From assembly GCF_001677475.2 (NCBI RefSeq), contig NZ_CP015229.1: a stretch of DNA of 64,000 nucleotides; one strand, written 5' to 3'. How positions within the stretch are numbered: the first letter of the stretch is position 1; each line of letters opens with the position of its first letter. This stretch comes from Escherichia coli. Lineage in GTDB: Bacteria > Pseudomonadota > Gammaproteobacteria > Enterobacterales > Enterobacteriaceae. This document shows positions 1 to 64,000 of this stretch, one piece after another. Under the pieces are notes generated by a model. That model did no database searches. It was given only the letters and a program-made list of their open reading frames with translations, and was not told where the DNA came from. A program made the position numbers and the translations under genes.

Positions 1-212
1 CGGTTCCCCGCTTCTTTGATTTCCAGCTCTTGCACCAGGTGTGCTTCGAGCATCTCACGGACAATTTTAGTGATACTGGCAGGAGCCAGTTGCGCCAGAC
101 GGGAAAGATCGATACGCGAGACTGGACCAAGCTGATCAATCAGGCGATATACCGCGCCCGCGTTGGTCTGCTTTATTTGATCAATGTGCCCAGGCTGGTT
201 TTCAGCAACCAC
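1..212 (-). CDS. mlc: ROK-family repressor Mlc (DgsA), N-terminal ~70 codons only; gene continues beyond window start
   Basis: Own reverse-complement translation of 1-212 gives MVAENQPGHIDQIKQTNAGAVYRLIDQLGPVSRIDLSRLAQLAPASITKIVREMLEAHLVQELEIKEAGNR from a GTG at 210-212; absent from ORF track because truncated; position upstream of ynfL fits synteny. Confidence 0.8.
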   Translation of the reverse strand, partial: MVAENQPGHIDQIKQTNAGAVYRLIDQLGPVSRIDLSRLAQLAPASITKIVREMLEAHLVQELEIKEAGN

Positions 213-346
213 CGCATACTCCCTATATTTTCGCGCTCCGAAATAATCTGTAGGCTATGGTGAAGCACTTCAATACGTGTCGTCAAATTTTTACTTAGGC
301 ATGTGATTAACAGCACATTTTTCGGGCTTTTTCGCTGAAATTTCCC

Positions 347-1240
347 TCACCTGAGAGCATTCAGCAGATGAATACGAAAGTTTCGCGCAGCTGGACTTTG
401 TTCATGATGTTTCGGCCAGACCAACCACATTTCAGAAACCGCATCCTCTTCAGCAATCGGCACCCAGCGCATTTCGTTGAGCTGAACACGTTTAAATGAC
501 GCAGGCAAAATTGAAACACCCAGACCGGCGGAAACCAGACCGATGATGGTCATAGCCTCACCCACCTCCTGAGTGATGACGGGCGTCAAATGGTAACGTC
601 GCATCAGTCCGAGAATATCGTCATACAGCCCTGTCCCTACGTGCGGATCAAAAAAGACAAAGGGTTCTTTCGCCAGTTCAGCCAGCGTTACATTCGGGTT
701 ATTTGCCAGGGGATGATCGTGCGGGATCATCGCCATAAGCGGTTCATGGACGATGACTGCGTGTTCAAGCGTCTCCGGTAACGCTGTGTTACGCAGCAAT
801 CCCATATCCAGCGTTCCTTCAATGAGCGGGGCGATTTGCTCGCGAGTGTTCATTTCGCGGGTTTGTAAATGGACATCAGGATAATCACGGCGAAACAGCG
901 ATAACGTATCAGACACCGCCCGAATAAAAGGAGCGGACGAAGTAAAACCAATACGCAACTCCCCCGCTTCACCCTGATGCAGTCTTTCCGCTCGAGCGGC
1001 AGCGTCATCCACCATAGACAGGATTTGCCGACTATCTGCAAGAAACTGTTTTCCTGCTGCTGTCAGCAATACACTGCGATTGGTTCGTGCCAGCAGTCGG
1101 GCACCAATTTGTTGCTCCAGCGCTTGAATCTGCTGACTTAGCGGCGGTTGCGAAATATTCAGGCGGGCAGCGGCGCGCCCGAAATGCAGCTCTTCCGCAA
1201 CAGCAACAAAGTAACGCAGATGACGAAGTTCAATATTCAT
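347..1240 (-). CDS. ynfL: LysR-family transcriptional regulator
   Basis: ORF track 297 aa; N-terminal LysR HTH (MNIELRHLRYFVAVAEELHFGRAAARLNISQPPLSQQIQALE); divergent from MFS transporter. Confidence 0.9.
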   Translation of the reverse strand: MNIELRHLRYFVAVAEELHFGRAAARLNISQPPLSQQIQALEQQIGARLLARTNRSVLLTAAGKQFLADSRQILSMVDDAAARAERLHQGEAGELRIGFTSSAPFIRAVSDTLSLFRRDYPDVHLQTREMNTREQIAPLIEGTLDMGLLRNTALPETLEHAVIVHEPLMAMIPHDHPLANNPNVTLAELAKEPFVFFDPHVGTGLYDDILGLMRRYHLTPVITQEVGEAMTIIGLVSAGLGVSILPASFKRVQLNEMRWVPIAEEDAVSEMWLVWPKHHEQSPAARNFRIHLLNALR

Positions 1241-1346
1241 ATTTAAAACATCTTATTTGAGATTATTAATATATTAGACAGAACAATTCGATTTTCCTAC
1301 CCTATGTATAAGCCTGATCCACAGGCATATTTAGCAAGGATTTCAA

Positions 1347-2600
1347 GTGAGCCGTACTACAACTGTTGATGGCGCTCCGGCAAGCGACACTGACAAGCAA
1401 AGCATTTCTCAGCCAAATCAATTTATTAAACGCGGTACGCCGCAATTTATGCGCGTCACCCTGGCGCTGTTCTCTGCCGGACTGGCAACCTTTGCACTTC
1501 TCTATTGTGTGCAGCCTATCCTTCCGGTGCTTTCGCAGGAGTTTGGCTTAACGCCCGCGAACAGTAGTATTTCACTGTCCATTTCCACGGCGATGTTGGC
1601 TATCGGTTTGCTGTTTACTGGCCCGCTATCCGATGCCATTGGGCGCAAACCAGTGATGGTAACGGCGCTACTGTTGGCCTCCATTTGTACGTTACTTTCG
1701 ACAATGATGACCAGCTGGCACGGCATTTTGATTATGCGCGCCTTGATTGGGCTTTCGTTAAGTGGCGTGGCTGCTGTTGGCATGACTTATCTTAGCGAGG
1801 AAATCCACCCCAGTTTCGTGGCCTTTTCGATGGGGTTGTATATCAGCGGCAACTCAATTGGCGGCATGAGCGGACGCTTAATTAGTGGTGTCTTCACGGA
1901 CTTTTTCAACTGGCGAATTGCTCTGGCGGCAATCGGTTGTTTCGCGCTAGCCTCGGCGTTGATGTTCTGGAAAATCCTCCCGGAATCACGCCATTTTCGC
2001 CCGACTTCGCTGAGACCTAAGACGTTGTTTATCAACTTTCGTCTGCACTGGCGTGACCGGGGATTACCGTTATTGTTCGCAGAAGGCTTTTTGCTGATGG
2101 GGTCGTTCGTCACGCTGTTTAATTACATCGGCTATCGGTTGATGCTCTCCCCCTGGCATGTCAGTCAGGCCGTGGTTGGCTTATTATCGCTGGCCTATTT
2201 GACCGGTACATGGAGCTCACCCAAAGCCGGAACCATGACCACCCGCTATGGGCGCGGTCCAGTGATGTTGTTTTCGACGGGGGTTATGCTGTTTGGTTTA
2301 CTGATGACCTTATTTAGCTCGCTGTGGCTGATCTTTGCCGGAATGTTACTCTTCTCAGCCGGGTTCTTCGCAGCCCACTCAGTAGCCAGCAGCTGGATCG
2401 GCCCCCGCGCAAAACGCGCTAAAGGCCAGGCCTCCTCGCTGTATCTGTTCAGTTACTATCTGGGGTCGAGTATTGCCGGGACGCTGGGTGGTGTTTTCTG
2501 GCATAACTATGGCTGGAACGGCGTCGGCGCATTTATTGCTCTGATGCTGGTCATTGCTCTGCTGGTCGGGACGCGTTTGCATCGTCGTCTGCACGCCTGA
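1347..2600 (+). CDS. ynfM: MFS-family inner membrane transporter
   Basis: ORF track 417 aa, GTG start, multiple hydrophobic TM segments. Confidence 0.9.
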   Translation: MSRTTTVDGAPASDTDKQSISQPNQFIKRGTPQFMRVTLALFSAGLATFALLYCVQPILPVLSQEFGLTPANSSISLSISTAMLAIGLLFTGPLSDAIGRKPVMVTALLLASICTLLSTMMTSWHGILIMRALIGLSLSGVAAVGMTYLSEEIHPSFVAFSMGLYISGNSIGGMSGRLISGVFTDFFNWRIALAAIGCFALASALMFWKILPESRHFRPTSLRPKTLFINFRLHWRDRGLPLLFAEGFLLMGSFVTLFNYIGYRLMLSPWHVSQAVVGLLSLAYLTGTWSSPKAGTMTTRYGRGPVMLFSTGVMLFGLLMTLFSSLWLIFAGMLLFSAGFFAAHSVASSWIGPRAKRAKGQASSLYLFSYYLGSSIAGTLGGVFWHNYGWNGVGAFIALMLVIALLVGTRLHRRLHA

Positions 2601-2603
2601 AAA

Positions 2604-2641
2604 ATAAGTCCGGACTGCGGTAAATACCCATCCGGACTTAT
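2604..2641 (+). terminator. Perfect 11-bp inverted repeat (ATAAGTCCGGA / TCCGGACTTAT) just after ynfM stop; weak T-tract
   Basis: Read directly from sequence; only two T after stem so rho-independent function is uncertain. Confidence 0.35.
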
Positions 2642-2906
2642 TGCCTGCTCAAACCAACGTTAATAGCCATCCTAAAATAGACGAAGCGCCAGCCAATTCC
2701 CGCAGCGCATCTAGCGTCATCAGGATTATAAGTACCCAAATAAACGGATTCATTTTGCTGTGTGTCATTTATTACTGATGCGCAGTTATTCTACCGCTTT
2801 GTAAGTAGTAAAATAGTTAACCCGATCAAGACTACTATTATTGGTAGCTAAATTTCCCTTAAGTCACAATGCGTTATTATCAATGCTGTAATTTATTCAG
2901 CATTTG

Positions 2907-2920
2907 TACATATCGTTACA
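2907..2920 (+). promoter_or_regulatory. RstA box (TACATATCGTTACA, fits TACATNTNGTTACA) in asr promoter
   Basis: Exact match to the published RstA-box consensus ~100 bp upstream of asr start; asr is a known RstA/PhoB-dependent acid-induced gene. Confidence 0.6.
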
Positions 2921-3023
2921 CGCTGAAACCAACCACTCACGGAAGTCTGCCATTCCCAAAGATATAGTTATTTCAACGGCCCCGCAGTGGGGTTAAATGA
3001 AAAAACAAATTGAGGGTATGACA

Positions 3024-3332
3024 ATGAAAAAAGTATTAGCTCTGGTTGTTGCCGCTGCTATGGGTCTGTCTTCTGCCGCCTTTGCTGCAGAGACTGCGAC
3101 CACTCCTGCTCCGACTGCGACGACCACCAAAGCAGCGCCTGCGAAAACCACACATCATAAAAAACAGCATAAAGCAGCACCTGCCCAGAAAGCGCAGGCG
3201 GCTAAAAAGCATCATAAAAATGCGAAAGCTGAACAGAAAGCCCCTGAACAAAAAGCGCAGGCAGCGAAGAAACACGCCAGGAAACACAGCCATCAGCAAC
3301 CGACAAAACCTGCTGCACAACCCGCAGCGTAA
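3024..3332 (+). CDS. asr: Acid shock protein Asr (periplasmic, low-complexity Ala/Lys/His/Gln-rich)
   Basis: ORF track 2997..3332; likely true start is internal ATG giving [21 protein letters not shown] signal peptide, 102 aa. Confidence 0.85.
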
Positions 3333-3424
3333 GTTTTCAACAGTAATGCTGGCGCGCCCCCTCGCGCCTGAAAATTACGGTGCTAAGCGGGTAACGTTTA
3401 GCACCGCCTTTAGCGGAGGGTAGT

Positions 3425-3508
3425 ATGGTGGGCCGTTATCGCTTTGAGTTCATTCTTATCATCCTTATTTTATGCGCACTGATTGCCGCCCGTTTTTATC
3501 TTTCCTGA
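3425..3508 (+). CDS. ydgU: 27-aa small hydrophobic membrane protein (MVGRYRFEFILIILILCALIAARFYLS)
   Basis: Own translation; GGAGGG Shine-Dalgarno 5-10 nt upstream of ATG; matches known E. coli small protein YdgU; below ORF-track length cut-off. Confidence 0.7.
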   Translation: MVGRYRFEFILIILILCALIAARFYLS

Positions 3509-3607
3509 TCGTAGTTATCTGATTTTACTCCCACTTTCATCCCGTCCCGTCTATAGTATTTATGAGGGTTTGCTTTTAATAATCATAATTACCCACCAGA
3601 GTGTGAT

Positions 3608-4429
3608 ATGCGTACAACCATTGCTGTAGTGTTGGGTGCAATTAGTTTGACGTCTGCTTTTGTGTTTGCAGATAAACCAGACGTTGCCAAATCGGCAAAC
3701 GATGAGGTCAGCACCCTGTTTTTTGGTCATGATGATCGTGTGCCAGTGAATGACACGACCCAATCACCGTGGGATGCGGTTGGGCAACTGGAAACGGCCA
3801 GCGGCAATTTATGTACGGCGACGCTGATTGCACCCAATCTGGCATTAACAGCAGGACACTGTTTATTGACGCCGCCTAAGGGTAAAGCCGATAAAGCGGT
3901 GGCGCTGCGTTTTGTGTCAAATAAAGGTCTTTGGCGCTATGAGATCCACGACATAGAAGGCCGCGTTGATCCGACACTGGGAAAGCGGTTAAAAGCAGAT
4001 GGGGATGGTTGGATTGTTCCTCCCGCAGCTGCGCCGTGGGACTTCGGTTTGATTGTGCTACGTAATCCCCCTTCTGGCATTACACCGTTGCCGTTATTTG
4101 AGGGAGATAAAGCCGCGCTTACCGCCGCATTAAAATCGGCTGGTCGTAAAGTCACTCAGGCGGGATACCCAGAAGATCATCTCGATACGTTGTACAGTCA
4201 TCAAAACTGTGAAGTGACTGGCTGGGCGCAAACGTCGGTAATGTCACATCAGTGCGATACCTTGCCGGGTGACAGCGGTTCGCCTCTGATGTTGCATACC
4301 GATAACGGCTGGCAATTAATTGGGGTACAAAGTTCGGCTCCTGCTGCGAAAGATCGCTGGCGCGCCGATAATCGGGCCATTTCTGTTACCGGTTTTCGTG
4401 ACAAGCTGGATCAACTGTCACAAAAATAA
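3608..4429 (+). CDS. ydgD: Secreted trypsin-like serine peptidase (S1 family; TAGHC His motif, GDSGSP Ser motif)
   Basis: ORF track 273 aa with signal peptide and catalytic-triad motifs. Confidence 0.85.
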
Positions 4430-4467
4430 TGTTCAAACGCTGCCCGACAGCGCGGGCAGCGTGTTCA

Positions 4468-4797
4468 TCAGGCAAGTTTCACCATGATCATTCCAGCCAA
4501 CAGCAAGACCAGGCCAATCCAGCCTTTACGATTTAACCGTTGACCAAACAAGATCCAACCTGCGGCTAACGTGGCGGCAATACCAAACCCGCCCCACAAT
4601 GCATAAGCGACAGACAAGTCGATCCCTTTAACGGCCTGAGAAAGCGCACTAAAGGCAGCCAGCACCGCTGCCAGGGAGAGCAAGCCAAATATTTTGCGAC
4701 GAAAGCCGTCAGAAAATTTCAAAAAGACGTTAGCAACGATTTCCAGCACGATTGCCAATGCCAGCCAGGCGGCGTGAACCCATTCAAACTGCGCCAT
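4468..4797 (-). CDS. mdtI: SMR-family spermidine exporter subunit MdtI
   Basis: ORF track 109 aa, four TM helices, overlaps mdtJ by 14 nt. Confidence 0.9.
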
Positions 4798-5149
4798 GGT
4801 TCACCTCCAGTTCAGGTTTACGCGCTTTACGGGTACCTGATTTGATCAACACAATCCCGGCGACCAGGGTGGTTAACCCGGCAATTTTCATCAGCGATAA
4901 ACTTTCGTCGAATAACAAAACGCTAAACAAGGTAATAAATAAAATACCGATACCTTCCCACAGCGCATAAGCCACGCCTAAGGCTATTTTTTTAACGGCG
5001 AAAGAGAGAAATATATACGACAGAGAAATCATCACCAGCATTAAAATAAAGCCGCCATTTCCCTCACTGACGCTCGCCCATTTCATAGACAGCGTACCGG
5101 TAATTTCTGTAGCAATAGCCAGACCTAATAAAATCCAATAAATATACAT
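4784..5149 (-). CDS. mdtJ: SMR-family spermidine exporter subunit MdtJ
   Basis: ORF track 121 aa, SMR-like hydrophobic protein. Confidence 0.9.
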
Positions 5150-5560
5150 TATCCTTCTCCTGCAAGAGAATTATTTTAATTTTCGCTTAATTCAGCGAAA
5201 CCAAAGTAAAGTGGTCAAGCCCCGCGCATAGGGCAAGCTTAGGCAGAAGAAAGGACTAAAGCGCGTTGCGCCAGTGCTGCTCACCTACGAGCAAGATAGT
5301 GGATGAGGTACGAAGATGGGTAAATGTAGAAAATAACGTCCTGAACAAATTGTCCATAATATTACAATTATCCGCAGTGTTGCTTCTCGTCATCGCGGAT
5401 GATAATTGTCCTCGGTAGTTGAACACGCCTTTTTTGTATCATAGCTTAAGAATTAACTCAAAATATTTTCATTTCTTTACCTGAGCGGTTTGATTTTCGT
5501 TATGATGACGGAGCGAAAAAGACATTATTATTAGCAAAGGAAGAAAAAACGGGGACAAGC

Positions 5561-6595
5561 ATGGCAAAGCCGATCATCACGCTCAATGGCCTAAAAATCG
5601 TCATTATGTTGGGAATGCTGGTCATTATTCTCTGCGGTATCCGTTTTGCCGCCGAGATCATCGTGCCGTTTATTCTCGCATTATTTATTGCTGTTATTCT
5701 TAACCCGCTGGTGCAACATATGGTCCGCTGGCGAGTGCCGCGTGTACTGGCGGTGTCGATTTTGATGACCATCATCGTGATGGCGATGGTGTTGCTATTA
5801 GCTTATCTGGGTTCCGCGCTCAACGAGTTGACGCGGACGTTACCGCAATATCGCAACTCTATTATGACGCCGCTGCAAGCTCTTGAGCCGTTGTTGCAAC
5901 GCGTAGGGATTGACGTCTCAGTTGACCAACTGGCGCATTACATAGATCCGAACGCGGCGATGACGTTGCTCACCAACTTATTGACGCAGTTATCTAATGC
6001 CATGTCATCAATCTTTTTATTGCTGCTGACGGTGCTGTTTATGCTGCTCGAAGTGCCACAATTGCCCGGAAAATTTCAGCAAATGATGGCGCGTCCGGTT
6101 GAAGGGATGGCGGCGATTCAACGTGCGATTGACAGTGTTTCTCATTATCTGGTGCTGAAAACAGCCATCAGCATCATCACCGGCCTGGTCGCCTGGGCGA
6201 TGCTCGCCGCACTCGATGTTCGCTTCGCTTTTGTCTGGGGATTGCTGGCCTTTGCGCTTAATTACATCCCTAATATTGGTTCAGTTCTCGCGGCAATCCC
6301 CCCTATCGCTCAGGTACTGGTGTTTAATGGCTTCTACGAAGCGTTGCTGGTGCTGGCGGGATATCTGCTGATTAATCTGGTCTTCGGCAATATTCTGGAG
6401 CCGCGCATCATGGGACGTGGGCTGAGGCTTTCGACATTGGTGGTATTTTTGTCGTTGATTTTTTGGGGATGGTTGTTAGGACCGGTGGGTATGCTGCTTT
6501 CCGTGCCGTTGACAATTATTGTCAAAATTGCGCTTGAACAAACAGCGGGAGGTCAAAGCATCGCCGTTCTGTTAAGCGATCTCAATAAAGAGTGA
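5561..6595 (+). CDS. tqsA: AI-2 transport protein TqsA (AI-2E family membrane protein)
   Basis: ORF track 344 aa polytopic membrane protein. Confidence 0.9.
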
Positions 6596-6619
6596 CGGCC
6601 TCCGCAGAGGCCGTCAGGG

Positions 6620-8011
<1,392 letters not shown>

Positions 8012-8018
8012 TTACCCC

Positions 8019-9614
<1,596 letters not shown>

Positions 9615-10074
9615 TCATGTACGAGCTAAATGTTACTCCGTTAAAATAAATTAGTAACAAACGCCCTATAACGTACTGAAAATTATGCCTGTGATCTAGC
9701 GCCAAAAATCAGTATTTCGGCGTGAACTCGCAAAATATTAACGATTCAGCCGTGATAGTGGGATAAACACCTTAGAACGCCGGATAAAGACTGATAATTG
9801 TCTTCGACGGTCAGGTAAAACGAGACATCGCCCCGGTACGAATCACTACTTAACATTAAATTAACTTATACAATTCAGTTGCTTCAGCAGTATTGATGCT
9901 GATACGGCTGTTTTTTAAGCATCGACGGTCATTTGAGCACGATTAAAATTGGCTTAAGGAATGTGATATGAAAAATGACGCAGACAGTTACACCGTTTAA
10001 ATGCAATAATCAGCCACGTTTCTCGTTAATAACAATACCAGTACCTGGTTTGCGCAAGGCGAAGGATTATTTTT

Positions 10075-11019
10075 ATGAAGCTTAAGAACACCCTCCTGGC
10101 GTCGGCACTGCTTTCTGCTACGGCATTCTCCGTTAACGCAGCAACAGAACTGACACCGGAGCAAGCGGCAGCGGTTAAACCTTTTGACCGTGTAGTGGTT
10201 ACCGGTCGTTTTAATGCTATTGGCGAAGCGGTGAAAGCCGTTTCTCGTCGCGCAGATAAAGAAGGTGCCGCCTCTTTTTATGTTGTCGACACTTCTGATT
10301 TTGGTAACAGCGGTAACTGGCGTGTGGTCGCTGACCTCTATAAAGCCGATGCTGAAAAAGCAGAAGAAACAAGTAATCGCGTAATTAACGGTGTTGTCGA
10401 ACTGCCGAAAGATCAGGCTGTTCTGATTGAACCGTTTGACACGGTCACCGTCCAGGGCTTCTATCGTAGCCAGCCAGAAGTCAATGATGCCATCACCAAA
10501 GCGGCAAAAGCGAAAGGTGCCTACTCTTTCTACATCGTTCGTCAAATCGATGCCAACCAGGGCGGCAACCAGCGTATTACTGCATTCATCTATAAAAAAG
10601 ATGCGAAGAAACGTATCGTCCAGAGCCCGGATGTGATCCCGGCAGATTCCGAAGCAGGACGTGCAGCTCTGGCTGCCGGTGGCGAAGCTGCGAAGAAAGT
10701 TGAGATCCCGGGTGTTGCGACTACCGCATCACCAAGTTCTGAAGTCGGTCGCTTCTTTGAAACCCAGTCATCAAAAGGCGGGCGTTACACCGTCACGCTC
10801 CCGGATGGCACTAAAGTCGAAGAACTCAACAAAGCGACCGCAGCGATGATGGTCCCGTTCGACAGCATCAAATTCTCTGGCAACTACGGCAACATGACCG
10901 AAGTCTCCTATCAGGTTGCGAAACGTGCCGCGAAGAAAGGTGCTAAGTATTACCACATCACCCGCCAGTGGCAGGAACGTGGTAATAACCTGACCGTCAG
11001 CGCAGATCTGTATAAATAA
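10075..11019 (+). CDS. ydgH: Periplasmic protein with three YdgH/BhsA/McbA-type (DUF1471) repeats
   Basis: ORF track 314 aa; signal peptide; three internal repeats visible in translation (FDRVVVTGRF.../FDTVTVQGFY.../FDSIKFSGNY...). Confidence 0.9.
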   Translation: MKLKNTLLASALLSATAFSVNAATELTPEQAAAVKPFDRVVVTGRFNAIGEAVKAVSRRADKEGAASFYVVDTSDFGNSGNWRVVADLYKADAEKAEETSNRVINGVVELPKDQAVLIEPFDTVTVQGFYRSQPEVNDAITKAAKAKGAYSFYIVRQIDANQGGNQRITAFIYKKDAKKRIVQSPDVIPADSEAGRAALAAGGEAAKKVEIPGVATTASPSSEVGRFFETQSSKGGRYTVTLPDGTKVEELNKATAAMMVPFDSIKFSGNYGNMTEVSYQVAKRAAKKGAKYYHITRQWQERGNNLTVSADLYK

Positions 11020-11037
11020 CTATTCAGTTACTCCTAT

Positions 11038-11069
11038 AAGGCGGCTTGATGCCGCCTTTCGCATTTTTA
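11038..11069 (+). terminator. Rho-independent terminator after ydgH (AAGGCGGC-TTGAT-GCCGCCTT + T-rich tail)
   Basis: Hairpin read from sequence. Confidence 0.6.
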
Positions 11070-11204
11070 GTCACAAATTTCCCCGCGACCATTGCATGCA
11101 GACACATCTCTTCGTAAAATCCCGCGCTTCAGTGGCAAACTCCATTTTTATGCGTTTTGCCCTAATATTTATTCTTCTTATCACGTTTTAATCACTGGAT
11201 ATCG

Positions 11205-12587
11205 ATGGAAAAGAAACTGGGACTGAGCGCACTCACCGCGCTGGTATTAAGCTCAATGCTGGGCGCGGGTGTTTTCAGTCTGCCGCAAAATATGGCGGCA
11301 GTTGCCAGCCCGGCAGCACTGCTCATCGGCTGGGGTATTACTGGCGCTGGCATTTTATTGCTGGCCTTTGCCATGCTGATCCTCACGCGCATTCGTCCCG
11401 AACTTGACGGCGGTATCTTTACCTATGCCCGCGAAGGGTTTGGCGAGCTAATCGGCTTTTGTTCCGCATGGGGATACTGGCTGTGCGCAGTCATCGCCAA
11501 CGTCTCCTATCTGGTGATCGTTTTTTCCGCGTTAAGCTTTTTTACGGACACGCCGGAATTGCGCCTGTTTGGCGATGGTAATACCTGGCAATCGATAGTC
11601 GGTGCATCGGCTTTATTGTGGATTGTTCACTTTTTGATCCTGCGCGGGGTGCAAACCGCTGCCAGTATTAACCTGGTGGCGACACTGGCAAAATTGTTGC
11701 CGCTTGGTCTGTTTGTCGTGCTGGCGATGATGATGTTCAAACTGGATACCTTCAAGCTCGACTTCACCGGACTTGCACTTGGCGTACCCGTTTGGGAACA
11801 GGTGAAAAACACCATGCTGATCACCCTGTGGGTTTTCATTGGTGTGGAAGGTGCCGTGGTTGTTTCTGCGCGTGCGCGTAATAAACGTGATGTTGGCAAA
11901 GCGACACTGCTGGCGGTTCTCTCCGCTCTGGGCGTTTACTTGCTGGTAACGCTGCTTTCGCTGGGTGTGGTGGCACGTCCTGAACTGGCTGAAATTCGTA
12001 ACCCGTCAATGGCCGGTCTGATGGTGGAAATGATGGGACCGTGGGGCGAAATCATCATCGCTGCCGGTTTGATCGTTTCCGTTTGCGGCGCGTACTTAAG
12101 CTGGACCATCATGGCGGCGGAAGTTCCGTTTCTTGCAGCCACTCATAAAGCATTCCCGCGCATTTTTGCGCGCCAGAACGCACAAGCTGCGCCGTCCGCT
12201 TCACTATGGCTGACCAACATCTGCGTGCAAATTTGTCTGGTACTCATCTGGCTGACCGGTTCCGATTACAACACATTGCTGACCATCGCCTCAGAAATGA
12301 TTCTGGTGCCCTATTTCCTGGTCGGCGCGTTCTTGCTGAAAATCGCAACCCGTCCACTGCATAAGGCGGTAGGTGTCGGTGCCTGCATTTATGGCTTATG
12401 GTTACTGTACGCCTCTGGTCCAATGCACTTGCTGTTATCCGTTGTTCTGTATGCACCGGGGCTGCTGGTTTTCCTGTATGCGCGCAAAACGCATACACAT
12501 GATAATGTACTGAACCGTCAGGAAATGGTGCTGATTGGCATGCTGTTAATTGCCTCAGTTCCGGCGACCTGGATGCTGGTGGGATAA
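11205..12587 (+). CDS. ydgI: APC-superfamily amino acid antiporter (arginine:ornithine antiporter-like)
   Basis: ORF track 460 aa polytopic membrane protein. Confidence 0.9.
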   Translation: MEKKLGLSALTALVLSSMLGAGVFSLPQNMAAVASPAALLIGWGITGAGILLLAFAMLILTRIRPELDGGIFTYAREGFGELIGFCSAWGYWLCAVIANVSYLVIVFSALSFFTDTPELRLFGDGNTWQSIVGASALLWIVHFLILRGVQTAASINLVATLAKLLPLGLFVVLAMMMFKLDTFKLDFTGLALGVPVWEQVKNTMLITLWVFIGVEGAVVVSARARNKRDVGKATLLAVLSALGVYLLVTLLSLGVVARPELAEIRNPSMAGLMVEMMGPWGEIIIAAGLIVSVCGAYLSWTIMAAEVPFLAATHKAFPRIFARQNAQAAPSASLWLTNICVQICLVLIWLTGSDYNTLLTIASEMILVPYFLVGAFLLKIATRPLHKAVGVGACIYGLWLLYASGPMHLLLSVVLYAPGLLVFLYARKTHTHDNVLNRQEMVLIGMLLIASVPATWMLVG

Positions 12588-12623
12588 CGTTCATCCCATC
12601 GTTGGATAGCAAAGGAGATAACG

Positions 12624-13346
12624 ATGGGTAAAACCCAGCCCTTGCCAATATTAATTACTGGCGGAGGTCGTCGCATCGGCCTCGCCCTCGCATGGCATTT
12701 CATTAATCAAAAGCAACCGGTGATTGTCAGCTATCGGACACACTATCCAGCCATTGATGGACTGATTAATGCAGGTGCGCAGTGTATTCAGGCTGATTTT
12801 TCGACCAACGACGGTGTGATGGCGTTTGCCAATGAAGTACTAAAAAGCACCCATGGTCTGCGTGCTATTTTGCATAACGCCAGTGCGTGGATGGCGGAAA
12901 AACCGAGTGCGCCACTGGCCGACGTGCTGGCTTGCATGATGCAGATCCACGTTAATACCCCATACCTGCTCAACCATGCGCTGGAAAGATTACTGCGTGG
13001 GCACGGACACGCCGCCAGCGATATCATTCACTTTACCGATTATGTGGTGGAGCGCGGTAGCGACAAACATATTGCGTATGCTGCAAGCAAAGCGGCACTG
13101 GATAATATGACCCGCTCGTTTGCCCGCAAGCTGGCACCGGAAGTGAAAGTGAATTCTATTGCGCCATCGCTGATCCTGTTTAATGAACATGATGATGCCG
13201 AATATCGACAACAGGCGCTGAATAAATCACTGATGAAAACCGCGCCTGGCGAGAAAGAAGTGATCGACCTGGTCGATTACTTACTTATCAGCTGCTTTGC
13301 CACCGGACGCAGTTTCCCACTTGATGGCGGTCGTCATCTGCGTTAA
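12624..13346 (+). CDS. folM: Dihydromonapterin reductase / alternative dihydrofolate reductase (SDR family)
   Basis: ORF track 240 aa, N-terminal TGGGRRIG Rossmann motif. Confidence 0.9.
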   Translation: MGKTQPLPILITGGGRRIGLALAWHFINQKQPVIVSYRTHYPAIDGLINAGAQCIQADFSTNDGVMAFANEVLKSTHGLRAILHNASAWMAEKPSAPLADVLACMMQIHVNTPYLLNHALERLLRGHGHAASDIIHFTDYVVERGSDKHIAYAASKAALDNMTRSFARKLAPEVKVNSIAPSLILFNEHDDAEYRQQALNKSLMKTAPGEKEVIDLVDYLLISCFATGRSFPLDGGRHLR

Positions 13347-13678
13347 TGCAGCTTTATCCAGCATATAATCAACACCCATGCGCTTATTCCCCAGCACGCA
13401 ACAGAACCAACAAAAGCAGCGGGTAAGCGCATCATTCCGGTGAAATACCACAGCGACACCAGGTAAACAAAATAGGGAATAATCGACCACATGCTAAAAA
13501 TGATGGTTGCGCGCAAGGCTTCAATGCCGCGTTCGCTGGCAACAATATAATGCGCGATGAGTGCAAAGGTCGGGAAAAGTGGTATCAGCCCGGCGATATA
13601 ATAATTTTTCGTTTTTGCTAAAACACCAATCAACAGCACTACCAGCGCACCGAGCGCGGCTTTGATTACCAGCCCCAT
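13343..13678 (-). CDS. ydgC: GlpM-family inner membrane protein
   Basis: ORF track 111 aa; 3' end overlaps folM stop (convergent). Confidence 0.85.
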   Translation of the reverse strand: MGLVIKAALGALVVLLIGVLAKTKNYYIAGLIPLFPTFALIAHYIVASERGIEALRATIIFSMWSIIPYFVYLVSLWYFTGMMRLPAAFVGSVACWGISAWVLIICWIKLH

Positions 13679-13806
13679 CTTTTTACCTTAACACTTCCAT
13701 AACAAGTCATCAGTAGAATACCTGATGAAACCTTGTTTAGAAACGATTGATAGTAAGTAAAAACAGCGGGGTGTATTGTGACGTTTTTATATCTACCGTG
13801 AATGTT

Positions 13807-14526
13807 ATGAACACTATCGTATTTGTGGAAGATGATGCGGAAGTCGGTTCACTGATTGCTGCGTACCTGGCAAAACATGATATGCAGGTTACCGTGGAAC
13901 CGCGCGGCGACCGGGCCGAAGAAACTATTTTGCGAGAAAATCCGGATTTGGTGTTACTCGACATCATGCTACCAGGCAAGGACGGCATGACCATTTGTCG
14001 TGATTTACGCGCAAAGTGGTCCGGACCGATTGTTCTTCTAACCTCTCTCGATAGCGATATGAACCACATCCTGGCACTGGAAATGGGTGCCTGCGACTAT
14101 ATTCTCAAAACGACGCCCCCTGCTGTTTTGCTAGCGCGTTTACGTTTGCATTTGCGTCAGAATGAGCAAGCCACACTGACCAAAGGTCTACAGGAAACGT
14201 CTCTGACTCCCTACAAAGCCCTGCATTTCGGCACATTGACCATCGATCCCATCAACCGCGTAGTCACCCTGGCTAACACTGAAATCTCGCTCTCGACAGC
14301 TGATTTCGAATTATTGTGGGAATTAGCTACCCATGCCGGGCAAATCATGGACCGCGATGCATTGCTGAAAAATTTACGCGGCGTCAGTTATGACGGACTG
14401 GATCGTAGCGTGGACGTGGCTATTTCGCGGTTAAGAAAAAAACTGCTCGATAACGCCGCAGAACCTTATCGCATTAAAACTGTGCGTAACAAAGGCTATC
14501 TATTTGCGCCTCATGCATGGGAATAA
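13807..14526 (+). CDS. rstA: Two-component response regulator RstA (OmpR family)
   Basis: ORF track 13747..14526; likely start at MNTIVFVEDD (239 aa); receiver and winged-helix domains. Confidence 0.9.
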   Translation: MNTIVFVEDDAEVGSLIAAYLAKHDMQVTVEPRGDRAEETILRENPDLVLLDIMLPGKDGMTICRDLRAKWSGPIVLLTSLDSDMNHILALEMGACDYILKTTPPAVLLARLRLHLRQNEQATLTKGLQETSLTPYKALHFGTLTIDPINRVVTLANTEISLSTADFELLWELATHAGQIMDRDALLKNLRGVSYDGLDRSVDVAISRLRKKLLDNAAEPYRIKTVRNKGYLFAPHAWE

Positions 14527-14529
14527 GCG

Positions 14530-15831
14530 ATGAAAAAATTGTTTATCCAGTTTTACCTGTTATTGTTTGTCTGCTTCCTTGTGATGTCTCTGCTGGTTGG
14601 GCTGGTGTACAAATTTACCGCCGAACGCGCGGGCAAACAGTCGCTGGATGATTTGATGAACAGTTCGCTGTATCTGATGCGCAGCGAATTGCGTGAGATC
14701 CCCCCACACGACTGGGGTAAGACGCTGAAAGAGATGGATTTAAATCTCTCTTTCGATCTGCGTGTCGAGCCACTGAGTAAATACCATCTTGATGATATTT
14801 CCATGCACCGACTGCGTGGCGGCGAAATTGTCGCCCTGGACGATCAGTACACGTTTTTGCAACGTATCCCGCGCAGCCACTACGTGCTGGCAGTTGGTCC
14901 TGTTCCTTATCTTTATTATCTCCATCAGATGCGATTGCTGGATATCGCCCTGATCGCTTTTATTGCTATTTCCCTCGCCTTTCCGGTGTTTATCTGGATG
15001 CGTCCGCACTGGCAGGATATGTTAAAACTGGAAGCAGCGGCGCAACGATTTGGCGATGGGCATCTCAATGAACGTATCCACTTTGATGAGGGTTCGAGCT
15101 TTGAACGACTTGGTATCGCATTTAACCAGATGGCCGACAATATCAACGCCTTGATTGCCAGCAAAAAACAGCTTATTGACGGTATCGCTCACGAACTGCG
15201 AACACCGTTAGTGCGCCTGCGTTATCGACTGGAGATGAGCGATAACCTGAGCGCCGCCGAATCCCAGGCGTTGAATCGCGATATCAGTCAACTTGAAGCT
15301 TTAATTGAAGAGCTGCTGACTTATGCCCGACTCGATCGCCCACAAAACGAGCTTCATCTTAGCGAACCAGACCTGCCGTTGTGGCTGTCAACGCATCTGG
15401 CAGACATTCAGGCAGTAACACCCGATAAAACGGTACGGATTAAAACGCTCGCGCAAGGCCATTATGCGGCGTTGGATATGCGCTTAATGGAGCGCGTGCT
15501 GGATAATTTGCTCAATAACGCCCTGCGCTACTGTCATTCAACGGTTGAAACCAGCCTGCTACTGTCGGGGAATAGAGCGACATTAATTGTTGAGGATGAT
15601 GGCCCAGGGATTGCCCCAGAAAACCGCGAACATATCTTTGAACCTTTTGTTCGCCTCGATCCCAGCCGGGATCGCTCAACCGGCGGCTGCGGGCTGGGGT
15701 TGGCAATTGTCCACTCTATAGCACTAGCAATGGGCGGTACGGTTAATTGTGACACCAGCGAACTGGGTGGTGCCCGCTTCTCGTTTAGCTGGCCGTTATG
15801 GCATAACATCCCGCAATTTACCTCTGCTTGA
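14530..15831 (+). CDS. rstB: Sensor histidine kinase RstB
   Basis: ORF track 433 aa; H-box IAHELRTPL, HATPase motifs. Confidence 0.9.
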   Translation: MKKLFIQFYLLLFVCFLVMSLLVGLVYKFTAERAGKQSLDDLMNSSLYLMRSELREIPPHDWGKTLKEMDLNLSFDLRVEPLSKYHLDDISMHRLRGGEIVALDDQYTFLQRIPRSHYVLAVGPVPYLYYLHQMRLLDIALIAFIAISLAFPVFIWMRPHWQDMLKLEAAAQRFGDGHLNERIHFDEGSSFERLGIAFNQMADNINALIASKKQLIDGIAHELRTPLVRLRYRLEMSDNLSAAESQALNRDISQLEALIEELLTYARLDRPQNELHLSEPDLPLWLSTHLADIQAVTPDKTVRIKTLAQGHYAALDMRLMERVLDNLLNNALRYCHSTVETSLLLSGNRATLIVEDDGPGIAPENREHIFEPFVRLDPSRDRSTGGCGLGLAIVHSIALAMGGTVNCDTSELGGARFSFSWPLWHNIPQFTSA

Positions 15832-15872
15832 CACTACGCGCACGGTGGTCAAGTCACCACCACTGTGCTATA

Positions 15873-18236
<2,364 letters not shown>

Positions 18237-18362
18237 GGCCTGCTCCTCACCTGATTAATTTTTTCTTTCTGTTTTGCTTTCGCTAAGCAACTTTTAGCTC
18301 ACTCATTATTTACCATTTGATAACAAATGTTTGGTCTTTCGTGCCATGTAAAAAAACCGCCC

Positions 18363-18366
18363 CGAA
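18363..18366. repeat. Target-site duplication CGAA (left copy)
   Basis: Identical CGAA directly abuts both IS ends (second copy 19808..19811). Confidence 0.7.
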
Positions 18367-18384
18367 TGAACTGCACCCCAAAAG

Positions 18385-18939
18385 TTGGACACTCAACGAA
18401 GTAAGGTGCAGTTTTTTATGAGTAAATATTCTCTCAGCTTTAAGCTTGAGGTTGTGCAGCACTATCTTTCCGGCATGGAAGGGCAGAAAGCGACTGCAAA
18501 GCGTTTTGGTATCGATCACAGTGCCGTTCGTAAGTGGACTGCTGCCTGGAAGCTTCATGGCGAAGCCGGACTTACCACCCGGCATTTCGCCTATTCTCCC
18601 GTCTTTAAAGAGTCCGTTATCCTGCATATGCGTGAGCACCGGTTGTCTGTTCGCGAAGTCTGTGCAAAATTCACTATTCCGGCTTTCTCCACGGTCCTTC
18701 TGTGGGAACGCCTGTATGATGAAGGGGGATTAGAAGCCCTCACTGACAGCCGACGCGGGAGAAAAACGATGCCAGAACGCCCTGAAAATAACCCGGCACC
18801 TTCTTTACAGGCTCCTCTTAACCATGATGAACGAGAGGAACTTGAACAACTGCGTGTTGAAGTGGCTTATCTAAAAAAGTTGCAGGCCTTGCTCAGGGAA
18901 AAAAGCACGTCAAAACGCGGGATAAAACGCAGATCGTGA
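18385..18939 (+). CDS. IS3-family transposase OrfA (HTH DNA-binding, leucine-zipper C-terminus)
   Basis: ORF track 184 aa; resembles IS150-group OrfA architecture; contains in-frame A_AAA_AAG slippery heptamer. Confidence 0.85.
   Translation: MDTQRSKVQFFMSKYSLSFKLEVVQHYLSGMEGQKATAKRFGIDHSAVRKWTAAWKLHGEAGLTTRHFAYSPVFKESVILHMREHRLSVREVCAKFTIPAFSTVLLWERLYDEGGLEALTDSRRGRKTMPERPENNPAPSLQAPLNHDEREELEQLRVEVAYLKKLQALLREKSTSKRGIKRRS
18873..18879 (+). promoter_or_regulatory. Programmed -1 ribosomal frameshift slippery heptamer A_AAA_AAG
   Basis: In orfA frame codons CTA AAA AAG; -1 frame is open from here into orfB (checked codon by codon to 18936). Confidence 0.7.
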
Positions 18940-19775
18940 ATGAGTTAAGGCCGGACTTCCCTCTTGCGCGCTTGTTAAAAGCGGCAGGGCTGGCGAGAAG
19001 TACGTTCTACTGGCAACTGGCGAGCGGTAAAAAACCAGACAAATATGCCGATGATAAGCGGCAGATTTTAACGCTGTTCCATAAACATAAAGGACGGTAT
19101 GGATACAGGCGAATCACGCTGGCTATCCGCCGGGAAGGAAGCTTACTGAACCATAAAAAGGTTCAGAGGTTAATGAAGGCGTTAGATTTAACCTGCTGTA
19201 TCAGAAGGAAGAAATACAACTCTTACAGAGGCCGGTATGGGAAAGTGGCGGGTAATGTGCTGAACCGGCAGTTCAGTGCGGATAAGCCCAACCAGAAGTG
19301 GGTAACAGATGTCACGGAATTTAAAATCAGCGGAGAAAAACTGTATCTGTCCCCCGTTCTGGATCTGTATAACGGAGAAATAGTTGCGTATCAGATGGCG
19401 TCCCGTCCTCTTCTGTCGATGGTGGATGACATGCTGTTGAAGGCTGTATCTGTACTGGGTAAAGACGAATACCCGCTGCTCCACTCAGATCAGGGCTGGC
19501 AATATCAGATGGCGCATTATCAGAACCGGCTTAAGGAGGCTGGTCTGAAACAGAGCATGTCAAGGAAGGGGAACTGTCATGACAATGCGGTGATGGAAAG
19601 CTTCTTCGGCACGCTGAAATCTGAGTGTTTTTACCTGATGGAACACAAGAATATCAGCGAGTTGCGCATGGCTATCGATAATTACATCCACTATTACAAC
19701 CATGAAAGAATAAAACAGAAACTGAAAGGCCTGAGTCCGGTAGAGTACCGAACCCAGGCCCTGATAGCCGCTTAA
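18936..19775 (+). CDS. IS3-family transposase OrfB (DDE catalytic domain), probably expressed as OrfAB fusion
   Basis: ORF track 279 aa; motifs HSDQGWQYQ and NCHDNAVMESFFGTLKSE typical of IS3-family integrase core. Confidence 0.85.
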   Translation: MNELRPDFPLARLLKAAGLARSTFYWQLASGKKPDKYADDKRQILTLFHKHKGRYGYRRITLAIRREGSLLNHKKVQRLMKALDLTCCIRRKKYNSYRGRYGKVAGNVLNRQFSADKPNQKWVTDVTEFKISGEKLYLSPVLDLYNGEIVAYQMASRPLLSMVDDMLLKAVSVLGKDEYPLLHSDQGWQYQMAHYQNRLKEAGLKQSMSRKGNCHDNAVMESFFGTLKSECFYLMEHKNISELRMAIDNYIHYYNHERIKQKLKGLSPVEYRTQALIAA

Positions 19776-19807
19776 TATAAACCGTCCAACATTATGGGGT
19801 CAGTTCA

Positions 19808-19811
19808 CGAA
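19808..19811. repeat. Target-site duplication CGAA (right copy)
   Basis: See left copy. Confidence 0.7.
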
Positions 19812-19823
19812 GGGCGGCTCTGT

Positions 19824-21470
19824 TTATTTCACACAGCGGGTGCATTGTGTGAGTTGTATCTGCTGGAAGAAGTCATTTCCTTTATCATCCACAAGGATAA
19901 ACGCCGGGAAATCTTCCACTTCAATTTTCCAGATGGCTTCCATTCCCAGTTCCGGATATTCAACACATTCCAGGCTCTTAATACTTCCCTGCGCCAATAC
20001 AGCTGCCGGACCACCGATACTGCCGAGGTAGAAGCCGCCGTGTTTTTTACAAGCATCCGTCACCTGCTGGCTGCGGTTGCCTTTCGCCAGCATGATCATA
20101 CTTCCGCCCTGCGCTTGCAGTTGATCGACATAAGAATCCATCCGTCCGGCGGTCGTTGGGCCAAGAGAACCGGAGGCATAACCTTCCGGCGTTTTGGCCG
20201 GACCCGCGTAGTAAATCGGATGATCTTTAATGTACTGCGGCAGCCCTTCACCGTTATCCATCCGCTCTTTCAGTTTGGCGTGAGCAATATCACGACCAAC
20301 GATAATCGTGCCATTCAGCGATAAGCGTGTAGAAACGGGATACTGCGACAACTGTGCGAGGATCTCTTTCATCGGACGGTTAAGGTCAACGCGCACCGCT
20401 TCGCCTTCTCCCGCTTTGCGCAGCTCTTCCGGGATATATTTGCCTGGATTATGTTCCAGTTTTTCGATCCAGACACCCTGACGGTTGATCTTCGCTTTGA
20501 TATTACGGTCAGCAGAACAGGAGACACCCATACCGACCGGGCAGGATGCGCCGTGACGTGGCAGGCGAATCACGCGGATGTCGTGAGCGAAGTATTTACC
20601 ACCAAACTGCGCACCCAGACCAAGATTTTGCGCTTCGATCAGCAATTCTTTTTCCAGTTCCACATCGCGGAACGCCTGACCGTGCTCATTCCCTTCCGTT
20701 GGTAGTTCATCATAGTATTTCGCGGAAGCCAGTTTCACCGTTTTAAGGTTCGTTTCTGCAGAAGTTCCACCAATAACGAACGCAATATGATACGGAGGAC
20801 AGGCCGCCGTACCCAGAGTGCGCATCTTCTCAACCAGGTAATTTTTCAGTTTCCCCGGCGTTAGTAACGCTTTGGTTTCCTGATAGAGATACGTCTTGTT
20901 TGCCGAACCACCACCTTTGGCGATACAGAGGAATTTGTACTCGTCGCCATCAACGGCATAAAGATCGATCTGCGCTGGCAGATTGGTGCCGGTATTCACC
21001 TCTTTATACATATCCAGTGGCGCGTTTTGCGAGTAGCGCAGATTATCTTCGATATAAGTGTTATAGACACCGCGCGCCAGCGCCGCTTCATCACCACCAC
21101 CGGTCCATACACGCTGCCCTTTTTTACCAACAATAATCGCGGTGCCGGTATCCTGACAGGTCGGCAGAATGCCTTTCGCCGCGATGTCGGAGTTACGCAG
21201 GAATTGCAGCGCCACATATTTATCATTTTCGCTGGCTTCTGGGTCACGCAGAATGTCGGCCACCTGTTGTTGGTGAGCCGGACGCAGCATAAACGACGCA
21301 TCATGAAACGCCTGACGCGCCAACAAAGTTAACGCTTCGGGTGCGACTTTCAAAATCTCCTGCCCTTCAAATTCAGATACGCTAACGTGTTCGCTGGTTA
21401 GCAGGTAATACTCAGTATCATCTTTTTTGAGTGGAAAAGGAGCCTGATAATGAAAGGGTTTGTTTGACAT
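19824..21470 (-). CDS. fumA: Fumarate hydratase class I (Fe-S, aerobic)
   Basis: ORF track 548 aa. Confidence 0.95.
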
Positions 21471-21668
21471 TGTTCTCTCACTTACTGCCTGGTTTGGTTA
21501 TGCTCTGGGCGGGTGTTCCGTTGCCCTGTTAAAAGCGAGTAACAATATCCTACACACTTTTTTAACAAAAACTGAGACTAGTACGACTTTTTGCGGCTCC
21601 AGGTTACTTCCCGTAGGATTCTTGCTTTAATAGCGGGATTAATTTCCACATTAAAACAGGGATTGATC

Positions 21669-22844
21669 ATGCAAAAACTCATTAACTCAGTGCAAAACTA
21701 TGCCTGGGGCAGCAAAACGGCGTTGACTGAACTTTATGGTATGGAAAATCCGTCCAGCCAGCCGATGGCCGAGCTGTGGATGGGCGCACATCCGAAAAGC
21801 AGTTCACGGGTGCAGAATGCCGCCGGAGATATCGTTTCACTGCGTGATGTGATTGAGAGTGATAAATCGACTCTGCTCGGAGAGGCCGTTGCCAAACGCT
21901 TTGGCGAACTGCCTTTCCTGTTCAAAGTATTATGCGCAGCACAGCCGCTCTCCATTCAGGTTCATCCAAACAAACGCAATTCTGAAATCGGTTTTGCCAA
22001 AGAAAATGCCGCAGGTATTCCGATGGATGCCGCCGAGCGTAACTATAAAGATCCTAACCACAAGCCGGAGCTGGTTTTTGCGCTGACGCCTTTCCTTGCG
22101 ATGAACGCGTTTCGAGAGTTTTCCGAGATTGTCTCCCTACTCCAGCCGGTCGCAGGTGCACATCCGGCGATTGCTCACTTTTTACAACAGCCTGATGCCG
22201 AACGTTTAAGCGAACTGTTCGCCAGCCTGTTGAATATGCAGGGTGAAGAAAAATCCCGCGCGCTAGCGATTTTAAAATCGTCCCTCGATAGCCAGCAGGG
22301 TGAACCGTGGCAAACGATTCGTTTAATTTCTGAATTTTACCCGGAAGACAGCGGTCTGTTCTCCCCGCTATTGCTGAATGTGGTGAAATTGAATCCTGGC
22401 GAAGCGATGTTCCTGTTCGCTGAAACACCGCACGCTTACCTGCAAGGCGTGGCACTGGAAGTGATGGCGAACTCCGATAACGTGCTGCGTGCGGGTCTGA
22501 CCCCTAAATACATTGATATTCCGGAACTGGTTGCCAATGTGAAGTTCGAAGCCAAACCGGCTAACCAGTTGTTGACCCAGCCGGTGAAACAAGGTGCAGA
22601 ACTGGACTTCCCGATTCCTGTGGATGATTTTGCCTTCTCGCTGCATGACCTTAGTGATAAAGAAACCACCATTAGCCAGCAGAGTGCCGCCATTTTGTTC
22701 TGCGTCGAAGGCGATGCAACGCTGTGTAAAGGTTCTCAACAGTTACAGCTTAAACCGGGTGAATCAGCGTTTATTGCCGCCAACGAATCACCGGTGACTG
22801 TCAAAGGCCACGGCCGTTTAGCGCGTGTTTACAACAAGCTGTAA
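21669..22844 (+). CDS. manA: Mannose-6-phosphate isomerase
   Basis: ORF track 21591..22844; true start likely MQKLINSVQNYAWGSK (391 aa). Confidence 0.95.
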   Translation: MQKLINSVQNYAWGSKTALTELYGMENPSSQPMAELWMGAHPKSSSRVQNAAGDIVSLRDVIESDKSTLLGEAVAKRFGELPFLFKVLCAAQPLSIQVHPNKRNSEIGFAKENAAGIPMDAAERNYKDPNHKPELVFALTPFLAMNAFREFSEIVSLLQPVAGAHPAIAHFLQQPDAERLSELFASLLNMQGEEKSRALAILKSSLDSQQGEPWQTIRLISEFYPEDSGLFSPLLLNVVKLNPGEAMFLFAETPHAYLQGVALEVMANSDNVLRAGLTPKYIDIPELVANVKFEAKPANQLLTQPVKQGAELDFPIPVDDFAFSLHDLSDKETTISQQSAAILFCVEGDATLCKGSQQLQLKPGESAFIAANESPVTVKGHGRLARVYNKL

Positions 22845-22903
22845 GAGCTTACTGAAAAAATTAACATCTCTTGCTAAGCTTATTAAAGGCTTATAACACC
22901 TTC

Positions 22904-22931
22904 AGGCGGCCAGTCCGCCTGATTTCATTTT
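22904..22931 (+). terminator. Hairpin AGGCGG-CCAGT-CCGCCT followed by GATTTCATTTT after manA
   Basis: Read from sequence. Confidence 0.5.
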
Positions 22932-22944
22932 ATGGATAATCATT

Positions 22945-24453
22945 ATGAATAAATCGCTGGTAGCGGTAGGCGTCATTGTTGCGCTAGGCGTAGTCTGGAC
23001 AGGCGGCGCATGGTATACAGGCAAGAAGATTGAAACCCATCTCGAAGACATGGTCGCGCAAGCGAACGCGCAACTCAAACTGACAGCTCCTGAATCCAAC
23101 CTGGAAGTCAGTTATCAAAACTATCATCGCGGCGTATTCAGCAGCCAGTTGCAACTGTTGTTGAAACCCATTGCCGGGAAAGAAAATCCGTGGATTAAAA
23201 GCGGTCAGAGCGTCATCTTCAACGAATCGGTTGATCATGGTCCCTTTCCCCTTGCCCAGCTCAAAAAACTGAACCTGATCCCGTCGATGGCATCAATTCA
23301 AACCACGCTGGTTAATAACGAAGTAAGCAAACCACTGTTTGATATGGCAAAAGGTGAAACGCCTTTTGAGATTAACTCCCGCATTGGTTACAGCGGAGAT
23401 TCCAGTTCCGATATTTCGCTCAAACCACTGAATTACGCGCAAAAGGATGAAAAAGTCGCCTTTAGCGGCGGCGAGTTCCAGTTAAATGCTGACAGAGACG
23501 GCAAAGCTATCTCCCTTTCCGGGGAGGCGCAAAGTGGTCGGATAGACGCAGTTAACGAATACAACCAGAAAGTGCAGTTGACCTTTAATAATCTGAAAAC
23601 CGACGGTTCCAGCACGCTGGCAAGTTTTGGTGAGCGCGTAGGAAACCAAAAACTGTCACTGGAAAAAATGACCATTTCAGTGGAAGGCAAAGAACTGGCA
23701 CTGCTGGAAGGCATGGAGATCAGCGGTAAATCGGATCTGGTCAATGATGGTAAAACGATCAATAGCCAACTGGATTACTCGCTAAACAGCCTGAAGGTAC
23801 AGAATCAGGATCTGGGCAGCGGCAAGCTGACTTTAAAAGTCGGCCAGATTGATGGTGAAGCCTGGCATCAGTTTAGCCAGCAATATAACGCGCAAACTCA
23901 GGCGCTGCTGGCACAGCCAGAAATTGCCAACAATCCCGAACTTTATCAGGAGAAAGTGACAGAAGCCTTCTTTAGCGCCCTGCCGCTGTTGCTGAAAGGC
24001 GATCCGGTGATTACTATTGCGCCGCTAAGCTGGAAAAACAGTCAGGGTGAAAGTGCGCTGAATCTTTCGCTGTTCCTGAAAGATCCGGCAACGACTAAAG
24101 AAGCGCCGCAAACGCTAGCGCAGGAAGTAGACCGCTCGGTTAAATCTCTGGATGCGAAACTTACCATTCCGGTGGATATGGCAACTGAGTTGATGACTCA
24201 GGTAGCGAAGCTGGAAGGTTATCAGGAAGATCAAGCGAAAAAACTGGCGAAACAGCAAGTTGAAGGTGCATCAGCAATGGGGCAGATGTTCCGTCTGACC
24301 ACCTTGCAGGACAATACCATCACCACCAGCCTGCAATATGCTAACGGTCAGATCACGTTAAACGGGCAGAAAATGCCACTGGAAGATTTTGTTGGGATGT
24401 TTGCGATGCCGGCATTAAACGTTCCGGCTGTACCCGCTATTCCGCAGCAGTAA
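22945..24453 (+). CDS. ydgA: DUF945-family secreted/periplasmic protein
   Basis: ORF track 502 aa with N-terminal signal anchor. Confidence 0.85.
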   Translation: MNKSLVAVGVIVALGVVWTGGAWYTGKKIETHLEDMVAQANAQLKLTAPESNLEVSYQNYHRGVFSSQLQLLLKPIAGKENPWIKSGQSVIFNESVDHGPFPLAQLKKLNLIPSMASIQTTLVNNEVSKPLFDMAKGETPFEINSRIGYSGDSSSDISLKPLNYAQKDEKVAFSGGEFQLNADRDGKAISLSGEAQSGRIDAVNEYNQKVQLTFNNLKTDGSSTLASFGERVGNQKLSLEKMTISVEGKELALLEGMEISGKSDLVNDGKTINSQLDYSLNSLKVQNQDLGSGKLTLKVGQIDGEAWHQFSQQYNAQTQALLAQPEIANNPELYQEKVTEAFFSALPLLLKGDPVITIAPLSWKNSQGESALNLSLFLKDPATTKEAPQTLAQEVDRSVKSLDAKLTIPVDMATELMTQVAKLEGYQEDQAKKLAKQQVEGASAMGQMFRLTTLQDNTITTSLQYANGQITLNGQKMPLEDFVGMFAMPALNVPAVPAIPQQ

Positions 24454-24466
24454 TTCACAGCCAAAA

Positions 24467-24497
24467 CGCCGGAGATTTTTCTCTCCGGCGTTATTTC
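24467..24497. terminator. Bidirectional terminator hairpin (CGCCGGAGA-TTTTTC-TCTCCGGCG) between convergent ydgA and uidC
   Basis: Stem-loop with T-runs on both strands. Confidence 0.6.
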
Positions 24498-25763
24498 TTA
24501 CTTCAACATAAAGTCATACTGAATACTCATTTTCACATCCCAGTAATTCAGGCGATCGCCCAGAGTACTGCCATCGCGCTTTTCCCGCCCTTTATCGGCA
24601 GCAAGAAAGAAATTCATCCCTTGTAACGGCCCTTCGCTGACCCGATAGTTCATACCACCTAAGATACCCGCGCCTTCAATCCGCACATCTCGTTTACTGG
24701 ATTCATAGCCGCGAGTCACAATCGGTGCAAATGTCAGCGTAAATTGCGGAGTTACACGGTAGTTAACGCCCAATTGCCAGGACTGCATTCCTTCACGGTT
24801 ACGATCAAGACTTAATGAAAAGGGATAGCCAATGTCGGTATCCACCACGGCACCATTCATTGCATGGCGCAAATAACCACCACTGCCAAATACGCTTCCC
24901 CACGGCGCATTCCAGGTCAATTGTCCACTAACCAACGCCGTTTCATTGGGCTGGCTGGTATTACGACTTAAACCTTCGAGCTGCGCGTAAAAGCCGAGCA
25001 ACTCCCCTTTCAACGTATAATTCGGGTCGAGCGGTATGCTTTTCTCAAGAATACTTTGTATCTGATTGGAAACATCTTTCTGTACCGATGCCCCCAGAGA
25101 ATAGCGACTGGTATTATCATGCCAACTGGCGGCTAAAAAAGAACGTGCGCGGTGTTTATCGTATTTTCCCGTCTGGCTGTTATACACCCCTTCATCACGA
25201 ATACCGGTTGTTGAATCGGTCCATAAAAATACTCGTGAACGCCACATTCCCCACAGATCAATATTTGGCGTTAAAGCCCAATAACCTAATGCTCCTTCAG
25301 AAACTGTCGGTAATGTACGTTGCGAACTGCCAGCCATTAACGGAATACGATAAGGTAAGCTACCATAACTATAATCCGTCCCGAAGCGACCTAATTTAAG
25401 TAGGCTATTTTCACTGGGTTTTATTTTTACTGCTCCCAGGGCAAAGCCAAAACTTTTATCACCATCAAGATACCACCGGGTACTCATATCAGCACGAGCA
25501 CCTAATTTATAAACATAATACGCCCCGCCTTCAACGCCAATAATATTGGAATAATAACCACTATTGAAATCGAGCAATCCTCCCTGTACCCATGCGTAAA
25601 TATCTCTTCCCGCGCCAGCACTGGGCTTATCAGCCCTGCGTAATTCATTTTTCAGTCTGATGCGCAGTCCCGCTTCATCGTCAGCCAGTTGCGCCGCGTA
25701 AGCAGAGGTAAGGCCAGAGGCAGCCGTCAGGCAAATAACGGCCATGGCCACTATTTTTCTCAT
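24498..25763 (-). CDS. uidC: Outer membrane porin for glucuronides
   Basis: ORF track 421 aa, signal peptide, C-terminal aromatic residue typical of beta-barrels. Confidence 0.9.
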   Translation of the reverse strand: MRKIVAMAVICLTAASGLTSAYAAQLADDEAGLRIRLKNELRRADKPSAGAGRDIYAWVQGGLLDFNSGYYSNIIGVEGGAYYVYKLGARADMSTRWYLDGDKSFGFALGAVKIKPSENSLLKLGRFGTDYSYGSLPYRIPLMAGSSQRTLPTVSEGALGYWALTPNIDLWGMWRSRVFLWTDSTTGIRDEGVYNSQTGKYDKHRARSFLAASWHDNTSRYSLGASVQKDVSNQIQSILEKSIPLDPNYTLKGELLGFYAQLEGLSRNTSQPNETALVSGQLTWNAPWGSVFGSGGYLRHAMNGAVVDTDIGYPFSLSLDRNREGMQSWQLGVNYRVTPQFTLTFAPIVTRGYESSKRDVRIEGAGILGGMNYRVSEGPLQGMNFFLAADKGREKRDGSTLGDRLNYWDVKMSIQYDFMLK

Positions 25764-25801
25764 AGTTGCACCTTTGATGTTCTGATTATTTTTATTGAAT
25801 A

Positions 25802-29034
<3,233 letters not shown>

Positions 29035-29371
29035 TTAACCAATTCTGTGTTGCACACAGTTATCTGTGAGAAACCCATGGAAGAGAAATGGAAATAAAAA
29101 GAACTGACACCGCGATCAAAAAACCAAAAACTGCAATACCCACAGCGTGATATAGATCGCATTAATCTTTCAAACAGCGTTGACAGAAGCCATAAAATAA
29201 GCAATCGAACGTTCGTTCGAGCGTCTTGAGAACGATAAACTCTCATGACATATGGCTACGGTGAATATTTTTGGGGGAATTCTCCGATCCCGGGGAGATT
29301 GTATTTTGTACAGGGAAATTAAAGTATGAAACGCGGGCTCAGTTGTCACCAGCCCGCGGAAAGAGAGAGGA

Positions 29372-29962
29372 TCAGGATGCGGTTAAGATACCGCCAATCA
29401 TCGCGCGTAATCCCTGAGCAAACGACGCTTCACGCGCCAGATCTTCCGCTTCGATATCGGCCAGTACACCGTAGGTCAGATCCAGCAGTAAACGTGAAGT
29501 CATTGCCGTGTTGATGTCTGGGCTTATCTCGCCTTTTTGCTGGGCATCACGCATCCGCTGGGCAACAAATTCCGTGATCGTCATATGCTTATTTTTAAGC
29601 ATGGCGGCGACCTGTGGGTTACGCATCCCTTCCGCCATAATTTCGACCACCAACGCCCGTTGTCCAAAGGCTTCATGGGTGAGAGAGACAATAGACTCGA
29701 CCATATAGTCAACGAAATGAATCCCTTCAATCGGTTCCCGGAAACGGGCCAGCGCCCTCTCCTGGTCCTGTAAGATAATCGCCTGAATCAGGGCTTCTTT
29801 GGAGATGAAATGGTGATAGAGCGTCCCGGGACTAATGGCGCAAGATTTACAGATGGCTTTCATCGAGGCACTGTGAAATCCATTTTCTGAAAAAATCTCT
29901 CTGGCAGCATTGAGGATCCGGGTCCGTGTCGGTTGTGCTTCAGTCTGCATGTTATCCATCAT
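29372..29962 (-). CDS. uidR: TetR-family repressor of the uid operon
   Basis: ORF track 196 aa, N-terminal TetR HTH. Confidence 0.9.
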   Translation of the reverse strand: MMDNMQTEAQPTRTRILNAAREIFSENGFHSASMKAICKSCAISPGTLYHHFISKEALIQAIILQDQERALARFREPIEGIHFVDYMVESIVSLTHEAFGQRALVVEIMAEGMRNPQVAAMLKNKHMTITEFVAQRMRDAQQKGEISPDINTAMTSRLLLDLTYGVLADIEAEDLAREASFAQGLRAMIGGILTAS

Positions 29963-30075
29963 AAAACCATTATAGTTAGCGTGAATAACTAGTTTACCGC
30001 GTTGTCAGGTGAGCGCCTATCATTGCTGTTGAATAGTGCGAAGGCACACTCTATTCGTATACTTTTCACCCAGCA

Positions 30076-30089
30076 ATTGGTTAACCAAT
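30076..30089. promoter_or_regulatory. Perfect 14-bp palindrome ATTGGTTAACCAAT upstream of uidR (candidate UidR operator)
   Basis: Read from sequence; related half-site GTTAACCAAT also upstream of uidA at ~29035..29044. Confidence 0.45.
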
Positions 30090-30190
30090 AGCCGTGATTT
30101 GGCTGCCAGTTGTTTCGCAGAGACGTTGATGAATTGCACACGCTATCCCGGTAAACAACACATACGGCTGTTTACCGGTTCGTTAGTGTA

Positions 30191-30958
30191 TTAATTCAGC
30201 TCCTGTACCCCACCACCGGAGACGGTGAGAATTTGTCCGCTTACCCAGCTGGCTGCAGGCGAGCAAAGGAACAGCGCCGCGTTAGCAATATCTTGCGGTT
30301 GGCCCAGACGTCTGATCGGCGTGTGCTGTAACATTTTTTGTTCAATTTCTGGTGTAATAACGGATTTCAAGGCATCGGTTAATATTGCCCCCGGCGCAAT
30401 GCCATTCACCCGAATATTTTTTTCACCCAGGTCAAACGCCATATTTCTGACCAGATGACTGGCCGCAGCTTTAGATGATGCATAAGAAGTCATGTTTATA
30501 TTTTTATTTTCTGCCGCCATAGAAGTGATGGTCAGAATAACGCCACCGCCATTTTTTTCCATTTCTGGCGCAACAAGTTGTGACAGATGGAAAAAAGAAA
30601 ACACATTCAGTTCATAAGCACGGCGAAAATCTGCCATTGGCATATCAAACGGTTTAGGACCACCGCCACCGGCGTTGTTAACCAGGATATCAACTTTACC
30701 CAGCTTACTGACGGCAAAGTCTGCCAGTGCAGAGAGTTCCTGTTCGGAAGTAATATCACAACGGCAGGCAAATGCCTGACCACCCAGTTGTTGAATTTCA
30801 TCTACAACATGGTTAGCTGCGTCGGCGTTAATATCACTGACCACCACAGATGCGCCAGCTGTCGCGAATGTAATGGCAATTTCTTTACCAATACCTGCAC
30901 CGGCACCTGTGATGATGGCACATTTTCCGTCGAGTCTCAGGTTGTCAGAATTAAACAC
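30191..30958 (-). CDS. hdhA: 7-alpha-hydroxysteroid dehydrogenase (SDR family)
   Basis: ORF track 255 aa, GxxxGxG Rossmann motif. Confidence 0.9.
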   Translation of the reverse strand: MFNSDNLRLDGKCAIITGAGAGIGKEIAITFATAGASVVVSDINADAANHVVDEIQQLGGQAFACRCDITSEQELSALADFAVSKLGKVDILVNNAGGGGPKPFDMPMADFRRAYELNVFSFFHLSQLVAPEMEKNGGGVILTITSMAAENKNINMTSYASSKAAASHLVRNMAFDLGEKNIRVNGIAPGAILTDALKSVITPEIEQKMLQHTPIRRLGQPQDIANAALFLCSPAASWVSGQILTVSGGGVQELN

Positions 30959-30991
30959 ATAAACCTCCTGTGAACTTCAGTAAAAATAAAA

Positions 30992-31008
30992 GGCACCGCC
31001 TGTGTGCC
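30992..31008 (-). terminator. Hairpin GGCAC-N7-GTGCC flanked by T-runs on both strands, downstream of malI
   Basis: Read from sequence. Confidence 0.45.
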
Positions 31009-31069
31009 ACATTTTTTATCATTAACCTTGAGGAAAGGACACTACCAGGTATAGCAGATAAAGAGAGGA

Positions 31070-32233
<1,164 letters not shown>

Positions 32234-32234
32234 A

Positions 32235-33865
<1,631 letters not shown>

Positions 33866-33874
33866 GGATAAGAT

Positions 33875-35047
33875 ATGTTCGATTTTTCAAAGGTCGTGGA
33901 TCGTCATGGCACATGGTGTACGCAGTGGGATTATGTCGCTGACCGTTTCGGCACTGCTGACCTGTTACCGTTCACGATTTCAGACATGGATTTTGCCACT
34001 GCCCCCTGCATTATCGAGGCGCTGAATCAGCGCCTGATACACGGCGTGTTTGGCTACAGCCGCTGGAAAAACGATGAGTTTCTCGCGGCTATTGCCCACT
34101 GGTTTTCCACCCAGCATTACACCGCCATTGATACGCAGTCGGTGGTGTATGGCCCTTCTGTTATCTACATGGTCTCGGAACTGATTCGTCAGTGGTCTGA
34201 AAAAGGTGAAGGCGTGGTGATCCACACACCCGCCTATGACGCATTTTACAAGGCCATTGAAGGTAACCAGCGCACAGTAATGCCCGTCGCTTTAGAGAAG
34301 CGGGCTGACGGCTGGTTTTGCGATATGGGCAAGCTGGAAGCCGTGTTGGCGAAACCAGAATGTAAAATTATGCTCCTGTGTAGCCCACAGAATCCTACCG
34401 GGAAAGTGTGGACGTGCGATGAACTGGAGATCATGGCTGACCTGTGCGAGCGTCATGGTGTGCGGGTTATTTCCGATGAAATCCATATGGATATGGTTTG
34501 GGGCGAGCAGCCGCATATTCCCTGGAGTAATGTGGCGCGCGGAGACTGGGCATTGCTAACGTCGGGATCGAAAAGTTTCAATATTCCCGCCCTGACCGGT
34601 GCTTACGGGATTATAGAAAATAGCAGCAGCCGTGATGCCTATTTATCGGCACTGAAAGGACGTGATGGCCTTTCTTCCCCTTCAGTACTGGCGTTAACTG
34701 CCCATATCGCCGCCTATCAGCAAGGCGCGCCGTGGCTGGATGCCTTACGCGTCTATCTGAAAGATAACCTGACGTATATCGCAGATAAAATGAACGCCGC
34801 GTTCCCTGAACTCAACTGGCAGATCCCGCAATCCACTTATCTAGCCTGGATTGATCTACGTCCGTTGAATATTGACGACAACGCGTTGCAAAATGCGCTT
34901 ATCGAGCAAGAAAAGGTCGCGATCATGCCGGGATATACCTACGGTGAAGAAGGTCGTGGTTTTGTCCGACTCAATGCCGGCTGCCCACGTTCGAAACTGG
35001 AAAAAGGTGTGGCTGGATTAATTAACGCCATCCGCGCTGTTCGTTAA
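33875..35047 (+). CDS. malY: PLP-dependent cystathionine beta-lyase / Mal regulon modulator
   Basis: ORF track 390 aa. Confidence 0.9.
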   Translation: MFDFSKVVDRHGTWCTQWDYVADRFGTADLLPFTISDMDFATAPCIIEALNQRLIHGVFGYSRWKNDEFLAAIAHWFSTQHYTAIDTQSVVYGPSVIYMVSELIRQWSEKGEGVVIHTPAYDAFYKAIEGNQRTVMPVALEKRADGWFCDMGKLEAVLAKPECKIMLLCSPQNPTGKVWTCDELEIMADLCERHGVRVISDEIHMDMVWGEQPHIPWSNVARGDWALLTSGSKSFNIPALTGAYGIIENSSSRDAYLSALKGRDGLSSPSVLALTAHIAAYQQGAPWLDALRVYLKDNLTYIADKMNAAFPELNWQIPQSTYLAWIDLRPLNIDDNALQNALIEQEKVAIMPGYTYGEEGRGFVRLNAGCPRSKLEKGVAGLINAIRAVR

Positions 35048-35150
35048 CCCCAATTGCGCAACGTAAAAAATCGTTGCGCAATCGTGGATTTTTACCCTGC
35101 TTTGTTTTTATAATGGTGCGCACTTTTATATCCAGAAAAAGAGTGCGACC

Positions 35151-36152
35151 ATGATTGATACCACCCTGCCATTAACTGATATCCATCGCCACCTTGATGG
35201 CAACATTCGTCCCCAGACCATTCTTGAACTTGGCCGCCAGTATAATATCTCGCTTCCTGCACAATCCCTGGAAACACTGATTCCCCACGTTCAGGTCATT
35301 GCCAACGAACCCGATCTTGTGAGCTTTCTGACCAAACTTGACTGGGGCGTTAAAGTTCTCGCCTCTCTTGATGCCTGTCGCCGCGTGGCATTTGAAAACA
35401 TTGAAGATGCAGCCCGTCACGGCCTGCACTATGTCGAGCTGCGTTTTTCACCAGGCTACATGGCAATGGCACATCAGCTGCCTGTAGCGGGTGTTGTCGA
35501 AGCGGTGATCGATGGCGTACGTGAGGGTTGCCGCACCTTTGGTGTGCAGGCGAAGCTTATCGGCATTATGAGCCGGACCTTCGGTGAAGCCGCCTGTCAG
35601 CAAGAGCTGGAGGCCTTTTTAGCCCACCGTGACCAGATTACCGCACTTGATTTAGCCGGTGATGAACTTGGTTTCCCGGGAAGTCTGTTCCTTTCTCACT
35701 TCAACCGCGCGCGTGATGCGGGCTGGCATATTACCGTCCATGCAGGCGAAGCTGCCGGGCCGGAAAGCATCTGGCAGGCGATTCGTGAACTGGGGGCGGA
35801 ACGTATTGGACATGGCGTAAAAGCCATTGAAGATCGGGCGCTGATGGATTTTCTCGCCGAGCAGCAAATTGGTATTGAATCCTGTCTGACCTCCAATATT
35901 CAGACCAGCACCGTGGCAGAGCTGGCGGCACATCCGCTGAAAACGTTCCTTGAGCATGGCATTCGTGCCAGCATTAACACTGACGATCCCGGCGTACAGG
36001 GAGTGGATATCATTCACGAATATACCGTTGCCGCGCCGGCTGCTGGGTTATCCCGCGAGCAAATCCGCCAGGCGCAGATTAATGGTCTGGAAATGGCTTT
36101 CCTCAGCGCAGAGGAAAAACGCGCACTGCGAGAAAAAGTCGCTGCGAAGTAA
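35151..36152 (+). CDS. add: Adenosine deaminase
   Basis: ORF track 333 aa. Confidence 0.95.
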
Positions 36153-36159
36153 CAAAAAT

Positions 36160-36188
36160 GGATGGTGCTAATTGCACCATCCTCTTTT
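36160..36188. terminator. Hairpin GGATGGTGC-TAATT-GCACCATCC + TCTTTT between convergent add and ydgJ
   Basis: Read from sequence. Confidence 0.6.
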
Positions 36189-37228
36189 CACGCAAGGCAC
36201 AGCGTCGCGCGATGTTTGGCGGATTCGATGCCCAGCTCAATCAACTCCATTACCTGGATTGCCTGACTTGCCGGAACCGGATTTTCACCATCGCCATTTA
36301 ACGCATCACGAATAGCCGCATAGTAAGCCGGATAATTCCCTGGTACTGTCAACAGCGTTTCTTCGACACGTTCCTCACCTTCCACGCGGGTAAGTACGCC
36401 ATCACGCATATCGTAGCCCCAGTCTTCCTGCGGCAGACGCTCGCCATTTTTCAGACGTTCTTCCTGTGGATCGAGGCCATATTTCACATAACTGCCTCGG
36501 GATCCATGCACGATATACCGTGCTGACTCAGCGGCTGCCAGCATGGTACCGTGTAAAATGACTCGCCGCTGCGGATAGGACAAGATGGCGTGGAAATAAT
36601 CGGTCGACTGCGCTCCGGGCCGTAACTGTGCCAAGTCCACCGTCATGCTGACCGGTAAACCAAATAGCGTAATGACCTGATCAAGAAGATGCGGTGCTAA
36701 ATCGTACCAGATACCGCTGCCTGGGCCGCCCTGTTCACGCCAACGATCGCGCACCTGCGGACGGAAGCGGTCAAAATGAGACTCAAAGTAAGTAACTTCA
36801 CCCAGCACGCCTTCCGCGAGCAAACCTTTTAGCGTCAAGAAATCGCTATCCCAGCGACGGTTATGGAATACAGACAGCACACGCCCCAGGCTTTTTGCCA
36901 GCGCATCCAGCTCTCGCGCTTGTGACAGTGTCACGGTAAAGGGTTTATCAACGACCACATGTTTACCCGCCTCAAGCGCCGCTTTGGCTAACGGGAAATG
37001 GGTATCGTTGGGTGTAGGGATGACAATCAGGTCTATGTTGGGATCGTTAAACAGATGCTTCGGCTCAGAGACAACCGTAACCGTTGGCCAGTCGGCTTTT
37101 ACTTTTGTTTCATCGCTGCTGGAGATTACCGCCAGTTCCAGCCCGGGCGTGCCCGCAATCAGGGGCGCATGGAAGGTTTTGCTCGCATAACCATACCCAA
37201 TCAACCCAACACGGATGTTGTCGCTCAT
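36188..37228 (-). CDS. ydgJ: Gfo/Idh/MocA-family NAD(P)-dependent oxidoreductase
   Basis: ORF track 36188..37267; likely start MSDNIRVGLIGYG (346 aa). Confidence 0.85.
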   Translation of the reverse strand: MSDNIRVGLIGYGYASKTFHAPLIAGTPGLELAVISSSDETKVKADWPTVTVVSEPKHLFNDPNIDLIVIPTPNDTHFPLAKAALEAGKHVVVDKPFTVTLSQARELDALAKSLGRVLSVFHNRRWDSDFLTLKGLLAEGVLGEVTYFESHFDRFRPQVRDRWREQGGPGSGIWYDLAPHLLDQVITLFGLPVSMTVDLAQLRPGAQSTDYFHAILSYPQRRVILHGTMLAAAESARYIVHGSRGSYVKYGLDPQEERLKNGERLPQEDWGYDMRDGVLTRVEGEERVEETLLTVPGNYPAYYAAIRDALNGDGENPVPASQAIQVMELIELGIESAKHRATLCLA

Positions 37229-37470
37229 GTCATTGCCTCTCATTGAAGTATGATGGCTATTTGACACTATCCTTTACCCTCGCTCAACAGTTTAATAACC
37301 TGCCAGCAATAAGGGATGTTGTTTAACTTAAGTCAAAAAAATAGCGAATTTTCCAACGACAAAAGCTAAATATCGCAAAAACCTCAGTAAAAATCTTGCT
37401 GGAGCTATTATTGCTAAGTAACATTTACCCCCTGAAGTTAATGGATCAATCAACAGAGATGTGGGCTGTA

Positions 37471-37596
37471 ATGAATCGTCTTATTGAATTAACAGGTTGG
37501 ATCGTTCTTGTCGTTTCAGTCATTCTTCTTGGCGTGGCGAGTCACATTGACAACTATCAGCCACCTGAACAGAGTACTTCGATACAACACAAGTAA
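37471..37596 (+). CDS. blr: 41-aa small membrane protein Blr
   Basis: Internal Met of ORF 37396..37596; MNRLIELTGWIVLVVSVILLGVASHIDNYQPPEQS... Confidence 0.7.
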   Translation: MNRLIELTGWIVLVVSVILLGVASHIDNYQPPEQSTSIQHK

Positions 37597-37868
37597 GCTC
37601 TGCGCTTGTAGAGCGACATGCTGCCCGTCAGGGTGCATGTTTTCACTTGTCGGATATTAAACCAGGAATTTATTATCTTGTTCGATGTTGTTGGTGATTG
37701 TCAGGGATAGTAAAGCGCGTTACTCTTTTCAGAGCAGTTTTTCATCCCTGAATATTTGCCATCAGCGCATTCTTATTATTGTAATAACGCAAGCGTTCAC
37801 TTTTGGTGAAATTTTATCATCACTAATAATACCTACCCCTTTGGTATTAATTATTTTATGGACCTTTT

Positions 37869-38084
37869 ATGACTGTTCAGGACTACTTATTAAAATTTCG
37901 CAAAATCAGTTCACTCGAAAGTCTGGAAAAACTCTACGACCATCTTAATTACACCCTGACGGACGATCAGGAACTGATCAATATGTACCGTGCTGCCGAT
38001 CACCGTCGCGCAGAGCTGGTTTCTGGCGGGCGTTTGTTTGACCTCGGCCAGGTACCGAAGTCCGTCTGGCACTATGTTCAATAA
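37869..38084 (+). CDS. cnu: Hha-family oriC-binding nucleoid modulator Cnu (YdgT)
   Basis: ORF track 71 aa. Confidence 0.9.
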
Positions 38085-38169
38085 AGAAAGTAGCGATCGG
38101 TTATAAAAGCCTTATAATAACGCCCCTAAAATTAGATTTGCCTGTTTGCGTCGCTATTCTGGAGAACCT

Positions 38170-38610
38170 ATGACCACCACAACGCCACAACGTATTGGAG
38201 GCTGGTTGCTTGGCCCATTGGCCTGGCTTTTAGTCGCTCTGTTAAGTACGACGCTGGCGTTGTTGCTGTATACCGCTGCGTTATCTTCTCCGCAAACATT
38301 TCAAACGCTCGGCGAACAAGCACTGACGACACAAATCTTATGGGGCGTTTCTTTTATTACCGCTATCGCCATGTGGTATTACACACTGTGGTTGACCATC
38401 GCTTTCTTTAAACGTCGGCGTTGTGTTCCTAAACACTATATTATCTGGCTGCTTATTTCCGTATTGCTGGCAGTAAAAGCGTTCGCTTTTTCACCCGTGG
38501 AAGATGGCATAGCCGTTCGCCAGTTGCTGTTTACTTTGTTGGCAACCGCATTGATCGTCCCCTATTTCAAACGCTCGTCGCGGGTGAAAGCGACGTTTGT
38601 GAATCCGTAA
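38170..38610 (+). CDS. ydgK: DUF2569-family inner membrane protein
   Basis: ORF track 38146..38610; likely start MTTTTPQR. Confidence 0.8.
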   Translation: MTTTTPQRIGGWLLGPLAWLLVALLSTTLALLLYTAALSSPQTFQTLGEQALTTQILWGVSFITAIAMWYYTLWLTIAFFKRRRCVPKHYIIWLLISVLLAVKAFAFSPVEDGIAVRQLLFTLLATALIVPYFKRSSRVKATFVNP

Positions 38611-38686
38611 TAACCTTACAGTTAACCTGTTGTCGCCTGCTCTGGATTAACGGATAATAGGCGGCTTTTTTATTTCAGGCCGAAAA

Positions 38687-39267
38687 ATGACTGACTACCT
38701 GTTACTGTTTGTCGGAACTGTACTGGTCAATAACTTTGTACTGGTCAAGTTTCTCGGTCTCTGTCCGTTTATGGGGGTTTCCAAAAAGCTGGAAACCGCG
38801 ATGGGCATGGGGCTGGCAACAACGTTTGTGATGACGCTGGCGTCTATTTGCGCCTGGCTTATCGATACGTGGATTTTGATCCCACTTAATCTGATTTACC
38901 TGCGTACCCTGGCGTTTATTCTGGTGATTGCTGTGGTTGTGCAGTTCACCGAGATGGTGGTGCGCAAAACCAGCCCGGTGCTTTACCGTCTGCTGGGGAT
39001 TTTTTTGCCGCTTATCACCACCAACTGTGCAGTGCTCGGCGTGGCGTTGCTGAATATCAATCTCGGGCACAATTTCTTGCAGTCGGCGCTGTACGGTTTT
39101 TCCGCCGCTGTCGGTTTCTCGCTGGTGATGGTGCTCTTCGCCGCCATCCGCGAACGCCTTGCTGTGGCTGATGTCCCGGCACCTTTTCGCGGTAATGCCA
39201 TTGCGTTAATTACCGCAGGTCTTATGTCTCTGGCCTTTATGGGCTTTAGTGGTTTGGTGAAGTTGTA

Positions 39268-39268
<1 letters not shown>
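38687..39268 (+). CDS. rsxA: Rnf/Rsx electron transport complex subunit A
   Basis: ORF track 193 aa. Confidence 0.95.
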
Positions 39269-42061
<2,793 letters not shown>

Positions 42062-43120
42062 ATGGTATTCAGAATAGCTAGCTCCCCTTATACCCATAAC
42101 CAGCGCCAGACATCGCGCATTATGCTGTTGGTGTTGCTCGCAGCCGTGCCAGGAATCGCAGCGCAACTGTGGTTTTTTGGTTGGGGTACTCTCGTTCAGA
42201 TCCTGTTGGCGTCGGTCAGTGCTCTGTTAGCCGAAGCTCTCGTACTCAAACTACGCAAGCAGTCGGTAGCCGCAACGTTGAAAGATAACTCAGCATTGCT
42301 GACAGGCTTATTGCTGGCGGTAAGTATTCCCCCCCTCGCGCCATGGTGGATGGTCGTACTGGGTACGGTGTTTGCGGTGATCATCGCTAAACAGTTGTAT
42401 GGCGGTCTGGGGCAAAACCCGTTTAATCCGGCAATGATTGGTTATGTGGTCTTACTGATCTCCTTCCCGGTGCAGATGACCAGCTGGTTACCGCCACATG
42501 AAATTGCGGTCAACATCCCTGGTTTTATCGACGCCATACAGGTTATTTTCAGCGGACATACCACCAGTGGTGGTGATATGAACACGCTACGCTTAGGTAT
42601 TGATGGCATTAGTCAGGCGACACCGCTGGATACATTTAAAACCTCTGTCCGTGCCGGTCATTCGGTTGAACAGATTATGCAATATCCGATCTACAGCGGT
42701 ATGCTGGCGGGCGTTGGTTGGCAATGGGTAAATCTCGCCTGGCTGGCTGGCGGCGTATGGTTGCTGTGGCAGAAAGCGATTCGCTGGCATATTCCCCTCA
42801 GCTTCTTAGTAACGCTGGCGTTATGCGCAACGTTGGGCTGGTTGTTCTCACCAGAAACACTGGCAGCACCGCAAATTCATCTGCTGTCTGGAGCGACCAT
42901 GCTCGGGGCATTCTTTATTTTGACTGACCCGGTTACCGCTTCTACGACCAATCGTGGTCGTCTTATTTTCGGCGCGCTGGCGGGCTTATTAGTCTGGTTG
43001 ATCCGCAGTTTCGGCGGCTATCCTGACGGCGTGGCTTTTGCCGTCCTGCTGGCGAACATCACGGTTCCTCTGATCGATTACTACACGCGTCCGCGCGTCT
43101 ACGGCCATCGCAAAGGGTAA
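42062..43120 (+). CDS. rsxD: Rsx complex subunit D
   Basis: ORF track 352 aa. Confidence 0.95.
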
Positions 43121-43123
43121 ACC

Positions 43124-43744
43124 ATGCTGAAAACTATCCGAAAACACGGCATTACGTTGGCGCTATTTGCAGCGGGTTCAACAGGGTTAACTGCGGCCAT
43201 CAACCAGATGACCAAAACGACGATTGCTGAACAGGCCAGTCTGCAACAAAAGGCGTTATTTGATCAGGTGCTGCCAGCCGAACGCTATAACAATGCGCTG
43301 GCACAGAGTTGCTATCTGGTCACTGCGCCAGAGTTAGGTAAAGGTGAGCATCGGGTTTACATCGCCAAACAGGATGACAAACCGGTAGCCGCCGTTCTGG
43401 AAACAACCGCGCCAGATGGCTATTCCGGAGCGATTCAGCTGCTGGTGGGAGCCGATTTTAACGGCACGGTACTTGGCACACGCGTGACAGAGCACCACGA
43501 AACGCCAGGGCTTGGCGATAAAATCGAACTGCGCCTTTCTGACTGGATCACCCATTTTGCGGGTAAAAAAATCAGTGGTGCGGATGATGCGCACTGGGCG
43601 GTGAAGAAAGATGGTGGTGATTTCGACCAGTTCACCGGCGCGACGATTACTCCCCGCGCGGTGGTTAATGCGGTAAAACGCGCCGGATTGTACGCTCAGA
43701 CGTTACCGTCACAACTTTCTCAACTTCCTGCCTGTGGAGAATAA
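43124..43744 (+). CDS. rsxG: Rsx complex subunit G (FMN-binding)
   Basis: ORF track 206 aa. Confidence 0.95.
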
Positions 43745-43747
43745 AGC

Positions 43748-44443
43748 GTGAGCGAAATTAAAGACGTTATTGTTCAGGGGTTGTGGAAAAACAACTCTGC
43801 GCTGGTCCAGCTGCTCGGCCTCTGTCCGCTATTGGCGGTCACGTCCACTGCCACTAACGCTCTGGGTTTAGGACTTGCGACTACGCTGGTACTGACGCTG
43901 ACCAACTTGACCATTTCGACGCTGCGTCACTGGACGCCAGCCGAGATCCGCATTCCCATTTACGTGATGATCATCGCCTCGGTGGTCAGCGCTGTACAGA
44001 TGCTGATCAACGCCTACGCCTTTGGCCTGTATCAATCATTAGGGATTTTTATTCCGCTGATTGTCACTAACTGTATCGTTGTGGGCCGCGCTGAAGCCTT
44101 CGCCGCCAAAAAAGGTCCGGCGCTTTCGGCACTGGACGGCTTTTCAATTGGTATGGGCGCAACCTGCGCCATGTTCGTGCTGGGTTCACTACGCGAAATA
44201 ATCGGCAATGGCACGTTGTTTGACGGTGCAGATGCGCTGTTAGGTAGCTGGGCAAAAGTATTACGCGTGGAGATTTTCCACACCGACTCCCCTTTCCTGC
44301 TGGCGATGCTGCCACCAGGTGCATTTATTGGCCTGGGACTGATGCTGGCAGGGAAATACCTGATTGATGAAAGAATGAAAAAGCGCCGTACTGAAGCAGC
44401 TGCCGAACGTGCATTGCCAAACGGTGAAACAAGGAATGTCTGA
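43748..44443 (+). CDS. rsxE: Rsx complex subunit E
   Basis: ORF track 231 aa, GTG start. Confidence 0.95.
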
Positions 44444-45078
44444 TGAACAAAGCAAAACGCCTGGAGATCCTCACTCGCCTGCGTGAGAACAATCCTCATC
44501 CCACCACCGAGCTTAATTTCAGTTCGCCTTTTGAATTGCTGATTGCCGTACTGCTTTCCGCTCAGGCGACCGATGTCAGTGTTAATAAGGCGACGGCGAA
44601 ACTCTACCCGGTGGCTAATACACCTGCAGCGATGCTTGAACTGGGCGTCGAAGGGGTGAAAACCTATATCAAAACCATTGGGCTTTATAACAGCAAAGCA
44701 GAAAATATCATCAAAACCTGCCGTATCTTACTGGAACAGCATAATGGCGAGGTTCCGGAAGATCGTGCTGCGCTTGAAGCCCTGCCTGGTGTAGGTCGTA
44801 AAACAGCCAACGTCGTATTAAACACTGCATTCGGCTGGCCGACTATTGCTGTCGACACGCACATTTTCCGCGTTTGTAATCGTACTCAATTTGCGCCGGG
44901 GAAAAACGTCGAACAGGTAGAGGAAAAGCTACTGAAAGTGGTTCCGGCAGAGTTTAAAGTCGACTGCCACCATTGGTTGATCCTGCACGGGCGTTATACC
45001 TGTATTGCCCGCAAGCCTCGTTGTGGCTCTTGTATTATTGAAGATCTTTGTGAATACAAAGAGAAAGTTGACATCTGA
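44443..45078 (+). CDS. nth: Endonuclease III (DNA glycosylase/AP lyase, 4Fe-4S)
   Basis: ORF track 211 aa; C-x6-C-x2-C-x5-C cluster at C-terminus; start overlaps rsxE stop (ATGA). Confidence 0.95.
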   Translation: MNKAKRLEILTRLRENNPHPTTELNFSSPFELLIAVLLSAQATDVSVNKATAKLYPVANTPAAMLELGVEGVKTYIKTIGLYNSKAENIIKTCRILLEQHNGEVPEDRAALEALPGVGRKTANVVLNTAFGWPTIAVDTHIFRVCNRTQFAPGKNVEQVEEKLLKVVPAEFKVDCHHWLILHGRYTCIARKPRCGSCIIEDLCEYKEKVDI

Positions 45079-45249
45079 AGAAAAGGGGTAACACCGATTA
45101 CCCCATTGATAACCTTTCTTTATCCTCTTTTAAAACATCTTTTTAACGTCAATGATGCCATTGCTTAGCGTTATCATCAGGTAATCCGTTTGCGGATAAC
45201 CAAAAATGCAGGTTAATTGTTTTTTTAATAGCGAAATTTTCTATTCATT

Positions 45250-45265
45250 CGTGATCAAGATCACG
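45250..45265. promoter_or_regulatory. Palindrome CGTGATCAAGATCACG (CRP-like GTGA-N6-TCAC core, two GATC Dam sites) in dtpA upstream region
   Basis: Read from sequence; function inferred only. Confidence 0.35.
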
Positions 45266-45688
45266 ATGCTGTGGCAATGTAAAAACATTGCAAGAACTAG
45301 GTTAAAATCATTTAAATTTACACACGCAACAAATATTGACCTACAAAACATTACACTGGCTATTTTTCAGAAACTGGACTATCTCACTAGGAAAAACGCT
45401 AAATAGCAGAATATATCGCCGTTAAGCCATCATCCCCCTCTCAGGGTAGTGAAAAAATCTGCCGTTACGTTTTTTGAAAAATTTAACGCTGGATAACATT
45501 TCCCGGAATGGTTGAATTCCCCGCCTCAGTTATATGTAACAGATTATTACAAAGGACTTGTCTGAAAGTGCAAGATAGTGAACATTACCTGCCGTTTCCC
45601 CTCCCACTATAACAATTGCGCGTATGTTTTTTAGGCATAACGCGAGAAAGCACCCCCGTTAATATGGGATGTAAAAAAAGAGGTAAAA

Positions 45689-47191
45689 GTGTCCACTGCA
45701 AACCAAAAACCAACTGAAAGCGTCAGTTTGAACGCTTTCAAACAACCGAAGGCGTTCTATCTCATCTTCTCGATTGAGTTATGGGAACGTTTTGGTTATT
45801 ACGGCCTACAAGGAATTATGGCTGTTTACCTGGTTAAACAACTGGGTATGTCTGAAGCGGATTCAATCACCCTTTTCTCTTCCTTTAGTGCCCTGGTTTA
45901 TGGTCTGGTCGCTATCGGCGGCTGGTTAGGTGACAAGGTACTGGGTACTAAACGCGTAATTATGCTTGGCGCTATTGTGCTGGCGATTGGTTATGCTCTG
46001 GTTGCCTGGTCTGGTCACGACGCCGGTATCGTTTATATGGGTATGGCGGCTATTGCGGTCGGTAACGGCCTGTTTAAAGCTAACCCGTCTTCTCTGCTTT
46101 CTACATGCTATGAGAAAAACGACCCGCGTCTGGACGGTGCATTCACCATGTACTACATGTCCGTCAACATCGGCTCTTTCTTCTCTATGATCGCCACCCC
46201 GTGGCTGGCCGCGAAATACGGCTGGAGTGTTGCGTTTGCGTTGAGCGTTGTAGGCCTGCTGATCACTATCGTTAACTTCGCCTTCTGCCAACGCTGGGTT
46301 AAACAGTACGGTTCAAAACCAGACTTCGAGCCTATCAACTACCGTAACCTGCTGCTGACCATTATTGGTGTTGTGGCACTGATCGCTATCGCCACCTGGC
46401 TGCTGCACAATCAGGAAGTTGCGCGTATGGCGCTGGGCGTTGTTGCCTTTGGTATCGTGGTTATCTTCGGTAAAGAAGCCTTCGCGATGAAAGGTGCTGC
46501 GCGTCGTAAAATGATCGTTGCCTTCATCCTGATGCTCGAAGCCATTATCTTCTTCGTGCTGTACAGCCAGATGCCAACGTCACTGAACTTCTTTGCGATT
46601 CGTAACGTTGAACACACCATTCTGGGCCTGGCCGTAGAACCTGAGCAGTATCAGGCACTGAATCCGTTCTGGATCATCATTGGTAGCCCGATTCTGGCCG
46701 CTATCTATAACAAGATGGGCGATACCCTGCCGATGCCAACTAAGTTTGCAATCGGTATGGTGATGTGTTCTGGTGCGTTCCTGATTCTGCCGCTGGGTGC
46801 GAAATTCGCGTCTGACGCAGGTATCGTGTCTGTAAGCTGGCTGGTCGCGAGCTATGGCCTGCAGAGTATCGGGGAACTGATGATCTCTGGTCTGGGTCTG
46901 GCAATGGTTGCACAACTCGTTCCGCAGCGTCTGATGGGCTTCATTATGGGTAGCTGGTTCCTGACCACTGCCGGTGCAAACCTGATTGGTGGTTATGTTG
47001 CGGGTATGATGGCTGTGCCGGATAACGTTACCGATCCGCTGATGTCACTGGAAGTCTATGGTCGCGTATTCTTGCAGATTGGTGTCGCTACTGCCGTTAT
47101 TGCAGTACTGATGCTGCTCACCGCGCCGAAACTGCACCGCATGACGCAGGATGACGCTGCAGACAAAGCGGCGAAAGCTGCTGTAGCGTAA
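45689..47191 (+). CDS. dtpA: Proton-dependent di/tripeptide permease (POT family)
   Basis: ORF track 500 aa, GTG start. Confidence 0.95.
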
Positions 47192-47213
47192 AATTCAGGG
47201 AAACTCTTTTACA

Positions 47214-47247
47214 AGCCGCTAACTTTTCGTTAGCGGCTTTTTTTTTG
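47214..47247 (+). terminator. Rho-independent terminator after dtpA (AGCCGCTAA-loop-TTAGCGGCT + T9)
   Basis: Strong hairpin and T-tract. Confidence 0.75.
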
Positions 47248-47296
47248 TTCAGCAACGCACTACCATACTTTAAACCACAGACAAAAGGAGTTACCG

Positions 47297-47902
47297 ATGA
47301 AATTGTTCTACAAACCGGGTGCCTGCTCTCTCGCTTCCCATATCACCCTGCGTGAGAGCGGAAAGGATTTTACGCTCGTCAGTGTGGATTTAATGAAAAA
47401 ACGTCTCGAAAACGGTGACGATTACTTTGCCGTTAACCCTAAGGGACAGGTGCCTGCATTGCTGCTGGACGATGGTACTTTGCTGACGGAAGGCGTAGCA
47501 ATTATGCAGTATCTTGCCGACAGCGTCCCCGACCGCCAGTTGCTGGCACCGGTAAACAGTATTTCCCGCTATAAAACCATCGAATGGCTGAATTACATCG
47601 CCACCGAGCTGCATAAAGGCTTCACACCTCTGTTTCGCCCTGATACACCGGAAGAGTACAAATCAACAGTTCGCGCGCAGCTGGAGAAAAAGCTGCAATA
47701 TGTGAACGATGCTCTGAAGGATGAGCACTGGATCTGCGGGCAACGATTTACAATTGCTGATGCCTATCTGTTTACGGTTCTGCGCTGGGCATACGCGGTG
47801 AAACTGAATCTGGAAGGGTTAGAGCACATTGCGGCATTTATGCAACGTATGGCTGAACGTCCGGAAGTACAAGACGCGCTGTCAGCGGAAGGCTTAAAGT
47901 AA
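47297..47902 (+). CDS. gstA: Glutathione S-transferase
   Basis: ORF track 201 aa. Confidence 0.95.
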
Positions 47903-47945
47903 TAGCCATCGGCCCACAGGTCGTTGTGGGCCGAAATGAGATATT

Positions 47946-48809
47946 TCAGAGCTTTGTTGCGCTGAAGTAATGTTCTGGTTTGGCAATACGATCCTGAGCA
48001 GCCACCACTTGCAGCTCATATTCCTGCATTGCTTTGGTGGTCACCATGATTTCGTAGACTGCAGCGGTCACATGTTCCAGGGCCTCCTGCAGCGTTGCCC
48101 CCTGAAGCAGTTTCACCAGCAGTAAACCGCTCGTCACATCACCAACACCTACCGGCTGGCGCATACCAAAATCCACCAGCGGACGGCTGATATGCCAGGC
48201 TTCATCGGCGGTGACCAGCAACATTTCAAAACGGTCACGGCTGTAGCCAGCTCGCGCCAGGTGTTTAACCAACACAATTTGCGGCCCTTGCGCAATGAGT
48301 TCGCGCGCTGCCAGAACCGCTTCTTCGACATTATTTACCGGATGCTCACAGAGTATTTCCAGCTCAACCAGATTCGGCGCAATGATATCGCTGGCAGGCA
48401 AACCGTGCCGTACATGAAACTCTGCGACGCCCGGTGCCACGATACAGCCTTTTTCCGGATGACCCATTACCGGATCGCAAAAATATTTCGCCTGCGGATT
48501 CGCTGCTTTCACCTGACGGACGATACCGAGGATATGTTCACCCTGCTCCGCCGATCCCAGATAGCCACTTAATACGGCATCACAGGTGTGTAATTTATCA
48601 ATGGCGGCAATGCCTTGCACAATTTCGGTTAAATGGCTGGGCGGCATCACGCAGCCAGTCCATTTGCCGTATTGGGTGTGATTAGAAAATTGAACGGTGT
48701 TCAGCGGCCAGACGTTCGCGCCCAGGCGGCGCATCGGAAACTCTGCCGCACTGTTACCCGCATGACCATAAACAACGTGAGACTGGATAGCGAGAATATT
48801 TTTCATCAT
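47946..48809 (-). CDS. pdxY: Pyridoxal kinase 2
   Basis: ORF track 287 aa. Confidence 0.9.
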
Positions 48810-48868
48810 GTTCCCTGTATAAAAACCAGGGGGAGTGATTTCTCACTCCCCCCTTTCCACTTAATGCA

Positions 48869-50143
48869 TTATTTCCAGCAAATCAGACAGTAATTCTTTT
48901 TGCCGCGACGCAGTAAGGTAAAACGACCAAACAGACGATCTTCTTCTTTAAAGAAGTATTCAGGATCGGACTGTTTTTCACCGTTAATGGTGATGGCATT
49001 GGAGGCGATAGTTTTACGCGCCTGACCACGGGAAGGTTGCAGTTCAGAATCGACCAGCGCCTGCATCAGGTCTGCGCCTTTTTCCATCTCAACCATCGGT
49101 ACGCCGTCCTGCGCCAGCTGTTCGAAGTCCGCTTCACTCAGCGCACTCAAGGAACCGCTGAACAGGCATTCGGTAATACGTTTTGCCGCCTGCAAACCTT
49201 CTTCACCATGCACCAGACGTGTCACCTGTTCCGCCAGTACATACTGGGCGCGCGGTGCTTTACCACTGTTTTTATCTTCTTCTTCCAGGGCGTTGATCTC
49301 TTCAATGCTCATGAAGGTGAAGAACTTCAGGAAGCGGTAAACGTCGGCATCCGCAGTGTTAATCCAGAACTGGTAGAATTTGTACGGGCTGGTTTTCTTC
49401 GGATCCAACCAGACTGCGCCGCCTTCAGTTTTACCAAATTTGGTGCCGTCTGCTTTGGTGATCAGCGGAACGGTCAGGCCAAACACCTGATTCTGATGCA
49501 GACGACGGGTCAGGTCGATACCAGAAGTGATGTTACCCCACTGGTCAGAACCACCAATTTGCAGCACCACACCGTACTGTTTGTTCAGACAGGCGAAGTC
49601 ATAACCCTGCAACAGGTTGTAGGAAAACTCAGTGAACGAAATCCCCTGATCTTCACGGTTGAGACGCTGCTTAACCGCTTCTTTGTTGATCATCTGGTTA
49701 ACGGAGAAGTGTTTGCCAATATCGCGCAGGAAGGTCAGCACATTCATATTGCCGAACCAGTCATAGTTGTTCGCCGCGATAGCAGAGTTTTCTCCACAGT
49801 CGAAATCGAGGAACGGGGCAACCTGCTTGCGGATTTTGTCCACCCATTCCTGAACAGTTTCTTCGGTGTTCAGCTTACGCTCAGCAGCTTTGAAGCTCGG
49901 GTCGCCAATCAGACCCGTCGCGCCGCCTACCAGCGCAACCGGCTTGTGGCCCGCCTGCTGGAAGCGTTTCAGGCATAACAATGGAACAAGATGCCCCAAA
50001 TGCAAGCTGTCAGCGGTAGGATCGAAGCCGCAATAGAGCGCGATCGGGCCTTGCGCCAGTCGCTCTGCTAACGCTTCCTCGTCCGTCACCTGGGCTACCA
50101 GCCCCCGCTCTTGCAATTGTTTAATCAAGTTACTGCTTGCCAT
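48869..50143 (-). CDS. tyrS: Tyrosyl-tRNA synthetase
   Basis: ORF track 48869..50155; HIGH (HLGH) and KMSKS-like (KFGKT) motifs; start likely MASSNLIKQ (424 aa). Confidence 0.95.
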
Positions 50144-50271
50144 CAAAATCTCCATGTATATAACGACTGCACCTTTGCCGGTACACGACTTTTCGCCAGA
50201 TGCGAAAGAGACATAGAATAAAGTGCCAGAATCAGGAGTACCAGCGATTAAAGCAAGATTTTTGCATCTTT

Positions 50272-50928
50272 TCAGGGGGCAAGACGATCAATCTTCCACG
50301 CATCATTTTCACGCTGGTACAAAAAGCGGTCATGCAGGCGATGCTCACCGCCCTGCCAGAACTCAATCTGTTCAAGGCTGACGCGAAAACCGCCCCAAAA
50401 ACTCGGCAATGGCACTTCGCCCTGTTGAAACTTCTGCTTCAGCTCCAGGAATTTACTTTCAAGGATACCGCGGGCAGAAATGCGACTGGACTGCTTCGAA
50501 ACCCATGCACCAATCTGGCTATCACGTGGGCGACTATGAAAATATTTCATCACTTCGAGAGTCGAAAGTCGTTCCGCTTTACCGATCACCATCACCTGGC
50601 GCTCAAGGGTATGCCACGGGAACAGCAGGCTAACGCGCGGATTATTTTCGATTTGATGTGCTTTACGGCTGCCGAGGTTGGTGTAAAACACCATGCCTTT
50701 TTCGTCGTAATGTTTGAGTAAAACGATGCGCTGATAAGGCTGACCATGTTCATCCACGGTAGCGACCACCATCGCGGTAGGGTCCGCCAGTTTGGCTTCA
50801 CAAGCCTGAGAGAGCCAGCGTTCAAAAAGGGTTAATGGCTCGGCAGGAAGATCGCGGCGGCGTAACCCGCCTTTGGTGTATTCACGGCGCAGATGCGCGA
50901 TTTGCTGCAATTCGTCGTTATCAGACAT
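50272..50928 (-). CDS. pdxH: Pyridoxine/pyridoxamine 5'-phosphate oxidase
   Basis: ORF track 218 aa. Confidence 0.95.
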
Positions 50929-50986
50929 GGTTTTCTTTACGGATTGTCAGTGGGTGACGCTATTGTGCGCCGCCCCTGGAAAAATC

Positions 50987-51316
50987 TCAACGCTGTGGAT
51001 TTTGTAACTGACAGTTATTCAAGACGATGCGGTCACGTTTATAGACAGTCGCTTCCTCGCCTTTCGACCAGAAAACATAGATTCCGTCAGTGTAACGCGC
51101 GCCAGAGGCTGAAATGCCCTGTTTGAGATGCAGTAGTTGATTATCGTATACAAAACTGACCTCCTGGCGCGGATTATTCAGTTTGACCGTCAACGGTTTT
51201 TCATCACACTGGTATTCCAGCGTATCGGTTTGCATGCGCTCAACCAGCTGATTGAACGCGCTACAGCCGGTGAGAAGCACCGGCAAACAGATCAGTAACA
51301 GTTTTTTCATAGACAT
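50987..51316 (-). CDS. mliC: Membrane-bound lysozyme inhibitor of C-type lysozyme (lipoprotein)
   Basis: ORF track 109 aa with lipobox LTGC. Confidence 0.9.
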
Positions 51317-51413
51317 ATCCCGAAGACTTTCCTGGTCTGGAGGGCAATACGCCCTCCCTAACGTTCCAAGTGTAACGGCAGACGCGGTAAGAAAAATTCA
51401 GTTAACTCTGATA

Positions 51414-52517
51414 TCACGGGTTAGCGGGGAAAATAGCCCCGAGTACCGTCTCCTGGCTTGCGCCAGTGACGGAAGGCAGATTTCCTGGTAATCCCGCAAG
51501 CGTCCGCCAGGCAAGCCAGGCGAAAGCCAATGCTTCCATGTCATCGCCACTAATGCCAACGGCATCGGTGGTGGTGACTTCTGTGCCTGGCAGTAATGCC
51601 GCCAGACGCGCCATGAGTAGCGGATTACGACTTCCTCCACCACATACCATCAATCGTTCGCAGCCACCGCTCAACAAAACTTGTTCAGAAATGGTCACGG
51701 CGGTGAGTTCTGCCAGTGTCGCCTGTACATCTCGGGGATCAACACCCGGAAAATGGCGCAAATGGCGCTCCAGCCAACCGTAGTTAAAGTATTCGCGTCC
51801 GGTGCTTTTCGGTGCAGGTTGCGAGAAATACGGGTCGCTAAGCATATTTTGCAGCAGTGGGAGAATGACTTTACCCGCCCGTGCCCACTCGGCATCTTTA
51901 TCGTAAGGTTTACCGGCCTGACGCCAGATCCAGGCATCCATCAGCATGTTACCAGGGCCGGTATCGTAGCCCCCTACCGGCTGCCCAGGAATGAGCAGTG
52001 ACAGATTGGCGATGCCGCCAATATTGAGCACCATTCGTCGCTCGGTTGGGTGAGCCAGCAGCGCATGATGGAACGCAGGTACCAGCGGTGCGCCTTGTCC
52101 TCCCAAGGCAATATCGCGACGGCGAAAATCACCGACAACCGTAATTCCGGTGCGTGCCACAATTTGATTGTTATCGCCAATCTGTAAAGTGTGTGGTGCC
52201 ACGCCCGTCGGTTCATGCCAGACGGTTTGACCGTGACAGCCGATCGCAACGATATCTCTCGCCTGCAGGTTTTGTTCCTTAAGCAAGGCATTGACCGCAT
52301 CAGCAAAAAGTCGCCCGAGTTGAGTATCAAGCTGTCCAAACTGCGTAAGCTGCTGGCCCTGGCAAATATCCAGTACAGCCTGTTTCAGAGACACCGGGAT
52401 CGGCCAGCTCAAACTTGCCAGCTGTGCGACCCGGTGTTCATCAATTGTCGCCAACACAACATCAACACCATCAAGGCTGGTGCCTGACATAACGCCAATA
52501 AAGCGGCCCGATTTCAT
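51414..52517 (-). CDS. anmK: Anhydro-N-acetylmuramic acid kinase
   Basis: ORF track 367 aa. Confidence 0.9.
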
Positions 52518-52650
52518 AGTTCATCCTTTTTCAATCTGACGTTTGCGCACCACTCAAACATAAACTTTTCGTGAATACCATGCGGAATGACCGATTTTTA
52601 CCGTTGGTAGTAAAACATTATCTTCAAATCAATAATCATCATGAATGTTT

Positions 52651-52667
52651 TGTTTATAATTGGTTGA
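52651..52667 (+). promoter_or_regulatory. PhoP-box-like direct repeat TGTTTA-N5-GGTTGA upstream of slyB
   Basis: Fits (T/G)GTTTA-N5-(T/G)GTTTA at 11/12 positions; slyB is a known PhoP-activated gene. Confidence 0.45.
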
Positions 52668-52790
52668 TCCTACTTTCATTATGATTTGCTCATATTTGGT
52701 AGAACATGTAACCATGGATTCACATATGCCATATACTTTGACCATGAGGGATGCTTGCGTGGCGTTTCATGGTGAACAGGAGATTTTTCA

Positions 52791-53258
52791 ATGATTAAAC
52801 GCGTATTGGTTGTTTCAATGGTAGGTCTGTCTCTTGTCGGTTGTGTTAATAACGACACCCTGTCAGGGGATGTTTATACCGCTTCTGAAGCGAAACAAGT
52901 ACAGAATGTCAGCTATGGCACCATCGTTAACGTACGTCCGGTACAGATTCAGGGCGGTGATGATTCCAACGTTATCGGCGCAATTGGCGGTGCTGTTCTT
53001 GGTGGTTTCCTGGGGAATACTGTTGGTGGCGGAACCGGGCGTTCTCTGGCTACTGCAGCAGGCGCTGTTGCAGGTGGCGTAGCCGGTCAGGGCGTACAGA
53101 GTGCAATGAACAAAACGCAGGGTGTCGAGCTGGAAATTCGTAAAGACGATGGTAATACCATCATGGTGGTACAGAAACAAGGCAACACTCGTTTCTCTCC
53201 GGGCCAACGTGTCGTACTGGCCAGCAATGGCAGTCAGGTGACCGTTTCTCCGCGCTAA
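52791..53258 (+). CDS. slyB: Outer membrane lipoprotein SlyB (glycine-zipper)
   Basis: ORF track 155 aa; lipobox LVGC; Gly-rich segment. Confidence 0.95.
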   Translation: MIKRVLVVSMVGLSLVGCVNNDTLSGDVYTASEAKQVQNVSYGTIVNVRPVQIQGGDDSNVIGAIGGAVLGGFLGNTVGGGTGRSLATAAGAVAGGVAGQGVQSAMNKTQGVELEIRKDDGNTIMVVQKQGNTRFSPGQRVVLASNGSQVTVSPR

Positions 53259-53266
53259 ATAAGTTT

Positions 53267-53294
53267 GCGTGTGGTCAGGTTACTGACCACACGC
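53267..53294. terminator. Hairpin GCGTGTGGTCAG-GTTA-CTGACCACACGC between convergent slyB and slyA
   Basis: 12-bp perfect stem read from sequence. Confidence 0.55.
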
Positions 53295-53304
53295 CCCCTT
53301 CATT

Positions 53305-53745
53305 TCACCCTTTGGCCTGTAACTCAATGATATTATGCTCAAGTTTTGCGATGAGCGTAATCAGTTGTTCCAGTTCCTCTGCGGAGATGCCATGTAAGAT
53401 TTCCGCGCGGGTTTTGTTAATAACAGCTTCCATTTCGCTGATCAGTGGCTCTGCCTTTTCCGTCAGTTTAATACGTTTAGCCCGACGATCGCTGGCACAA
53501 GTTTGACGCGAAATTAACCCTTTTTCTTCCAGTTGGTCCAGAGTACGGACCAGTGATGGCTGCTCGATGCCAATCGCTTTTGCCAGTTGAATTTGCGACT
53601 GGTCTGGAGGTAACTGATGGATATTGTGTAACGTAACCCAATGGGTTTGTGTTAACTCCAGCGGTTTCAGGCGATGGTCTATCAGAGCACGCCATATGCG
53701 CACCAACCGTGCCAGATCAGAACCTAGTGGCGATTCCAATTTCAT
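53305..53745 (-). CDS. slyA: MarR-family transcriptional regulator SlyA
   Basis: ORF track 146 aa; true start may be the TTG at 53737..53739 (144 aa). Confidence 0.9.
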
Positions 53746-53755
53746 CTCCTTATAA

Positions 53756-53767
53756 TTAGCTTGCTAA
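53756..53767 (-). promoter_or_regulatory. SlyA box TTAGCAAGCTAA (exact consensus on minus strand) immediately upstream of slyA start
   Basis: Read from sequence; established SlyA recognition consensus. Confidence 0.6.
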
Positions 53768-53939
53768 GATATTATGCGGCTTTTAGAATAGTGTGCAGCA
53801 ATTGTATTGCTAAAACAAATGTATTGCTGCATTTGGTTACCGTCAGACATATTTTTCAGAAATTGCGCGTAAATTTTTCGCACTTAAAGAATATTTATTA
53901 ATCTAACGCAATATATTCGGTCGTAAAGGAATCTACTTT

Positions 53940-54176
53940 GTGAAGTTTATGCTCAATGCAACAGGATTGCCCTTACAAGATCTGGTGTTCGGTGCGTCCG
54001 TCTATTTTCCTCCGTTTTTCAAAGCCTTCGCGTTTGGATTCGTCATCTGGCTTGTCGTACACCGCCTGCTTCGTGGCTGGATCTACGCCGGTGACATCTG
54101 GCATCCCTTGTTAATGGATTTATCGCTGTTTGCGATTTGCGTTTGCCTTGCTCTGGCAATACTGATTGCGTGGTAA
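53940..54176 (+). CDS. ydhI: Small inner membrane protein (DUF1656), AaeX-like
   Basis: ORF track 78 aa, GTG start. Confidence 0.85.
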
Positions 54177-54178
54177 CT

Positions 54179-55036
54179 ATGTCAATTAAAACAATTAAGT
54201 ATTTCTCAACAATTATTGTAGCGGTAGTTGCGGTTCTTGCCGGATGGTGGCTGTGGAATTATTACATGCAATCTCCGTGGACACGCGACGGGAAAATACG
54301 CGCAGAACAGGTTTCTATCACCCCACAGGTGTCGGGACGTATTGTTGAGCTGAATATAAAAGACAACCAACTGGTTAACGCGGGGGATCTTCTGCTCACG
54401 ATCGATAAAACGCCCTTTCAGATCACCGAGCTGAATGCACAGGCTCAGCTGGCGAAAGCGCAATCTGACCTCGCAAAAGCCAATAACGAAGCGAATCGTC
54501 GTCGTCATCTCTCACAAAATTTTATTTCTGCCGAAGAACTCGATACCGCTAACCTCAATGTTAAAGCGATGCAGGCCAGTGTTGATGCCGCACAGGCGAC
54601 GCTGAAACAGGCACAATGGCAACTGGCGCAAACGGAAATTCGCGCCCCGGTGAGCGGATGGGTGACTAATCTTACTACCCGCATCGGCGATTACGCTGAC
54701 ACCGGGAAACCGCTGTTTGCTCTTGTCGATAGCCACTCGTTTTACGTCATTGGTTATTTTGAAGAAACCAAGTTGCGCCATATCCGCGAAGGTGCACCAG
54801 CACAAATAACCCTCTATAGTGATAACAAAACGTTACAGGGTCACGTTTCCAGTATCGGTCGGGCGATTTATGATCAGAGCGTTGAAAGTGACTCAAGCCT
54901 TATTCCGGATGTGAAACCTAACGTCCCCTGGGTTCGCCTCGCCCAACGCGTTCCGGTCCGCTTTGCGCTGGATAAAGTCCCAGGCGATGTCACGCTGGTG
55001 TCGGGCACCACCTGTAGCATTGCCGTAGGTCAATAA
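54179..55036 (+). CDS. ydhJ: HlyD-family membrane fusion protein (AaeA-like)
   Basis: ORF track 54137..55036; likely start MSIKTIKYF (285 aa). Confidence 0.85.
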
Positions 55037-57048
55037 TGAACGCATCGTCATGGTCCTTGCGCAATTTGCCCTGGTTCAGGGCCACGCTGGCGCAATGGCG
55101 TTATGCGTTACGCAATACCATTGCCATGTGTCTGGCGCTGACGGTTGCCTATTATTTGAATCTGGATGAGCCCTATTGGGCGATGACCTCGGCTGCAGTG
55201 GTTAGCTTTCCCACCGTTGGCGGTGTCATCAGCAAAAGCCTCGGACGCATCGCTGGCAGTTTACTGGGAGCCATAGCAGCACTGATTCTTGCCGGGCATA
55301 CGCTCAATGAGCCATGGTTTTTTCTATTGAGCATGTCGGCGTGGCTTGGCTTTTGTACCTGGGCCTGTGCGCACTTCACGAATAACGTCGCGTATGCATT
55401 TCAACTGGCGGGCTACACGGCTGCCATCATCGCCTTTCCGATGGTTAATATTACTGAGGCCAGCCAGCTGTGGGATATCGCTCAGGCGCGCGTTTGCGAG
55501 GTGATAGTCGGTATTTTGTGCGGCGGCATGATGATGATGATCCTGCCGAGCAGTTCCGATGCTACAGCCCTTTTAACCGCATTGAAAAACATGCACGCCC
55601 GATTACTGGAACATGCCAGTTTACTCTGGCAGCCTGAAACAACCGATGCCATTCGTGCAGCACATGAGGGGGTGATTGGGCAGATACTGACCATGAATTT
55701 GCTGCGTATCCAGGCTTTCTGGAGCCACTATCGTTTTCGCCAGCAAAACGCGCGCCTTAATGCGCTACTCCACCAGCAATTACGTATGACCAGTGTCATC
55801 TCCAGCCTGCGACGTATGTTGCTCAACTGGCCCTCACCGCCAGGTGCAACACGAGAAATTCTCGAACAGTTGCTGACGGCGCTCGCCAGTTCGCAAACAG
55901 ATGTTTACACCGTCGCACGTATTATCGCCCCGCTACGCCCGACCAACGTCGCCGACTACCGGCACGTCGCCTTCTGGCAGCGACTACGTTATTTTTGCCG
56001 CCTTTATCTGCAAAGTAGTCAGGAATTACATCGTCTGCAAAGCGGTGTGGATGATCATACCAGACTCCCACGGACATCCGGCCTGGCTCGTCATACCGAT
56101 AACGCCGAAGCTATGTGGAGCGGACTGCGTACATTTTGTACGTTGATGATGATTGGCACATGGAGTATTGCTTCGCAATGGGATGCCGGTGCCAATGCAT
56201 TAACGCTGGCAGCAATTAGCTGCGTACTCTACTCCGCCGTCGCAGCTCCATTTAAGTCGTTGTCACTGCTGATGCGCACGCTGGTGTTACTTTCGCTATT
56301 CAGCTTTGTGGTCAAATTTGGCCTGATGGTCCAGATTACCGATCTGTGGCAATTTTTACTGTTTCTCTTTCCACTGCTTGCGACAATGCAGCTTCTTAAA
56401 TTGCAGATGCCCAAATTTGCCGCATTGTGGGGGCAACTGATTGTTTTTATGGGTTCGTTTATCGCTGTCACTAATCCCCCGATGTATGATTTTGCTGATT
56501 TTCTTAACGATAATCTGGCAAAAATCGTTGGCGTTGCGCTGGCGTGGTTAGCGTTCGCCATTCTGCGTCCAGGATCGGATGCTCGTAAAAGTCGCCGTCA
56601 TATTCGCGCGCTGCGCCGGGATTTTGTCGATCAACTAAGCCGCCATCCATCACTGAGTGAAAGCGAATTTGAATCACTCACTTATCATCACGTCAGTCAG
56701 TTGAGTAACAGCCAGGATGCGCTGGCTCGCCGTTGGTTATTACGCTGGGGTGTAGTGCTGCTGAACTGTTCTCATGTTGTCTGGCAATTGCGCGACTGGG
56801 AATCGCGTTCCGATCCGTTATCGCGAGTACGGGATAACTGTATTTCACTGTTGCGCGGAGTGATGAGTGAGCGTGGCGTTCAGCAAAAATCACTGGCGGC
56901 CACACTTGAAGAATTACAGCGAATTTGCGACAGCCTTGCCCGTCATCATCAACCTGCCGCCCGTGAGCTGGCGGCAATTGTCTGGCGGCTGTACTGCTCG
57001 CTTTCGCAACTTGAGCAAGCACAACCGCAAGGTACGCTGGCCTCTTAA
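55036..57048 (+). CDS. ydhK: Fusaric-acid-resistance/AaeB-like (ArAE family) efflux permease
   Basis: ORF track 670 aa. Confidence 0.85.
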
Positions 57049-57570
57049 TTACTTAATTACACCACAGGCATAGCGTTCACCGCCACCGCCCAGCGGTTTA
57101 GGTTGATCGGACATATTATCGCCGCCAACGTGGACCATCAGCGCTTTGTCTTTGATTTCATCCAGTGATTTCAGACGAGGCGCGATGACGGCATCGGTAG
57201 CTTTGCCGTCATTATTGACGACCAGTGCAGGCAGATCGCCTAAATGCCCGGCACCTTCTGGCCCTTCATGTTTACCGGTATTTTGTGGATCAAGATGCCC
57301 GCCTGCGGATTCCGCGGCGCTGGCTTTGCCATCTTTGGTGGCTGGCTGGCAGCTTCCTTTGGCATGAATATGGAAGCCATGTTCACCGGGGGGTAATGCT
57401 TTCAGATCGGGCGAAAACTCCAGACCTTTATCGGTTTCAGTAATGGTGACGCTACCAATTGACTGCCCAACCCCTTGCGACGTGACGAGGTTCATCTCGA
57501 CTTTTTCACTGGCAGCTTGTGCGCCGGTCGCAACAACCAGCGCCAGAATGGCCAGACTAAAACGTTTCAT
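57049..57570 (-). CDS. sodC: Periplasmic Cu,Zn superoxide dismutase
   Basis: ORF track 57049..57621; start likely MKRFSLAILALVVATGAQA (173 aa); His-rich Cu/Zn ligand motifs. Confidence 0.95.
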   Translation of the reverse strand: MKRFSLAILALVVATGAQAASEKVEMNLVTSQGVGQSIGSVTITETDKGLEFSPDLKALPPGEHGFHIHAKGSCQPATKDGKASAAESAGGHLDPQNTGKHEGPEGAGHLGDLPALVVNNDGKATDAVIAPRLKSLDEIKDKALMVHVGGDNMSDQPKPLGGGGERYACGVIK

Positions 57571-57650
57571 AGGACCTCCGTTCATTGTGCATTCCTGAAT
57601 AAGTGTAAACCAGTGACACATTTTTGAACGGCGGCTATTCCTAAAAGTGC

Positions 57651-58547
57651 TTACGGTACGTCGTAACCCAGTGCCGCTTTACGGATACGGAACCATTGTT
57701 GACGGGTCATTTTCAGTGTTTCAGCTTCGACAGCTGCCCGTACGCGCTCAATTTTACCTGAGCCGATAATTGGCAGCGGCTGCGACGGTAAACGTAATAC
57801 CCAGGCGTAAACCACCTGTTCAATCGAGCCCGCGTTTAACTCCTCCGCCACCACAGCCAGTTCATCACGCAGCGGCTGGAAATAATCATCATTAAACAGA
57901 CGACCACCACCAAGGCAGGACCACGCCATCGGACGAACACGCAGTTGTTGCAGTTGGTCGAGCGTGCCATCCAGCAGTAACGGCTGATGCACCGGGGATA
58001 TTTCCACCTGATTAGTGGCAAGGGTAAACGGCAGGCGTGATTGCAACAGGGCAAATTGCGCGGGCGTGAAGTTGGATACGCCAAAATGGCGCACTTTGCC
58101 GCTCTGATGCAGATGTTTAAACGCGTCCGCCACTTCATCGGCATCCATTAACGGGTCTGGTCGGTGGATTAACAGCAGATCGAGATGATCGGTCGCGAGA
58201 TTAATTAGCGACTGTTCGGCGCTCTTAATGATGTGATCGCGGTCAGTGATGTAATGACCAATGACGTTTTCTTCACGCGCGGTCGTCGCGATACCGCATT
58301 TACTGACGATTTCCATCCGTTCACGCAGGTGAGGAGCCAGTTTCAGCGCCTCGCCAAACGCCGCTTCGCACTGATAGCCACCATAAATATCAGCATGGTC
58401 CACGGTGGTCACGCCGAGATCCAGATGCTCTTCAATAAAACTGACCAGCTGGCGGGCGGACATATTCCAGTCCATCAATCGCCAGTAGCCCATCACAAAA
58501 CGGGAAAACTCCGGGCCTTGCGGCGCAATAGTAATACGCTGAACCAT
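57651..58547 (-). CDS. ydhF: Aldo/keto reductase family oxidoreductase
   Basis: ORF track 298 aa. Confidence 0.85.
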   Translation of the reverse strand: MVQRITIAPQGPEFSRFVMGYWRLMDWNMSARQLVSFIEEHLDLGVTTVDHADIYGGYQCEAAFGEALKLAPHLRERMEIVSKCGIATTAREENVIGHYITDRDHIIKSAEQSLINLATDHLDLLLIHRPDPLMDADEVADAFKHLHQSGKVRHFGVSNFTPAQFALLQSRLPFTLATNQVEISPVHQPLLLDGTLDQLQQLRVRPMAWSCLGGGRLFNDDYFQPLRDELAVVAEELNAGSIEQVVYAWVLRLPSQPLPIIGSGKIERVRAAVEAETLKMTRQQWFRIRKAALGYDVP

Positions 58548-58595
58548 AATCGCTTCCTCTTATCAGATATGAGAGGAGTATACGCAAGATTAGGC

Positions 58596-58835
58596 TCAAA
58601 AGAGTGATGGTTGCTCCGGTTCGTCTGATGACGCTGGCTTATTTGCGCGTAATTTGCGCATTAATCGCTGCCGACAAAGGCGCAGCACCTCTTGTTTTTC
58701 GCCATCGCTCATTTTATTCCAGTTAAAACGCTCATCCCGACTACGAAAACAGCCGCGACAAAACCCGCGTTCGTCAGACTGGCAAATTCCCCGGCACGGG
58801 CTCTGGACGGGAAAGAACTCTAATTGCTCCGCCAC
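58596..58835 (-). CDS. ydhL: DUF1289 small Cys-rich protein
   Basis: ORF track 79 aa; CRGICQSDERGFCRGCFRS motif. Confidence 0.8.
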   Translation of the reverse strand: MAEQLEFFPVQSPCRGICQSDERGFCRGCFRSRDERFNWNKMSDGEKQEVLRLCRQRLMRKLRANKPASSDEPEQPSLF

Positions 58836-59031
58836 TTCGCCCTCCTCAGATAAGTTTTACTCTAAATAATTCGAGTTGCAGGAAGGCGACGAGTGAATGA
58901 ATCCCCTGGAGCTTACTAAAGTAAGTGACTGGGGTGAGTGAACGTGGTCGCAGCACATGCAACTTGAAGTATGACGAGTGTATTACCACTATTGAAGCTC
59001 TTAATACCCAAAGTAGCAACTTTGCTTGCAC

Positions 59032-59047
59032 TAGACCGACTGGTCTA
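59032..59047. promoter_or_regulatory. NemR box TAGACCGACTGGTCTA (inverted TAGACC arms) in ydhL/nemR divergent region
   Basis: Matches published NemR operator; 15 bp upstream of nemR start. Confidence 0.7.
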
Positions 59048-59061
59048 CTACACTCCAACGC

Positions 59062-59661
59062 ATGAACAAACACACCGAACATGATACTCGCGAACATCTC
59101 CTGGCGACGGGCGAGCAACTTTGCCTGCAACGTGGATTCACCGGGATGGGGCTAAGCGAATTACTAAAAACCGCTGAAGTGCCGAAAGGTTCCTTCTATC
59201 ACTACTTTCGCTCTAAAGAAGCGTTTGGCGTTGCTATGCTTGAGCGCCATTACGCCGCATATCACCAGCGACTGACTGAGTTGCTGCAATCCGGTGAAGG
59301 TAACTACCGCGACCGCATACTGGCTTATTACCAGCAAACACTGAACCAGTTTTGCCAACATGGAACCATCAGTGGTTGCCTGACAGTAAAACTCTCTGCC
59401 GAAGTGTGCGATCTGTCAGAAGATATGCGTAGCGCGATGGATAAAGGCGCTCGCGGCGTGATCGCCCTGCTCTCGCAGGCGCTGGAAAATGGCCGTGATA
59501 GCCATTGTTTAACCTTTTGTGGCGAACCGCTGCAACAGGCACAAGTGCTTTACGCACTATGGCTGGGTGCGAATCTGCAGGCCAAAATTTCGCGCAATTC
59601 CGAGCCACTGGAAAACGCGCTGGCACATGTAAAAACCATTATTGCGACGCCTGCCGTTTAG
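59062..59661 (+). CDS. nemR: TetR-family electrophile-sensing repressor NemR
   Basis: ORF track 199 aa. Confidence 0.9.
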   Translation: MNKHTEHDTREHLLATGEQLCLQRGFTGMGLSELLKTAEVPKGSFYHYFRSKEAFGVAMLERHYAAYHQRLTELLQSGEGNYRDRILAYYQQTLNQFCQHGTISGCLTVKLSAEVCDLSEDMRSAMDKGARGVIALLSQALENGRDSHCLTFCGEPLQQAQVLYALWLGANLQAKISRNSEPLENALAHVKTIIATPAV

Positions 59662-59697
59662 CAGGCATTTTTTATCACCAGACGACCGGGAGCCTTT

Positions 59698-60795
59698 ATG
59701 TCATCTGAAAAACTGTATTCCCCACTGAAAGTGGGCGCAATAACTGCGGCAAACCGTATTTTTATGGCACCGCTGACGCGTCTGCGCAGTATTGAACCGG
59801 GTGACATCCCTACCCCGTTGATGGCGGAATACTATCGCCAACGTGCCAGTGCCGGTTTGATTATTAGCGAAGCCACGCAAATTTCTGCCCAGGCAAAAGG
59901 GTATGCTGGTGCACCTGGCATCCATAGTCCGGAACAAATTGCCGCATGGAAAAAAATTACCGCTGGCGTTCATGCTGAAAATGGTCATATGGCCGTACAG
60001 CTGTGGCACACTGGACGAATTTCTCACGCCAGCCTGCAACCTGGCGGTCAGGCACCGGTAGCGCCTTCAGCACTTAGCGCGGGAACTCGTACTTCTCTGC
60101 GCGATGAAAATGGTCAGGCGATCCGTGTTGAAACATCCATGCCGCGTGCGCTTGAACTGGAAGAGATTCCGGGTATCGTCAATGATTTCCGTCAGGCCAT
60201 TGCTAACGCGCGTGAAGCCGGTTTTGATCTGGTAGAGCTCCACTCTGCTCATGGTTATTTGCTGCATCAGTTCCTTTCTCCTTCTTCAAACCATCGTACC
60301 GATCAGTACGGCGGCAGCGTGGAAAATCGCGCACGTCTGGTGCTGGAAGTGGTCGATGCAGGGATTGAAGAATGGGGTGCCGATCGCATTGGCATTCGCG
60401 TTTCGCCAATCGGTACTTTCCAGAACACAGATAACGGCCCGAATGAAGAAGCCGATGCACTGTATCTGATTGAACAACTGGGTAAACGCGGCATTGCTTA
60501 TCTGCATATGTCAGAACCAGATTGGGCGGGGGGTGAACCGTATACTGATGCGTTCCGCGAAAAAGTACGCGCCCGTTTCCACGGTCCGATTATCGGCGCA
60601 GGTGCATACACGGTAGAAAAAGCCGAAACGCTGATCGGCAAAGGGTTAATTGATGCGGTGGCATTTGGTCGTGACTGGATTGCGAACCCGGATCTGGTCG
60701 CCCGCTTGCAACGCAAAGCTGAGCTTAACCCACAGCGTGCCGAAAGTTTTTACGGTGGCGGCGCGGAAGGCTACACTGATTACCCGACGCTGTAA
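59698..60795 (+). CDS. nemA: N-ethylmaleimide reductase (Old Yellow Enzyme family, FMN)
   Basis: ORF track 365 aa. Confidence 0.95.
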
Positions 60796-60875
60796 TCCAA
60801 CATTGCGAGCGGCGCAAAGCCGCCGCTATACTAAAACAACATTTTGAATCTGTTAGCCATTTTGAGGATATAAAG

Positions 60876-61283
60876 ATGCGTCTTCTTCATACCATGCTGC
60901 GCGTTGGCGATCTGCAACGCTCCATCGATTTTTATACCAAAGTACTGGGCATGAAACTGCTGCGTACCAGCGAAAACCCGGAATACAAATACTCACTGGC
61001 GTTTGTTGGCTACGGCCCGGAAACCGAAGAAGCGGTGATTGAACTGACCTACAACTGGGGCGTGGATAAATACGAACTCGGCACTGCTTATGGTCACATC
61101 GCGCTTAGCGTTGATAACGCCGCTGAAGCGTGCGAAAAAATCCGTCAAAACGGGGGTAACGTGACCCGTGAAGCGGGTCCGGTAAAAGGCGGTACTACGA
61201 TTATCGCGTTTGTGGAAGATCCGGACGGTTACAAAATTGAGTTAATCGAAGAGAAAGACGCCGGTCGCGGTCTGGGCAACTAA
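60876..61283 (+). CDS. gloA: Glyoxalase I (lactoylglutathione lyase)
   Basis: ORF track 135 aa. Confidence 0.95.
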
Positions 61284-61385
61284 TCTCCTGCCGGGCGTGA
61301 ACTCCTCGCGCCCGCATCTTTACTGCATCGACAAGTAATATTTGTCATAATGCGCGCTGCAATTTATCCGTATTAAGAGAATCAG

Positions 61386-62033
61386 ATGTCCGATAACGCT
61401 CAACTTACCGGTCTGTGCGACCGTTTTCGTGGTTTTTATCCTGTTGTGATCGATGTTGAAACAGCCGGATTTAACGCCAAAACCGATGCGCTGCTTGAGA
61501 TTGCCACCATCACCCTGAAAATGGATGAACAAGGCTGGCTGATGCCGGACACCACATTACATTTCCACGTCGAACCATTTGTCGACGCAAATTTGCAGCC
61601 AGAGGCCCTCGCCTTCAACGGCATTGACCCGAACGATCCCGATCGCGGCGCGGTCAGCGAATACGAGGCGCTACACGAAATTTTTAAAGTTGTGCGTAAA
61701 GGTATTAAAGCGAGCGGTTGTAACCGCGCCATTATGGTGGCGCACAACGCCAATTTCGATCACAGCTTTATGATGGCCGCCGCAGAACGCGCCTCACTGA
61801 AACGTAACCCGTTCCACCCTTTCGCCACTTTTGACACTGCTGCACTGGCCGGGCTGGCACTCGGACAAACCGTATTGTCAAAGGCTTGCCAGACCGCTGG
61901 CATGGACTTCGACAGCACCCAGGCGCACTCCGCGCTGTACGACACCGAACGCACTGCTGTGCTGTTTTGTGAAATCGTCAACCGCTGGAAACGTCTGGGA
62001 GGCTGGCCGCTACCTGCCGCCGAAGAGGTGTAA
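61386..62033 (+). CDS. rnt: Ribonuclease T (DEDDh exonuclease)
   Basis: ORF track 215 aa. Confidence 0.95.
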
Positions 62034-62125
62034 TCGAGTCGATGCCTGATGACATGCAATGATTCAGGCATCTATAGTGAGGCTATTCCACGCATCATGC
62101 ATGATATTCACGGGGAATAGCGTTA

Positions 62126-64000
62126 ATGGCAGATAATCCAAACCTTTCATCGCCCCTGCCGGACGTGTTTTCACCGGCAACCCGCGACTGGTTTCTTCGC
62201 GCCTTTAAACAGCCGACCGCTGTCCAGTCGCAAACCTGGCATGTGGCGGCGCGAGGCGAACATGCGCTGGTGATTGCACCGACTGGCTCCGGGAAAACGC
62301 TGGCAGCATTTCTCTACGCCCTCGATCAGCTCTTCCGCGAAGGCGGCGAAGATACCCGCGAGGCGCATAAACGTAAAACCTCACGCATCCTCTATATTTC
62401 ACCGATAAAAGCCCTTGGCACCGACGTTCAGCGCAACTTGCAGATCCCGTTACAGGGGATTGCCGATGAACGGCGGCGGCGCGGCGAAACGGAAGTCAAT
62501 CTTCGCGTGGGGATCCGTACTGGCGATACGCCTGCACAGGAACGCAGCAAACTCACCCGTAATCCGCCGGATATTCTGATCACCACACCCGAATCACTCT
62601 ATCTGATGCTGACCTCCCGCGCGCGCGAAACGCTACGCGGCGTCGAAACGGTAATTATTGATGAAGTCCACGCGGTAGCAGGCAGTAAACGTGGTGCGCA
62701 TCTGGCGTTAAGTCTGGAGCGGCTCGATGCGCTGCTCCACACCTCAGCACAGCGAATTGGCCTTTCTGCCACTGTGCGTTCAGCCAGCGATGTGGCAGCA
62801 TTTCTTGGTGGCGATCGCCCGGTTACGGTAGTCAACCCGCCCGCAATGCGCCATCCGCAGATACGGATTGTCGTACCGGTCGCCAATATGGATGATGTCT
62901 CATCGGTCGCCAGCGGCACCGGCGAAGACAGCCATGCCGGCCGAGAAGGCTCCATCTGGCCATATATTGAAACGGGTATCCTTGATGAAGTGTTGCGCCA
63001 TCGCTCGACCATTGTCTTTACTAATTCGCGGGGGCTGGCGGAAAAACTGACGGCACGATTAAATGAGCTTTACGCCGCACGCTTACAGCGTTCCCCGTCT
63101 ATCGCCGTTGATGCGGCCCATTTCGAGTCGACCTCTGGCGCAACCTCTAACCGTGTACAAAGTAGCGACGTTTTTATTGCCCGCTCACACCACGGCTCCG
63201 TCTCTAAAGAACAACGAGCAATCACCGAACAGGCGCTGAAATCGGGTGAATTACGCTGCGTGGTCGCAACCTCCAGTCTCGAACTGGGGATTGATATGGG
63301 CGCAGTGGATCTGGTGATTCAGGTGGCAACGCCGCTTTCTGTTGCCAGTGGGTTACAACGCATTGGACGTGCCGGACACCAGGTAGGTGGTATCTCCAAA
63401 GGGCTTTTTTTTCCCCGAACCCGGCGTGACTTAGTCGATTCCGCAGTCATTGTAGAGTGTATGTTTGCAGGCAGGCTGGAAAACCTGACACCGCCGCATA
63501 ATCCACTCGACGTCCTTGCGCAGCAAACCGTTGCCGCCGCGGCCATGGATGCATTACAGGTAGACGAATGGTACTCCCGCGTACGCCGTGCCGCACCGTG
63601 GAAAGATCTGCCAAGACGTGTTTTTGACGCCACGCTGGATATGCTTTCCGGGCGCTATCCCTCTGGCGATTTTTCTGCTTTTCGCCCCAAACTGGTCTGG
63701 AACAGGGAGACCGGGATATTGACCGCCCGACCCGGCGCTCAGCTGTTGGCGGTTACCAGCGGTGGCACCATTCCGGATCGTGGCATGTATAGCGTGTTAT
63801 TACCCGAAGGTGAAGAACAGGCCGGTTCGCGGCGGGTGGGTGAACTGGATGAGGAGATGGTATATGAGTCGCGGGTGAACGACATTATCACTCTCGGCGC
63901 TACCTCATGGCGGATCCAGCAAATCACCCGCGATCAGGTGATTGTGACTCCTGCTCCGGGTCGTTCTGCCCGGCTCCCCTTCTGGCGTGGTGAAGGTAAC
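62126..64000 (+). CDS. lhr: Lhr-type large ATP-dependent helicase, N-terminal part (runs off window end)
   Basis: Own translation from ATG 62126: MADNPNLSSPLPDVFSPATRDWF...; Walker A APTGSGKT, DEVH box; no stop before window end, hence absent from ORF track. Confidence 0.85.
   Translation, partial: MADNPNLSSPLPDVFSPATRDWFLRAFKQPTAVQSQTWHVAARGEHALVIAPTGSGKTLAAFLYALDQLFREGGEDTREAHKRKTSRILYISPIKALGTDVQRNLQIPLQGIADERRRRGETEVNLRVGIRTGDTPAQERSKLTRNPPDILITTPESLYLMLTSRARETLRGVETVIIDEVHAVAGSKRGAHLALSLERLDALLHTSAQRIGLSATVRSASDVAAFLGGDRPVTVVNPPAMRHPQIRIVVPVANMDDVSSVASGTGEDSHAGREGSIWPYIETGILDEVLRHRSTIVFTNSRGLAEKLTARLNELYAARLQRSPSIAVDAAHFESTSGATSNRVQSSDVFIARSHHGSVSKEQRAITEQALKSGELRCVVATSSLELGIDMGAVDLVIQVATPLSVASGLQRIGRAGHQVGGISKGLFFPRTRRDLVDSAVIVECMFAGRLENLTPPHNPLDVLAQQTVAAAAMDALQVDEWYSRVRRAAPWKDLPRRVFDATLDMLSGRYPSGDFSAFRPKLVWNRETGILTARPGAQLLAVTSGGTIPDRGMYSVLLPEGEEQAGSRRVGELDEEMVYESRVNDIITLGATSWRIQQITRDQVIVTPAPGRSARLPFWRGEGN

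Follow-up and report, generated by a model that had tools for sequence, protein, structure and literature searches.

The divergent ynfL–ynfM locus of Escherichia coli: a candidate conserved operator and promoter, and a proposed dicarboxylate exporter valve

INTRODUCTION

The E. coli genes ynfL and ynfM are an already annotated and already published regulator–exporter pair, and the regulator is of the LysR type, among which positive autoregulation is atypical. By ChIP-exo (2021), a single YnfL site was found genome-wide, between ynfL and ynfM, with a signal/noise of 23 and with RNA polymerase bound there too (PMC8464067). The expression tables in the supplement of that study treat regulators other than YnfL and give no ΔynfL RNA-seq. 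In a 2026 study, YnfL was renamed HusR, the spacer between the two genes was bound in gSELEX and EMSA, and RT-qPCR gave a YnfL-dependent activation of ynfM of >5-fold in stationary phase, when YnfL also raised its own mRNA, corresponding to positive autoregulation (PMC12844172). The proposal of an initial annotation of this DNA that the LysR regulator controls its neighbour is thereby borne out by ChIP-exo, gSELEX, EMSA, and RT-qPCR (PMC8464067, PMC12844172), and the published binding contradicts the case that the annotation had named against itself, namely, that YnfL does not bind the spacer.

The same annotation had described the ligand and the transported substrate as uncharacterised. This is only half right, as several transport roles of YnfM have been reported. 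In carbon starvation, extracellular glutarate was abolished in a ΔynfM strain, and export was blocked by CCCP; export of D-2-hydroxyglutarate was down 46% in ΔynfM, and anthocyanin transport is a further reported role. In Salmonella, a ynfM-lacZ fusion was activated by σS. For the regulator, the described relatives respond to itaconate (ItcR), isocitrate or 3-phenylpropionate (RipR), and muconate (BenM/CatM).

RESULTS

Identity and conservation of the gene pair

The window (the whole 64-kb stretch of E. coli DNA analyzed here) contains the pair in the following arrangement.

347..1240, minus strand: ynfL (husR), LysR-type transcriptional regulator (LTTR), 297 amino acids, ATG start (ORF list)
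1241..1346: divergent ynfL/ynfM control region, 106 bp exactly (ORF list; same gap in MG1655)
1347..2600, plus strand: ynfM, MFS transporter, 417 amino acids, GTG start, TCDB 2.A.1.36.1 (ORF list)

The ORF list thus makes exact the shared region of ~106 bp between divergent genes that had been annotated. The same locus is found in K-12 as YnfL (HusR, b1595) and YnfM (b1596), with mlc upstream, asr downstream, and a spacer of 106 bp. The YnfM proteins are identical, YnfL is one residue apart (S157T), and the spacers differ by a single base, at position 1320. Relative to K-12, ynfL has 15 synonymous and 1 non-synonymous codon differences, and ynfM has 17 and 0, respectively. Since the DNA is just 98.5% identical to that of K-12, the window was deduced to represent another E. 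coli lineage. No functional difference from the K-12 pair is expected.

Both the N-terminal winged helix-turn-helix and the effector domain of an LTTR are present in YnfL, as matches to Pfam HTH_1 (PF00126, residues 5–64, E = 5.3e-24) and LysR_substrate (PF03466, residues 88–296, E = 2.8e-48), respectively, and its 297 residues agree with the LTTR length of about 300. YnfM matched MFS_1 (PF07690, E = 1.1e-42), carries motif A of the TM2–TM3 loop (G-x-x-x-D-x-x-G-R-K) as GPLSDAIGRK from residue 92, and is the founding member of TCDB family 2.A.1.36, the protein sequence being identical. A crude hydropathy scan of YnfM gave overlapping peaks, from which helices could not be reliably counted against the expected twelve. 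No NCBIfam model was at cut-off for either protein, and a PDB search with YnfM returned no close solved structure; the PDB matches of YnfM to a TAL-effector were deemed spurious, being without any significant stretch.

The locus is carried by 5,420 of the 5,426 complete E. coli genomes, and the two genes were divergent at 79 of the 80 species loci from the Enterobacteriaceae, the one exception being cut by a contig end. This divergent arrangement is far above chance. The best 120 matches of a word-indexed homologue search were all close relatives; among eight distant representatives that were sampled, a divergent LysR neighbour was present in two and a YnfL orthologue in one.

A conserved block in the spacer

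Footprinting was performed by per-column identity over 74 distinct Enterobacteriaceae spacers, and the following elements were assigned.

1247..1287, no strand: candidate operator block (phylogenetic conservation, 74 spacers), with a near-invariant core at 1255–1287
1252..1266: best candidate LysR-type dyad, AT[C]AT-N5-AT[T]AT, with T1253-N11-A1265 and centre 1259 (dyad profile; predicted binding)
1267..1276: perfect 10-bp palindrome TAATATATTA within the invariant block (even-centred dyad score 4.99/5, 74 sequences)

Unlike the core at 1255–1287, the stretch at 1304–1335 varies freely across the 74 spacers. No second copy of the block exists in the window, where it scores 63 bits versus −25 for the runner-up. 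All columns of the palindrome are invariant or almost so, while the dyad at 1259 has a mean of 3.62/5 symmetric pairs and retains T-N11-A in 74 of 74 spacers. At the equivalent place, the orthologue at locus L089 has a perfect ATCAT-N5-ATGAT. The search for a T-N11-A motif suggested in the initial annotation was uninformative in its bare form because the matches were at chance level (3,816 in the window versus 3,892 expected, with about 15 in the AT-rich spacer). A repeat finder run on the spacer gave nothing beyond a chance 8-nt direct repeat.

The operator elements were recognisable next to YnfL orthologues of 55%, 40%, and 36% identity and were not found beside an unrelated LysR protein (27% identity). 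The boxes, together with the 17-bp promoter spacing, were kept in Salmonella, Klebsiella, L089, Paraburkholderia, and A. baumannii. From this conservation we infer that the operator is probably the block at about 1247–1287, a candidate whose half-sites may be blurred by AT-rich DNA. Some of the conservation of the block must stem from the −35 element and from the promoter or leader of ynfL, not from contacts with YnfL. In window coordinates, the ChIP-exo site falls at about 1318, some 30 bp beyond the right edge of the block.

Promoter and leader of ynfM

The simple σ70 promoter scan called no promoter in the spacer because the −10 element matches just 3 of the 6 consensus bases, and the ynfM promoter was placed by conservation instead.

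1275..1280, plus strand: −35-like hexamer TAGACA of the putative ynfM promoter (each position conserved in 73–74 of 74 sequences)
1293..1303, plus strand: second conserved block TTTYMTACYCT, containing the putative −10-like TACCCT at 1298–1303
1336..1340, plus strand: Shine-Dalgarno AAGGA of ynfM (conserved island in an otherwise unconserved leader)

The operator block overlaps this inferred promoter (−35, 17 bp, −10). The 17-bp spacing is retained even in A. baumannii, and the −10 hexamer fits TAnnnT in each of the six diverged lineages (TACCCT, TATGCT, TATCCT, TAATTT). In the window, TACCCT at 1298–1303 presumably resembles a −10 element of the σS type. At the start column of ynfM, GTG and TTG alternate across species, and the predicted GTG start is supported by this column together with the conserved AAGGA.

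A leader hairpin at 1312–1326 was discarded as not significant (z = −0.86) and without conservation. With permissive thresholds, Rfam gave no RNA family in positions 1–3500, and a match inside ynfL was attributed to chance (E = 0.5). Control of ynfM by PdhR, which had been predicted by others, was likewise set aside, the ChIP of those same authors being negative.

The published HusR box

The published motif was compared with the window at the instance cited for ynfM.

1512..1527, plus strand: CAGCCTATCCTTCCGG, cited as an instance of the "HusR box" and located 166 bp into the coding sequence of ynfM; judged not to be the operator

The strict HusR consensus CnGnnnAnnTnnnCnG had 12 matches in the 64-kb window versus 14.9 expected and no match within the spacer at 1241–1346. 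The instance at 1512–1527 does not fit the printed consensus and is missing from the strict-match list. The published YnfL binding motif appears to be wrong. The operator PWM scored 57.5 bits at ynfL/ynfM and 3.7–14.2 bits, the null level, at the other eight gSELEX loci, which are without anything resembling the conserved operator. A high score at ynfL/ynfM alone agrees with the single target obtained by ChIP-exo.

Ligand class of YnfL

The closest solved relatives of YnfL were ItcR (E = 1.3e-57), RipR (E = 5e-31), and BenM/CatM. Residues T100, S102, and R150 of YnfL align with the carboxylate contacts T98, S100, and R148 of RipR, and T100 and R150 were invariant across 84 YnfL orthologues. 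The pocket differs from that of RipR at L202→T203 and P226→G227. As judged from these alignments, YnfL falls in the carboxylate-sensing subgroup of LTTRs, with the predicted anchoring residues kept.

DISCUSSION

The data are explained jointly by a LysR-type activator, YnfL, and a divergent MFS exporter, YnfM, that are connected through an operator in the spacer and together form an overflow valve for dicarboxylates, and we consider this explanation fairly probable. The operator block would begin at a distance of 7 bp from the start codon of ynfL. With +1 assumed at about 1310, the block would extend from about −63 to about −23 of a weak ynfM promoter, where the recognition and activation sites of a LysR regulator usually lie; the centre of the T-N11-A dyad would lie near −51. 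With a poor −10 element of the σS type, the ynfM promoter would need both the activator and stationary-phase conditions. YnfM is hypothesized to use proton coupling to export C4–C5 dicarboxylates, glutarate and D-2-hydroxyglutarate among them, and YnfL would sense a carboxylate metabolite, the two acting as a valve in starvation or stationary phase.

A pure exporter valve leaves unexplained the eight extra binding loci and the hydroxyurea phenotype (PMC12844172). These are accommodated if YnfL acts as HusR, which would regulate the supply of DNA precursors and repair through many targets (rusA, nrdAB, xapA, iraD, and others), would recognise the 16-bp palindrome CnGnnnAnnTnnnCnG, and would have ynfM as one of nine targets. 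The nine gSELEX loci, the seven probes positive by EMSA, stationary-phase mRNA differences of >5-fold, and the ΔhusR phenotypes under hydroxyurea and nitrogen starvation all speak for such a regulon. We nevertheless regard it as unlikely because in vivo ChIP-exo shows the ynfL/ynfM site alone, the consensus is no commoner than chance and absent from the spacer with the cited instance being intragenic, the conserved operator is missing at the other eight loci, and the mRNA effects could be indirect. The ChIP-exo was done in glucose M9, so sites specific to stationary phase could have escaped.

Other substrates have been proposed for YnfM. Its role could be that of a copper importer (CuiT), the pair serving metal homeostasis, since deletion of STM1486 in Salmonella led to lower intracellular Cu and slower uptake; neighbours, LysR partner, and operator at the Salmonella locus are those of E. 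coli, and the Salmonella proteins are therefore true orthologues of the E. coli pair. The direct E. coli data, however, point to dicarboxylate export, the partner regulator belongs to the carboxylate-sensing clade with the carboxylate-anchoring Ser and Arg kept, and an organic-anion MFS carrier could alter Cu indirectly, for example, via a Cu–carboxylate complex, making a dedicated copper importer improbable. A drug-efflux system of the SxtR/SxtP type with a role in intrinsic antibiotic resistance is suggested by one RefSeq record (PGAP product), which names the proteins "multidrug efflux MFS transporter YnfM/SxtP(Kp)" and "multidrug efflux transcriptional activator YnfL/SxtR(Kp)," by the reported effect of A. 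baumannii SxtP/SxtR on sulfamethoxazole/trimethoprim susceptibility, and by the operator elements in common with an A. baumannii LysR/MFS pair of 36% and 42% identity. This was deemed quite unlikely since overexpression in E. coli is toxic and sensitises to acriflavine rather than protecting, while the sensitivity of ΔhusR to nalidixic acid, acriflavine, and rifampicin was unchanged. Least credible, and in our judgment highly improbable, is a sugar (arabinose) efflux pump under YnfL control. Deletion of ynfM does raise the apparent intracellular arabinose signal, and the role was taken up by TCDB and the ChIP-exo paper (PMC8464067), but the read-out is an indirect reporter and the effect is common to 13 unrelated transporters. 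The corresponding overexpression test was impossible because YnfM overexpression is toxic.

Beyond the dicarboxylate overflow valve as such, a stricter proposal is that YnfL is a dedicated C4–C5 dicarboxylate sensor with a single physiological operator, that the valve is ancient, that the HusR box and most extra gSELEX targets are in vitro artefacts, and that the copper and drug phenotypes are secondary to organic-anion transport. This is put forward tentatively and may well not hold; if true, the operator would be conserved from the Enterobacteriaceae to Acinetobacter and Burkholderiaceae, and the ligand would be of the glutarate or 2-hydroxyglutarate type. The pair itself is textbook, and the gain here is modest, consisting of a concrete candidate operator (1252–1283) and promoter (1298–1303). 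The conflict between ChIP-exo (one target) and gSELEX (nine) would be reconciled in favour of one conserved site, and the reasoned shortlist of dicarboxylate ligands could make YnfL/PynfM a biosensor. This shortlist could also help to explain how copper, drug, sugar, and dicarboxylate roles came to be given to one family across species.

Among the known systems, the Salmonella enterica pair of CuiT (STM1486) and its LysR neighbour is orthologous, with YnfM 91% identical and with synteny, operator, and promoter layout as in E. coli; CuiT is described as a copper importer, whereas the role described for E. coli YnfM is dicarboxylate export. SxtR/SxtP of A. baumannii is a LysR activator with an MFS pump, divergent like ynfL/ynfM, and is reported to act in virulence as well as in sulfamethoxazole/trimethoprim susceptibility. 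At A. baumannii locus L082, the candidate SxtR/SxtP, the LysR and MFS proteins are 36% and 42% identical to the E. coli pair, and the intergenic layout runs AAACATATC, about 22 bp, ATATATTAGA, and, after a spacer of 17 bp, a −10 element of the form TAnnnT. YnfM of Corynebacterium glutamicum shares the family name, is a distant homologue, and is employed to export glutarate/succinate. ItcR, RipR, and BenM/CatM have the Thr, Ser, and Arg for carboxylate in common with YnfL, whereas other pocket residues differ, and they control catabolic operons, whereas YnfL controls an exporter gene.

Organization and conservation of the ynfL-ynfM pair

The gene layout was deduced from a six-frame ORF list, in window positions:

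347..1240, minus strand: ynfL, 297-aa ORF
1241..1346: ynfL/ynfM spacer, 106 bp
1347..2600, plus strand: ynfM, 417-aa ORF

The divergent pair with a shared region of about 106 bp described in the initial annotation was therefore reproduced, the spacer being exactly 106 bp. YnfL was assigned to the LysR-type regulators (Pfam HTH_1, E = 5e-24; LysR_substrate, E = 3e-48) and YnfM to the MFS transporters (MFS_1, E = 1e-42), and each protein carries the defining sequence features of its family. The stretch was found by megablast in 5,420 of 5,426 complete E. coli genomes, where it is annotated as ynfL and ynfM with mlc and asr on either side, and in MG1655 both genes and the 106-bp gap are identical in layout. 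The window is from a strain other than K-12: the DNA is 98.47% identical, YnfM shows no difference, YnfL has a single substitution (S157T), and one base of the spacer is changed (position 1320). The codon differences from K-12 were 15 synonymous and 1 non-synonymous for ynfL and 17 and 0, respectively, for ynfM, and this synonymous excess indicates strong purifying selection on both genes. For window positions 1-3400, none of the complete RefSeq E. coli genomes exceeded 98.7% identity. The YnfM of the window has a 99.8% identical counterpart in CP088587.1, a GenBank record of 32.5 kb listed as an E. coli plasmid. The window may come from Shigella or from a rare clade of E. coli.

Downstream of ynfM, the minus strand carries at 2649-2768 a small ORF for a hydrophobic 39-aa product (MTHSKMNPFIWVLIILMTLDALRELAGASSILGWLLTLV), in convergent orientation to ynfM. 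Some RefSeq entries for E. coli and K. pneumoniae have a "KPN_01571 family protein" here, and MG1655 has no annotation between ynfM and asr. A strong hairpin directly follows the ynfM stop codon (2603-2642; -22 kcal/mol, z = -6.3), with perfect 11-bp arms at 2604-2614 and 2631-2641. Since its T-run is on the minus-strand side (2598-2603), the hairpin resembles a terminator serving the convergent small ORF, or one acting in both directions. A simple terminator scan did not call this hairpin.

Candidate operator and promoter in the spacer

The proposal that the LysR regulator controls its neighbour is borne out by published data. YnfL was classed as a single-target regulator whose sole ChIP-exo site, obtained from cells in glucose minimal medium, falls in the ynfL/ynfM intergenic region (Gao et al. 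2021, PMC8464067); the supplement places it at coordinate 1,667,694 with a signal/noise of 23 and RNA polymerase bound there too. With the ynfM start at 1,667,723 in the same numbering, the site is 29 bp upstream, at approximately window position 1318. The spacer is also among nine gSELEX loci, with binding confirmed by EMSA, in the study that renamed YnfL HusR (Kobayashi et al. 2026, PMC12844172). There, only in stationary phase, ynfM mRNA was >5-fold higher and husR-promoter activity ~8-fold higher in the wild type than in ΔhusR. These binding data contradict the one outcome, lack of YnfL binding to the intergenic region, that was to have refuted the proposal. A ynfM-lacZ fusion in Salmonella is activated by σS, and a PdhR site has been predicted for ynfM, for which ChIP gave no confirmation.

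The spacer was compared among orthologous loci from 80 species, one locus each, with YnfM 83-99% identical. The divergent LysR gene was kept in 79 of these, the one exception being cut by a contig end, and the spacer length ranged from 92 to 220 bp. In the alignment of 74 distinct spacers, positions 1255-1287 were invariant or nearly so (most columns 73-74/74), and a second conserved block, TTTYMTACYCT, was present at 1293-1303. Positions 1304-1335 were essentially without constraint, and conservation resumed at the Shine-Dalgarno sequence (1336-1340) and the GTG/TTG start. Two promoter-like elements were noted:

1275-1280: TAGACA, -35-like, within the conserved block
1298-1303: TACCCT, weak -10-like, 17 bp downstream of TAGACA

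Judged by sequence, these could form a -35/-10 pair with a weak -10. In the symmetry profile of the 74 sequences, the best LysR-style 5-N5-5 dyad was centred at 1259 (mean, 3.62/5 symmetric pairs), T1253-N11-A1265 was present in 74/74, and TAATATATTA formed a perfect 10-bp palindrome at 1267-1276. The dyad is perfect (ATCAT-N5-ATGAT) in L089, an unclassified gammaproteobacterial locus. If +1 is set at ~1310, the block (~1247-1287) covers approximately -63 to -23; recognition and activation sites of the LysR family usually span such positions. With 7 bp between it and the start codon of ynfL, the block must share DNA with the promoter or leader of that gene, which fits the reported autoregulation. 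The ChIP-exo coordinate falls ~30 bp beyond the right edge of the block. We infer that the block is the most likely YnfL operator, with provisional half-sites.

The same layout, with a left box AAAnnTATC, then ATATATT(A/G)GA(C/A)A ~21-22 bp further on, and TAnnnT after 17 bp, was seen in lineages sampled independently of the motif: K. pneumoniae, Salmonella (the CuiT locus), L089 (YnfL 55% identical), Paraburkholderia (40%), and A. baumannii (36%). A YnfM homologue beside an unrelated LysR protein of 27% identity (L092) has a different dyad, which argues that the DNA element follows YnfL orthology.

The ynfM leader of many non-Escherichia genera (Enterobacter, Leclercia, Lelliottia, and others; loci L018-L034, L039, L049, L051, L052, L056, and L059) carries an extra element of ~20 bp, GTGGTCATACCCGTCACCAG…ATCACGGGG, ~40-90 bp ahead of the start codon. 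An inverted repeat and a GntR/PdhR-like core, TGGTnnnACC, are recognizable in this element, which may be the site of a second, lineage-specific regulator. The Escherichia leader has merely a short, non-significant hairpin (1312-1326).

Number of targets and the published HusR box

A position weight matrix of the block gave a single match in the 64-kb window, at 63 bits versus -25 for the next best. The other eight gSELEX loci, taken from MG1655, were scanned with the same full-block matrix.

Best full-block scores
ynfL/ynfM spacer: 57.5 bits
Other eight gSELEX loci: 3.7-14.2 bits
Null, highest score in each 2-kb chunk of the window: ~14 bits at most

Since the eight loci score at the null level, the conserved operator is found only at ynfL/ynfM. 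This agrees with the ChIP-exo result and suggests that the other gSELEX loci are low-affinity or in-vitro sites. YnfL might also occupy other loci in stationary phase, given that the ChIP-exo covered glucose minimal medium.

The published HusR box, CnGnnnAnnTnnnCnG (16 bp), was obtained by MEME on 500-bp segments (PMC12844172). Its strict consensus occurs at chance frequency in the window (12 matches versus 14.9 ± 4.1 in shuffles), with no match in the ynfL/ynfM spacer. The instance published for ynfL/ynfM, CAGCCTATCCTTCCGG, lies at 1512-1527, 166 bp inside the ynfM reading frame, and is missing from the strict-match list, so it fails the printed consensus. The published motif is not borne out at ynfL/ynfM. 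The 2021 ChIP-exo dataset contains a further peak nearest ynfM, from the long site list of another candidate regulator (old coordinates 1,668,287-1,668,334; S/N 10.8). It corresponds to approximately window 1911-1958, inside ynfM, and overlaps one of two chance HusR-consensus matches (1910-1925).

Likely ligand class and transport role

The best solved-structure matches of YnfL were ItcR (7W06-08; E = 1e-57), BenM/CatM, and RipR, whose ligands are itaconate, cis,cis-muconate and benzoate, and isocitrate and 3-phenylpropionate, respectively. YnfL T100, S102, and R150 align with T98, S100, and R148 of RipR, which contact the ligand carboxylate according to the RipR paper. Among 84 orthologues, distant ones included, T100, R150, and L205 are invariant, and position 102 is S or T. 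The pocket differs from that of RipR at L202→T203 and P226→G227.

The transported substrate, initially considered uncharacterised, has been the subject of several reports. YnfM founds TCDB family 2.A.1.36. Deletion of ynfM abolishes extracellular glutarate in carbon starvation, in a CCCP-sensitive manner, and lowers D-2-hydroxyglutarate export by 46%; overexpression, although toxic, increases anthocyanin export. The most coherent reading is that a carboxylate-sensing YnfL would activate ynfM and so drive a dicarboxylate exporter during starvation, since the export of glutarate and D-2-hydroxyglutarate, the stationary-phase activation, and the σS dependence fit together. Copper, drug, and arabinose roles remain as rivals to dicarboxylate export. 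The first is favored by the description of the Salmonella orthologue as the copper importer CuiT, the second by one RefSeq record in which the two products are called YnfM/SxtP(Kp) and YnfL/SxtR(Kp), names that echo the A. baumannii drug-susceptibility system SxtP/SxtR, and the third by a raised intracellular arabinose read-out upon ynfM deletion.

Comparison with related loci

Many YnfM homologues beyond the proteobacterial orthologues have no LysR neighbour, and a LysR gene lies upstream of the YnfM-family transporter gene, in the same direction, in Brevibacillus and on the virulence plasmid of Prescottella equi. On the latter (pVAPB1413; 1484-3814 of locus L088), the MFS protein is 36% identical to YnfM, and vapJ and a response regulator gene follow. 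We take this stretch to be the virR-icgA operon, in which case IcgA would belong to the YnfM family of transporters. Klebsiella IncF plasmids commonly carry a YnfM paralogue of 35% identity (L087 and 57 further plasmid records from K. pneumoniae), adjoining IS630-family transposase, leuC/leuD-like dehydratase, and fumarylacetoacetate-hydrolase-family genes; these surroundings may represent a mobile organic-acid utilisation cluster. In L089 (GCA_028598745.1), a gene with Enterotoxin_a/pertussis-S1-like ADP-ribosyltransferase domains (3833-4597) lies directly downstream of the ynfM orthologue. A homologue of 49% identity on a 509-kb record (L090/L091) has no LysR partner and is flanked by dapF and a SAM-methyltransferase gene, with cyaY and hemC in the vicinity; the genome looks like a reduced, endosymbiont-type one that kept the transporter and lost the regulator.

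The locus is the known E. coli ynfL (husR)-ynfM pair and no new kind of system; the present analysis adds a likely operator and promoter, a critique of the HusR box, and a hypothesis on the ligand class. Salmonella CuiT and its regulator are orthologous to this pair, and the A. baumannii SxtR/SxtP type of pair is apparently orthologous as well.

Follow-up and report, generated by a model that had tools for sequence, protein, structure and literature searches.

The 64-kb stretch of Escherichia coli DNA analysed here (the window) carries, in front of the acid-shock gene asr, a 14-bp sequence at 2907-2920 that was read in an earlier note as an exact box for the response regulator RstA. The locus raises the question of whether this sequence is the operator through which RstA acts on asr, how much of the surrounding promoter is conserved together with it, and whether the presence of rstA-rstB in the same window bears on its function.

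The RstA box upstream of asr

The 14-mer TACATATCGTTACA on the + strand fits all 12 specified bases of the RstA box consensus TACATNTNGTTACA, as the earlier note had claimed. It is the sole exact match to this consensus on both strands of the 64-kb window, and 100 shuffles that preserved dinucleotides averaged 0.01 matches; the scan for additional exact matches that had been proposed earlier returned no other on either strand. When up to two mismatches were allowed, five matches were found in the window against 3.67 expected, placing the other four at chance level. These four sites (33610, 39748, 44062, and 53828, with two mismatches each) were rejected as additional RstA boxes. The relaxed pattern TACA-N6-TACA occurs three times in the window (0.99 expected), with the further two matches located at 7978 (- strand) and 45342.

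The box is composed of two direct TACA half-sites (2907-2910 and 2917-2920) separated by 10 bp centre to centre, that is, by one helical turn, an arrangement that suits a head-to-tail dimer. Its start lies 117 bp from the asr ATG at 3024 and its end 103 bp ahead of this ATG, in line with the earlier estimate of about 100 bp. To number the promoter, the transcription start was placed by mapping published coordinates (box end at -55, PhoB box at -39 to -22, and a 9-bp spacer), all three of which fit 2975. Relative to this inferred start, the box spans -68 to -55 and is centred at -61.5. The coordinates of the promoter elements and genes are listed in Table 1.

Ogasawara, in 2007, reportedly built the consensus from a handful of sites, the asr box among them. 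The exactness of the match is therefore partly by construction, and the independent evidence for the box is its phylogenetic footprint. An inverted repeat (TTCAGCG...CGCTGAA) flanks the box in K-12 and could suggest another binding protein. It was treated as a chance occurrence, because its left arm is broken in the window (A at 2902) and the repeat is not conserved in other genera.

Table 1. Position of promoter elements and genes of the asr operon and rstAB in the window.
Feature	Position	Strand	Description
Conserved activator block	2904..2944	+	-71 to -31; TTGTACAwnnnGTTACACGCyGAwACCAAyCACTCACGGAA
RstA box	2907..2920	+	Exact and unique consensus match; half-sites invariant in 31 aligned promoters; reported in the literature
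Published "PhoB box"	2936..2953	+	-39 to -22; CTCACGGAAGT CTGCCAT; position per PMC9026648, mapped via the -10 hexamer
Spacer before the -10 hexamer	2954..2962	+	TCCCAAAGA here versus TCCCAGGGA in K-12
-10 hexamer TATAGT	2963..2968	+	TAnnnT exactly 42 bp after the box in 30/30 promoters
Transcription start, inferred	2975	+	A in an invariant CA, 7 nt downstream of the -10 hexamer
5'-UTR hairpin GGCCCC-GCAGU-GGGGUU	2978..2994	+	+4 to +20; MFE fold with 6-bp stem and 5-nt loop
asr	3024..3332	+	Periplasmic acid-shock protein, 102 aa; NCBIfam equivalog acid_shock_Asr, 99 bits versus cutoff 50
ydgU/samT	3425..3508	+	Membrane peptide, 27 aa; NCBIfam small_YdgU, 70 bits versus cutoff 24
PhoP-box-like direct repeat TGTTTA-gaaac-GATTGA	13734..13750	+	Upstream of rstA; identical in K-12
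rstA	13807..14526	+	OmpR/PhoB-family response regulator; NCBIfam equivalog, 485 versus 330 bits
rstB	14530..15831	+	Sensor histidine kinase; NCBIfam equivalog, 833 versus 478 bits

The asr operon and the rstAB genes

The ORF list contains an alternative in-frame ATG for asr at 2997. The start at 3024 is the one annotated in K-12, and both this ATG and the GAGG preceding it are invariant among the 31 aligned promoters. Divergent from asr, a 39-codon ORF (MTHSKMNPFIWVLIILMTLDALRELAGASSILGWLLTLV) is present at 2649-2768 on the - strand. It belongs to the NCBIfam KPN_01571 family (63 bits versus a cutoff of 35) and is absent from the K-12 RefSeq annotation.

The coordinates 13807..15831 given earlier for rstA-rstB are right, and both ORFs are intact and score far above the equivalog cutoffs. 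The only difference between RstA and its K-12 counterpart is Q36R in the receiver domain, so the DNA-binding domain is identical to that of K-12. RstB differs from the K-12 protein by V196I and V308A. The PhoP box has the consensus (T/G)GTTTA-N5-(T/G)GTTTA, and on this basis we take the direct repeat at 13734-13750 to be PhoP-box-like. Judged by its sequence, this repeat is the presumed entry point of a relay from PhoQP to RstBA, which fits the published relay with rstA under PhoP control (PMC4117788, PMC13425233).

Conservation of the box among asr promoters

A single scan of species-representative genomes with the Asr protein retrieved 29 loci, giving 30 promoters together with the window. 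The sampled genomes belong to Escherichia (including E. albertii), Citrobacter, Siccibacter, Enterobacter, Superficieibacter, Entomohabitans, Pseudocitrobacter, Rahnella, Serratia, Cedecea, Pluralibacter, Shimwellia, and Rouxiella, along with several MAGs, and represent at least 12 named genera. All loci carry TACA-N6-TACA at -116 to -122 from the ATG, with 10-12 of the 12 consensus positions matching. In 30/30 asr promoters, from at least 12 named genera, this repeat is placed exactly 42 bp upstream of a TAnnnT hexamer.

In the 31-sequence alignment, each of the eight TACA positions carries 2 bits of information, compared with values below 0.5 bit upstream of -72 and, for most positions from -30 to -13, below 1 bit. 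The half-sites are invariant, and the central spacer and the flanks beyond -72 vary, a pattern indicative of purifying selection on the box. Position 7 of the box, a T in the consensus, is C in 18/31 and T in 7/31 sequences, and the box consensus derived from the phylogeny is TACAwnnnGTTACA. Since this T is not conserved across genera, the term "exact consensus" is partly an E. coli-centred description. Where paralogous asr copies are found at unlinked loci, as in Rahnella and Enterobacter sp. Ag1, the box is kept at both copies.

Within E. coli, K-12 and 5406 of the 5416 matching complete genomes, O157:H7 strains among them, share the 42-bp sequence of 2903-2944 without a difference, and it occurs at one place per genome. 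The K-12 asr RstA box (Ogasawara et al. 2007, J Bacteriol 189:4791, per PMC4117788 and PMC9026648) thus corresponds to the one described here in the 14-mer itself, in the 42 bp around it, and in its distance to the -10 hexamer and to the ATG. For the Klebsiella pneumoniae asr box, which belongs to the same promoter family, a structure with the RstA DNA-binding domain is available (PDB 4NHJ), showing a tandem direct repeat with two domains bound (PMC4117788). The K. pneumoniae box is an imperfect repeat (TACA/TACT; PMC4117788), whereas the window and the 29 other loci sampled have the canonical TACA/TACA.

A 41-bp conserved block containing the box

The RstA box lies within a longer conserved block with sharp borders. 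Information jumps from <0.5 bit to 2 bits at 2904 and drops again after 2944, and no indels were found in 2904-2944 across the 31 aligned sequences. After the RstA box, the block contains wACC (2927-2930) as a third phased repeat, then TCAC (2937-2940), and the -35 region. In 18/31 aligned sequences the third repeat reads TACC, and that of E. coli is AACC; the TCAC lies one turn downstream of it. Downstream of the box, 2921-2944 (-54 to -31; CGCyGAwACCAAyCACTCACGGAA) is nearly invariant in at least 12 named genera, with a more uniform conservation than the box-internal spacer, and falls outside the published RstA footprint (-77 to -55). Beyond the block, conservation falls at -30 to -13 and returns at the -10 hexamer, the start-site CA, and the hairpin at +4 to +20.

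From this conservation pattern we tentatively suggest that the RstA box could be the distal third of an indel-free 41-bp activator module. The remainder might consist of low-affinity RstA sites, forming an OmpR-like "galloping" array that reaches the -35 region, or might act as a docking surface for RNA polymerase, and the Pho box might be an Escherichia-specific overlay on this older module. A reading of the block as an RstA array or an RNA polymerase dock is in keeping with the finding that RstA and sigma70 holoenzyme suffice in vitro, which also argues against an obligatory, unknown second factor. A canonical second RstA box in the downstream part was considered and found unsupported: the fourth repeat TCAC fits TACA poorly, and the third (TACC/AACC) is plausible.

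The OmpR arrays of ompF and ompC (F1-F3 and C1-C3) offer a parallel for such an arrangement. Like these arrays, the asr promoter has half-sites phased at 10 bp and of graded quality, with the strong site distal and the series running towards the -35 region, and the 41-bp block has the length of two 20-bp OmpR-type dimer sites. The corresponding pattern at asr would be TACA / TACA / wACC / TCAC with 10-bp phasing, of which the fourth repeat is a poor match to TACA. Unlike at ompF and ompC, only the distal 14 bp at asr are documented as bound by RstA, and occupation of the proximal part is hypothetical, being proposed by analogy.

Core promoter elements and the 5'-UTR

The position that the RstA box takes within the promoter of asr, 42 bp upstream of TATAGT, agrees with the published -77 to -55, given the inferred start. 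The -35 region reads CGGAAG and has no sigma70 -35 consensus. A scan of 2550-3650 with the sigma70 consensus found no promoter-like site, a result that fits activator dependence and is uninformative by itself.

Three substitutions relative to K-12 lie close to the box. Position 2902, just outside the conserved block on its upstream side, has A where K-12 has G, and positions 2959-2960 (-16/-15), within the spacer leading to the -10 hexamer, have AA where K-12 has GG. This AA pair was found in 0 of 5422 complete E. coli genomes, the best being four genomes with one of the two changes. Randomising the 9-bp spacer alters both the strength and the pH response of the asr promoter, Pasr (PMC9026648). 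In view of these published effects and of the private change in the spacer, asr expression in this strain may differ.

The hairpin predicted at the beginning of the 5'-UTR is invariant at 13 of its 17 positions, and three more positions are conserved in 29-30 of 31 sequences. An Rfam search of 2600-3650, including the hairpin, matched no family. In a 61-nt window, the fold was no better than that of shuffled sequence (z = -0.23), and covariation was absent because the hairpin is almost invariant. With the fold not above shuffles and with no covariation, it is the conservation that argues for a real RNA element. Such an element may act as a 5' stabiliser of the abundant "acid shock RNA".

RstA as the activator of Pasr

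Several lines of published evidence place RstA at this promoter. Genomic SELEX in E. coli yielded the RstA box consensus; RstA occupies the tandem TACA sites as a dimer, and a crystal structure contains two RstA DNA-binding domains on a tandem repeat (PMC4117788). In Pasr, the RstA box, or reported RstA footprint, was assigned to -77 to -55 and the PhoB box to -39 to -22, and earlier mutagenesis of the RstA box left variants at 1.6-40% of wild-type strength (PMC9026648). In EMSA with AIEC LF82, binding of RstA was lost when the box was deleted or scrambled (PMC11135836). The observation named earlier as one that would refute the RstA interpretation, a mutated box without effect, had therefore already been sought in the literature, with an outcome in favour of the interpretation (PMC11135836). 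RstA also shifts the asr promoter of EHEC O157 in EMSA (PMC6824119) and binds the asr promoter in DRaCALA, and purified RstA together with sigma70 holoenzyme activates an asr template from -104 to +50 in vitro (PMC13425233). Induction of Pasr-mSc at pH 5 needs RstBA (PMC13425233). A 129-bp fragment constitutes the complete wild-type acid-responsive promoter (PMC9026648, Table S6); it begins at window position 2896, 11 bp upstream of the RstA box. These binding data come from E. coli with the identical sequence, and by analogy the box is expected to be bound by RstA in this strain as well.

Taken with the sequence, uniqueness, and conservation reported here, the published binding, mutagenesis, and in vitro activation support the RstA interpretation of the earlier note. 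The sequence at 2907-2920 is almost certainly a high-affinity RstA operator in the promoter of the asr-ydgU (samT) operon, which depends on sigma70 and on an activator, and none of the evidence speaks against this reading. The identification is correct but already known, from the literature, where the RstA box was first defined at Pasr, and from standard regulon databases.

The operon structure has been described previously: ydgU/samT (27 codons) and asr form an operon, SamT binds RstB and exerts negative feedback, and the feedback by Asr is positive (PMC13425233). In the proposed mechanism, mild acid, together with low Mg2+ through PhoQP-driven rstAB transcription, would lead to more active RstA. 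An RstA dimer would then bind head to tail on the two TACA half-sites, centred at approximately -61.5, and would activate a promoter that has a good -10 hexamer (TATAGT) and is without a -35 element; we infer that RstA contacts RNA polymerase. The operon products would feed back on this circuit, with the SamT peptide inhibiting RstB and Asr acting positively. The asr gene reportedly also needs PhoBR, and RstA is thus not the sole input (PMC9026648).

Other explanations for the box

The RstA operator has to be weighed against other activators that could act through this region. The core of the Pho box is CTGTCAT; the box is made up of two direct repeats of 11 bp that stop about 10 bp upstream of the -10 hexamer. 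In the published PhoB box, which reads CTCACGG aagt CTGCCAT, the second half matches this core at 6/7 positions and the first at 3/7, and the E. albertii sequence is CTGTCAT exactly. The first half belongs to the universally conserved block. Positions 2946-2956 carry no more than 0.93 bit each, most of them <0.4, and the second half CTGCCAT (2947-2953) is conserved in Escherichia sequences only. PhoB could be the main activator, in which case acid induction would use the Pho-box-like repeat (-39 to -22) and leave the TACA repeat an accessory role, and asr transcription is reportedly controlled by phoBR, the PhoB box overlapping the -35 region (PMC9026648, PMC13425233). We consider this unlikely, since conservation of the second Pho half-site is confined to Escherichia and that of the RstA box is invariant throughout the comparison, since RstA alone with sigma70 holoenzyme activates Pasr in vitro and the response at pH 5 depends on RstBA (PMC13425233), and since low-phosphate induction has been attributed to PhoRB and mild-acid induction to RstBA (PMC9026648). 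The PhoB and RstA inputs at asr are not mutually exclusive, and the restricted distribution of the half-site suggests that PhoB control of asr is a lineage-specific addition. Half-sites of OmpR, a paralogue of RstA, have the form GTTACA and GAAAC; these resemble the three phased repeats, with GTTACAcgctGAAACC at 2915-2930 as the matching sequence, and the box could be shared with, or chiefly used by, OmpR. RstA and OmpR act on csgD through one DNA motif, and both activators require a single site in the omrB promoter (PMC13425233). A leading role of OmpR at asr is nonetheless distinctly unlikely: no OmpR action at asr is reported in the literature examined, the asr control in vitro was run with RstA only, and acid induction is lost in rstA and rstAB mutants despite the presence of ompR (PMC13425233).

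It is very improbable that the box serves the divergent small gene of the KPN_01571 family (39 aa, 2768-2649, - strand) instead of or besides asr. The box lies 139 bp upstream of the start of this ORF, an NCBIfam NF033695 match with annotation in many E. coli genomes, but conservation ends sharply at -71, on the side facing the small gene. Moreover, asr has a different upstream neighbour in other genera (M32 peptidase, ABC transporter, or ygfA), and the box is still found there at its fixed spacing to the asr -10 hexamer. That the match is a functionless chance occurrence is hardly conceivable. By arithmetic, a motif with 12 specified bases is expected ~0.5 times per 4.6-Mb genome, but only 0.01 matches are expected in the window, the repeat is at the same position in 30/30 homologous promoters with variable flanks, and binding and mutagenesis have been published. 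The conservation data refute this reading.

Compared with Pho box promoters such as pstS, the asr promoter is controlled by a regulator of the same family, has direct repeats spaced by approximately one helical turn, and has no -35 element, and its Pho-like repeat abuts the -10 region. It differs in that the RstA box is centred at -61.5, in a class-I-like position, instead of replacing the -35 element, and in that the second Pho-like repeat is Escherichia-specific.

Linkage of asr and rstAB

The earlier note had further emphasised that the regulator and its target are physically linked. The coordinates are true, with 10.9 kb between the box and the start of rstA, but little functional weight can be given to this distance. 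Here as in K-12, asr and rstA are separated by ten unrelated genes, some in each orientation. In Serratia plymuthica, rstA-rstB (equivalogs; L033 5034-10291) end 2.8 kb upstream of asr with two genes between. No regulator/kinase pair was found within 10 kb of asr at five other copies (Pluralibacter, Siccibacter, both Rahnella, and Cedecea), and the RstA boxes are kept at these unlinked asr copies. Proximity of rstAB is therefore not needed for retention of the box or for the regulatory connection. The asr-rstAB neighbourhood is probably old, with the regional synteny having been rearranged repeatedly.

The two genes that separate rstAB and asr in S. plymuthica encode an M32 carboxypeptidase and an alpha/beta hydrolase. 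In Pluralibacter and Siccibacter, too, the gene next to asr on its upstream side encodes an M32 peptidase. As it adjoins asr in all three, the M32 peptidase is probably an ancestral asr neighbour that was lost by Escherichia.

Chromosomal context and other differences from K-12

The window is collinear with the ynfL-lhr region of E. coli K-12 (1,668,353-1,730,961), with an identity of ~98.3%. Gene order is the same from ynfL to tus and, indels aside, on to lhr. The best matches among 5426 complete E. coli genomes show 98.6-99.1% identity. An artificially mutated window was considered and rejected, as third codon positions account for 206 of the 243 coding differences from K-12 and no internal stops are present.

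Several differences were observed elsewhere in the window. A 1.44-kb insertion relative to K-12 is located at 18367-19807 between fumC and fumA, corresponding to an IS3-like element of the ISEcB1 family according to the annotation of matching genomes. At the junction, the two alignment pieces share 4 bp of K-12 sequence. E. coli 19SZHZ869Rt and 23CRST009 match the query over its full length, both flanks included, at 99.7-99.8%, which would fit a shared insertion site. TerB, upstream of tus (15871-15897), shows two differences from K-12 (AATTAAGGATGTTGTAACTAAAGT versus AATAAGTATGTTGTAACTAAAGT) with the GTTGTAACTAA core kept, and we take it to have a G beside the locking position, as in TerC. 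Near ydhL/nemR, a 120-bp insertion relative to K-12 (58861-58980) presumably resembles an ERIC/IRU repeat (…GTAAGTGACTGGGGTGAGTGAAC…GCAACTTGAAGTATGACGAGT). At 24464-24492, ~150 bp of K-12 sequence (1,691,400-1,691,551, ydgA-uidC) are missing, and the 29-bp overlap at the junction suggests repeat-mediated variation.

Implications

What remains new in this analysis lies outside the earlier note: the 41-bp module, the Pho half-site with its lineage-specific distribution, and the invariant 5' hairpin. Pasr is a widely used synthetic acid-responsive promoter, and RstBA aids virulence in EHEC, AIEC, UPEC, and APEC. The comparative result, comprising the fixed spacing between the box and the -10 hexamer, the 41-bp module, and the lineage-specific Pho half-site, may be of modest practical use for promoter engineering, and may guide which bases to mutate when the RstA and PhoB inputs are to be separated.

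Follow-up and report, generated by a model that had tools for sequence, protein, structure and literature searches.

The open reading frame at positions 3425–3508 (plus strand) of the window, by which the whole 64 kb stretch of E. coli DNA analysed here is meant, is very probably ydgU (b4601), a gene renamed samT in 2026, whose 27-residue product, MVGRYRFEFILIILILCALIAARFYLS, is a single-pass inner-membrane protein acting in RstB–RstA feedback. The assignment draws on the sequence itself, on HMM matches, on conservation in relatives and on the literature; every testable defining feature of the YdgU/SamT family is present in the frame and nothing argues against this identity. The present analysis established the identity of the frame, its conservation, its synteny with asr and the conservation of an RstA box and of a hairpin in the surrounding DNA. 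The finding of the 27-codon frame is correct, already known and ordinary, and it carries no weight as a discovery: public annotation already covers the gene, evidence of its translation is on record and a paper of 2026 has described its function. Its value is that of a positive control, in that a genuine 27-codon gene was picked from raw sequence by the strength of its ribosome-binding site, its hydrophobicity and its context. The only new element is a conserved terminator-like hairpin adjoining the samT ribosome-binding site, which is put forward as a modest hypothesis drawn from the sequence.

Features and identity of the reading frame

As read from the window, the frame starts with ATG, runs for 27 codons and ends with TGA (84 nt in all). 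Both the frame and the peptide given for it in a preliminary description were borne out, the peptide to the letter. The strong GGAGGG Shine–Dalgarno sequence which that description had placed before the ATG lies at 3415–3420 (plus strand), at a distance of 4 nt from the start codon; the stop codon of the upstream gene asr ends at 3332, leaving an asr–ydgU spacer of 92 nt. A frame of this kind could in principle be open by chance in the 3′ untranslated region of asr or the 5′ untranslated region of ydgD and yield no functional protein. Short frames are plentiful (64 of at least 20 amino acids in the 3.5 kb around ydgU) and a short frame is uninformative by itself. The pairing of such a frame with a ribosome-binding site goes beyond chance: GGAGG is found 5–15 nt upstream of just one of the 528 ATG-initiated frames of 20–50 codons on both strands of the 64 kb window, and that one is ydgU, which speaks against a chance origin.

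The peptide is strongly hydrophobic, with a GRAVY value of 1.60 and a best 15-residue Kyte–Doolittle window of 3.06. The earlier prediction of a single transmembrane helix is supported, since a GFP–YdgU fusion was found at the membrane (PMC11429745). The layout is that of YdgU/SamT, namely a basic N-terminus (RYRFE) followed by one hydrophobic helix with Cys17. The window peptide is identical to RefSeq entry WP_000233090.1 (`small membrane protein YdgU') and is matched over residues 1–27 of 27 by two NCBIfam models, NF052476 (small_YdgU; 70.3 bits, cut-off 24) and NF011341 (PRK14758; 74.5 bits, cut-off 66); Pfam has no model for it. The name ydgU in the preliminary description was therefore right, resting as it does on the identity to WP_000233090.1 and the score of NF052476. 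The gene order ynfM, asr, ydgU, ydgD, mdtI–mdtJ agrees with that of K-12.

RefSeq carries a ydgU CDS at this locus, which older PGAP runs label `hypothetical protein', and the gene is therefore not absent from public annotation; that the frame was missed by the ORF track is true of the first stage's own track only. A reading of the region as a non-coding RNA was dropped after Rfam covariance models had given no match at E ≤ 1 in 2600–3800.

Conservation in relatives

Relatives were sought in metagenome contigs with a relaxed back-translated DNA pattern of ydgU, which matched the window only at ydgU itself and returned at least 120 loci. After exclusion of 14 of the 120 listed matches as unrelated AT-rich or low-complexity sequence, a YdgU-like frame was present in 106 listed loci, with 61 distinct DNA sequences and 41 distinct peptides. 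The peptide types among them include MLR-RYRFEL…, MVR-RYRFEI… and one with a GTG start. Counts of coding signatures were restricted to features that are not forced by the search pattern.

In 101 of the 106 listed loci an ATG stands where E. coli has its start codon, and the stop codon follows after 27 codons in 81 of them and after 26 codons in 25. Met1 and Cys17 are invariant among the listed relatives. All 53 unique relatives among the matches listed have the RYRFE motif and Cys17 in common; of the two, RYRFE served for selecting the family and is partly forced by the pattern, whereas Cys17 is not. At pattern-free sites of the listed relatives the first, second and third codon positions have entropies of 0.79, 0.24 and 1.17, respectively, and over the ten fully unconstrained ydgU codons pN/pS amounts to 0.35. 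All 53 unique sequences with an ATG start among the matches listed are free of stops in frame +1, whereas each of the other five frames contains stops in 33–53 of them. Conservation of the reading frame, one of the checks proposed with the preliminary description, was thus confirmed among the matches listed.

A few of the listed loci depart from the usual start. Two of them (L026 and L068, of the lineage KVS-RYRFEL…) are without the ATG and have a seeming GTG start one codon later behind GGGAGGG. In L027 the ATG is replaced by TAG, which is probably a sequencing error because the coverage of the contig is 0.78×, and in L064, whose spacer contains a small duplication, ATA stands at the start position.

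Each of the 101 listed loci that have 500 nt or more of flanking sequence carries an Asr homologue immediately upstream in the same orientation. These upstream homologues are mostly 40–70% identical, and the listed loci therefore stem from well diverged lineages. On the 3′ side of ydgU a YdgD homologue is found in 45 of the 65 listed loci with enough flanking sequence.

Variation within E. coli

Of 5426 complete E. coli genomes, 5422 contain the ydgU frame and 3585 have it with the identical 84 nt. YdgU of K-12 MG1655 (b4601, YP_001165320.1) agrees with the window peptide in 26 of 27 residues; codon 21 (window position 3485) specifies Ala (GCC) here and Thr (ACC) in K-12 MG1655, and the DNA also shows one synonymous change (CTT/CTG). 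Thr21 of K-12 is the minority variant, since the DNA of the Ala allele occurs in 3585 of the 5422 E. coli genomes; among the matches listed from metagenomes, 52 of the 53 unique relatives have Ala as residue 21. The asr–ydgU spacer, its hairpins and the ribosome-binding site are identical in sequence to K-12, in which the asr stop and the ydgU ATG are likewise separated by a 92 nt spacer (93 nt when counted from the final base of the stop codon). The functional work on SamT was all carried out on the T21 allele of K-12, and we infer that the A21 allele of the window acts in the same way.

The 801 nt asr region of the window reaches at most 99.0% identity to any of the 5426 complete E. coli genomes. 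The eight differences from the best match (at 2902, 2959–2960, 3077, 3104, 3224, 3280 and 3303) all sit in the promoter or the coding sequence of asr, the spacer and ydgU being identical, and include K→R and A→T exchanges in Asr as well as an AA/GG replacement shortly before the likely −10 element. These differences would suggest either that the window carries an unusual asr allele or that it comes from a lineage absent from the genome collection. In one genome record (NZ_CP067250.1) the ydgU match is split in two places, with 67% coverage and no annotated feature, which may be a disruption of the gene. One E. coli copy of the ydgU region is located on a plasmid record.

The asr promoter and neighbouring genes

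The first gene of the asr–ydgU (asr–samT) operon is asr (3024–3332, plus strand), which encodes the acid-shock periplasmic protein and was identified by NCBIfam NF033636 (99.2 bits), Pfam PF06392 and the RefSeq annotation. Its promoter contains an RstA box, TACATATCGTTACA, at 2907–2920 (plus strand), 117 nt before the start codon of asr; this is the sole match in the window to the RstA-box consensus TACATNTNGTTACA (PMC4117788). Among the matches listed, 73 of the 75 unique upstream regions have a TACA-N6-TACA box at a distance of 116–120 nt from asr (the mean for shuffled sequences is 0.4). No promoter-like site was detected when 2600–3900 was scanned with the σ70 consensus, which is unsurprising because the promoter depends on an activator. 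TATAGT at 2963–2968 is a plausible −10 element of the asr promoter. A transcript running from about 2976 to about 3413 would be ∼440 nt long, which agrees with the acid shock RNA of roughly 450 nt reportedly observed by Suziedeliene et al. in 1999.

The genes of the regulatory system are also contained in the window. The response regulator RstA, which activates the asr promoter, is encoded at 13807–14526 (plus strand; NCBIfam NF007977, 484.6 bits); the match begins at residue 21 of a longer open reading frame (13747–14526), and the position of rstA agrees with K-12. The gene for the sensor kinase RstB, the published partner of SamT, follows at 14530–15831 (plus strand; NCBIfam NF007898, 832.8 bits), 11 kb downstream of samT.

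Two further small frames were noted in the vicinity. Between ynfM and asr, the minus strand (2649–2768) encodes a hydrophobic peptide of 39 amino acids, MTHSKMNPFIWVLIILMTLDALRELAGASSILGWLLTLV, which matches NCBIfam NF033695 (`KPN_01571 family protein') with 63 bits (cut-off 35) and is annotated by RefSeq; this frame would likewise be missed by a length-filtered ORF track. Upstream of mdtJ, a frame of 56 amino acids at 5256–5426 (minus strand), named `protein YdgV' in some RefSeq genomes, overlaps in frame with the 33-residue MdtU (b4777) annotated in K-12, a small open reading frame reported to control mdtJI expression (PMC10746267).

Expression and function in K-12

Work by others on K-12 has demonstrated translation of the gene, its induction by acid and low Mg2+, its dependence on the asr promoter, the membrane location of the product, a two-hybrid interaction with RstB and complementation by samT. 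At pH 4.4 the rise in ribosome footprints on ydgU is the third-highest recorded, with a log2FC of 9.22 (∼600-fold; RNA 12.39), ydgU is placed in the asr transcriptional unit and Asr takes up ∼2% of the ribosome footprints (PMC10746267). Low Mg2+ induces ydgU in a PhoQ-dependent manner; expression is driven by the region upstream of asr, promoter activity just upstream of ydgU being negligible, and according to the authors YdgU expression had earlier been validated by genomic epitope tagging (PMC11429745). Northern blots, published in the paper in which ydgU was renamed samT (NAR, 2026), showed that the acid induction of both asr and samT needs RstA (PMC13425233). Ribosome profiling, epitope tagging and northern blotting under acid shock had been named in the preliminary description as ways of checking the frame, and each has given a positive result. 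Co-transcription with asr, which it had considered possible, is supported by the expression from the asr promoter (PMC11429745) and by the RstA-dependent northern blots (PMC13425233).

Expressed from a heterologous locus, samT by itself suffices to restore the negative feedback at pH 5 as read from a Pasr reporter (PMC13425233). Given this complementation in trans, the ribosome footprints (PMC10746267), the epitope tagging (PMC11429745) and, among the listed relatives, the retention of frame, start, stop and Cys17 together with third-position bias and the low pN/pS, it is scarcely conceivable that the frame is open merely by chance.

The identity of the target was considered separately. SamT might be a real protein whose main target is not RstB but PhoQ, EnvZ or an acid-stress membrane process, the effect on RstB then being an artefact of overexpression. 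The interaction with RstB was indeed detected in an overexpression two-hybrid system which also gave signals with PhoQ and EnvZ; these were weaker, RstB giving the strongest signal, which counts against another main target (PMC13425233). The PhoQP-dependent induction of ydgU in low Mg2+ and the finding that neither deletion nor overexpression of ydgU causes a growth phenotype in low Mg2+ (PMC11429745) would fit a target other than RstB. Against this, the Pasr feedback is lost in four mutants of the rstA/rstB phosphorylation pathway and persists when rstAB is placed under a PhoP-independent promoter (PMC13425233), and the conserved control of the operon by an RstA box fits a loop dedicated to RstBA. 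A main target other than RstB is thus considered improbable, the genetic evidence pointing to the RstB–RstA phosphorelay.

The asr–samT spacer and the transcript

The preliminary description had placed the frame between two hairpins; both hairpins lie on the 5′ side of ydgU, and the 3′ flank (3500–3607) is unstructured, with no significant fold relative to shuffled sequences (z = +0.9). Hairpin 1 (3351–3368, plus strand; GGCGCG-CCCCCT-CGCGCC) has a GC stem of 6 bp without a U-tract (−11.2 kcal/mol, z = −2.6) and possibly stabilizes the mRNA. Its equivalent in the listed loci is a GC hairpin in some lineages, though not in those with a short spacer.

Hairpin 2 (3378–3406, plus strand) has a stem of 12 bp with arms at 3378–3389 and 3395–3406 (−21.1 kcal/mol, z = −4.4). 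Together with a degenerate U-tract, CCTTTAG (3407–3413), it makes up a terminator-like element (3378–3413, plus strand) whose tail meets the ydgU ribosome-binding site: the latter begins 2 nt past the U-tract, and the end of the hairpin is about 19 nt from the samT ATG. Measured against a definition of terminators by at least five U in 8 nt, the stem is strong and the tail has three T; owing to this weak U-tract, hairpin 2 was not called in two terminator scans of the window.

All 50 unique spacers among the matches listed have an equivalent GC-rich hairpin that ends about 18–21 nt ahead of the ATG, with a median energy of −17 kcal/mol versus −8 kcal/mol for shuffled spacers. The sequence of the stem is wholly lineage-specific (CGGCGCTG…, ACACCCGG… and, in Escherichia, CGGTGCTAAGCG…). 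Compensatory changes occur within the Escherichia-type group, for example C–G to T–A in L039. In an alignment of 28 spacers the basal helix of 8 bp is paired in 85.5% of cells versus 28–64% in slid controls, double changes are seen in six of its eight pairs and the GGAG of the Shine–Dalgarno sequence is invariant. Most lineages among the listed loci have the hairpin followed by T5–T8 and then the Shine–Dalgarno sequence (…GCGCCGTTTTTTTCTGGAGAG…), which is how a canonical intrinsic terminator is arranged; decay of the U-tract to CCTTTAG or CTTTTAG is seen in the Escherichia lineage.

No terminator-like site was found between ydgU and ydgD (3491–3640), nor is there a conserved terminator 3′ of ydgU in the listed loci, in which a weak candidate occurs in only nine of 71 unique 200 nt downstream segments. 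The conserved hairpin on the 5′ side of samT and the lack of a terminator on its 3′ side together suggest a leaky terminator. It is a serious possibility, advanced here tentatively, that the hairpin is a conserved and deliberately leaky intrinsic terminator by which the proportion of Asr to SamT is fixed or, under some condition, modulated, and that read-through increased in Escherichia as the U-tract weakened there. The hairpin would then presumably halt most asr transcripts and samT would be made by read-through, which would explain how one promoter can give both abundant Asr and a regulator in small dose. In the paper on SamT, the main text makes no mention of terminators, hairpins or read-through, and the authors explicitly left open the differential expression of asr versus samT (PMC13425233). 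The arrangement of a hairpin before samT and no terminator after it offers a testable handle on the Asr:SamT ratio.

The same arrangement bears on whether ydgD shares the acid-induced asr–samT transcript. This gene (3608–4429, plus strand; Pfam Trypsin, RefSeq) encodes a trypsin-like serine peptidase and follows ydgU on the same strand after a gap of 99 nt. As there is no terminator between the two genes, ydgD is possibly reached by acid-induced read-through from asr–samT, and if the leaky-terminator reading is true ydgD would join the RstA regulon by way of read-through transcripts. Data on ydgD expression were not found in the acid Ribo-seq paper (PMC10746267).

It might further be supposed that ydgU is mainly a cis-acting leader or upstream open reading frame controlling ydgD, in which case the peptide would matter little. 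Such a role would accord with the proximity of ydgD, next on the same strand in the majority of the listed loci with enough flank, with the lack of a terminator between the two genes in the window and in 62 of 71 unique relatives among the matches listed, and with the position of the sole conserved terminator-like element 5′ of ydgU, which groups ydgU with ydgD by transcript. It is at odds with the purifying selection on the peptide (invariant Cys17 and RYRFE, pN/pS of 0.35 at free codons), with the absence of an adjacent ydgD from 20 of the 65 listed loci and with the restoration of RstB–RstA feedback by samT from a heterologous locus (PMC13425233); the 99 nt gap and the ribosome-binding region of ydgD itself also oppose translational coupling. 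A leader function of this kind is thus very improbable, while co-transcription of samT with ydgD is plausible.

Proposed mechanism

Acid pH, or low Mg2+ via PhoQP, would raise the activity of RstB–RstA, upon which phosphorylated RstA would bind the box at 2907–2920 and the asr promoter would fire. Most transcripts probably end at the hairpin (3378–3413), and a fraction would read through and contain the samT ribosome-binding site. Translated SamT would insert into the inner membrane as a single helix, with Arg4 and Arg6 of its N-terminus probably on the cytoplasmic side, and would bind the kinase RstB; less phosphotransfer to RstA would result and the negative feedback would be closed. The sequence prerequisite of RstA-dependent acid expression, an RstA box, is present in the window, the expression data being those of K-12; rstB, through which the damping would operate, is also present, the binding having been reported for the K-12 T21 allele.

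Comparison with known regulators

One functional parallel is the pair MgrB–PhoQ. Like SamT, MgrB is a small inner-membrane protein that is made under the control of a two-component system, binds the sensor kinase of that system and inhibits it in a negative feedback (PMC13425233). SamT and MgrB gave no BLASTP alignment at E ≤ 100, and no MgrB model was among the NCBIfam or Pfam matches of the ydgU product. Homology was ruled out on these grounds: in the absence of detectable sequence similarity SamT is not a member of the MgrB family, and MgrB is a functional analogue only. The two proteins also differ in build, MgrB having 47 residues and a periplasmic tail that contains Cys, whereas SamT comprises little beyond its helix. 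Their genetic setting differs as well, as mgrB is a separate gene (PMC11429745) and samT is the distal gene of asr–samT behind a terminator-like hairpin.

A second parallel is provided by UgtS and UgtL, the PhoQ modulators of Salmonella, which resemble asr–samT in that a positive and a negative modulator are encoded in one operon (PMC13425233). At pH 7 Asr exerts a positive feedback of its own, and neither Asr nor SamT depends on the other for its action, whereas UgtS works by antagonizing UgtL (PMC13425233).

Follow-up and report, generated by a model that had tools for sequence, protein, structure and literature searches.

The window analysed here is a stretch of 64,000 nucleotides from Escherichia coli (RefSeq assembly GCF_001677475.2, contig NZ_CP015229.1); the features in and around ydgH are listed in Table 1. 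The ydgH translation matched the NCBIfam equivalog NF040471 (ydgH_STM1478) with 560 bits against a cutoff of 350, whereby residues 1-314 were aligned with model positions 1-319 of 319, and it showed 100% identity to cluster P0002, which has 2353 E. coli YdgH sequences as members. Of 5426 complete E. coli genomes, 5423 carry the 1.6-kb ydgH locus at ≥ 95% identity, soil, sediment and commensal strains among them, and the RefSeq label for the gene in 5423/5426 genomes is 'DUF1471 family protein YdgH'. Thus, ydgH is a core, annotated gene of E. coli, and the gene name given in an earlier note, which had been made from the sequence letters, was correct.

Table 1. Positions of ydgH, its parts and its neighbours in the window (aa, amino acid residues of YdgH; AF2, structure prediction)
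Feature	Positions	Strand	Evidence or remark
pntB	6620..8008	-	next to pntA
pntA	8019..9605	-	adjoins ydgH, divergent
σ70-like promoter candidate	9981..10010	+	consensus scan; CAGACA-18-AATAAT with TG
ydgH coding sequence	10075..11019	+	ATG-started ORF, 314 codons plus stop
Sec-type signal peptide, aa 1-22	10075..10140	+	MKLKNTLLASALLSATAFSVNA; cleavage after VNA, then AT
DUF1471 module 1, about aa 24-91	10144..10347	+	pI 6.1
Spacer 1, aa 92-107	10348..10395	+	conserved R-x-x-N-G-[VIL] pre-strand
DUF1471 module 2, aa 108-175	10396..10599	+	pI 9.1; beta-alpha-beta-beta layout in AF2
Conserved block inside spacer 2, aa 188-203	10636..10683	+	IPADSEAGRAALAAGG; predicted helix at aa 193-201
Variable, predicted-disordered tether, aa ~213-235	10711..10779	+	alignment and AF2
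RYTVTLPDGTK, aa 237-247	10783..10815	+	alignment and AF2; near-invariant pre-strand/hairpin into module 3
DUF1471 module 3, aa 249-314	10819..11016	+	pI ~9.7
Intrinsic-terminator-like hairpin and T-run	11038..11068 (hairpin 11038-11058)	+	19 nt past the stop codon
Amino-acid permease, ydgI-like	11205..12587		downstream of ydgH
SDR, folM-like	12624..13346		downstream of ydgH
GlpM-family gene			further downstream of ydgH

No other DUF1471 gene was detected among the 793 six-frame ORFs of the window using an HMM built from the YdgH modules. An antisense ORF at 9997..10545 (minus strand, 182 aa) matched no Pfam family and was treated as spurious.

In the region of the promoter candidate, the number of σ70-like sites did not exceed the shuffle expectation. 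The candidate would start transcription near 10017 and give a 58-nt leader; the boundary of a Salmonella ydgH reporter lies at -58, which equals the leader length predicted here (PMC5137417). In Salmonella, the ydgH mRNA is repressed by the sRNA SdsR (PMC5137417). A σE promoter upstream of ydgH has been claimed from high-throughput data (PMC11705850). The strict σE consensus GAACTT-N15-17-TCNNA had no match near the gene, and the top score when 9606-10074 was scanned with a relaxed consensus, 9/12, is also the commonest best score in shuffles. Downstream of the gene, the terminator-like hairpin has an 8-bp stem with six G-C pairs followed by TCGCATTTTT, and a terminator 3' of the gene has been described for Serratia ydgH (10.1101/2021.04.16.440252). 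The region 9400-11400 was searched for structured RNAs against Rfam by E-value and no family was found; the sole match, DUF805b (14.7 bits, gathering threshold 35.6, E 0.83), is at chance level.

A signal peptide ahead of the modules, as previously noted, was read from the sequence by its n-region (K2/K4), hydrophobic core and small residues at -3/-1 of the VNA|A site; AF2 gave a pLDDT < 50 for aa 1-20. For the Serratia ortholog, SignalP 6.0 assigns 98% to residues 1-22, and the protein was periplasmic by fractionation, a compact soluble monomer whose function needs periplasmic localisation (PMC11705850). YdgH contains no cysteine and no lipobox and is therefore not a lipoprotein. A possible high abundance in the periplasm has been mentioned as speculation (cited in 10.1101/2021.04.16.440252).

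Behind the signal peptide, three mutually related modules were confirmed by several methods. Smith-Waterman alignment (BLOSUM62) of the module pairs gave scores of 130, 89 and 105, where shuffles averaged ~24 (sd ~4.5), corresponding to z = 24, 15 and 17, and the observed score was reached by 0 of 500 composition-preserving shuffles. Using ortholog profiles, hhalign assigned every module pair a probability of 99.3-99.4% (E 1e-20 to 1e-22, 66-67 columns), and Pfam PF07338 (YdgH_BhsA-like, DUF1471) matched in three stretches with 203.2 bits (cutoff 27, E 4.3e-61). The module HMM, derived from these same modules, was used to delimit the copies; independent proof of the repeat is given by Pfam, hhalign and the shuffles. 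The module layout is b0-a0-b1-a1-b2-b3 with an RcsF-like fold, and YdgH shows the compact alpha+beta fold of the solved DUF1471 structures (2m2j, 4evu, 2ma8, 2ma4). Domains I and III match PDB 2m2j and 4evu at E 2e-36 and 7e-41, respectively; thus, structures exist for two of the three modules. Gene identity and three-module architecture are near certain. The residues A, K, G and V are abundant in YdgH, and its spacers have been termed low-complexity (PMC4092069), which might favour an apparent repeat that reflects composition, as in an Ala/Lys-rich secreted protein, and not true homology. The probability of this is negligible, since no shuffle of the same composition approaches the observed similarity, spacer 2 aligns with modules 1 and 2 at chance (z 0.1-0.5) and the two solved modules share the same fold. 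A z of 10.7 for spacer 2 against the module-3 segment is an artefact of overlapping segments (shared QSSKGGRYTVTLP) and was not used.

The repeat unit had been given as ~90 aa, which is too long: the homologous unit is ~67 aa according to hhalign and the module HMM, and 55 positions in Pfam. Nor are the copies in even tandem: their start-to-start spacing is 84 aa and then 141 aa, because spacers of 16 and ~70 aa separate the copies. The motif F-D-x-[VI] occurs exactly three times (aa 37, 121, 262), once in each module as stated in the earlier note. The second motif proposed, [YF]-x-[VI]-x-R-Q, is confined to modules 2 and 3 (aa 152, 293), module 1 having FYVVDT instead, and the motif does not mark the module end, as the modules run on for ~17-20 residues to (A)DLYK / FIYK. 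On DNA level, Tandem Repeats Finder detected no tandem repeat at a minimum score of 30, and a repeat scan gave a single 25-nt in-register remnant (spacing 252 and 423 nt) besides short families at chance level. Between the copies, ~28-31% of the amino acids are identical. Since no repeat is left in the DNA, the duplication is old.

The assignment to the YdgH/BhsA/McbA family (PF07338) was correct, whereas three copies are not typical of this family: most DUF1471 members are single-domain proteins of ~90 aa, and three copies occur only in the YdgH subfamily (PMC4092069). SssB (STM1478) of Salmonella Typhimurium is the same gene, and the window protein is ~90% identical to it (P0005). Salmonella SssB and YdgH of Serratia, E. 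coli and E. cloacae share the three-domain layout, the signal peptide and the locus (pntA divergent, ydgI downstream) with the window protein, including spacers of ~10-16 and ~70 aa; the published spacer lengths are ~10 and ~70 residues (PMC4092069). No essential difference from published YdgH was found. The single-domain paralogues (YhcN, BhsA/YcfR, BsmA/YjfO, McbA/YbiM, RclB, YahO, SrfN) have one module in a ~90-aa precursor and lack the YdgH spacer-2 elements IPADSEAG...GG and RYTVTLPDGTK; in addition, SrfN forms dimers, in contrast to the monomeric YdgH. In all paralogue models YdgH stayed below the cutoff (bits/cutoff: YhcN NF033776 86.8/125, BhsA NF047859 52.2/90, BsmA NF011433 51.2/100, McbA NF040473 23.8/110, RclB NF040474 18.4/100). 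Judged by these scores, YdgH is a paralogue of the single-domain stress proteins and a member of none of their groups. To RcsF, the outer-membrane lipoprotein and sensor of the Rcs envelope-stress phosphorelay, YdgH is only 10% identical. RcsF is a lipoprotein with structurally essential cysteines, whereas YdgH consists of three modules and has neither the lipobox cysteine nor disulfide-forming cysteines; an rcsF ydgH double mutant showed no genetic interaction (PMC11705850).

For an estimate of age, modules of 16 proteins, including the orthologs of Budvicia, Thorsellia and Frischella perrara, were clustered. The nearest neighbour of 42 of the 45 modules was the module of another protein at the matching position. 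As the modules group by position across lineages, the triplication predates the divergence of those lineages, which on this sequence evidence shows it to be older than the Enterobacterales/Orbaceae split. P0243, which is an N-terminal piece of the Frischella protein, accounts for two of the three exceptions. P0231 (a 920-aa repeat protein) and P0202 (196 aa, aberrant composition) contain no module and were dropped from the homologue set.

Canonical orthologs have three modules spaced by 83-91 aa and then 124-196 aa. Besides these, several architectural variants were found. Variants of 266 aa carry three modules at an even spacing of 85-87 aa, and it is these that the wording 'tandem ~90 aa' of the earlier note fits. 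Variants of 234 to 246 aa have two modules; in P0239 and P0244, the signal peptide leads straight into the module 2 region, and module 1 is missing from natural homologues of 234 aa. P0001 (398 aa), known from a single metagenome contig of 1757 bp from ERZ27277088, has four modules in the order A-B-B'-spacer-C. Between its two 84-aa units, DNA identity is 86.5%, and 23 codons differ synonymously and 7 nonsynonymously. It is possible that this represents a natural four-module variant.

Conserved and variable parts of the two spacers were delimited by alignment and AF2. In spacer 1, G106 is invariant in 25 aligned sequences and a strand is predicted at aa 107-109. Spacer 2, the ~70-aa segment called unstructured or low-complexity in the literature (PMC4092069), is almost gapless in 115 close orthologs, with an identity of 0.86 compared to 0.82, 0.88 and 0.88 for the modules. 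In nine orthologs of 36-61% overall identity, the block aa 188-203 is 46% identical against 43-55% for the modules, and aa 236-246 reach 74%, the highest value among the regions measured. The sole variable part of spacer 2 is aa ~213-235 (19% identity and 23% gaps in the nine diverged orthologs), and all lineage-wide indels of 2-3 aa fall at aa 219-223. AF2 of the full-length protein gave a pLDDT of 75-89 for aa 176-210 and < 50 for aa 218-235, as well as strands at aa 239-241 and 247-250 (pLDDT ~88); in the fragment 101-314, the helix at aa 193-201 was kept (pLDDT 82-86). The pTM increased from 0.47 to 0.57 once module 1 was removed, whereby the inter-module geometry is uncertain at such values and the alignments are shallow (19-25 sequences). 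According to these predictions, spacer 2 probably comprises two conserved, structured elements joined by a variable tether of ~20 aa. The helix of aa 188-203 may pack onto a module, as pLDDT and conservation suggest.

The spacing of 141 aa from module 2 to module 3 is about that of two ~70-aa units, and one metagenomic variant has four modules; hence, spacer 2 could be read as a decayed fourth DUF1471 copy from an ancestor with four even repeats. This origin is highly improbable. Comparison of spacer 2 with the modules by hhalign gave ≤ 0.3%, far from the values of the true modules, and AF2 predicts helix, disorder and hairpin instead of a beta-alpha-beta-beta layout. Furthermore, the four-module variant results from a recent duplication of spacer 1 plus module 2 and is not spacer-derived, and the 266-aa variants are evenly spaced without any such segment.

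To our knowledge, none of the DUF1471 proteins has an assigned biochemical function. That the molecular function of YdgH is unknown, as had been stated, agrees with the latest dedicated study (PMC11705850), whereas phenotypes, localisation and domain requirements have been published. The three-DUF1471 build has been known since shortly after the first E. coli genome; structures of two domains followed by 2012-2013, and a functional dissection of the three 'tandem DUF1471 domains' came in 2024 (PMC11705850). Architecture, two domain structures, location and phenotypes were thus already known (PMC4092069; PMC11705850; 10.1101/2021.04.16.440252); only the conserved, probably structured elements in the supposed linker and the catalogue of natural variants are new, and mildly so. 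Loss of ydgH lowers the susceptibility of S. marcescens, E. cloacae and E. coli (BW25113 and O157:H7) to cephalosporins of the 2nd and 3rd generation and raises that to SDS and quaternary-ammonium detergents, while AmpC activity, ompC/ompF transcripts, LPS pattern and σE activity are all unchanged (PMC11705850; 10.1101/2021.04.16.440252). Function requires modules 2 and 3 with the intervening segment, which together also suffice, and an A+B construct without spacer 2 was poorly expressed (PMC11705850). Pull-downs and a broad double-mutant panel were negative, and no ligand or partner was found; detergent-suppressor mutations mapped to yhdP (twice), lpxM, fadR, mepM, ftsI, ftsA and several RNA regulators (PMC11705850). 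Apart from the RNA regulators, these suppressor genes point to envelope lipid and peptidoglycan pathways. In the crystal of domain III, a sulfate ion is bound at K253/H294/D311/Y313 (PMC4092069), residues which are all present in the window protein, and a Lys-rich patch of SssB-III binds sucrose octasulfate, which according to the authors may be non-specific for a domain of pI 9.5 (PMC4092069).

Overall, ydgH (sssB in Salmonella) is very probably a core Enterobacterales gene whose periplasmic product carries three ancient DUF1471 copies and has a role in the envelope. Its importance is modest: it is a core periplasmic protein of the Enterobacterales whose loss shifts cephalosporin and detergent susceptibility. 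Because of the published phenotypes, suppressors and ligand data and the basic modules 2 and 3 (module 1 is not basic), YdgH is proposed to act in the cell envelope as a binding or adaptor protein and not as an enzyme. The working unit would consist of module 2, the helix (aa 188-203), the flexible tether, the RYTVTL hairpin and module 3. Through its two basic modules, this unit would bind either a polyanionic component of the envelope or a partner protein, and this binding would tune the outer-membrane barrier or peptidoglycan/lipid homeostasis without catalysis. Binding is preferred over catalysis because YdgH has no cysteine, matches no catalytic family and has basic modules 2 and 3, and because of the sulfate site and the sucrose-octasulfate binding of SssB-III (PMC4092069). 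This adaptor role of module 2, spacer and module 3 is tentative and, if anything, doubtful in its mechanistic detail. Counting against it are the negative pull-downs and double-mutant panel, the unchanged σE activity, porin transcripts and LPS pattern, and the sucrose-octasulfate binding that may be non-specific. The natural 234-aa homologues without module 1 agree with the sufficiency of the '101C' construct, and the conservation and predicted order of spacer 2 fit both the poor expression of A+B and the sufficiency of B + spacer + C (PMC11705850).

Within the proposed working unit, the helix block and the RYTVTLPDGTK hairpin could conceivably lock modules 2 and 3 together or form a site for a partner or ligand, a suggestion that we regard as possible, though less probable than not. 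Both elements are absent from every single-domain DUF1471 paralogue. They are also mostly missing from the existing crystal and NMR constructs: RYTVTLPDGTK lies outside the Pfam domain, and the 4evu construct, which starts at aa 244, covers only its last four residues. As binding or locking determinants, the elements would explain why modules 2 and 3 are needed together with the spacer, and they would then offer the first concrete starting point (point mutants, peptide baits) in the search for the YdgH partner. Independent of this, the corrected module boundaries, the probably ordered linker elements and the natural variants could guide construct design and mutagenesis.

A role as a secreted effector acting mainly on host cells, in which the three modules of YdgH/SssB would bind host glycosaminoglycan-like polyanions, was first proposed in Salmonella. 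In its favour, proteomics found SssB among proteins whose secretion does not depend on type III secretion, loss of sssB caused a transient attenuation in mice and the DUF1471 paralogue SrfN binds heparin (PMC4092069). We consider such a role very unlikely. The protein was detected only in a regulatory mutant and at low abundance, and no host targets turned up (10.1101/2021.04.16.440252). YdgH fractionates with the periplasm, where it must be located to function (PMC11705850), and the phenotypes arise in pure culture (PMC11705850; 10.1101/2021.04.16.440252). Moreover, the gene belongs to the core of E. coli including its soil, sediment and commensal strains, and it also occurs in insect-gut Frischella and Thorsellia and in aquatic Budvicia.

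The neighbouring transhydrogenase genes pntAB bear on another explanation, according to which YdgH would serve oxidoreductive or oxidative-stress protection. A ydgH deletion causes a transient growth lag of ~36% at 1 h in 2.5 mM H2O2, and ydgH is induced ~13-fold by 5 h (PMC12356324). The divergent adjacency to pntA is kept in Budvicia (fnr-uspE-pntBA, then divergent ydgH). However, it is missing in Frischella and Thorsellia, where a fnr-like gene lies 31 bp and a uspE-like gene 35 bp upstream of ydgH, respectively, without pntAB, and it is absent from the variant-architecture loci as well. Promoter and terminator signals are not shared between the two divergent genes, and PntAB handles cytoplasmic NAD(P)H whereas YdgH is periplasmic. 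Given also the lack of cysteines and of any match to a redox-cofactor family, this explanation is improbable, and an envelope-permeability defect would give such a small and transient H2O2 lag.

The linker of about 70 aa between DUF1471 modules 2 and 3 of YdgH has been described in the literature as "unstructured / low-complexity". Conservation and structure prediction together point to two conserved elements within it, both confidently predicted: a helix block and the segment RYTVTLPDGTK, the latter lying within the best-conserved region of YdgH measured. Variability and predicted disorder are limited to aa ~213-235 of the linker. Both elements fall outside the Pfam domain and are mostly omitted from the constructs whose structures were solved (2m2j for domain I, 4evu for domain III), 4evu starting at aa 244. 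The positions of all features are listed in the table.

Features in the window and at loci of YdgH relatives
Feature	Position	Strand	Description
Helix block IPADSEAGRAALAAGG	window 10636-10683, aa 188-203		conserved, predicted
RYTVTLPDGTK	window 10783-10815, aa 237-247		linker segment
σ70-like site	window 9981-10010		consensus match
182-aa ORF	window 9997-10545	-	antisense to ydgH 5' half
pntA, mechanical ORF	window 8019-9605	-	GTG start, 528 aa
P0001	L008:356-1552		398 aa, four modules, order A-B-B'-spacer-C
P0239	L001:1142-1846		234 aa, two modules
P0172	L002:4001-4801		266 aa, three modules
Budvicia locus	L007:1-5957		fnr-uspE-pntB-pntA, then divergent ydgH
Frischella locus	L005:277-2142		fnr-like gene, then ydgH; gap 31 bp, same strand
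Thorsellia locus	L006:4022-5963		uspE-like gene, then ydgH; gap 35 bp, same strand

The RYTVTLPDGTK motif is also present, together with three modules, in the 370-aa protein P0128 / P0256 of Frischella perrara, a clear YdgH ortholog. This species is assigned to the Orbales and not to the Enterobacterales in the NCBI taxonomy, so that it slightly widens the published range, stated as confined to the Enterobacteriaceae or Enterobacterales for the family (2014, PMC4092069) or for ydgH (2021, 10.1101/2021.04.16.440252).

Module number and spacing differ among the YdgH-related proteins. P0239 and P0244 (234 aa each) consist of a signal peptide, module 2, a spacer and module 3, and lack module 1; this layout agrees with that of the published construct "101C", which was experimentally sufficient. 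Two modules are likewise present in P0238 (246 aa), the N-terminal region of which differs. In the 266-aa variants (P0172, P0189), three modules follow each other at an even spacing of 85-87 aa without the long spacer. P0001 gained its extra module when an 84-aa unit, comprising spacer 1 and module 2, was duplicated. The two copies are 86.5% identical at the DNA level; of their codon differences, 23 are synonymous and 7 nonsynonymous. The sole source of P0001 is one metagenome contig of 1757 bp, and its four-module layout may represent a chimeric assembly.

Adjacency of pntA was found at none of the variant loci examined. The distant orthologs of Frischella, Thorsellia and Budvicia adjoin fnr-like and/or uspE-like genes, which suggests an ancestral neighbourhood fnr-uspE-(pntBA)-ydgH, since lost in E. 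coli. The pntA-ydgH adjacency, on which a functional argument in PMC12356324 draws, is not universal.

A σE promoter upstream of ydgH has been reported (PMC11705850). In window 9606-10074 none was recognisable by consensus, the best match of 9/12 being the commonest best score among shuffles. From the σ70-like site, the leader would be 58 nt long, the same as at the Salmonella reporter boundary. No Pfam family matched the antisense ORF, whose composition is odd; a non-coding shadow ORF is the most likely reading. The AlaDh_PNT_N domain starts at residue 21 of the mechanical pntA ORF, and Budvicia PntA comprises 509 aa, compared with 528 aa for this ORF. The true pntA start codon is probably an internal one, the ATG of "MRIGIPRE" near 9551, which lies ~18 codons downstream of the GTG.

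Follow-up and report, generated by a model that had tools for sequence, protein, structure and literature searches.

A complete ISEcB1 element in the loop of the fumA terminator of Escherichia coli and its probable preference for terminator hairpins

The window, the whole 64-kb stretch of E. coli DNA that was analysed, carries a complete insertion sequence (IS) between the fumarate hydratase genes fumA and fumC. The features of the locus, with positions in the window, are as follows.

16833..18236, minus strand: fumC, class II fumarate hydratase (open reading frame and annotation).
18350..18356, minus strand: A7 run, the U7 tract of the predicted fumA intrinsic terminator (sequence, IS-free genomes and fold).
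18357..18362, minus strand: CCGCCC, distal (3′) terminator arm (GGGCGG in RNA).
18363..18366, no strand: CGAA, left copy of the target site duplication (TSD), equal to the original tetraloop and occurring once in the empty site.
18367..19807, plus strand: ISEcB1, complete, 1441 bp, IS3 family, IS150 group (99.9% identity to annotated copies).
18367..18391, plus strand: left terminal inverted repeat, TGAACTGCACCCCAAAAGTTGGACA; ISs of many phyla share the first 24 nt exactly.
18368..18414, plus strand: left-end hairpin, GAACUGCACC...GGUGCAGUUU (fold -18.8 kcal/mol, z = -3.9).
18418..18939, plus strand: orfA, 173 aa, with two HTH_28 motifs (open reading frame, Pfam).
18873..18879, plus strand: slippery heptamer A AAA AAG in the orfA zero frame, a putative -1 programmed frameshift site (sequence).
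18418..19775, plus strand: OrfAB transposase, 452 aa after the predicted -1 shift, with two HTH_28, HTH_21, rve and rve_2 domains.
19782..19807, plus strand: right terminal inverted repeat, ...CCGTCCAACATTATGGGGTCAGTTCA (sequence).
19808..19811, no strand: CGAA, right TSD copy (read from the sequence).
19812..19817, minus strand: GGGCGG, proximal (5′) arm of the fumA terminator (CCGCCC in RNA).
19826-19824, minus strand: fumA stop codon (sequence).
19824..21470, minus strand: fumA, class I fumarate hydratase (PGAP label 'fumB'), its terminator split by the IS.

The initial annotation had assigned the element to the IS3 family and left its identity open. Compared with PGAP-annotated copies, not with the ISfinder reference entry, and with full-length nucleotide identity of 95% or more as the rule for the same IS, the element is 99.9% identical over 1441 bp to the copies in REL606, BL21 and E. 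coli C, from which it differs at one or two positions and which PGAP names 'IS3-like element ISEcB1 family transposase'. Judged by this comparison, the window element is ISEcB1, and intact; its ends, its orfA and orfB and its frameshift site are those of the named copies. ISEcB1 itself is already known, being listed among the elements of E. coli B (REL606/BL21) (PMC3032704, PMC7881107).

The family assignment of the initial annotation held. OrfAB scored 410 bits on the NCBIfam model NF033516 (IS3 family transposase), whose cut-off is 160, and matched Pfam rve and rve_2 with E-values of 2.3e-24 and 1.2e-22. The orfB frame lies at -1 relative to orfA and runs to 19775, and 'programmed frameshift' stands in the PGAP annotation of identical copies. 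The predicted rve DDE transposase, the two overlapping reading frames with a slippery heptamer, and the TG...CA repeats (TGAACTG...CAGTTCA) with a 4-bp TSD, here CGAA, are the features by which the sequence belongs to this family. The left-end hairpin takes in the terminal bases and an AAGG Shine-Dalgarno sequence, and next come U's and the orfA AUG; this architecture recurs in most relatives, and the hairpin may block expression from transcripts entering the element from outside.

The complementary CCGCCC and GGGCGG arms, the A7 run and the flanking CGAA duplication noted in the initial annotation are all read directly in the window. When the IS and one CGAA were deleted in silico, the string AAAAAAA-CCGCCC-CGAA-GGGCGG was obtained, of which the fumA-strand RNA is CCGCCC-UUCG-GGGCGG-U7, a hairpin of six GC pairs and a UUCG loop beginning 6 nt past the fumA stop codon. 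By its GC-rich stem, short loop and U-run, the empty-site hairpin has the form of a classic intrinsic (Rho-independent) terminator. The terminator scan reported it on the plus strand only; the fumA strand was assessed by a separate fold of the minus-strand RNA, which gave z = -5.3 against shuffles. Among 5426 complete E. coli genomes, 5393 match the reconstructed 600-bp empty site in one unbroken stretch, and CFT073 carries the identical string AAAAAAACCGCCCCGAAGGGCGG. A-run and hairpin are uninterrupted in the IS-free genomes, which rules out that the hairpin is an artefact of the target duplication. The proposal that removal of the IS rebuilds the fumA terminator is thus borne out, as is the placing of the IS in the 4-nt loop of a palindrome, the TSD being the tetraloop of the empty site. 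The fumC-fumA spacer without the IS measures 142 bp, as in CFT073 and as had been estimated.

The fumA-loop allele with the TSD CGAA was found in 0 of the 5426 complete E. coli genomes. The 64-kb window has one match to the pattern A{5,}CCGCC, and the IS occupies it. A palindromic unit (PU) core, allowing up to three mismatches, was not found in the 142-bp spacer, and the window gave no matches in Rfam and tRNA scans.

The two arms of the fumA terminator now lie 1.4 kb apart, and fumA transcripts would be expected to run antisense into the IS. Any co-transcription of fumA and fumC would be broken by the element, which begins 130 bp upstream of the fumC start codon; the 113 bp of spacer from that codon to the remnant of the terminator are undisturbed, so that the promoter-proximal region of fumC would be untouched. 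With 1.4 kb of antisense-oriented IS between the genes, 3′-end formation of fumA and any fumA-driven expression of fumC should change.

Insertion at this hairpin has recurred. In strains 19SZHZ869Rt and 23CRST009 the fumA loop holds an ISEcB1 in the same orientation as in the window; their TSD is CCGA, a shift of 1 bp, and their flanking SNPs differ from those of the window, and for both reasons the insertion is taken to be independent of the window event. ISEcB1-type elements also occupy three other hairpins.

E. coli nuoN terminator, A8-CCGCCGA-G[CATG]-TCGGCGG: location of the B/C-type copies.
E. coli sseA terminator, A6-CCGCCG[AATT]TGGCGG-T6.
Klebsiella aerogenes nuoN terminator: a 91.5% ISEcB1 variant, TSD AAAA.

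All the sites are loops of A5-8-CCGCC(C/G) hairpins, and in each the left end of the IS adjoins the A-run. When the sites were folded, all five independent events fell in loops of 4-5 nt. Of random positions, 5-6% (5.6%) lie in a hairpin loop of 8 nt or fewer closed by a stem of 5 bp or more, and five of five then has p of about 6e-7. The fumA-loop location is more than chance. The element's own sample is small, with only four distinct hairpins known: the nuoN site accounts for 14 of 18 E. coli copies inspected, and these copies are probably inherited. Seven copies taken from further E. coli genomes were all at nuoN, which keeps the element's own list of sites short. A metagenome scan with a 35-nt ISEcB1-specific end pattern yielded two loci, both at nuoN, and no new sites, and a plasmid search yielded the 91.5% relative at K. 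aerogenes nuoN and 300-bp remnants on Klebsiella virulence plasmids.

The exact 24-nt end of ISEcB1 is present in ISs of Proteobacteria, Chloroflexi, Bacteroidota and Firmicutes. A sample of 115 ends with this terminus was collected from 43 genomes, 71 of them left-type. A-runs of at least four at positions -28 to -5 precede 57% of the 115 ends and 77% of the left-type ends, where a GC arm accompanies the A-run, against a background of 12.8%, about a quarter of left ends having none; T5 runs precede 0% (background 4.6%). The distance from A-run to junction clusters at 8-15 nt. Stems vary even within a single genome, as at nine of nine sites in a Moraxellaceae MAG, and in Neisseria the sites include DUS-pair terminators. 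Members that do not fit are the copies in Bacteroides sp. OM05-12 and those at loci L068 and L099. The prospect that ISEcB1 is one of a cross-phylum IS150-group clade dedicated to polarity-sensing insertion in Rho-independent terminator loops, with the PU specificity of IS1397 and ISKpn1 as a special case, seems to us evenly balanced.

On the observed identity and anatomy of the element, its empty site, the repeated insertions at this and analogous hairpins, and the statistics on polarity, we consider it likely that the window holds an intact ISEcB1 that arrived by IS3-type transposition at a terminator loop of its own choosing, with fixed polarity. Family membership suggests a copy-out/paste-in pathway through a circular intermediate. 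The OrfAB DDE transposase would be made through the -1 frameshift at A AAA AAG, and staggered 4-bp cuts in the fumA intrinsic terminator, at its UUCG/CGAA tetraloop, would have produced the CGAA duplication. ISEcB1 and its relatives would direct themselves to short GC-rich palindromes beside an A-tract, in practice Rho-independent terminators, and would integrate there in the loop or where loop and stem meet. The left end, with the start of the transposase gene, would take the A-run side, so that this gene faces the terminated gene. Because stem sequences differ, we infer that the component common to the clade is one of shape, the transposase reading dyad symmetry and a flanking A/T tract. To this each IS may add a sequence preference, A5-8 CCGCC(C/G) for ISEcB1 and the PU types for IS1397 and ISKpn1.

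What is targeted could instead be a single-stranded DNA hairpin, exposed at replication forks on the template of the lagging strand, in the manner of group IIC introns, IS200/IS605 and integron attC sites, and not duplex dyad symmetry; we regard this as unlikely, though the best of the alternatives. Insertion at the loop or loop-stem junction regardless of stem sequence would fit it, and group IIC introns do recognise terminator stem-loops in DNA (PMC8643678). The GC skew of the window plus strand is negative, which would put the fumA-sense hairpin with its T-run on the lagging-strand template. However, the orientation of the IS at 37 related loci was unrelated to local GC skew, which was negative at 21 and positive at 16, and instead strongly tracks the side of the A-run; the test is weak, as local skew taken over 5-14 kb is noisy. 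Moreover, IS3-family transposases integrate a double-stranded circle into duplex targets, as is the case for IS911 and IS3.

It is improbable that targeting is coupled to termination, with the transpososome recruited by an RNA polymerase that pauses or terminates there, by an R-loop or by some other host factor. Such coupling would account for the polarity, which tracks the U-run side and hence the direction of the terminator. Against it, IS1397 and ISKpn1 use PUs without U-runs, described as 'not specific terminators', and their specificity is attributed to the transposases (PMC1525189); the A5-8 CCGCC motif common to all ISEcB1 sites also points to DNA recognition.

Slightly less probable again is near-random insertion in which only harmless landings survive, orientation being filtered by the harm of read-through into the transposase gene. 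Intergenic 3′ regions do tolerate insertions, most E. coli copies represent a single inherited nuoN insertion, and on genomic data alone, which do not separate targeting from post-insertion selection, selection may be the source of the orientation bias. Such a process would, however, permit any position in the 142-bp spacer, whereas the 4-nt fumA loop was struck twice independently within 1 bp, the orthologous nuoN hairpin is occupied in two genera, and all five events lie in loops, as do 5.6% of random positions. The specificity of IS1397 and ISKpn1, moreover, is reported as experimentally demonstrated (PMC1525189).

A reading of the element as IS1397 or ISKpn1, and of its target as a palindromic unit (REP), can be dismissed in practice: the ends are near-identical (1 of 24 nt differs), but identity to their OrfA and OrfB is low as against 99.9% to ISEcB1, and the spacer has no PU core but a unique stem-loop of 16 nt and its U-run.

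The data suggest that a widespread IS3-family group recognises terminator hairpins and their direction. Polarity-specific preference for terminator loops appears to be undescribed in the literature searched, which yielded no account of ISEcB1 or the IS150 group targeting terminators; coverage was thin for subscription journals and ISfinder notes, and an earlier description is possible. If targeting by ISEcB1 and its relatives is as proposed, a DDE transposon would here follow a 'safe-haven' strategy of a general kind, and the IS1397/ISKpn1 paradigm would reach beyond enterobacterial PUs to the ordinary terminators of many phyla. The tolerance of these elements would be explained, and insertion hot spots such as fumA, nuoN and sseA would become predictable. 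The targeting would also offer a tractable system for the reading of DNA shape by a DDE transposase, and natural 'landing pads' for engineering.

The initial annotation had likened the element to IS1397, and the likeness holds, with qualifications. IS1397 and ISKpn1 are reported to insert specifically in REP/PU sequences (PMC1525189), and the copies taken from genomes lie in PU loops with TSDs of TGGC and TGC. Like ISEcB1 they combine palindrome-loop insertion with a 3-4-bp TSD and a two-ORF plan with A6G, and the terminal 24 nt of each differ from those of ISEcB1 at one position. Their targets, however, are repeated PUs without an A-run, whereas ISEcB1 sits here in a unique intrinsic terminator that has an A/U-run. 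ISEcB1 and IS1397 are not especially close: for IS1397 and ISKpn1, OrfA identity to ISEcB1 is 36-40%, OrfB identity 53% for IS1397 and 58% for ISKpn1 against 57% for IS150, and DNA similarity partial, at 66-77%. IS150, of the same group, has similar ends (TGTACTGCACCCATTTTGTTGGAC), a length of 1443 bp and a frameshift motif, but the K-12 copy examined lies outside hairpin loops, with no evident hairpin preference. Tn7 inserts in the glmS terminator region. Its use of a gene 3′ end at attTn7 is a 'safe-haven' strategy like that proposed for ISEcB1, as is the use of extragenic palindromes by the IS110/IS1111-family elements in REPs (IS621, ISPpu9, ISPpu10) (PMC1525189). Both employ different enzymes, with sequence-specific RNA- or protein-guided recognition, and not IS3-family chemistry. 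Group IIC introns home to intrinsic terminators through the DNA stem-loop and with fixed polarity (PMC8643678), much as is proposed for ISEcB1; they are retroelements that insert just past the terminator in single-stranded DNA, whereas ISEcB1 is a DDE transposon that inserts inside the loop.

The initial annotation had placed an IS3-family element in the 4-nt loop of the fumA terminator, and this placement was borne out by the sequence, by the empty sites and by folding. Read from the sequence, the junctions run gtgccatgt AAAAAAA CCGCCC CGAA / TGAACTGCACCCC...GGGGTCAGTTCA / CGAA GGGCGG ctctgtTTA, with CGAA duplicated at the element borders as claimed. The features of the site are as follows.

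18350-18356: A7 run
18357-18362: CCGCCC
18363-18366: left CGAA copy
18367-19807: ISEcB1 element, 1441 bp
18418-18939: orfA
18873-18879: A AAA AAG slippery heptamer, in the orfA zero frame
ending at 19775: orfB, in the -1 frame
19808-19811: right CGAA copy
19812-19817: GGGCGG
19826-19824, - strand: fumA stop codon

A 600-bp empty site was built and searched against 5426 complete E. coli genomes. A single uninterrupted match was found in 5393 of them, and the exact string AAAAAAACCGCCCCGAAGGGCGG is present in CFT073; IS-free references do carry the predicted CCGCCC-CGAA-GGGCGG hairpin. Removal of the element and one CGAA leaves a fumC-fumA spacer of 142 bp, in agreement with the earlier estimate and equal in length to that of CFT073. 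The fumA-strand RNA reads ...UAA ACAGAG CCGCCC UUCG GGGCGG UUUUUUU, a terminator whose stem of six GC pairs is capped by a UUCG tetraloop and followed by a U7 tract; its fold is far stronger than those of shuffled sequences (z = -5.3). No palindromic unit (PU) core was found in the 142-bp spacer with up to three mismatches allowed and, judged by its sequence, the fumA hairpin is not a PU. In all genomes looked at, PGAP labels the class I fumarase beside fumC 'fumB' (window 19824-21470; fetched loci L002, L003 and L139); by position this gene is fumA.

The 1441-bp element is 99.9% identical to copies that E. coli B (REL606, BL21), E. coli C and others carry and that PGAP names 'IS3-like element ISEcB1 family transposase', and differs from the REL606, BL21 and E. 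coli C-type copies at one or two positions. Its ends are TG...CA with imperfect inverted repeats. The 452-aa fusion protein contains two HTH_28 motifs, HTH_21, rve and rve_2, and scores 410 bits against NCBIfam NF033516 (IS3 family transposase; cut-off 160), which, with the identity to ISEcB1, confirms the family assignment. The copy looks functional because its reading frames are open. ISEcB1 appears among the listed E. coli B elements in two papers that do not discuss its targets (PMC3032704; PMC7881107). The REL606 copy is termed 'incomplete' in PMC7881107, although it spans the full length and its frameshifted transposase is intact. A terminator-like hairpin, GAACUGCACC...GGUGCAGUUU, followed by U's and the AUG, is predicted at the left end of the IS (window 18368-18417; z = -3.9). 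In the predicted fold this hairpin takes in the terminal bases and masks the Shine-Dalgarno sequence just before the orfA AUG, a design found again in most relatives.

ISEcB1 occurs in 116 of the 5426 complete E. coli genomes, and lies between fumA and fumC in only two, 19SZHZ869Rt and 23CRST009. Both carry it in the same fumA loop and orientation as the window, with the target-site duplication CCGA, one base leftward, and with flanking SNPs not present in the window. The shifted duplication and the different flanks indicate that this loop of 4 nt was hit independently in the window. Eighteen E. coli copies were fetched for site comparison: 14 lie between yfbM and nuoN (AAAAAAAA CCGCCGA G[CATG] TCGGCGG), two downstream of sseA (AAAAAA CCGCCG[AATT]TGGCGG TTTTTT) and two at fumA. 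In Klebsiella aerogenes, a 91.5% identical variant occupies that species' own nuoN terminator, AAAAAAA CCGCCG[AAAA]CTCGGCGG TTTTTT. When the rebuilt empty sites were folded, all five independent events fell in 4-5-nt hairpin loops with stems of at least 6 bp. Under a looser definition, with a stem of at least 5 bp and a loop of at most 8 nt, only 5.6% of random positions lie in hairpin loops, and five loop insertions by chance have p ~6e-7. The left end of the IS adjoins the A-run side in all five. All four distinct target hairpins start A5-8 CCGCC(C/G), a motif whose single occurrence in the 64-kb window is the occupied site; this points to a sequence component of target choice added to the hairpin.

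Some variation was seen among these loci. In E. coli 510016 (L125, yfbM-nuoN), the 7 nt beside the left end are TGATTTT, not GAGCATG, with no target duplication and an otherwise identical flank, which may reflect a micro-rearrangement or an assembly error. The sseA insertion is a second full copy in the BL21 lineage and HKUOPY1 (L124, L126), absent from REL606, and its left duplication copy is AATG in BL21-Gold versus AATT. ISEcB1-like orphan right ends of ~300 bp (87% identity) occur on K. pneumoniae virulence-type plasmids (L138, ~450 records), and a 40-nt right-end remnant adjoins a second ISKpn1-like right end in E. coli Z1322HEC0010 (L147).

The 24-nt ISEcB1 end TGAACTGCACCCCAAAAGTTGGAC (window 18367-18390) was scanned in a one-genome-per-species collection. 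Exact copies were found in at least 120 stretches (L004-L123), and the at least 43 genomes that hold them represent several phyla; the matches listed come from, among others, Neisseria, Burkholderia, Paraburkholderia, Proteus, Vreelandella, Moraxellaceae, Comamonadaceae, Streptococcus, Bacteroidales, Labilibaculum, Anaerolineae and Dehalococcoidia. These are different ISs because their interiors differ in sequence; such conservation is unusually strict for a transposon end. Among the matches listed, 115 ends from 43 genomes were analysed. An A-run of at least 4 lies at -28 to -5 ahead of 57% of them (background 12.8%), rising to 77% of the 71 left-like ends, defined by an internal hairpin, T-run and ATG, while T5 runs precede none of the 115 (background 4.6%). 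The gap from A-run to junction is mostly 8-15 nt, equal to one stem arm plus part of the loop. Stems vary even among the sites of one genome: nine sites with six different stems were found in one Moraxellaceae MAG. The Neisseria arm is GGTCGTCTGAA, of the DUS type that forms DUS-pair terminators. Where both flanks were available, the majority of rebuilt sites form strong hairpins whose loop, or loop-stem junction, holds the duplication, and A-run-only sites outnumber T-run-only sites ~9:1 by hand count; a few of the folded sites showed no hairpin. Another exception is Bacteroides sp. OM05-12 (L032-L051), whose copies use another repeated target with no A-run or GC hairpin. These ~20 contig-end copies lie in either orientation between ...AGTGAAGGCACTTTTTTT and TTTAGTTGAGAATTGAGAG..., and both of their ends bear the 24-nt sequence. 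Miniature derivatives were also seen in a Bacteroidales MAG (L012, L013, L014), a Clostridia MAG (L108, L109) and Burkholderia sp. USMB20 (L105, L106), some being solely the two ends fused (43-48 nt) and others 189-197-bp MITE-like sequences within hairpin loops, with 3-bp duplications (CTT).

ISEcB1 is a DDE element of the IS3 family that makes a staggered 4-bp target cut, and terminator-type hairpin loops are recurrent, polarity-specific targets. The OrfAB transposase probably reads a dyad-symmetric GC palindrome, an A/T tract and an element-specific sequence, which for ISEcB1 would be CCGC C/G. An alternative to such duplex recognition is capture of single-stranded hairpins at replication forks; IS orientation and local GC skew were unlinked (21:16 in 37 loci), although this is a weak test. 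Selection may be the source of the orientation bias, but cannot account for 1-bp precision within the loop. Because of the fixed polarity, transcription out of the terminated gene runs antisense to the transposase gene once it reaches the IS, and transcripts from the other side would meet the end hairpin that masks the Shine-Dalgarno sequence. Together, polarity and end hairpin would insulate the transposase gene from outside transcription.

At fumA, the insertion would split the terminator into a 5' arm (19812-19817) and a 3' arm with the U-tract (18350-18362), and no strong - strand terminator was predicted just within the IS. Park and Gunsalus reportedly found in 1995 that fumC is co-transcribed from the fumA promoter; such co-transcription would be interrupted by the IS. 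fumC, which is regulated by SoxRS and RpoS (PMC4393010), retains a 113-bp spacer from its start codon to the terminator remnant, the IS starting 130 bp upstream of that codon. Elsewhere, a 96-nt tandem repeat of ~6-7 copies (window 41399-42108, inside the ORF at 39839-42061, +) encodes a 32-aa repeat towards the C terminus of an RnfC/RsxC-like protein of 740 aa. Neither tRNA genes nor Rfam families at gathering score were found in the 64-kb window. Cumulative GC skew declines steadily over window 1-64000 and the - strand is therefore the leading strand, consistent with a location close to tus and the terminus.

ISEcB1 itself and palindrome-loop targeting by IS1397 and ISKpn1 are already known; the latter two insert specifically in REPs, and their transposases appear responsible for the specificity (PMC1525189). 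IS1397 of strain JNEC-KY178 starts TGAACTGCACCCCAAATGTTGGAC and is located in a PU loop, GCCGGATGCGACGC[TGGC]GCGTCTTATCCAGC; ISKpn1 starts TGGACTGCACCCCAAAAGTTGGAC and is located in a Klebsiella PU, with the duplication TGC. These locations and terminal sequences uphold the proposed analogy to IS1397. By protein comparison ISEcB1 is nevertheless an element distinct from ISKpn1 (OrfA 40%, OrfB 58% identity), IS1397 (36%, 53%) and IS150 (33%, 57%). Targeting of intrinsic terminators with fixed polarity, by ISEcB1 or the clade sharing its end, was undescribed in the literature searched, which took in few subscription journals and no ISfinder notes. Whereas IS1397 and ISKpn1 target PUs, the fumA target of ISEcB1 is a non-PU hairpin, and the nearest functional analogue of its terminator targeting is the homing of group IIC introns to the stem-loops of terminators (PMC8643678).

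Follow-up and report, generated by a model that had tools for sequence, protein, structure and literature searches.

Insertion sequences (IS) such as IS1, IS2, IS5 and IS10, as well as the junction promoters of IS3-family elements, can activate neighbouring genes. Other mobile elements are known for the sites at which they insert: bacterial class C group II introns do so just past the stem-loops of rho-independent terminators. IS150 is the type member of a subgroup of the IS3 family, and we know of no hairpin-loop or terminator specificity of this element. IS1397 and ISKpn1 are reported to insert specifically into REP sequences (PMC1525189). We have analysed a 64-kb stretch of Escherichia coli DNA (hereafter the window) in which the element ISEcB1 lies between the fumarase genes fumA and fumC. 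As an IS insertion near a gene this locus is ordinary, and its added value is in the evidence for a targeting of terminator loops by ISEcB1 and its relatives, which is a variant of the known targeting of REP loops by IS1397 and ISKpn1. We consider it likely, with a probability of about 0.75, that an intact ISEcB1 transposed into the loop of the fumA terminator at a site chosen by the element itself, that the promoter of fumC was kept, and that read-through from fumA was mostly lost. The position is set by the preference of the element for terminator loops and not by anything specific to fumC, which is the main point that the initial annotation of this DNA had overlooked.

ISEcB1 and the divided fumA terminator

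The order of the genes in the window, rstB-tus-fumC-fumA-manA, is the usual one in E. coli and agrees with that of K-12. The tus (plus strand) and fumC (minus strand) genes are convergent and, as in K-12, their 3' ends overlap by 4 nt (window 16833-16836), so that there is no space for a terminator between them. ISEcB1 is inserted upstream of fumC, and it leaves the coding sequences of fumA and fumC both whole. The features of the locus around the element are:

16833..18236, minus strand: fumC coding sequence (class II fumarase, 467 aa), intact; from the ORF list, the annotated fumC of matching E. coli loci and the identical protein on 23 public contigs
18237..18366, minus strand: retained upstream region of fumC, 130 bp (5' UTR, core promoter, marbox and 3' half of the fumA terminator); from its end-to-end alignment to the K-12 fumC-fumA spacer, with 3 substitutions
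18350..18362, no strand: left half of the split fumA terminator, i.e., the A7 tract (the U-run of the minus strand) and the arm CCGCCC; from the sequence, its reconstruction and the fold
18363..18366, no strand: left copy of the target-site duplication, CGAA (the UUCG loop on the minus strand); from the sequence and the comparison with the K-12 spacer
19808..19811, no strand: right copy of the target-site duplication, CGAA; from the sequence
19812..19817, no strand: right half of the split fumA terminator, the arm GGGCGG (5' arm GCCGCCC on the fumA strand); from the sequence, its reconstruction and the fold
19824..21470, minus strand: fumA coding sequence (class I fumarase, 548 aa), intact, with its stop codon 16 nt from the right end of the IS; from the ORF list and the annotation of matching loci

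The element itself has the following parts:

18367..19807, plus strand: ISEcB1, IS3 family, 1441 bp, apparently intact, with ends TGAACTG...CAGTTCA; from its 99.9% identity to annotated copies and the match of OrfB to an IS3 model
18367..18392, plus strand: left inverted repeat (IRL), TGAACTGCACCCCAAAAGTTGGACAC; one match in the window
18368..18414, plus strand: hairpin in the left end of the IS (AACTGCACC...GGTGCAGTT), followed by T6 and the ATG of orfA; fold of -18.8 kcal/mol, z = -3.5
18418..18939, plus strand: orfA, a helix-turn-helix protein of 173 aa; from its translation and its matches to IS3 and HTH families, with the start taken from annotated copies
18873..18879, plus strand: slippery heptamer A AAA AAG, putative site of the -1 programmed frameshift that gives the OrfAB transposase; from the sequence and the 'programmed frameshift' annotated by RefSeq in identical copies
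18936..19775, plus strand: orfB frame, the DDE catalytic part of the transposase; from the ORF list and a match to NF033516 (E = 5.9e-103)
19782..19807, plus strand: right inverted repeat (IRR), CCGTCCAACATTATGGGGTCAGTTCA; 19/26 positions complementary to the IRL

Over 1441-1442 nt, the IS is 99.9% identical to annotated copies of ISEcB1 in E. coli B, BL21, C and other strains, where it is described as an 'IS3-like element ISEcB1 family transposase'. It has the hallmarks of the IS3 family, namely imperfect inverted repeats of the form 5'-TG...CA-3' and a 4-bp duplication (CGAA), and its OrfB matches the family model NF033516 with 345 bits for a cut-off of 160. The presence of an A6G-type motif suggests that orfA and orfB are joined by a -1 programmed frameshift. 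The hairpin of the left end may have a role in blocking incoming transcription or in masking the start codon. A scan of the whole 64-kb window with Rfam gave no family above threshold, and hence no known RNA element in the spacer or in the IS. Remnants of the element are found elsewhere: ~450 plasmids of Klebsiella pneumoniae, including virulence plasmids such as pLVPK/pK2044, hold a piece of ~280-310 bp that matches its 3' end (query nt 1133-1442) with ~87% identity.

When the IS and one copy of CGAA are deleted in silico, the result is AAAAAAACCGCCCCGAAGGGCGGCTCTG, identical to the fumA-fumC intergenic sequence of E. coli K-12 MG1655. On the fumA strand, the reconstructed site reads GCCGCCC-UUCG-GGGCGG-U7 and folds into a 10-bp stem with a UUCG loop. 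The restored hairpin is strong (-23.7 kcal/mol, z = -4.9), carries the U7 tail and stands only a few bases past the stop codon of fumA, and we therefore identify it as the intrinsic terminator of this gene: the reconstructed and the K-12 sequences both have a GC-rich hairpin followed by a U-run 3' of the stop. In the window, this local hairpin is divided by 1441 bp, and the duplicated bases CGAA are the tetraloop of the terminator. ISEcB1, whose architecture is close to that of IS1397, would thus have transposed into the four-base loop of a rho-independent terminator. We rejected the possibility of an assembly artefact, as the identical junction is found at a contig end in a public draft assembly that encodes this FumC protein.

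The initial annotation had already placed an IS between fumA and fumC, at about 130 bp from the start of fumC, and had noted the loss of an intact terminator by fumA. All this agrees with our analysis: the element (18367-19807) physically separates both genes, the distance is exactly 130 bp (18237..18366), and the loss of the terminator is true for the local hairpin. The transposase gene had also been described as inward-facing, which is not meaningful here, since orfA and orfB, being encoded by the plus strand, are antisense to fumA as well as fumC and run from the fumC-proximal IRL towards fumA.

The fumC promoter and read-through from fumA

The retained 130 bp include two features of relevance for the initiation of fumC transcription:

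18329..18347, minus strand: marbox (predicted SoxS/MarA/Rob site), ATGGCACGAAAGACCAAAC; sole exact match to AYNGCACNNWNNRYYAAAY in 64 kb, for 0.07 expected by chance
18305..18333, minus strand: candidate fumC core promoter, with -35 CAAACA (18333-18328), a 17-nt spacer and -10 AATAAT (18310-18305); from a relaxed sigma-70 scan

Even when the criteria were relaxed to 8/12 matches in the -35/-10 pair, the minus strand of 18237-18520 gave no sigma-70-like match other than this candidate. Its weak -35 is overlapped by the marbox, which starts 19 nt from the end of the IS. The overlap of the predicted binding site with the -35 fits a class II promoter activated by SoxS/MarA/Rob, and fumC is described as a class II SoxS promoter with an activator site in that position (PMC6021436). 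The three differences to K-12 in the retained 130 bp are all outside the marbox and the hexamers. Since the marbox and the core promoter are wholly inside the retained region, the stress-responsive promoter of fumC is most likely unaltered by the insertion. With a class II SoxS/MarA/Rob promoter intact 19 bp away from the element, the induction of fumC by stress should persist.

The initial annotation had considered that the IS could provide an outward-reading promoter. Some IS3-family and other elements make hybrid promoters, and the end of the IS is 130 bp from the ATG of fumC, both of which would be in line with an outward-facing or hybrid promoter at the left end that activates or newly drives this gene. 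Yet neither the standard nor the relaxed sigma-70 scan (down to 8/12) of the minus strand detected a -35/-10 pair across the junction or in the adjoining 154 nt of the IS. In the circle-junction promoters of the IS3 family, the outward -35 is located in the IRR, which here faces fumA and not fumC, whereas the left end forms a stable hairpin. We regard an IS-driven fumC as very unlikely, and in the mechanism that we favour there would be no recognisable IS-borne promoter towards this gene. What stands of the initial interpretation is the separation of the genes, the 130-bp distance and the split terminator, and what is not supported is the outward promoter.

Park and Gunsalus reportedly found in 1995 that read-through from fumA accounts for part of the expression of fumC. 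The antisense RNA of the IS has many windows with more C than G, which are typical of Rho loading sites, and no long ORF. Given the 1.44 kb of C-rich and ORF-poor antisense RNA that would have to be crossed, most of the read-through from fumA to fumC should be lost, and the sequence makes this loss plausible. We infer that transcripts from the fumA promoter would enter 1.44 kb of untranslated C-rich IS RNA, where they would be mostly stopped by Rho, and that fumC would thereby be uncoupled from the fumA promoter. The 3' ends of the fumA mRNA would probably be heterogeneous and devoid of a protective hairpin, which might destabilise them. The antisense strand of the IS also has weak hairpins that resemble terminators (19063-19046 and 18919-18906), which we discarded because shuffled sequence contains at least as many.

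The fumA terminator might instead still work. In the equilibrium (MFE) fold of the 1491-nt read-through RNA, the GCCGCCC/GGGCGG stem re-forms by the U7 tract with pair probabilities of ~1.0, because the inverted repeats of the IS (IRR-IRL) pair and extend the stem. If the arms met in this way, fumA would largely retain both its termination and the protection of its 3' end, the insertion would be nearly neutral for both genes, and an insertion in a loop by an element whose ends pair is the geometry common to the whole clade of ISEcB1 (see below). However, this is an equilibrium fold only; co-transcriptional folding, Rho and RNase cleavage would probably come into play while the 3' arm has yet to be transcribed. 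In addition, intrinsic termination is poorly triggered by long-range hairpins. A fumA terminator that still works despite the insertion is for us unlikely, and we favour the loss of most of the read-through. The effect on the fum locus is probably modest, with fumC keeping its oxidative-stress promoter and being likely cut from the transcripts of the fumA promoter. The loss of read-through could matter in conditions where FumC replaces the iron-sulfur fumarases, e.g., under iron limitation or oxidative stress (PMC7064253).

Insertion sites of ISEcB1 and its relatives

Over 12 kb, none of 5426 complete RefSeq genomes of E. coli exceeds 98.6% identity to the window, whose divergent, Escherichia- or Shigella-like lineage is therefore not represented among them. 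The exact FumC protein is present on 23 public contigs. The comparison of occupied and empty sites involved the inspection of two representative loci. In the empty one (grouped with 13 similar places), nothing separates fumA from fumC, and the three substitutions upstream of fumC are those of the window. In the occupied one (grouped with 8 similar places), the junction is identical and the contig stops 63 nt inside the left end of ISEcB1. Since occupied and empty alleles are found under the same FumC protein and the same upstream substitutions, the insertion looks recent, polymorphic within the lineage and tolerated in nature.

Two of the 5426 complete genomes (23CRST009 and 19SZHZ869Rt) have ISEcB1 between fumA and fumC, in the same hairpin and orientation as the window, with a duplication (CCGA) that is 1 bp leftward. 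The common hairpin and orientation could reflect a single ancient insertion behind all the occupied alleles, with the 1-bp difference being caused by later mutation. But the change from CGAA to CCGA requires two compensating single-base indels, one per side of the IS; moreover, the flanking alleles differ, and there are empty sites among the assemblies with the FumC allele of the window. A single origin is extremely improbable, and the requirement for two indels leads us to conclude that the insertions of the window and of these two genomes are independent events in the same loop.

ISEcB1 has 165 places in the 5426 genomes, and other sites that we examined have similar characteristics. The commonest one, found in E. 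coli REL606, BL21, strain C and many isolates, is located between yfbM and nuoN, which are convergent, and is a terminator loop, A8-CCGCCGA-GCATG-TCGGCGG, with the duplication CATG. Downstream of sseA, derivatives of BL21 contain another copy, inserted in the hairpin A6-CCGCC-GAATTT-GGCGG-T6, and the site is empty in K-12. An element 91.5% identical to ISEcB1 is found in the orthologous nuoN terminator of Klebsiella aerogenes, A7-CCGCCGA-AAAC-TCGGCGG-T6, with the duplication AAAA. The pattern shared by these sites is A6-8-CCGCC...GGCGG, and the arm AAAAACCGCC is present in all of the five independent events, at four hairpins, of ISEcB1 and its 91.5% relative. These are the only events on which the CCGCC motif for ISEcB1 rests. 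In the 64-kb window, the junction of the IS is the only place where the 10-mer AAAAACCGCC is found.

Some copies have particular features. The sseA copy (BL21-Gold(DE3), NC_012947.1 1219912-1222752) divides a bidirectional hairpin downstream of sseA (K-12 2653341-2653390), which in K-12 is also the 3' end and terminator of the small RNA TimR, a putative regulator of the toxic peptide TimP. Its duplication is AATG on the left and AATT on the right; the odd G matches the base next to the left end of the yfbM-nuoN copy, as though ISEcB1 had brought along one base from the donor flank. E. coli 510016 has two ISEcB1 places, and its copy between yfbM and nuoN (NZ_CP025851.1 1002054-1005495) has a left flank ending in …CCGCCTGATTTT instead of …CCGCCGAGCATG and no target duplication, which suggests that two IS copies have recombined or that there was a second event. 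Rosetta2(DE3) and one assembly of BL21(DE3) have five ISEcB1 places each. One of those of Rosetta2(DE3) (NZ_CP083274.1 4467478-4470318) lies in a prophage region, adjoins IS421, has no duplication and has a left flank ending in GAATG like that of the sseA copy, which suggests recent activity of ISEcB1 or rearrangement in laboratory B strains. We treated this copy as rearranged and left it out as evidence on targets; it may be a non-hairpin site. The same may be true of an insertion of ISEcB1 described as 'into ydcZ' (PMC12662567).

The left end of ISEcB1 is shared with elements well beyond the enterobacteria. The exact 26-mer of the IRL was found in at least 120 metagenomic stretches and in at least 120 stretches of named genomes, from many phyla. 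Among the matches listed, the carriers include Burkholderia, Paraburkholderia, Ralstonia, Neisseria, Halomonas, Proteus, Rahnella and Moraxellaceae, as well as metagenome-assembled genomes of Bacteroidales, Clostridia and Chloroflexi, and over nt 61-460 of the IS the elements sharing the 26-mer have an identity to ISEcB1 of only 50-69%. This base-for-base constancy of the IRL in spite of the divergence elsewhere, across Proteobacteria, Bacteroidota, Firmicutes and Chloroflexi, is unusually strong for an IS end.

We inferred the target preference of this clade from its surviving natural insertions. An A-run and a GC-rich arm are present 5-22 nt from the end of the IS in 48% of 107 and 58% of 111 unique left flanks (among the matches listed), compared with 3.6% of 15,600 random positions. 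Many of the left flanks that fail this test are DNA uptake sequences of the Neisseria type (GCCGTCTGAA or GGTCGTCTGAA) or A-runs with AT-rich arms, and at the four uptake-sequence sites with both flanks the right flank holds an inverted copy with which the left one forms a hairpin. These relatives, from 16 loci in Neisseriaceae-like contigs, are ~1240-1265 bp long (lengths measured in four loci only) and adjoin one or the other uptake sequence, with the IS between the inverted pair where both flanks were recovered. In a stricter automated test, a site counted only if its insertion point fell within a hairpin loop of no more than 14 nt, closed by a stem of 4 or more pairs; 18 of the 29 unique sites with two flanks passed, against 71 of 600 random positions. 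By eye, ~25 of these 29 sites have the succession A-run/stem/loop/stem/T-run, and ~4 are without a convincing hairpin. The IRL is beside the A-tract in the three asymmetric events of ISEcB1, and this orientation was dropped as a general rule, since in the clade about five of the 29 sites have only an A-run and about four only a T-run.

ISEcB1 and many of its distant relatives thus appear, from the sequences of their sites, to choose the loops of terminator hairpins with base-level precision. Purifying selection against gene disruption adds to the intergenic bias of surviving insertions, and it cannot account for such precision. We propose that the elements sharing this 26-nt left end insert at the centre of dyad symmetry of intrinsic terminators, in which A/T tracts border a GC-rich hairpin, and that they would duplicate the 3-4 bases of the loop, with ISEcB1 probably using arms of the type A6-8-CCGCC...GGCGG. 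If confirmed, this preference would explain why the same intergenic sites are repeatedly hit across strains and genera, and it would predict the landing places of new copies, including in the much-used B and BL21 strains, where one copy splits the terminator shared by sseA and TimR.

An alternative is that the IS inserted between fumA and fumC at random, without targeting, and was kept because it changed the expression of fumC, i.e., as an adaptive regulatory mutation. IS upstream of genes often alter their expression, the insertion is present in several assemblies of one lineage, and FumC is important under iron limitation and oxidative stress (PMC7064253). A number of arguments go against this alternative. 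First, the same loop of 4-5 bp was independently hit twice. Second, every other ISEcB1 site with clean flanks that we examined is a terminator loop with the same arm sequence. Third, the survey of the clade gives the same preference. Fourth, the promoter and the marbox of fumC are untouched. The first three of these arguments indicate that the placement in the fumA loop is not accidental, and we find an adaptive origin of the insertion improbable, preferring the choice of the site by the element. One could even imagine that, in the cross-phylum IS3 clade marked by TGAACTGCACCCCAAAAGTTGGACAC, intrinsic terminators are a dedicated landing site where pairing of the inverted repeats lets the stem re-form at the foot of the IS in read-through RNA, the terminator stays functional, the IS is insulated from transcription coming from outside and the insertion is near-neutral. 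This extension is doubtful, although if true it would amount to a 'terminator-preserving' safe-harbour strategy of which the fumA site would be one recurrent example.

Comparison with known mobile elements

In our literature search, whose coverage is incomplete so that an earlier description may exist, we found no account of the target choice of ISEcB1 or of terminator targeting by its clade. Several known systems have part of the characteristics of this one. The IS that generate promoters share with it the short distance between the end of the element and the gene, but here there is no outward promoter and the native promoter of fumC is intact between the two. Class C group II introns are also mobile elements for which intrinsic terminators are a safe landing site that spares genes; unlike ISEcB1, they lack terminal inverted repeats, and they reach a site downstream of the hairpin by RNA-guided retrohoming instead of entering its loop by DDE transposition. 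IS150 is of the IS3 family as well, has a similar size and a related end sequence, and is ~67% identical to ISEcB1 over the 3' 330 nt, where ISKpn1 is ~77% identical. In records of K-12, the IS150 copy is all that ISEcB1 matches.

IS1397 has many traits in common with ISEcB1, even if their nucleotide identity is only ~66% over 350 nt. Its left end, TGAACTGCACCCCAAATGTTGGACAT, is nearly identical to that of ISEcB1, it has a frameshifted IS3 transposase encoded by two ORFs and a left-end hairpin ahead of the ATG of orfA, and it duplicates 4 bp corresponding to the loop bases of a GC-rich hairpin. E.g., a copy in E. coli PEC1020 has the duplication TTTA in the loop of a REP palindromic unit (PU), GCCTGATAAGACGCG-TTTA-GCGTCGCATCAGGC. 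Insertion in a loop with duplication of its bases is also what we observed at the site of the window and at three further hairpins for ISEcB1 and its 91.5% relative. The difference is in the nature of the hairpin. IS1397 reportedly targets the REP/PU of BIMEs, whereas the targets of ISEcB1 are single-copy intrinsic terminators with an A-tract, a CCGCC arm and a U-run, and bear no resemblance to the PU sequence GCCTGATAAGACGCG...GCGTCGCATCAGGC. This suggests that ISEcB1 works like IS1397, with intrinsic terminators as targets instead of REP units. If confirmed, these elements would be a natural system to study the recognition of structured or palindromic targets by a DDE transposase, and the REP targeting of IS1397 and ISKpn1 would be widened to a far commoner class of genomic hairpins.

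Follow-up and report, generated by a model that had tools for sequence, protein, structure and literature searches.

A probable programmed −1 frameshift cassette in a complete ISEcB1 element inserted at the fumA terminator of Escherichia coli

Introduction

Does a short run of adenines within an insertion sequence of Escherichia coli join two overlapping reading frames into one transposase by programmed −1 frameshifting, and is the element that carries it still able to move? A sequence-only reading of the locus had answered yes to both, holding that the element looks capable of producing an OrfAB fusion and is potentially active rather than a decayed relic. Both claims are considered here for the window—the whole 64-kb stretch of DNA that was analysed—and in comparison with other E. 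coli genomes and with related elements. We conclude that the flagged stretch is very probably a programmed −1 ribosomal frameshift cassette, and that it belongs to a complete copy of ISEcB1, of the IS3 family and probably of its IS150 group.

Reading frames and the slippery heptamer

The upstream reading frame, orfA (18418–18939, plus strand), starts with an ATG at 18418 and ends with a TGA at 18937–18939; the ORF list gives it as a 173-aa protein, predicted to be a helix-turn-helix DNA-binding protein from its match to HTH_28 (1e-23). This exact OrfA protein is abundant, with 7626 index blocks of the public collection listing it. The second frame, orfB, lies on the same strand at −1 relative to orfA. 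Its last upstream stop is a TGA at 18858–18860, and it is open from 18861 to 19775, with matches to rve, rve_2, rve_3 and HTH_21; within it, the 279-aa ORF of the ORF list occupies 18936–19775, with a GTG at 18936 that overlaps the orfA stop as GTGA and a stop at 19773–19775. This is the layout of the IS3 family, with consecutive overlapping ORFs, orfB at −1 versus orfA, and a 79-nt overlap. The conceptual OrfAB fusion is 452 aa long.

The slippery heptamer A_AAA_AAG is at 18873–18879 on the plus strand. It is in the orfA phase, just as had been claimed, with codons CTA (18871–18873), AAA (18874–18876) and AAG (18877–18879), and the −1 frame does run without interruption from the slip site through the GTG at 18936 into the 279-aa DDE ORF and on to 19775. 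After a slip the sequence would be read as KKVAGLAQGKKHVKTRDKTQIVNELR, which is stop-free, and the predicted junction peptide of OrfAB is ...AYLKKVAGLAQGK. Two findings had been named as telling against this arrangement, a −1-frame stop between 18879 and 18936 and disrupted DDE residues in orfB. No such stop was found, and the DD(35)E triad is intact: alignment with IS150 and IS1397 places the catalytic residues at D298 of OrfAB (GAT at 19308–19310, in WVTDVTEF), D358 (GAT at 19488–19490, in LHSDQGWQY) and E394 (GAA at 19596–19598, in NAVMESFFGTLK), all on the plus strand, with 59 and 35 intervening residues and with K401 at position E+7.

The bare motif is unremarkable, AAAAAAG being present 21 times in the window against an expectation of 16.4 ± 4.1. 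The chance of an in-phase A_AAA_AAG in the 79-nt overlap, with its 24 possible positions, is about 0.0035. Only one other AAAAAAG outside the insertion sequence, at 42023–42029, is in phase with an ORF of at least 200 codons, and this candidate was rejected, the ORF being a spurious frame inside rsxC.

Conservation of the heptamer was examined in a scan of relatives using one genome per species, which returned 80 loci with 46–84% amino-acid identity, from the Enterobacterales, Acinetobacter, Burkholderiales, Halomonas, Rhizobiales and Clostridia. In at least 65 of the 80 an ORF-pairing script placed orfB at −1 and found that the overlap contains A6G or A7 in phase; most of its failures were truncated contigs or cases in which neighbouring ORFs were picked. 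IS150 and IS1397 also have A_AAA_AAG in phase. Of 52 distinct relatives, 36 have a Shine-Dalgarno (SD)-like tetramer 8–15 nt before the heptamer. It is absent upstream of the ISEcB1 heptamer, where there is GAAG instead of GAGG (TGAAGTGG), and because this element is missing the frameshift efficiency of ISEcB1 may be below that of its relatives.

The downstream hairpin

A downstream stem-loop or pseudoknot had been suggested for 18885–18935. A conserved hairpin was indeed found, but that range is too short to contain it: the predicted frameshift-stimulating hairpin, supported by folding and covariation, is 68 nt long and extends from 18885 to 18952 (plus strand), separated from the heptamer by the 5-nt spacer UUGCA (18880–18884). 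Its stem is formed by GGCCUUGCUCA (18885–18895) paired with UGAG-U-UAAGGCC (18941–18952), giving 11 bp, of which the first four are G-C pairs, with U18945 bulged. The 45-nt loop holds the orfA stop and the orfB GTG, and the 3′ arm lies past the orfA stop. The predicted free energy is −20.6 kcal/mol (z = −2.87 versus shuffles). Folding the suggested range alone (about 18880–18945) gave nothing better than shuffles (z = +0.82), since the 3′ arm is at 18941–18952.

Rules for such structures have been derived from 271 IS3-family members by Sharma et al.: a start 4–10 nt past the motif, a length of 17–140 nt, closure by a G-C pair with three or more further pairs after it, and a ΔG of at least 7.6 kcal/mol in magnitude (PMC4066793). 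[quoted passage not shown]

Covariation was assessed in an alignment whose 5′ part was anchored on the heptamer and whose 3′ part was anchored on the conserved ELR codons of the orfB frame, and which was therefore not fitted to the structure. Among 47 distinct relatives 77.3% of cells are paired, compared with no more than 45% after sliding of the partner columns. Compensatory changes are seen at 8 of the 15 pairs (2 of 500 shuffles gave as many), and there are 54 compensated cells versus 14.7 ± 4.6 in the shuffles; the observed values for cells paired, compensated cells and covariation score were reached by none of the 500. In a Klebsiella aerogenes relative of 91.5% identity the sole change in the 5′ arm, G18891A, turns a G·U pair into A-U. 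Compared with the family consensus, the upper 4 bp of the ISEcB1 stem are one position out of register and involve a bulge. Both arms encode protein, and their conservation is therefore due in part to constraint on the amino-acid sequence. A search for an Rfam frameshift-element family in the region gave no match, the only two hits being chance matches with E-values above 3. A possible pseudoknot considered by eye, GGGAA (18896–18900) with UUCCC (18957–18961), was set aside; it would have a first loop of 0 nt, and no obvious counterpart was seen in relatives.

Identity and boundaries of the element

The element that carries this cassette, ISEcB1, is complete at 18367–19807 on the plus strand (1441 bp) and, compared from end to end with copies annotated in RefSeq, is 99.9% identical. 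Its ends were set by comparison with 13 other copies and from the flanking duplication, which put the right end at 19807. The left inverted repeat, TGAACTGCACCCCAAAAGTTGGACAC (18367–18392, plus strand), was identified in a repeat search and has a single occurrence in the 64-kb window; its tip is also present in relatives and in IS1397. The right inverted repeat, ..CCGTCCAACATTATGGGGTCAGTTCA, has CA as its last bases (19782–19807, plus strand) and was located by the repeat search together with comparison of other copies. The two repeats are imperfect—TGAACTGCACCCC... on the left and ...GGGGTCAGTTCA on the right—with TG at the start of the element and CA at its end. A target-site duplication, CGAA, is read directly on both sides, at 18363–18366 and at 19808–19811, and the right copy is also evident from comparison with the empty site. 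A consensus promoter scan of the left inverted repeat yielded no convincing promoter for orfA.

Under the ISfinder isoform criterion, a copy is assigned to a named insertion sequence if their full-length nucleotide identity is 95% or more. The window copy differs from the RefSeq-labelled copies, including that of REL606, by 1–2 positions in 1441 nt. The label on these matching copies is "IS3-like element ISEcB1 family transposase", and for other genomes RefSeq gives the CDS as a join of two pieces, noted as "programmed frameshift", which maps to 18418–19775 of the window. Family membership is evident in the protein and at the ends: in a profile search the 452-aa fusion scores 410.3 bits with NF033516 (IS3 family transposase; cutoff 160), and the TGAACTG...CAGTTCA ends, the 4-bp CGAA duplication and the length of 1441 bp are all features of the family, for which TG...CA ends, target duplications of 3–4 bp and lengths of about 1.2–1.55 kb have been described (PMC6211511). 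Placement in the IS150 group appears probable from pairwise comparison, the full-length OrfAB identities being 48% to IS150 and 46% to IS1397, the frameshift cassette being homologous, and the IS2 TnpB profile giving only 34 bits on the fusion. The exact 452-aa fusion has no match in the protein collection; we suspect that it is missing there because the called genes are the unjoined ORFs.

The insertion site and its hairpin

ISEcB1 lies between fumC (16833–18236, minus strand) and a class I fumarase gene (19824–21470, minus strand), which synteny with tus and rstB identifies as fumA, its RefSeq label being fumB. The insertion splits the intrinsic terminator of fumA. The distal half is at 18350–18362 (minus strand; A7 and CCGCCC on the plus strand, GGGCGG and U7 in the mRNA) and the proximal half of the stem is at 19812–19817 (minus strand; GGGCGG on the plus strand), 6 nt from the fumA stop at 19824–19826. 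When the site is rebuilt it folds as CCGCCC-CGAA-GGGCGG (in full, AAAAAAACCGCCC[CGAA]GGGCGG), and the fumA strand reads CCGCCC-UUCG-GGGCGG-U7 beginning 6 nt past the fumA stop, which is the form of an intrinsic terminator. The insertion puts 1.4 kb, with the opposite direction of transcription, between fumA and fumC, and the split terminator could alter fumA transcript ends and read-through between fumA and fumC.

The ISEcB1 clade appears to land repeatedly in the loops of terminator-like hairpins. At each of the four E. coli sites examined, and in K. aerogenes too, the target is a AAAAAACCGCC...GGCGG hairpin with the duplication in the loop. Among relatives in other genera, 24 insertion points were used, from elements whose ends and duplication could be defined without recourse to flank complementarity; 18 of these fall within the loop of a hairpin with a stem of 5 bp or longer and a loop no longer than 12 nt, compared with 4.4% of 1400 control positions taken from the same loci (binomial p about 4e-20). 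IS1397 and ISKpn1, in which the inverted-repeat tip is shared, are known to insert into REP/PU palindromes (PMC1525189). We tentatively put forward, as a possible reading, that ISEcB1 and its relatives, which share the TGAACTGCACCCC tip or, in a Firmicutes clade, a related tip, form a clade that inserts specifically into the loops of terminator-like hairpins in Proteobacteria and Firmicutes, with the fumA loop as a recurrent hotspot. On the same tentative footing, the REP-loop targeting of IS1397 and ISKpn1 would be widened to a structure-defined, terminator-wide target. No description of terminator-loop targeting for the ISEcB1 clade was found in the searchable literature, although it may already be described. 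If the reading is true, insertion sites could be predicted simply, and the clade would serve as a model of how a DDE transposase chooses its target by structure.

Copies, polymorphism and mobility

A megablast search of 5426 complete E. coli genomes found ISEcB1 in 116, at 165 places; in 93 of the 116 the best match has at least 99% identity. The median carrier has one copy, and one genome has the element at up to 5 places. When 13 other copies were compared base by base, the window copy differed from the commonest copy only at 18684, where it has T rather than C. This T is private to the window copy and is a synonymous change in orfA, and the proteins are identical to those of the commonest copy. 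The frameshift region is identical in all 13. Copies at different sites are 0–4 nt apart; the variants seen include an E>K missense change in the B-strain copy, at the equivalent of 19335, and a CGA>TGA nonsense change in the copy of one strain, at the equivalent of 19110.

The site itself is polymorphic. With the insertion sequence and one CGAA removed, the empty site is uninterrupted in 5392 of the 5426 genomes. Strains 23CRST009 and 19SZHZ869Rt also have ISEcB1 between fumC and fumA, with the duplication CCGA, 1 base to the left of CGAA, and with a fumC flank that is about 3% diverged; because of the offset duplication and the diverged flank, these insertions are independent of that in the window, though in the same loop. 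Further E. coli sites have their own duplications—CATG between yfbM and nuoN, AATT between sseA and sseB, and TTTT at another—giving at least four distinct chromosomal sites including fumA-fumC. A search of plasmids for additional sites yielded one full-length relative (91.5%) and otherwise only many 300-bp remnants. Together, these patterns, drawn from genome comparison, indicate that an element with the same proteins as the window copy has transposed recently.

An alternative that we consider unlikely is that the signal is intact by descent and that this copy, or ISEcB1 generally, transposes negligibly, so that "potentially active" is an overstatement. It draws on the long-term evolution experiment (LTEE), in which ISEcB1 is missing from the elements with new insertions reported over 50,000 generations, and in which the REL606 copy was called "incomplete" (PMC7881107); we find the REL606 copy to be full length. 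The single copy of the median carrier, the small number of carriers (116 of 5426) and the lack of the upstream SD-like stimulator also agree with quiescence. Against it are the at least four distinct E. coli sites, each with its own target duplication, the two independent insertions 1 nt apart in the fumA terminator loop, the presence of up to 5 places in one genome, and the 0–4 nt that separate copies at different sites, which imply recent spread. Our preferred reading is that the window copy is complete and probably mobile, and the earlier view of it as no relic but potentially active finds support in the intact ends and duplication, the proteins identical to those of the commonest copy, the polymorphic site, and the independent insertion nearby.

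The proposed recoding event

That the locus could yield an OrfAB fusion, as the sequence-only reading held, is borne out to the extent that every sequence requirement was found, namely the heptamer, the open frame, the hairpin, the NF033516 match and the DDE residues. In the proposed mechanism, ribosomes translating orfA would reach A_AAA_AAG with Lys-tRNAs on AAA and AAG, while the hairpin at 18885–18952, 5 nt downstream, would resist unwinding. Some ribosomes would then slip back by one base, onto AAA_AAA, and read on in the orfB frame, producing the 452-aa OrfAB, with an N-terminal HTH and a DDE catalytic core, as the transposase; those that do not slip would stop at 18937–18939 and release the 173-aa OrfA, a regulator of transposition in IS3-family models. 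E. coli Lys-tRNA has only the UUU anticodon, which pairs weakly with AAG (PMC4066793). We infer the slippage itself, its efficiency and the role of OrfAB as the active transposase from IS150, IS911 and IS3. For IS150, Vogele et al. in 1991 reportedly demonstrated ribosomal frameshifting directly at the site, with a stem-loop that stimulates high-level shifting; about one third of ribosomes are said to shift, and mutation of the stem to cut shifting by about 80%.

There is a second AAAAAAG at 18899–18905 (plus strand), which is in the orfB phase and not that of orfA, lies inside the hairpin loop, and is probably incidental. Its use as the real or an additional shift site is very improbable, and could take one of two forms: a frame-0 slip on the A_AAA tetramer at 18900–18903, still within the overlap, or a second slip of already shifted ribosomes on the orfB-phase A_AAA_AAG, giving a shortened product. 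Both its location within the 18861–18939 overlap and its orfB phase are compatible with this, as is the shift-prone behaviour of A_AAA and A_AAG tetramers in E. coli (PMC4066793). However, the run is not conserved—it is present as A7C in locus L003, but the 91.5% K. aerogenes relative has lost it (GGGAAAGAAG), as have more distant relatives—and an inner helix begins 1 nt after it, so that no stimulator is present at a proper spacing. The two sites predict different OrfAB junctions, ...LKKVAGLAQGKK... for the first heptamer and ...LLREKKHVK... for the second run.

Ribosomal slippage at 18873–18879 is likewise preferred over transcriptional slippage, in which RNA polymerase would lose one A from the mRNA on the A6 run and OrfAB would be translated from the altered message; the probability of this is slight. 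Some elements of the IS3 family and IS150 group do use transcriptional realignment on long runs of A or T, as in IS1447 (PMC6211511), and those relatives of ISEcB1 with A7 have a slightly longer run. The run in ISEcB1 is, however, only 6 A, the X_XXY_YYZ phase is kept, and a hairpin at 5–6 nt is a ribosomal signature. Transcriptional slippage is said by Baranov et al. in 2005 to need runs of roughly nine or more identical bases, and ribosomal frameshifting is, as noted, reported for the homologous IS150 site. It is similarly hard to credit that recoding is unneeded and that OrfB is made from the GTG at 18936 by termination-reinitiation coupling and works alongside OrfA, as the overlap of the GTG with the orfA stop and the separate 279-aa gene given by ORF callers might suggest, for the GTG has no Shine-Dalgarno sequence ahead of it and lies within the hairpin loop, the 25 open orfB-frame codons before it and the conservation of the in-phase heptamer would be left unexplained, and in studied IS3-family members it is the fusion protein that is the transposase (PMC6211511).

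Programmed ribosomal frameshifting thus remains the reading that we favour, and it bears on annotation: a single programmed-frameshift CDS should cover orfA and orfB, the element should carry the name ISEcB1, and the locus is best regarded not as two separate genes or a pseudogene but as a complete and probably mobile copy.

Relationships to known elements

The type copy of ISEcB1, in E. coli B, REL606 and BL21, is like the window copy in length, ends, ORFs, heptamer and hairpin, and the two are 99.9% identical. They differ in location, the type copy being between yfbM and nuoN with a CATG duplication and the window copy in the fumA-fumC terminator with CGAA; the window copy also lacks the E>K change (19335) of the B-strain copy and has its private T at 18684.

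IS150 (insJ/insK of K-12) shares with ISEcB1 the A_AAA_AAG heptamer, a 5–6 nt spacer and the OrfA/OrfAB layout, and the DDE residues of the two align. Its cassette consists of A_AAA_AAG, CUGAAA, and then a stem, GCCUUAGCUC/GAGCUAAGGC, that is homologous to that of ISEcB1, the common portion being GCCUU..UC / GA..AAGGC. The IS150 stem has 10 perfect bp and a loop of about 28 nt, whereas in ISEcB1 there are 11 bp, one bulge and a loop of 45 nt. At the tip of the inverted repeat IS150 reads TGTACTG and ISEcB1 TGAACTG, and we know of no hairpin-loop target preference for IS150.

IS1397 has a left tip that is nearly identical to that of ISEcB1 (TGAACTGCACCCCAAATGTTGGACA), an in-phase A_AAA_AAG, and an OrfAB that is 46% identical, but its downstream region is without a GCCUU stem of the ISEcB1 type. 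ISKpn1 matches the 3′ end of ISEcB1 with 77% nucleotide identity. Both IS1397 and ISKpn1 resemble ISEcB1 in inserting into the loop of a palindrome with a 3–4 bp duplication (PMC1525189). The targets seen for ISEcB1 are unique terminator-like hairpins, whereas those of IS1397 and ISKpn1 belong to the repeated REP/PU family.

More distant parallels are IS911, IS3 and the cellular gene dnaX. In IS911 and dnaX, −1 slippage takes place on the lysine codons of A_AAA_AAG and is stimulated by downstream RNA structure, and in insertion sequences it sets the ratio of OrfA to OrfAB. Both of these use an upstream SD-like stimulator, which ISEcB1 lacks; IS3 uses a pseudoknot, and the IS911 and IS3 proteins belong to a different subgroup, the IS3 group. 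The frameshift signal of ISEcB1 is already known, being a textbook recoding cassette of the IS3 family that is annotated as such by RefSeq.

Target sites of ISEcB1

ISEcB1, a 1441-bp element of the IS3 family (18367-19807) lying between fumC and fumA, is seated, as are its relatives, in the loop of a terminator-like hairpin, with a 3-4 bp duplication falling within the loop. In the window, the intrinsic terminator of fumA, a CCGCCC-CGAA-GGGCGG hairpin plus an A7/T7 run, is split by the element, and the two parts of the terminator, together with the duplication, are found at 18350-18366 and 19808-19817. Among relatives, 18 of the 24 definable sites are hairpin-loop sites, versus 4.4% of control positions. 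The loci listed for loop insertion of ISEcB1 and its relatives are L002, L007-L010, L013, L016, L019, L035, L036, L046, L052, L063, L067, L069, L074, L088, L089, L093 and L096.

The identical fumA terminator loop is occupied by ISEcB1, in the same orientation as in the window, in E. coli strains 23CRST009 and 19SZHZ869Rt (L085 and L086). The duplication in these strains is CCGA, versus CGAA in the window (18363-18366 and 19808-19811), an offset of 1 nt, and their fumC flank is approximately 3% diverged. The element in the two strains is an insertion independent of the window copy, at the same hotspot.

Between yfbM and nuoN (L001, L090 and L094), the left flank of some copies ends in ...CCGCCtgatttt, matching the flank at the L089 site, and no target duplication accompanies the copies with this left flank. 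This points to exchange among ISEcB1 copies, by recombination or gene conversion, that extends into the similar terminator stems.

Full-length, decayed and remnant copies

The REL606 copy (L002), described as 'incomplete' (PMC7881107), is full-length at 1441 bp, is flanked by the duplication CATG, and carries a single missense change, E>K, at the equivalent of window position 19335. The copy in strain D2 (CP010137, L092) is truly decayed, because orfB contains a CGA>TGA nonsense mutation at the equivalent of 19110. A remnant of approximately 300 bp of an ISEcB1-like 3' end (query positions 1133-1441, approximately 87% identity) is present in more than 400 Klebsiella plasmids; matches H115-H153 are to plasmids of Klebsiella pneumoniae, among them pK2044 and plasmids of the pLVPK type.

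The frameshift region

A second AAAAAAG (18899-18905) lies 26 nt 3' of the slippery heptamer (18873-18879), within the loop of the predicted frameshift hairpin; it is in the phase of the orfB frame and offers ribosomes in frame 0 an A_AAA tetramer. This second run is probably incidental, since it is lost in the 91.5% identical K. aerogenes relative (L096). On the antisense strand, still within the frameshift window, a weak hairpin of terminator-like form (CGCGTTTTGACGTG, then CTTTTTT; 18906-18919, minus strand) takes its T-run from the complement of this second A-run, and the hairpin could stop fumA read-through transcripts entering the element in antisense.

Outside the element, the only AAAAAAG in phase with a long ORF (at least 200 codons) is at 42023-42029 in rsxC (39839-42061); it was rejected as a recoding candidate, the alternative frame being spurious and in the repeat-rich 3' part of the gene.

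An SD-like GGAG or GAGG is located 8-15 nt 5' of the heptamer in 36 of 52 distinct relatives. ISEcB1 has TGAAGTGG in its place (18858-18872), the motif being missing because a synonymous GAA replaces GAG, and its frameshift signal may consequently be weaker.
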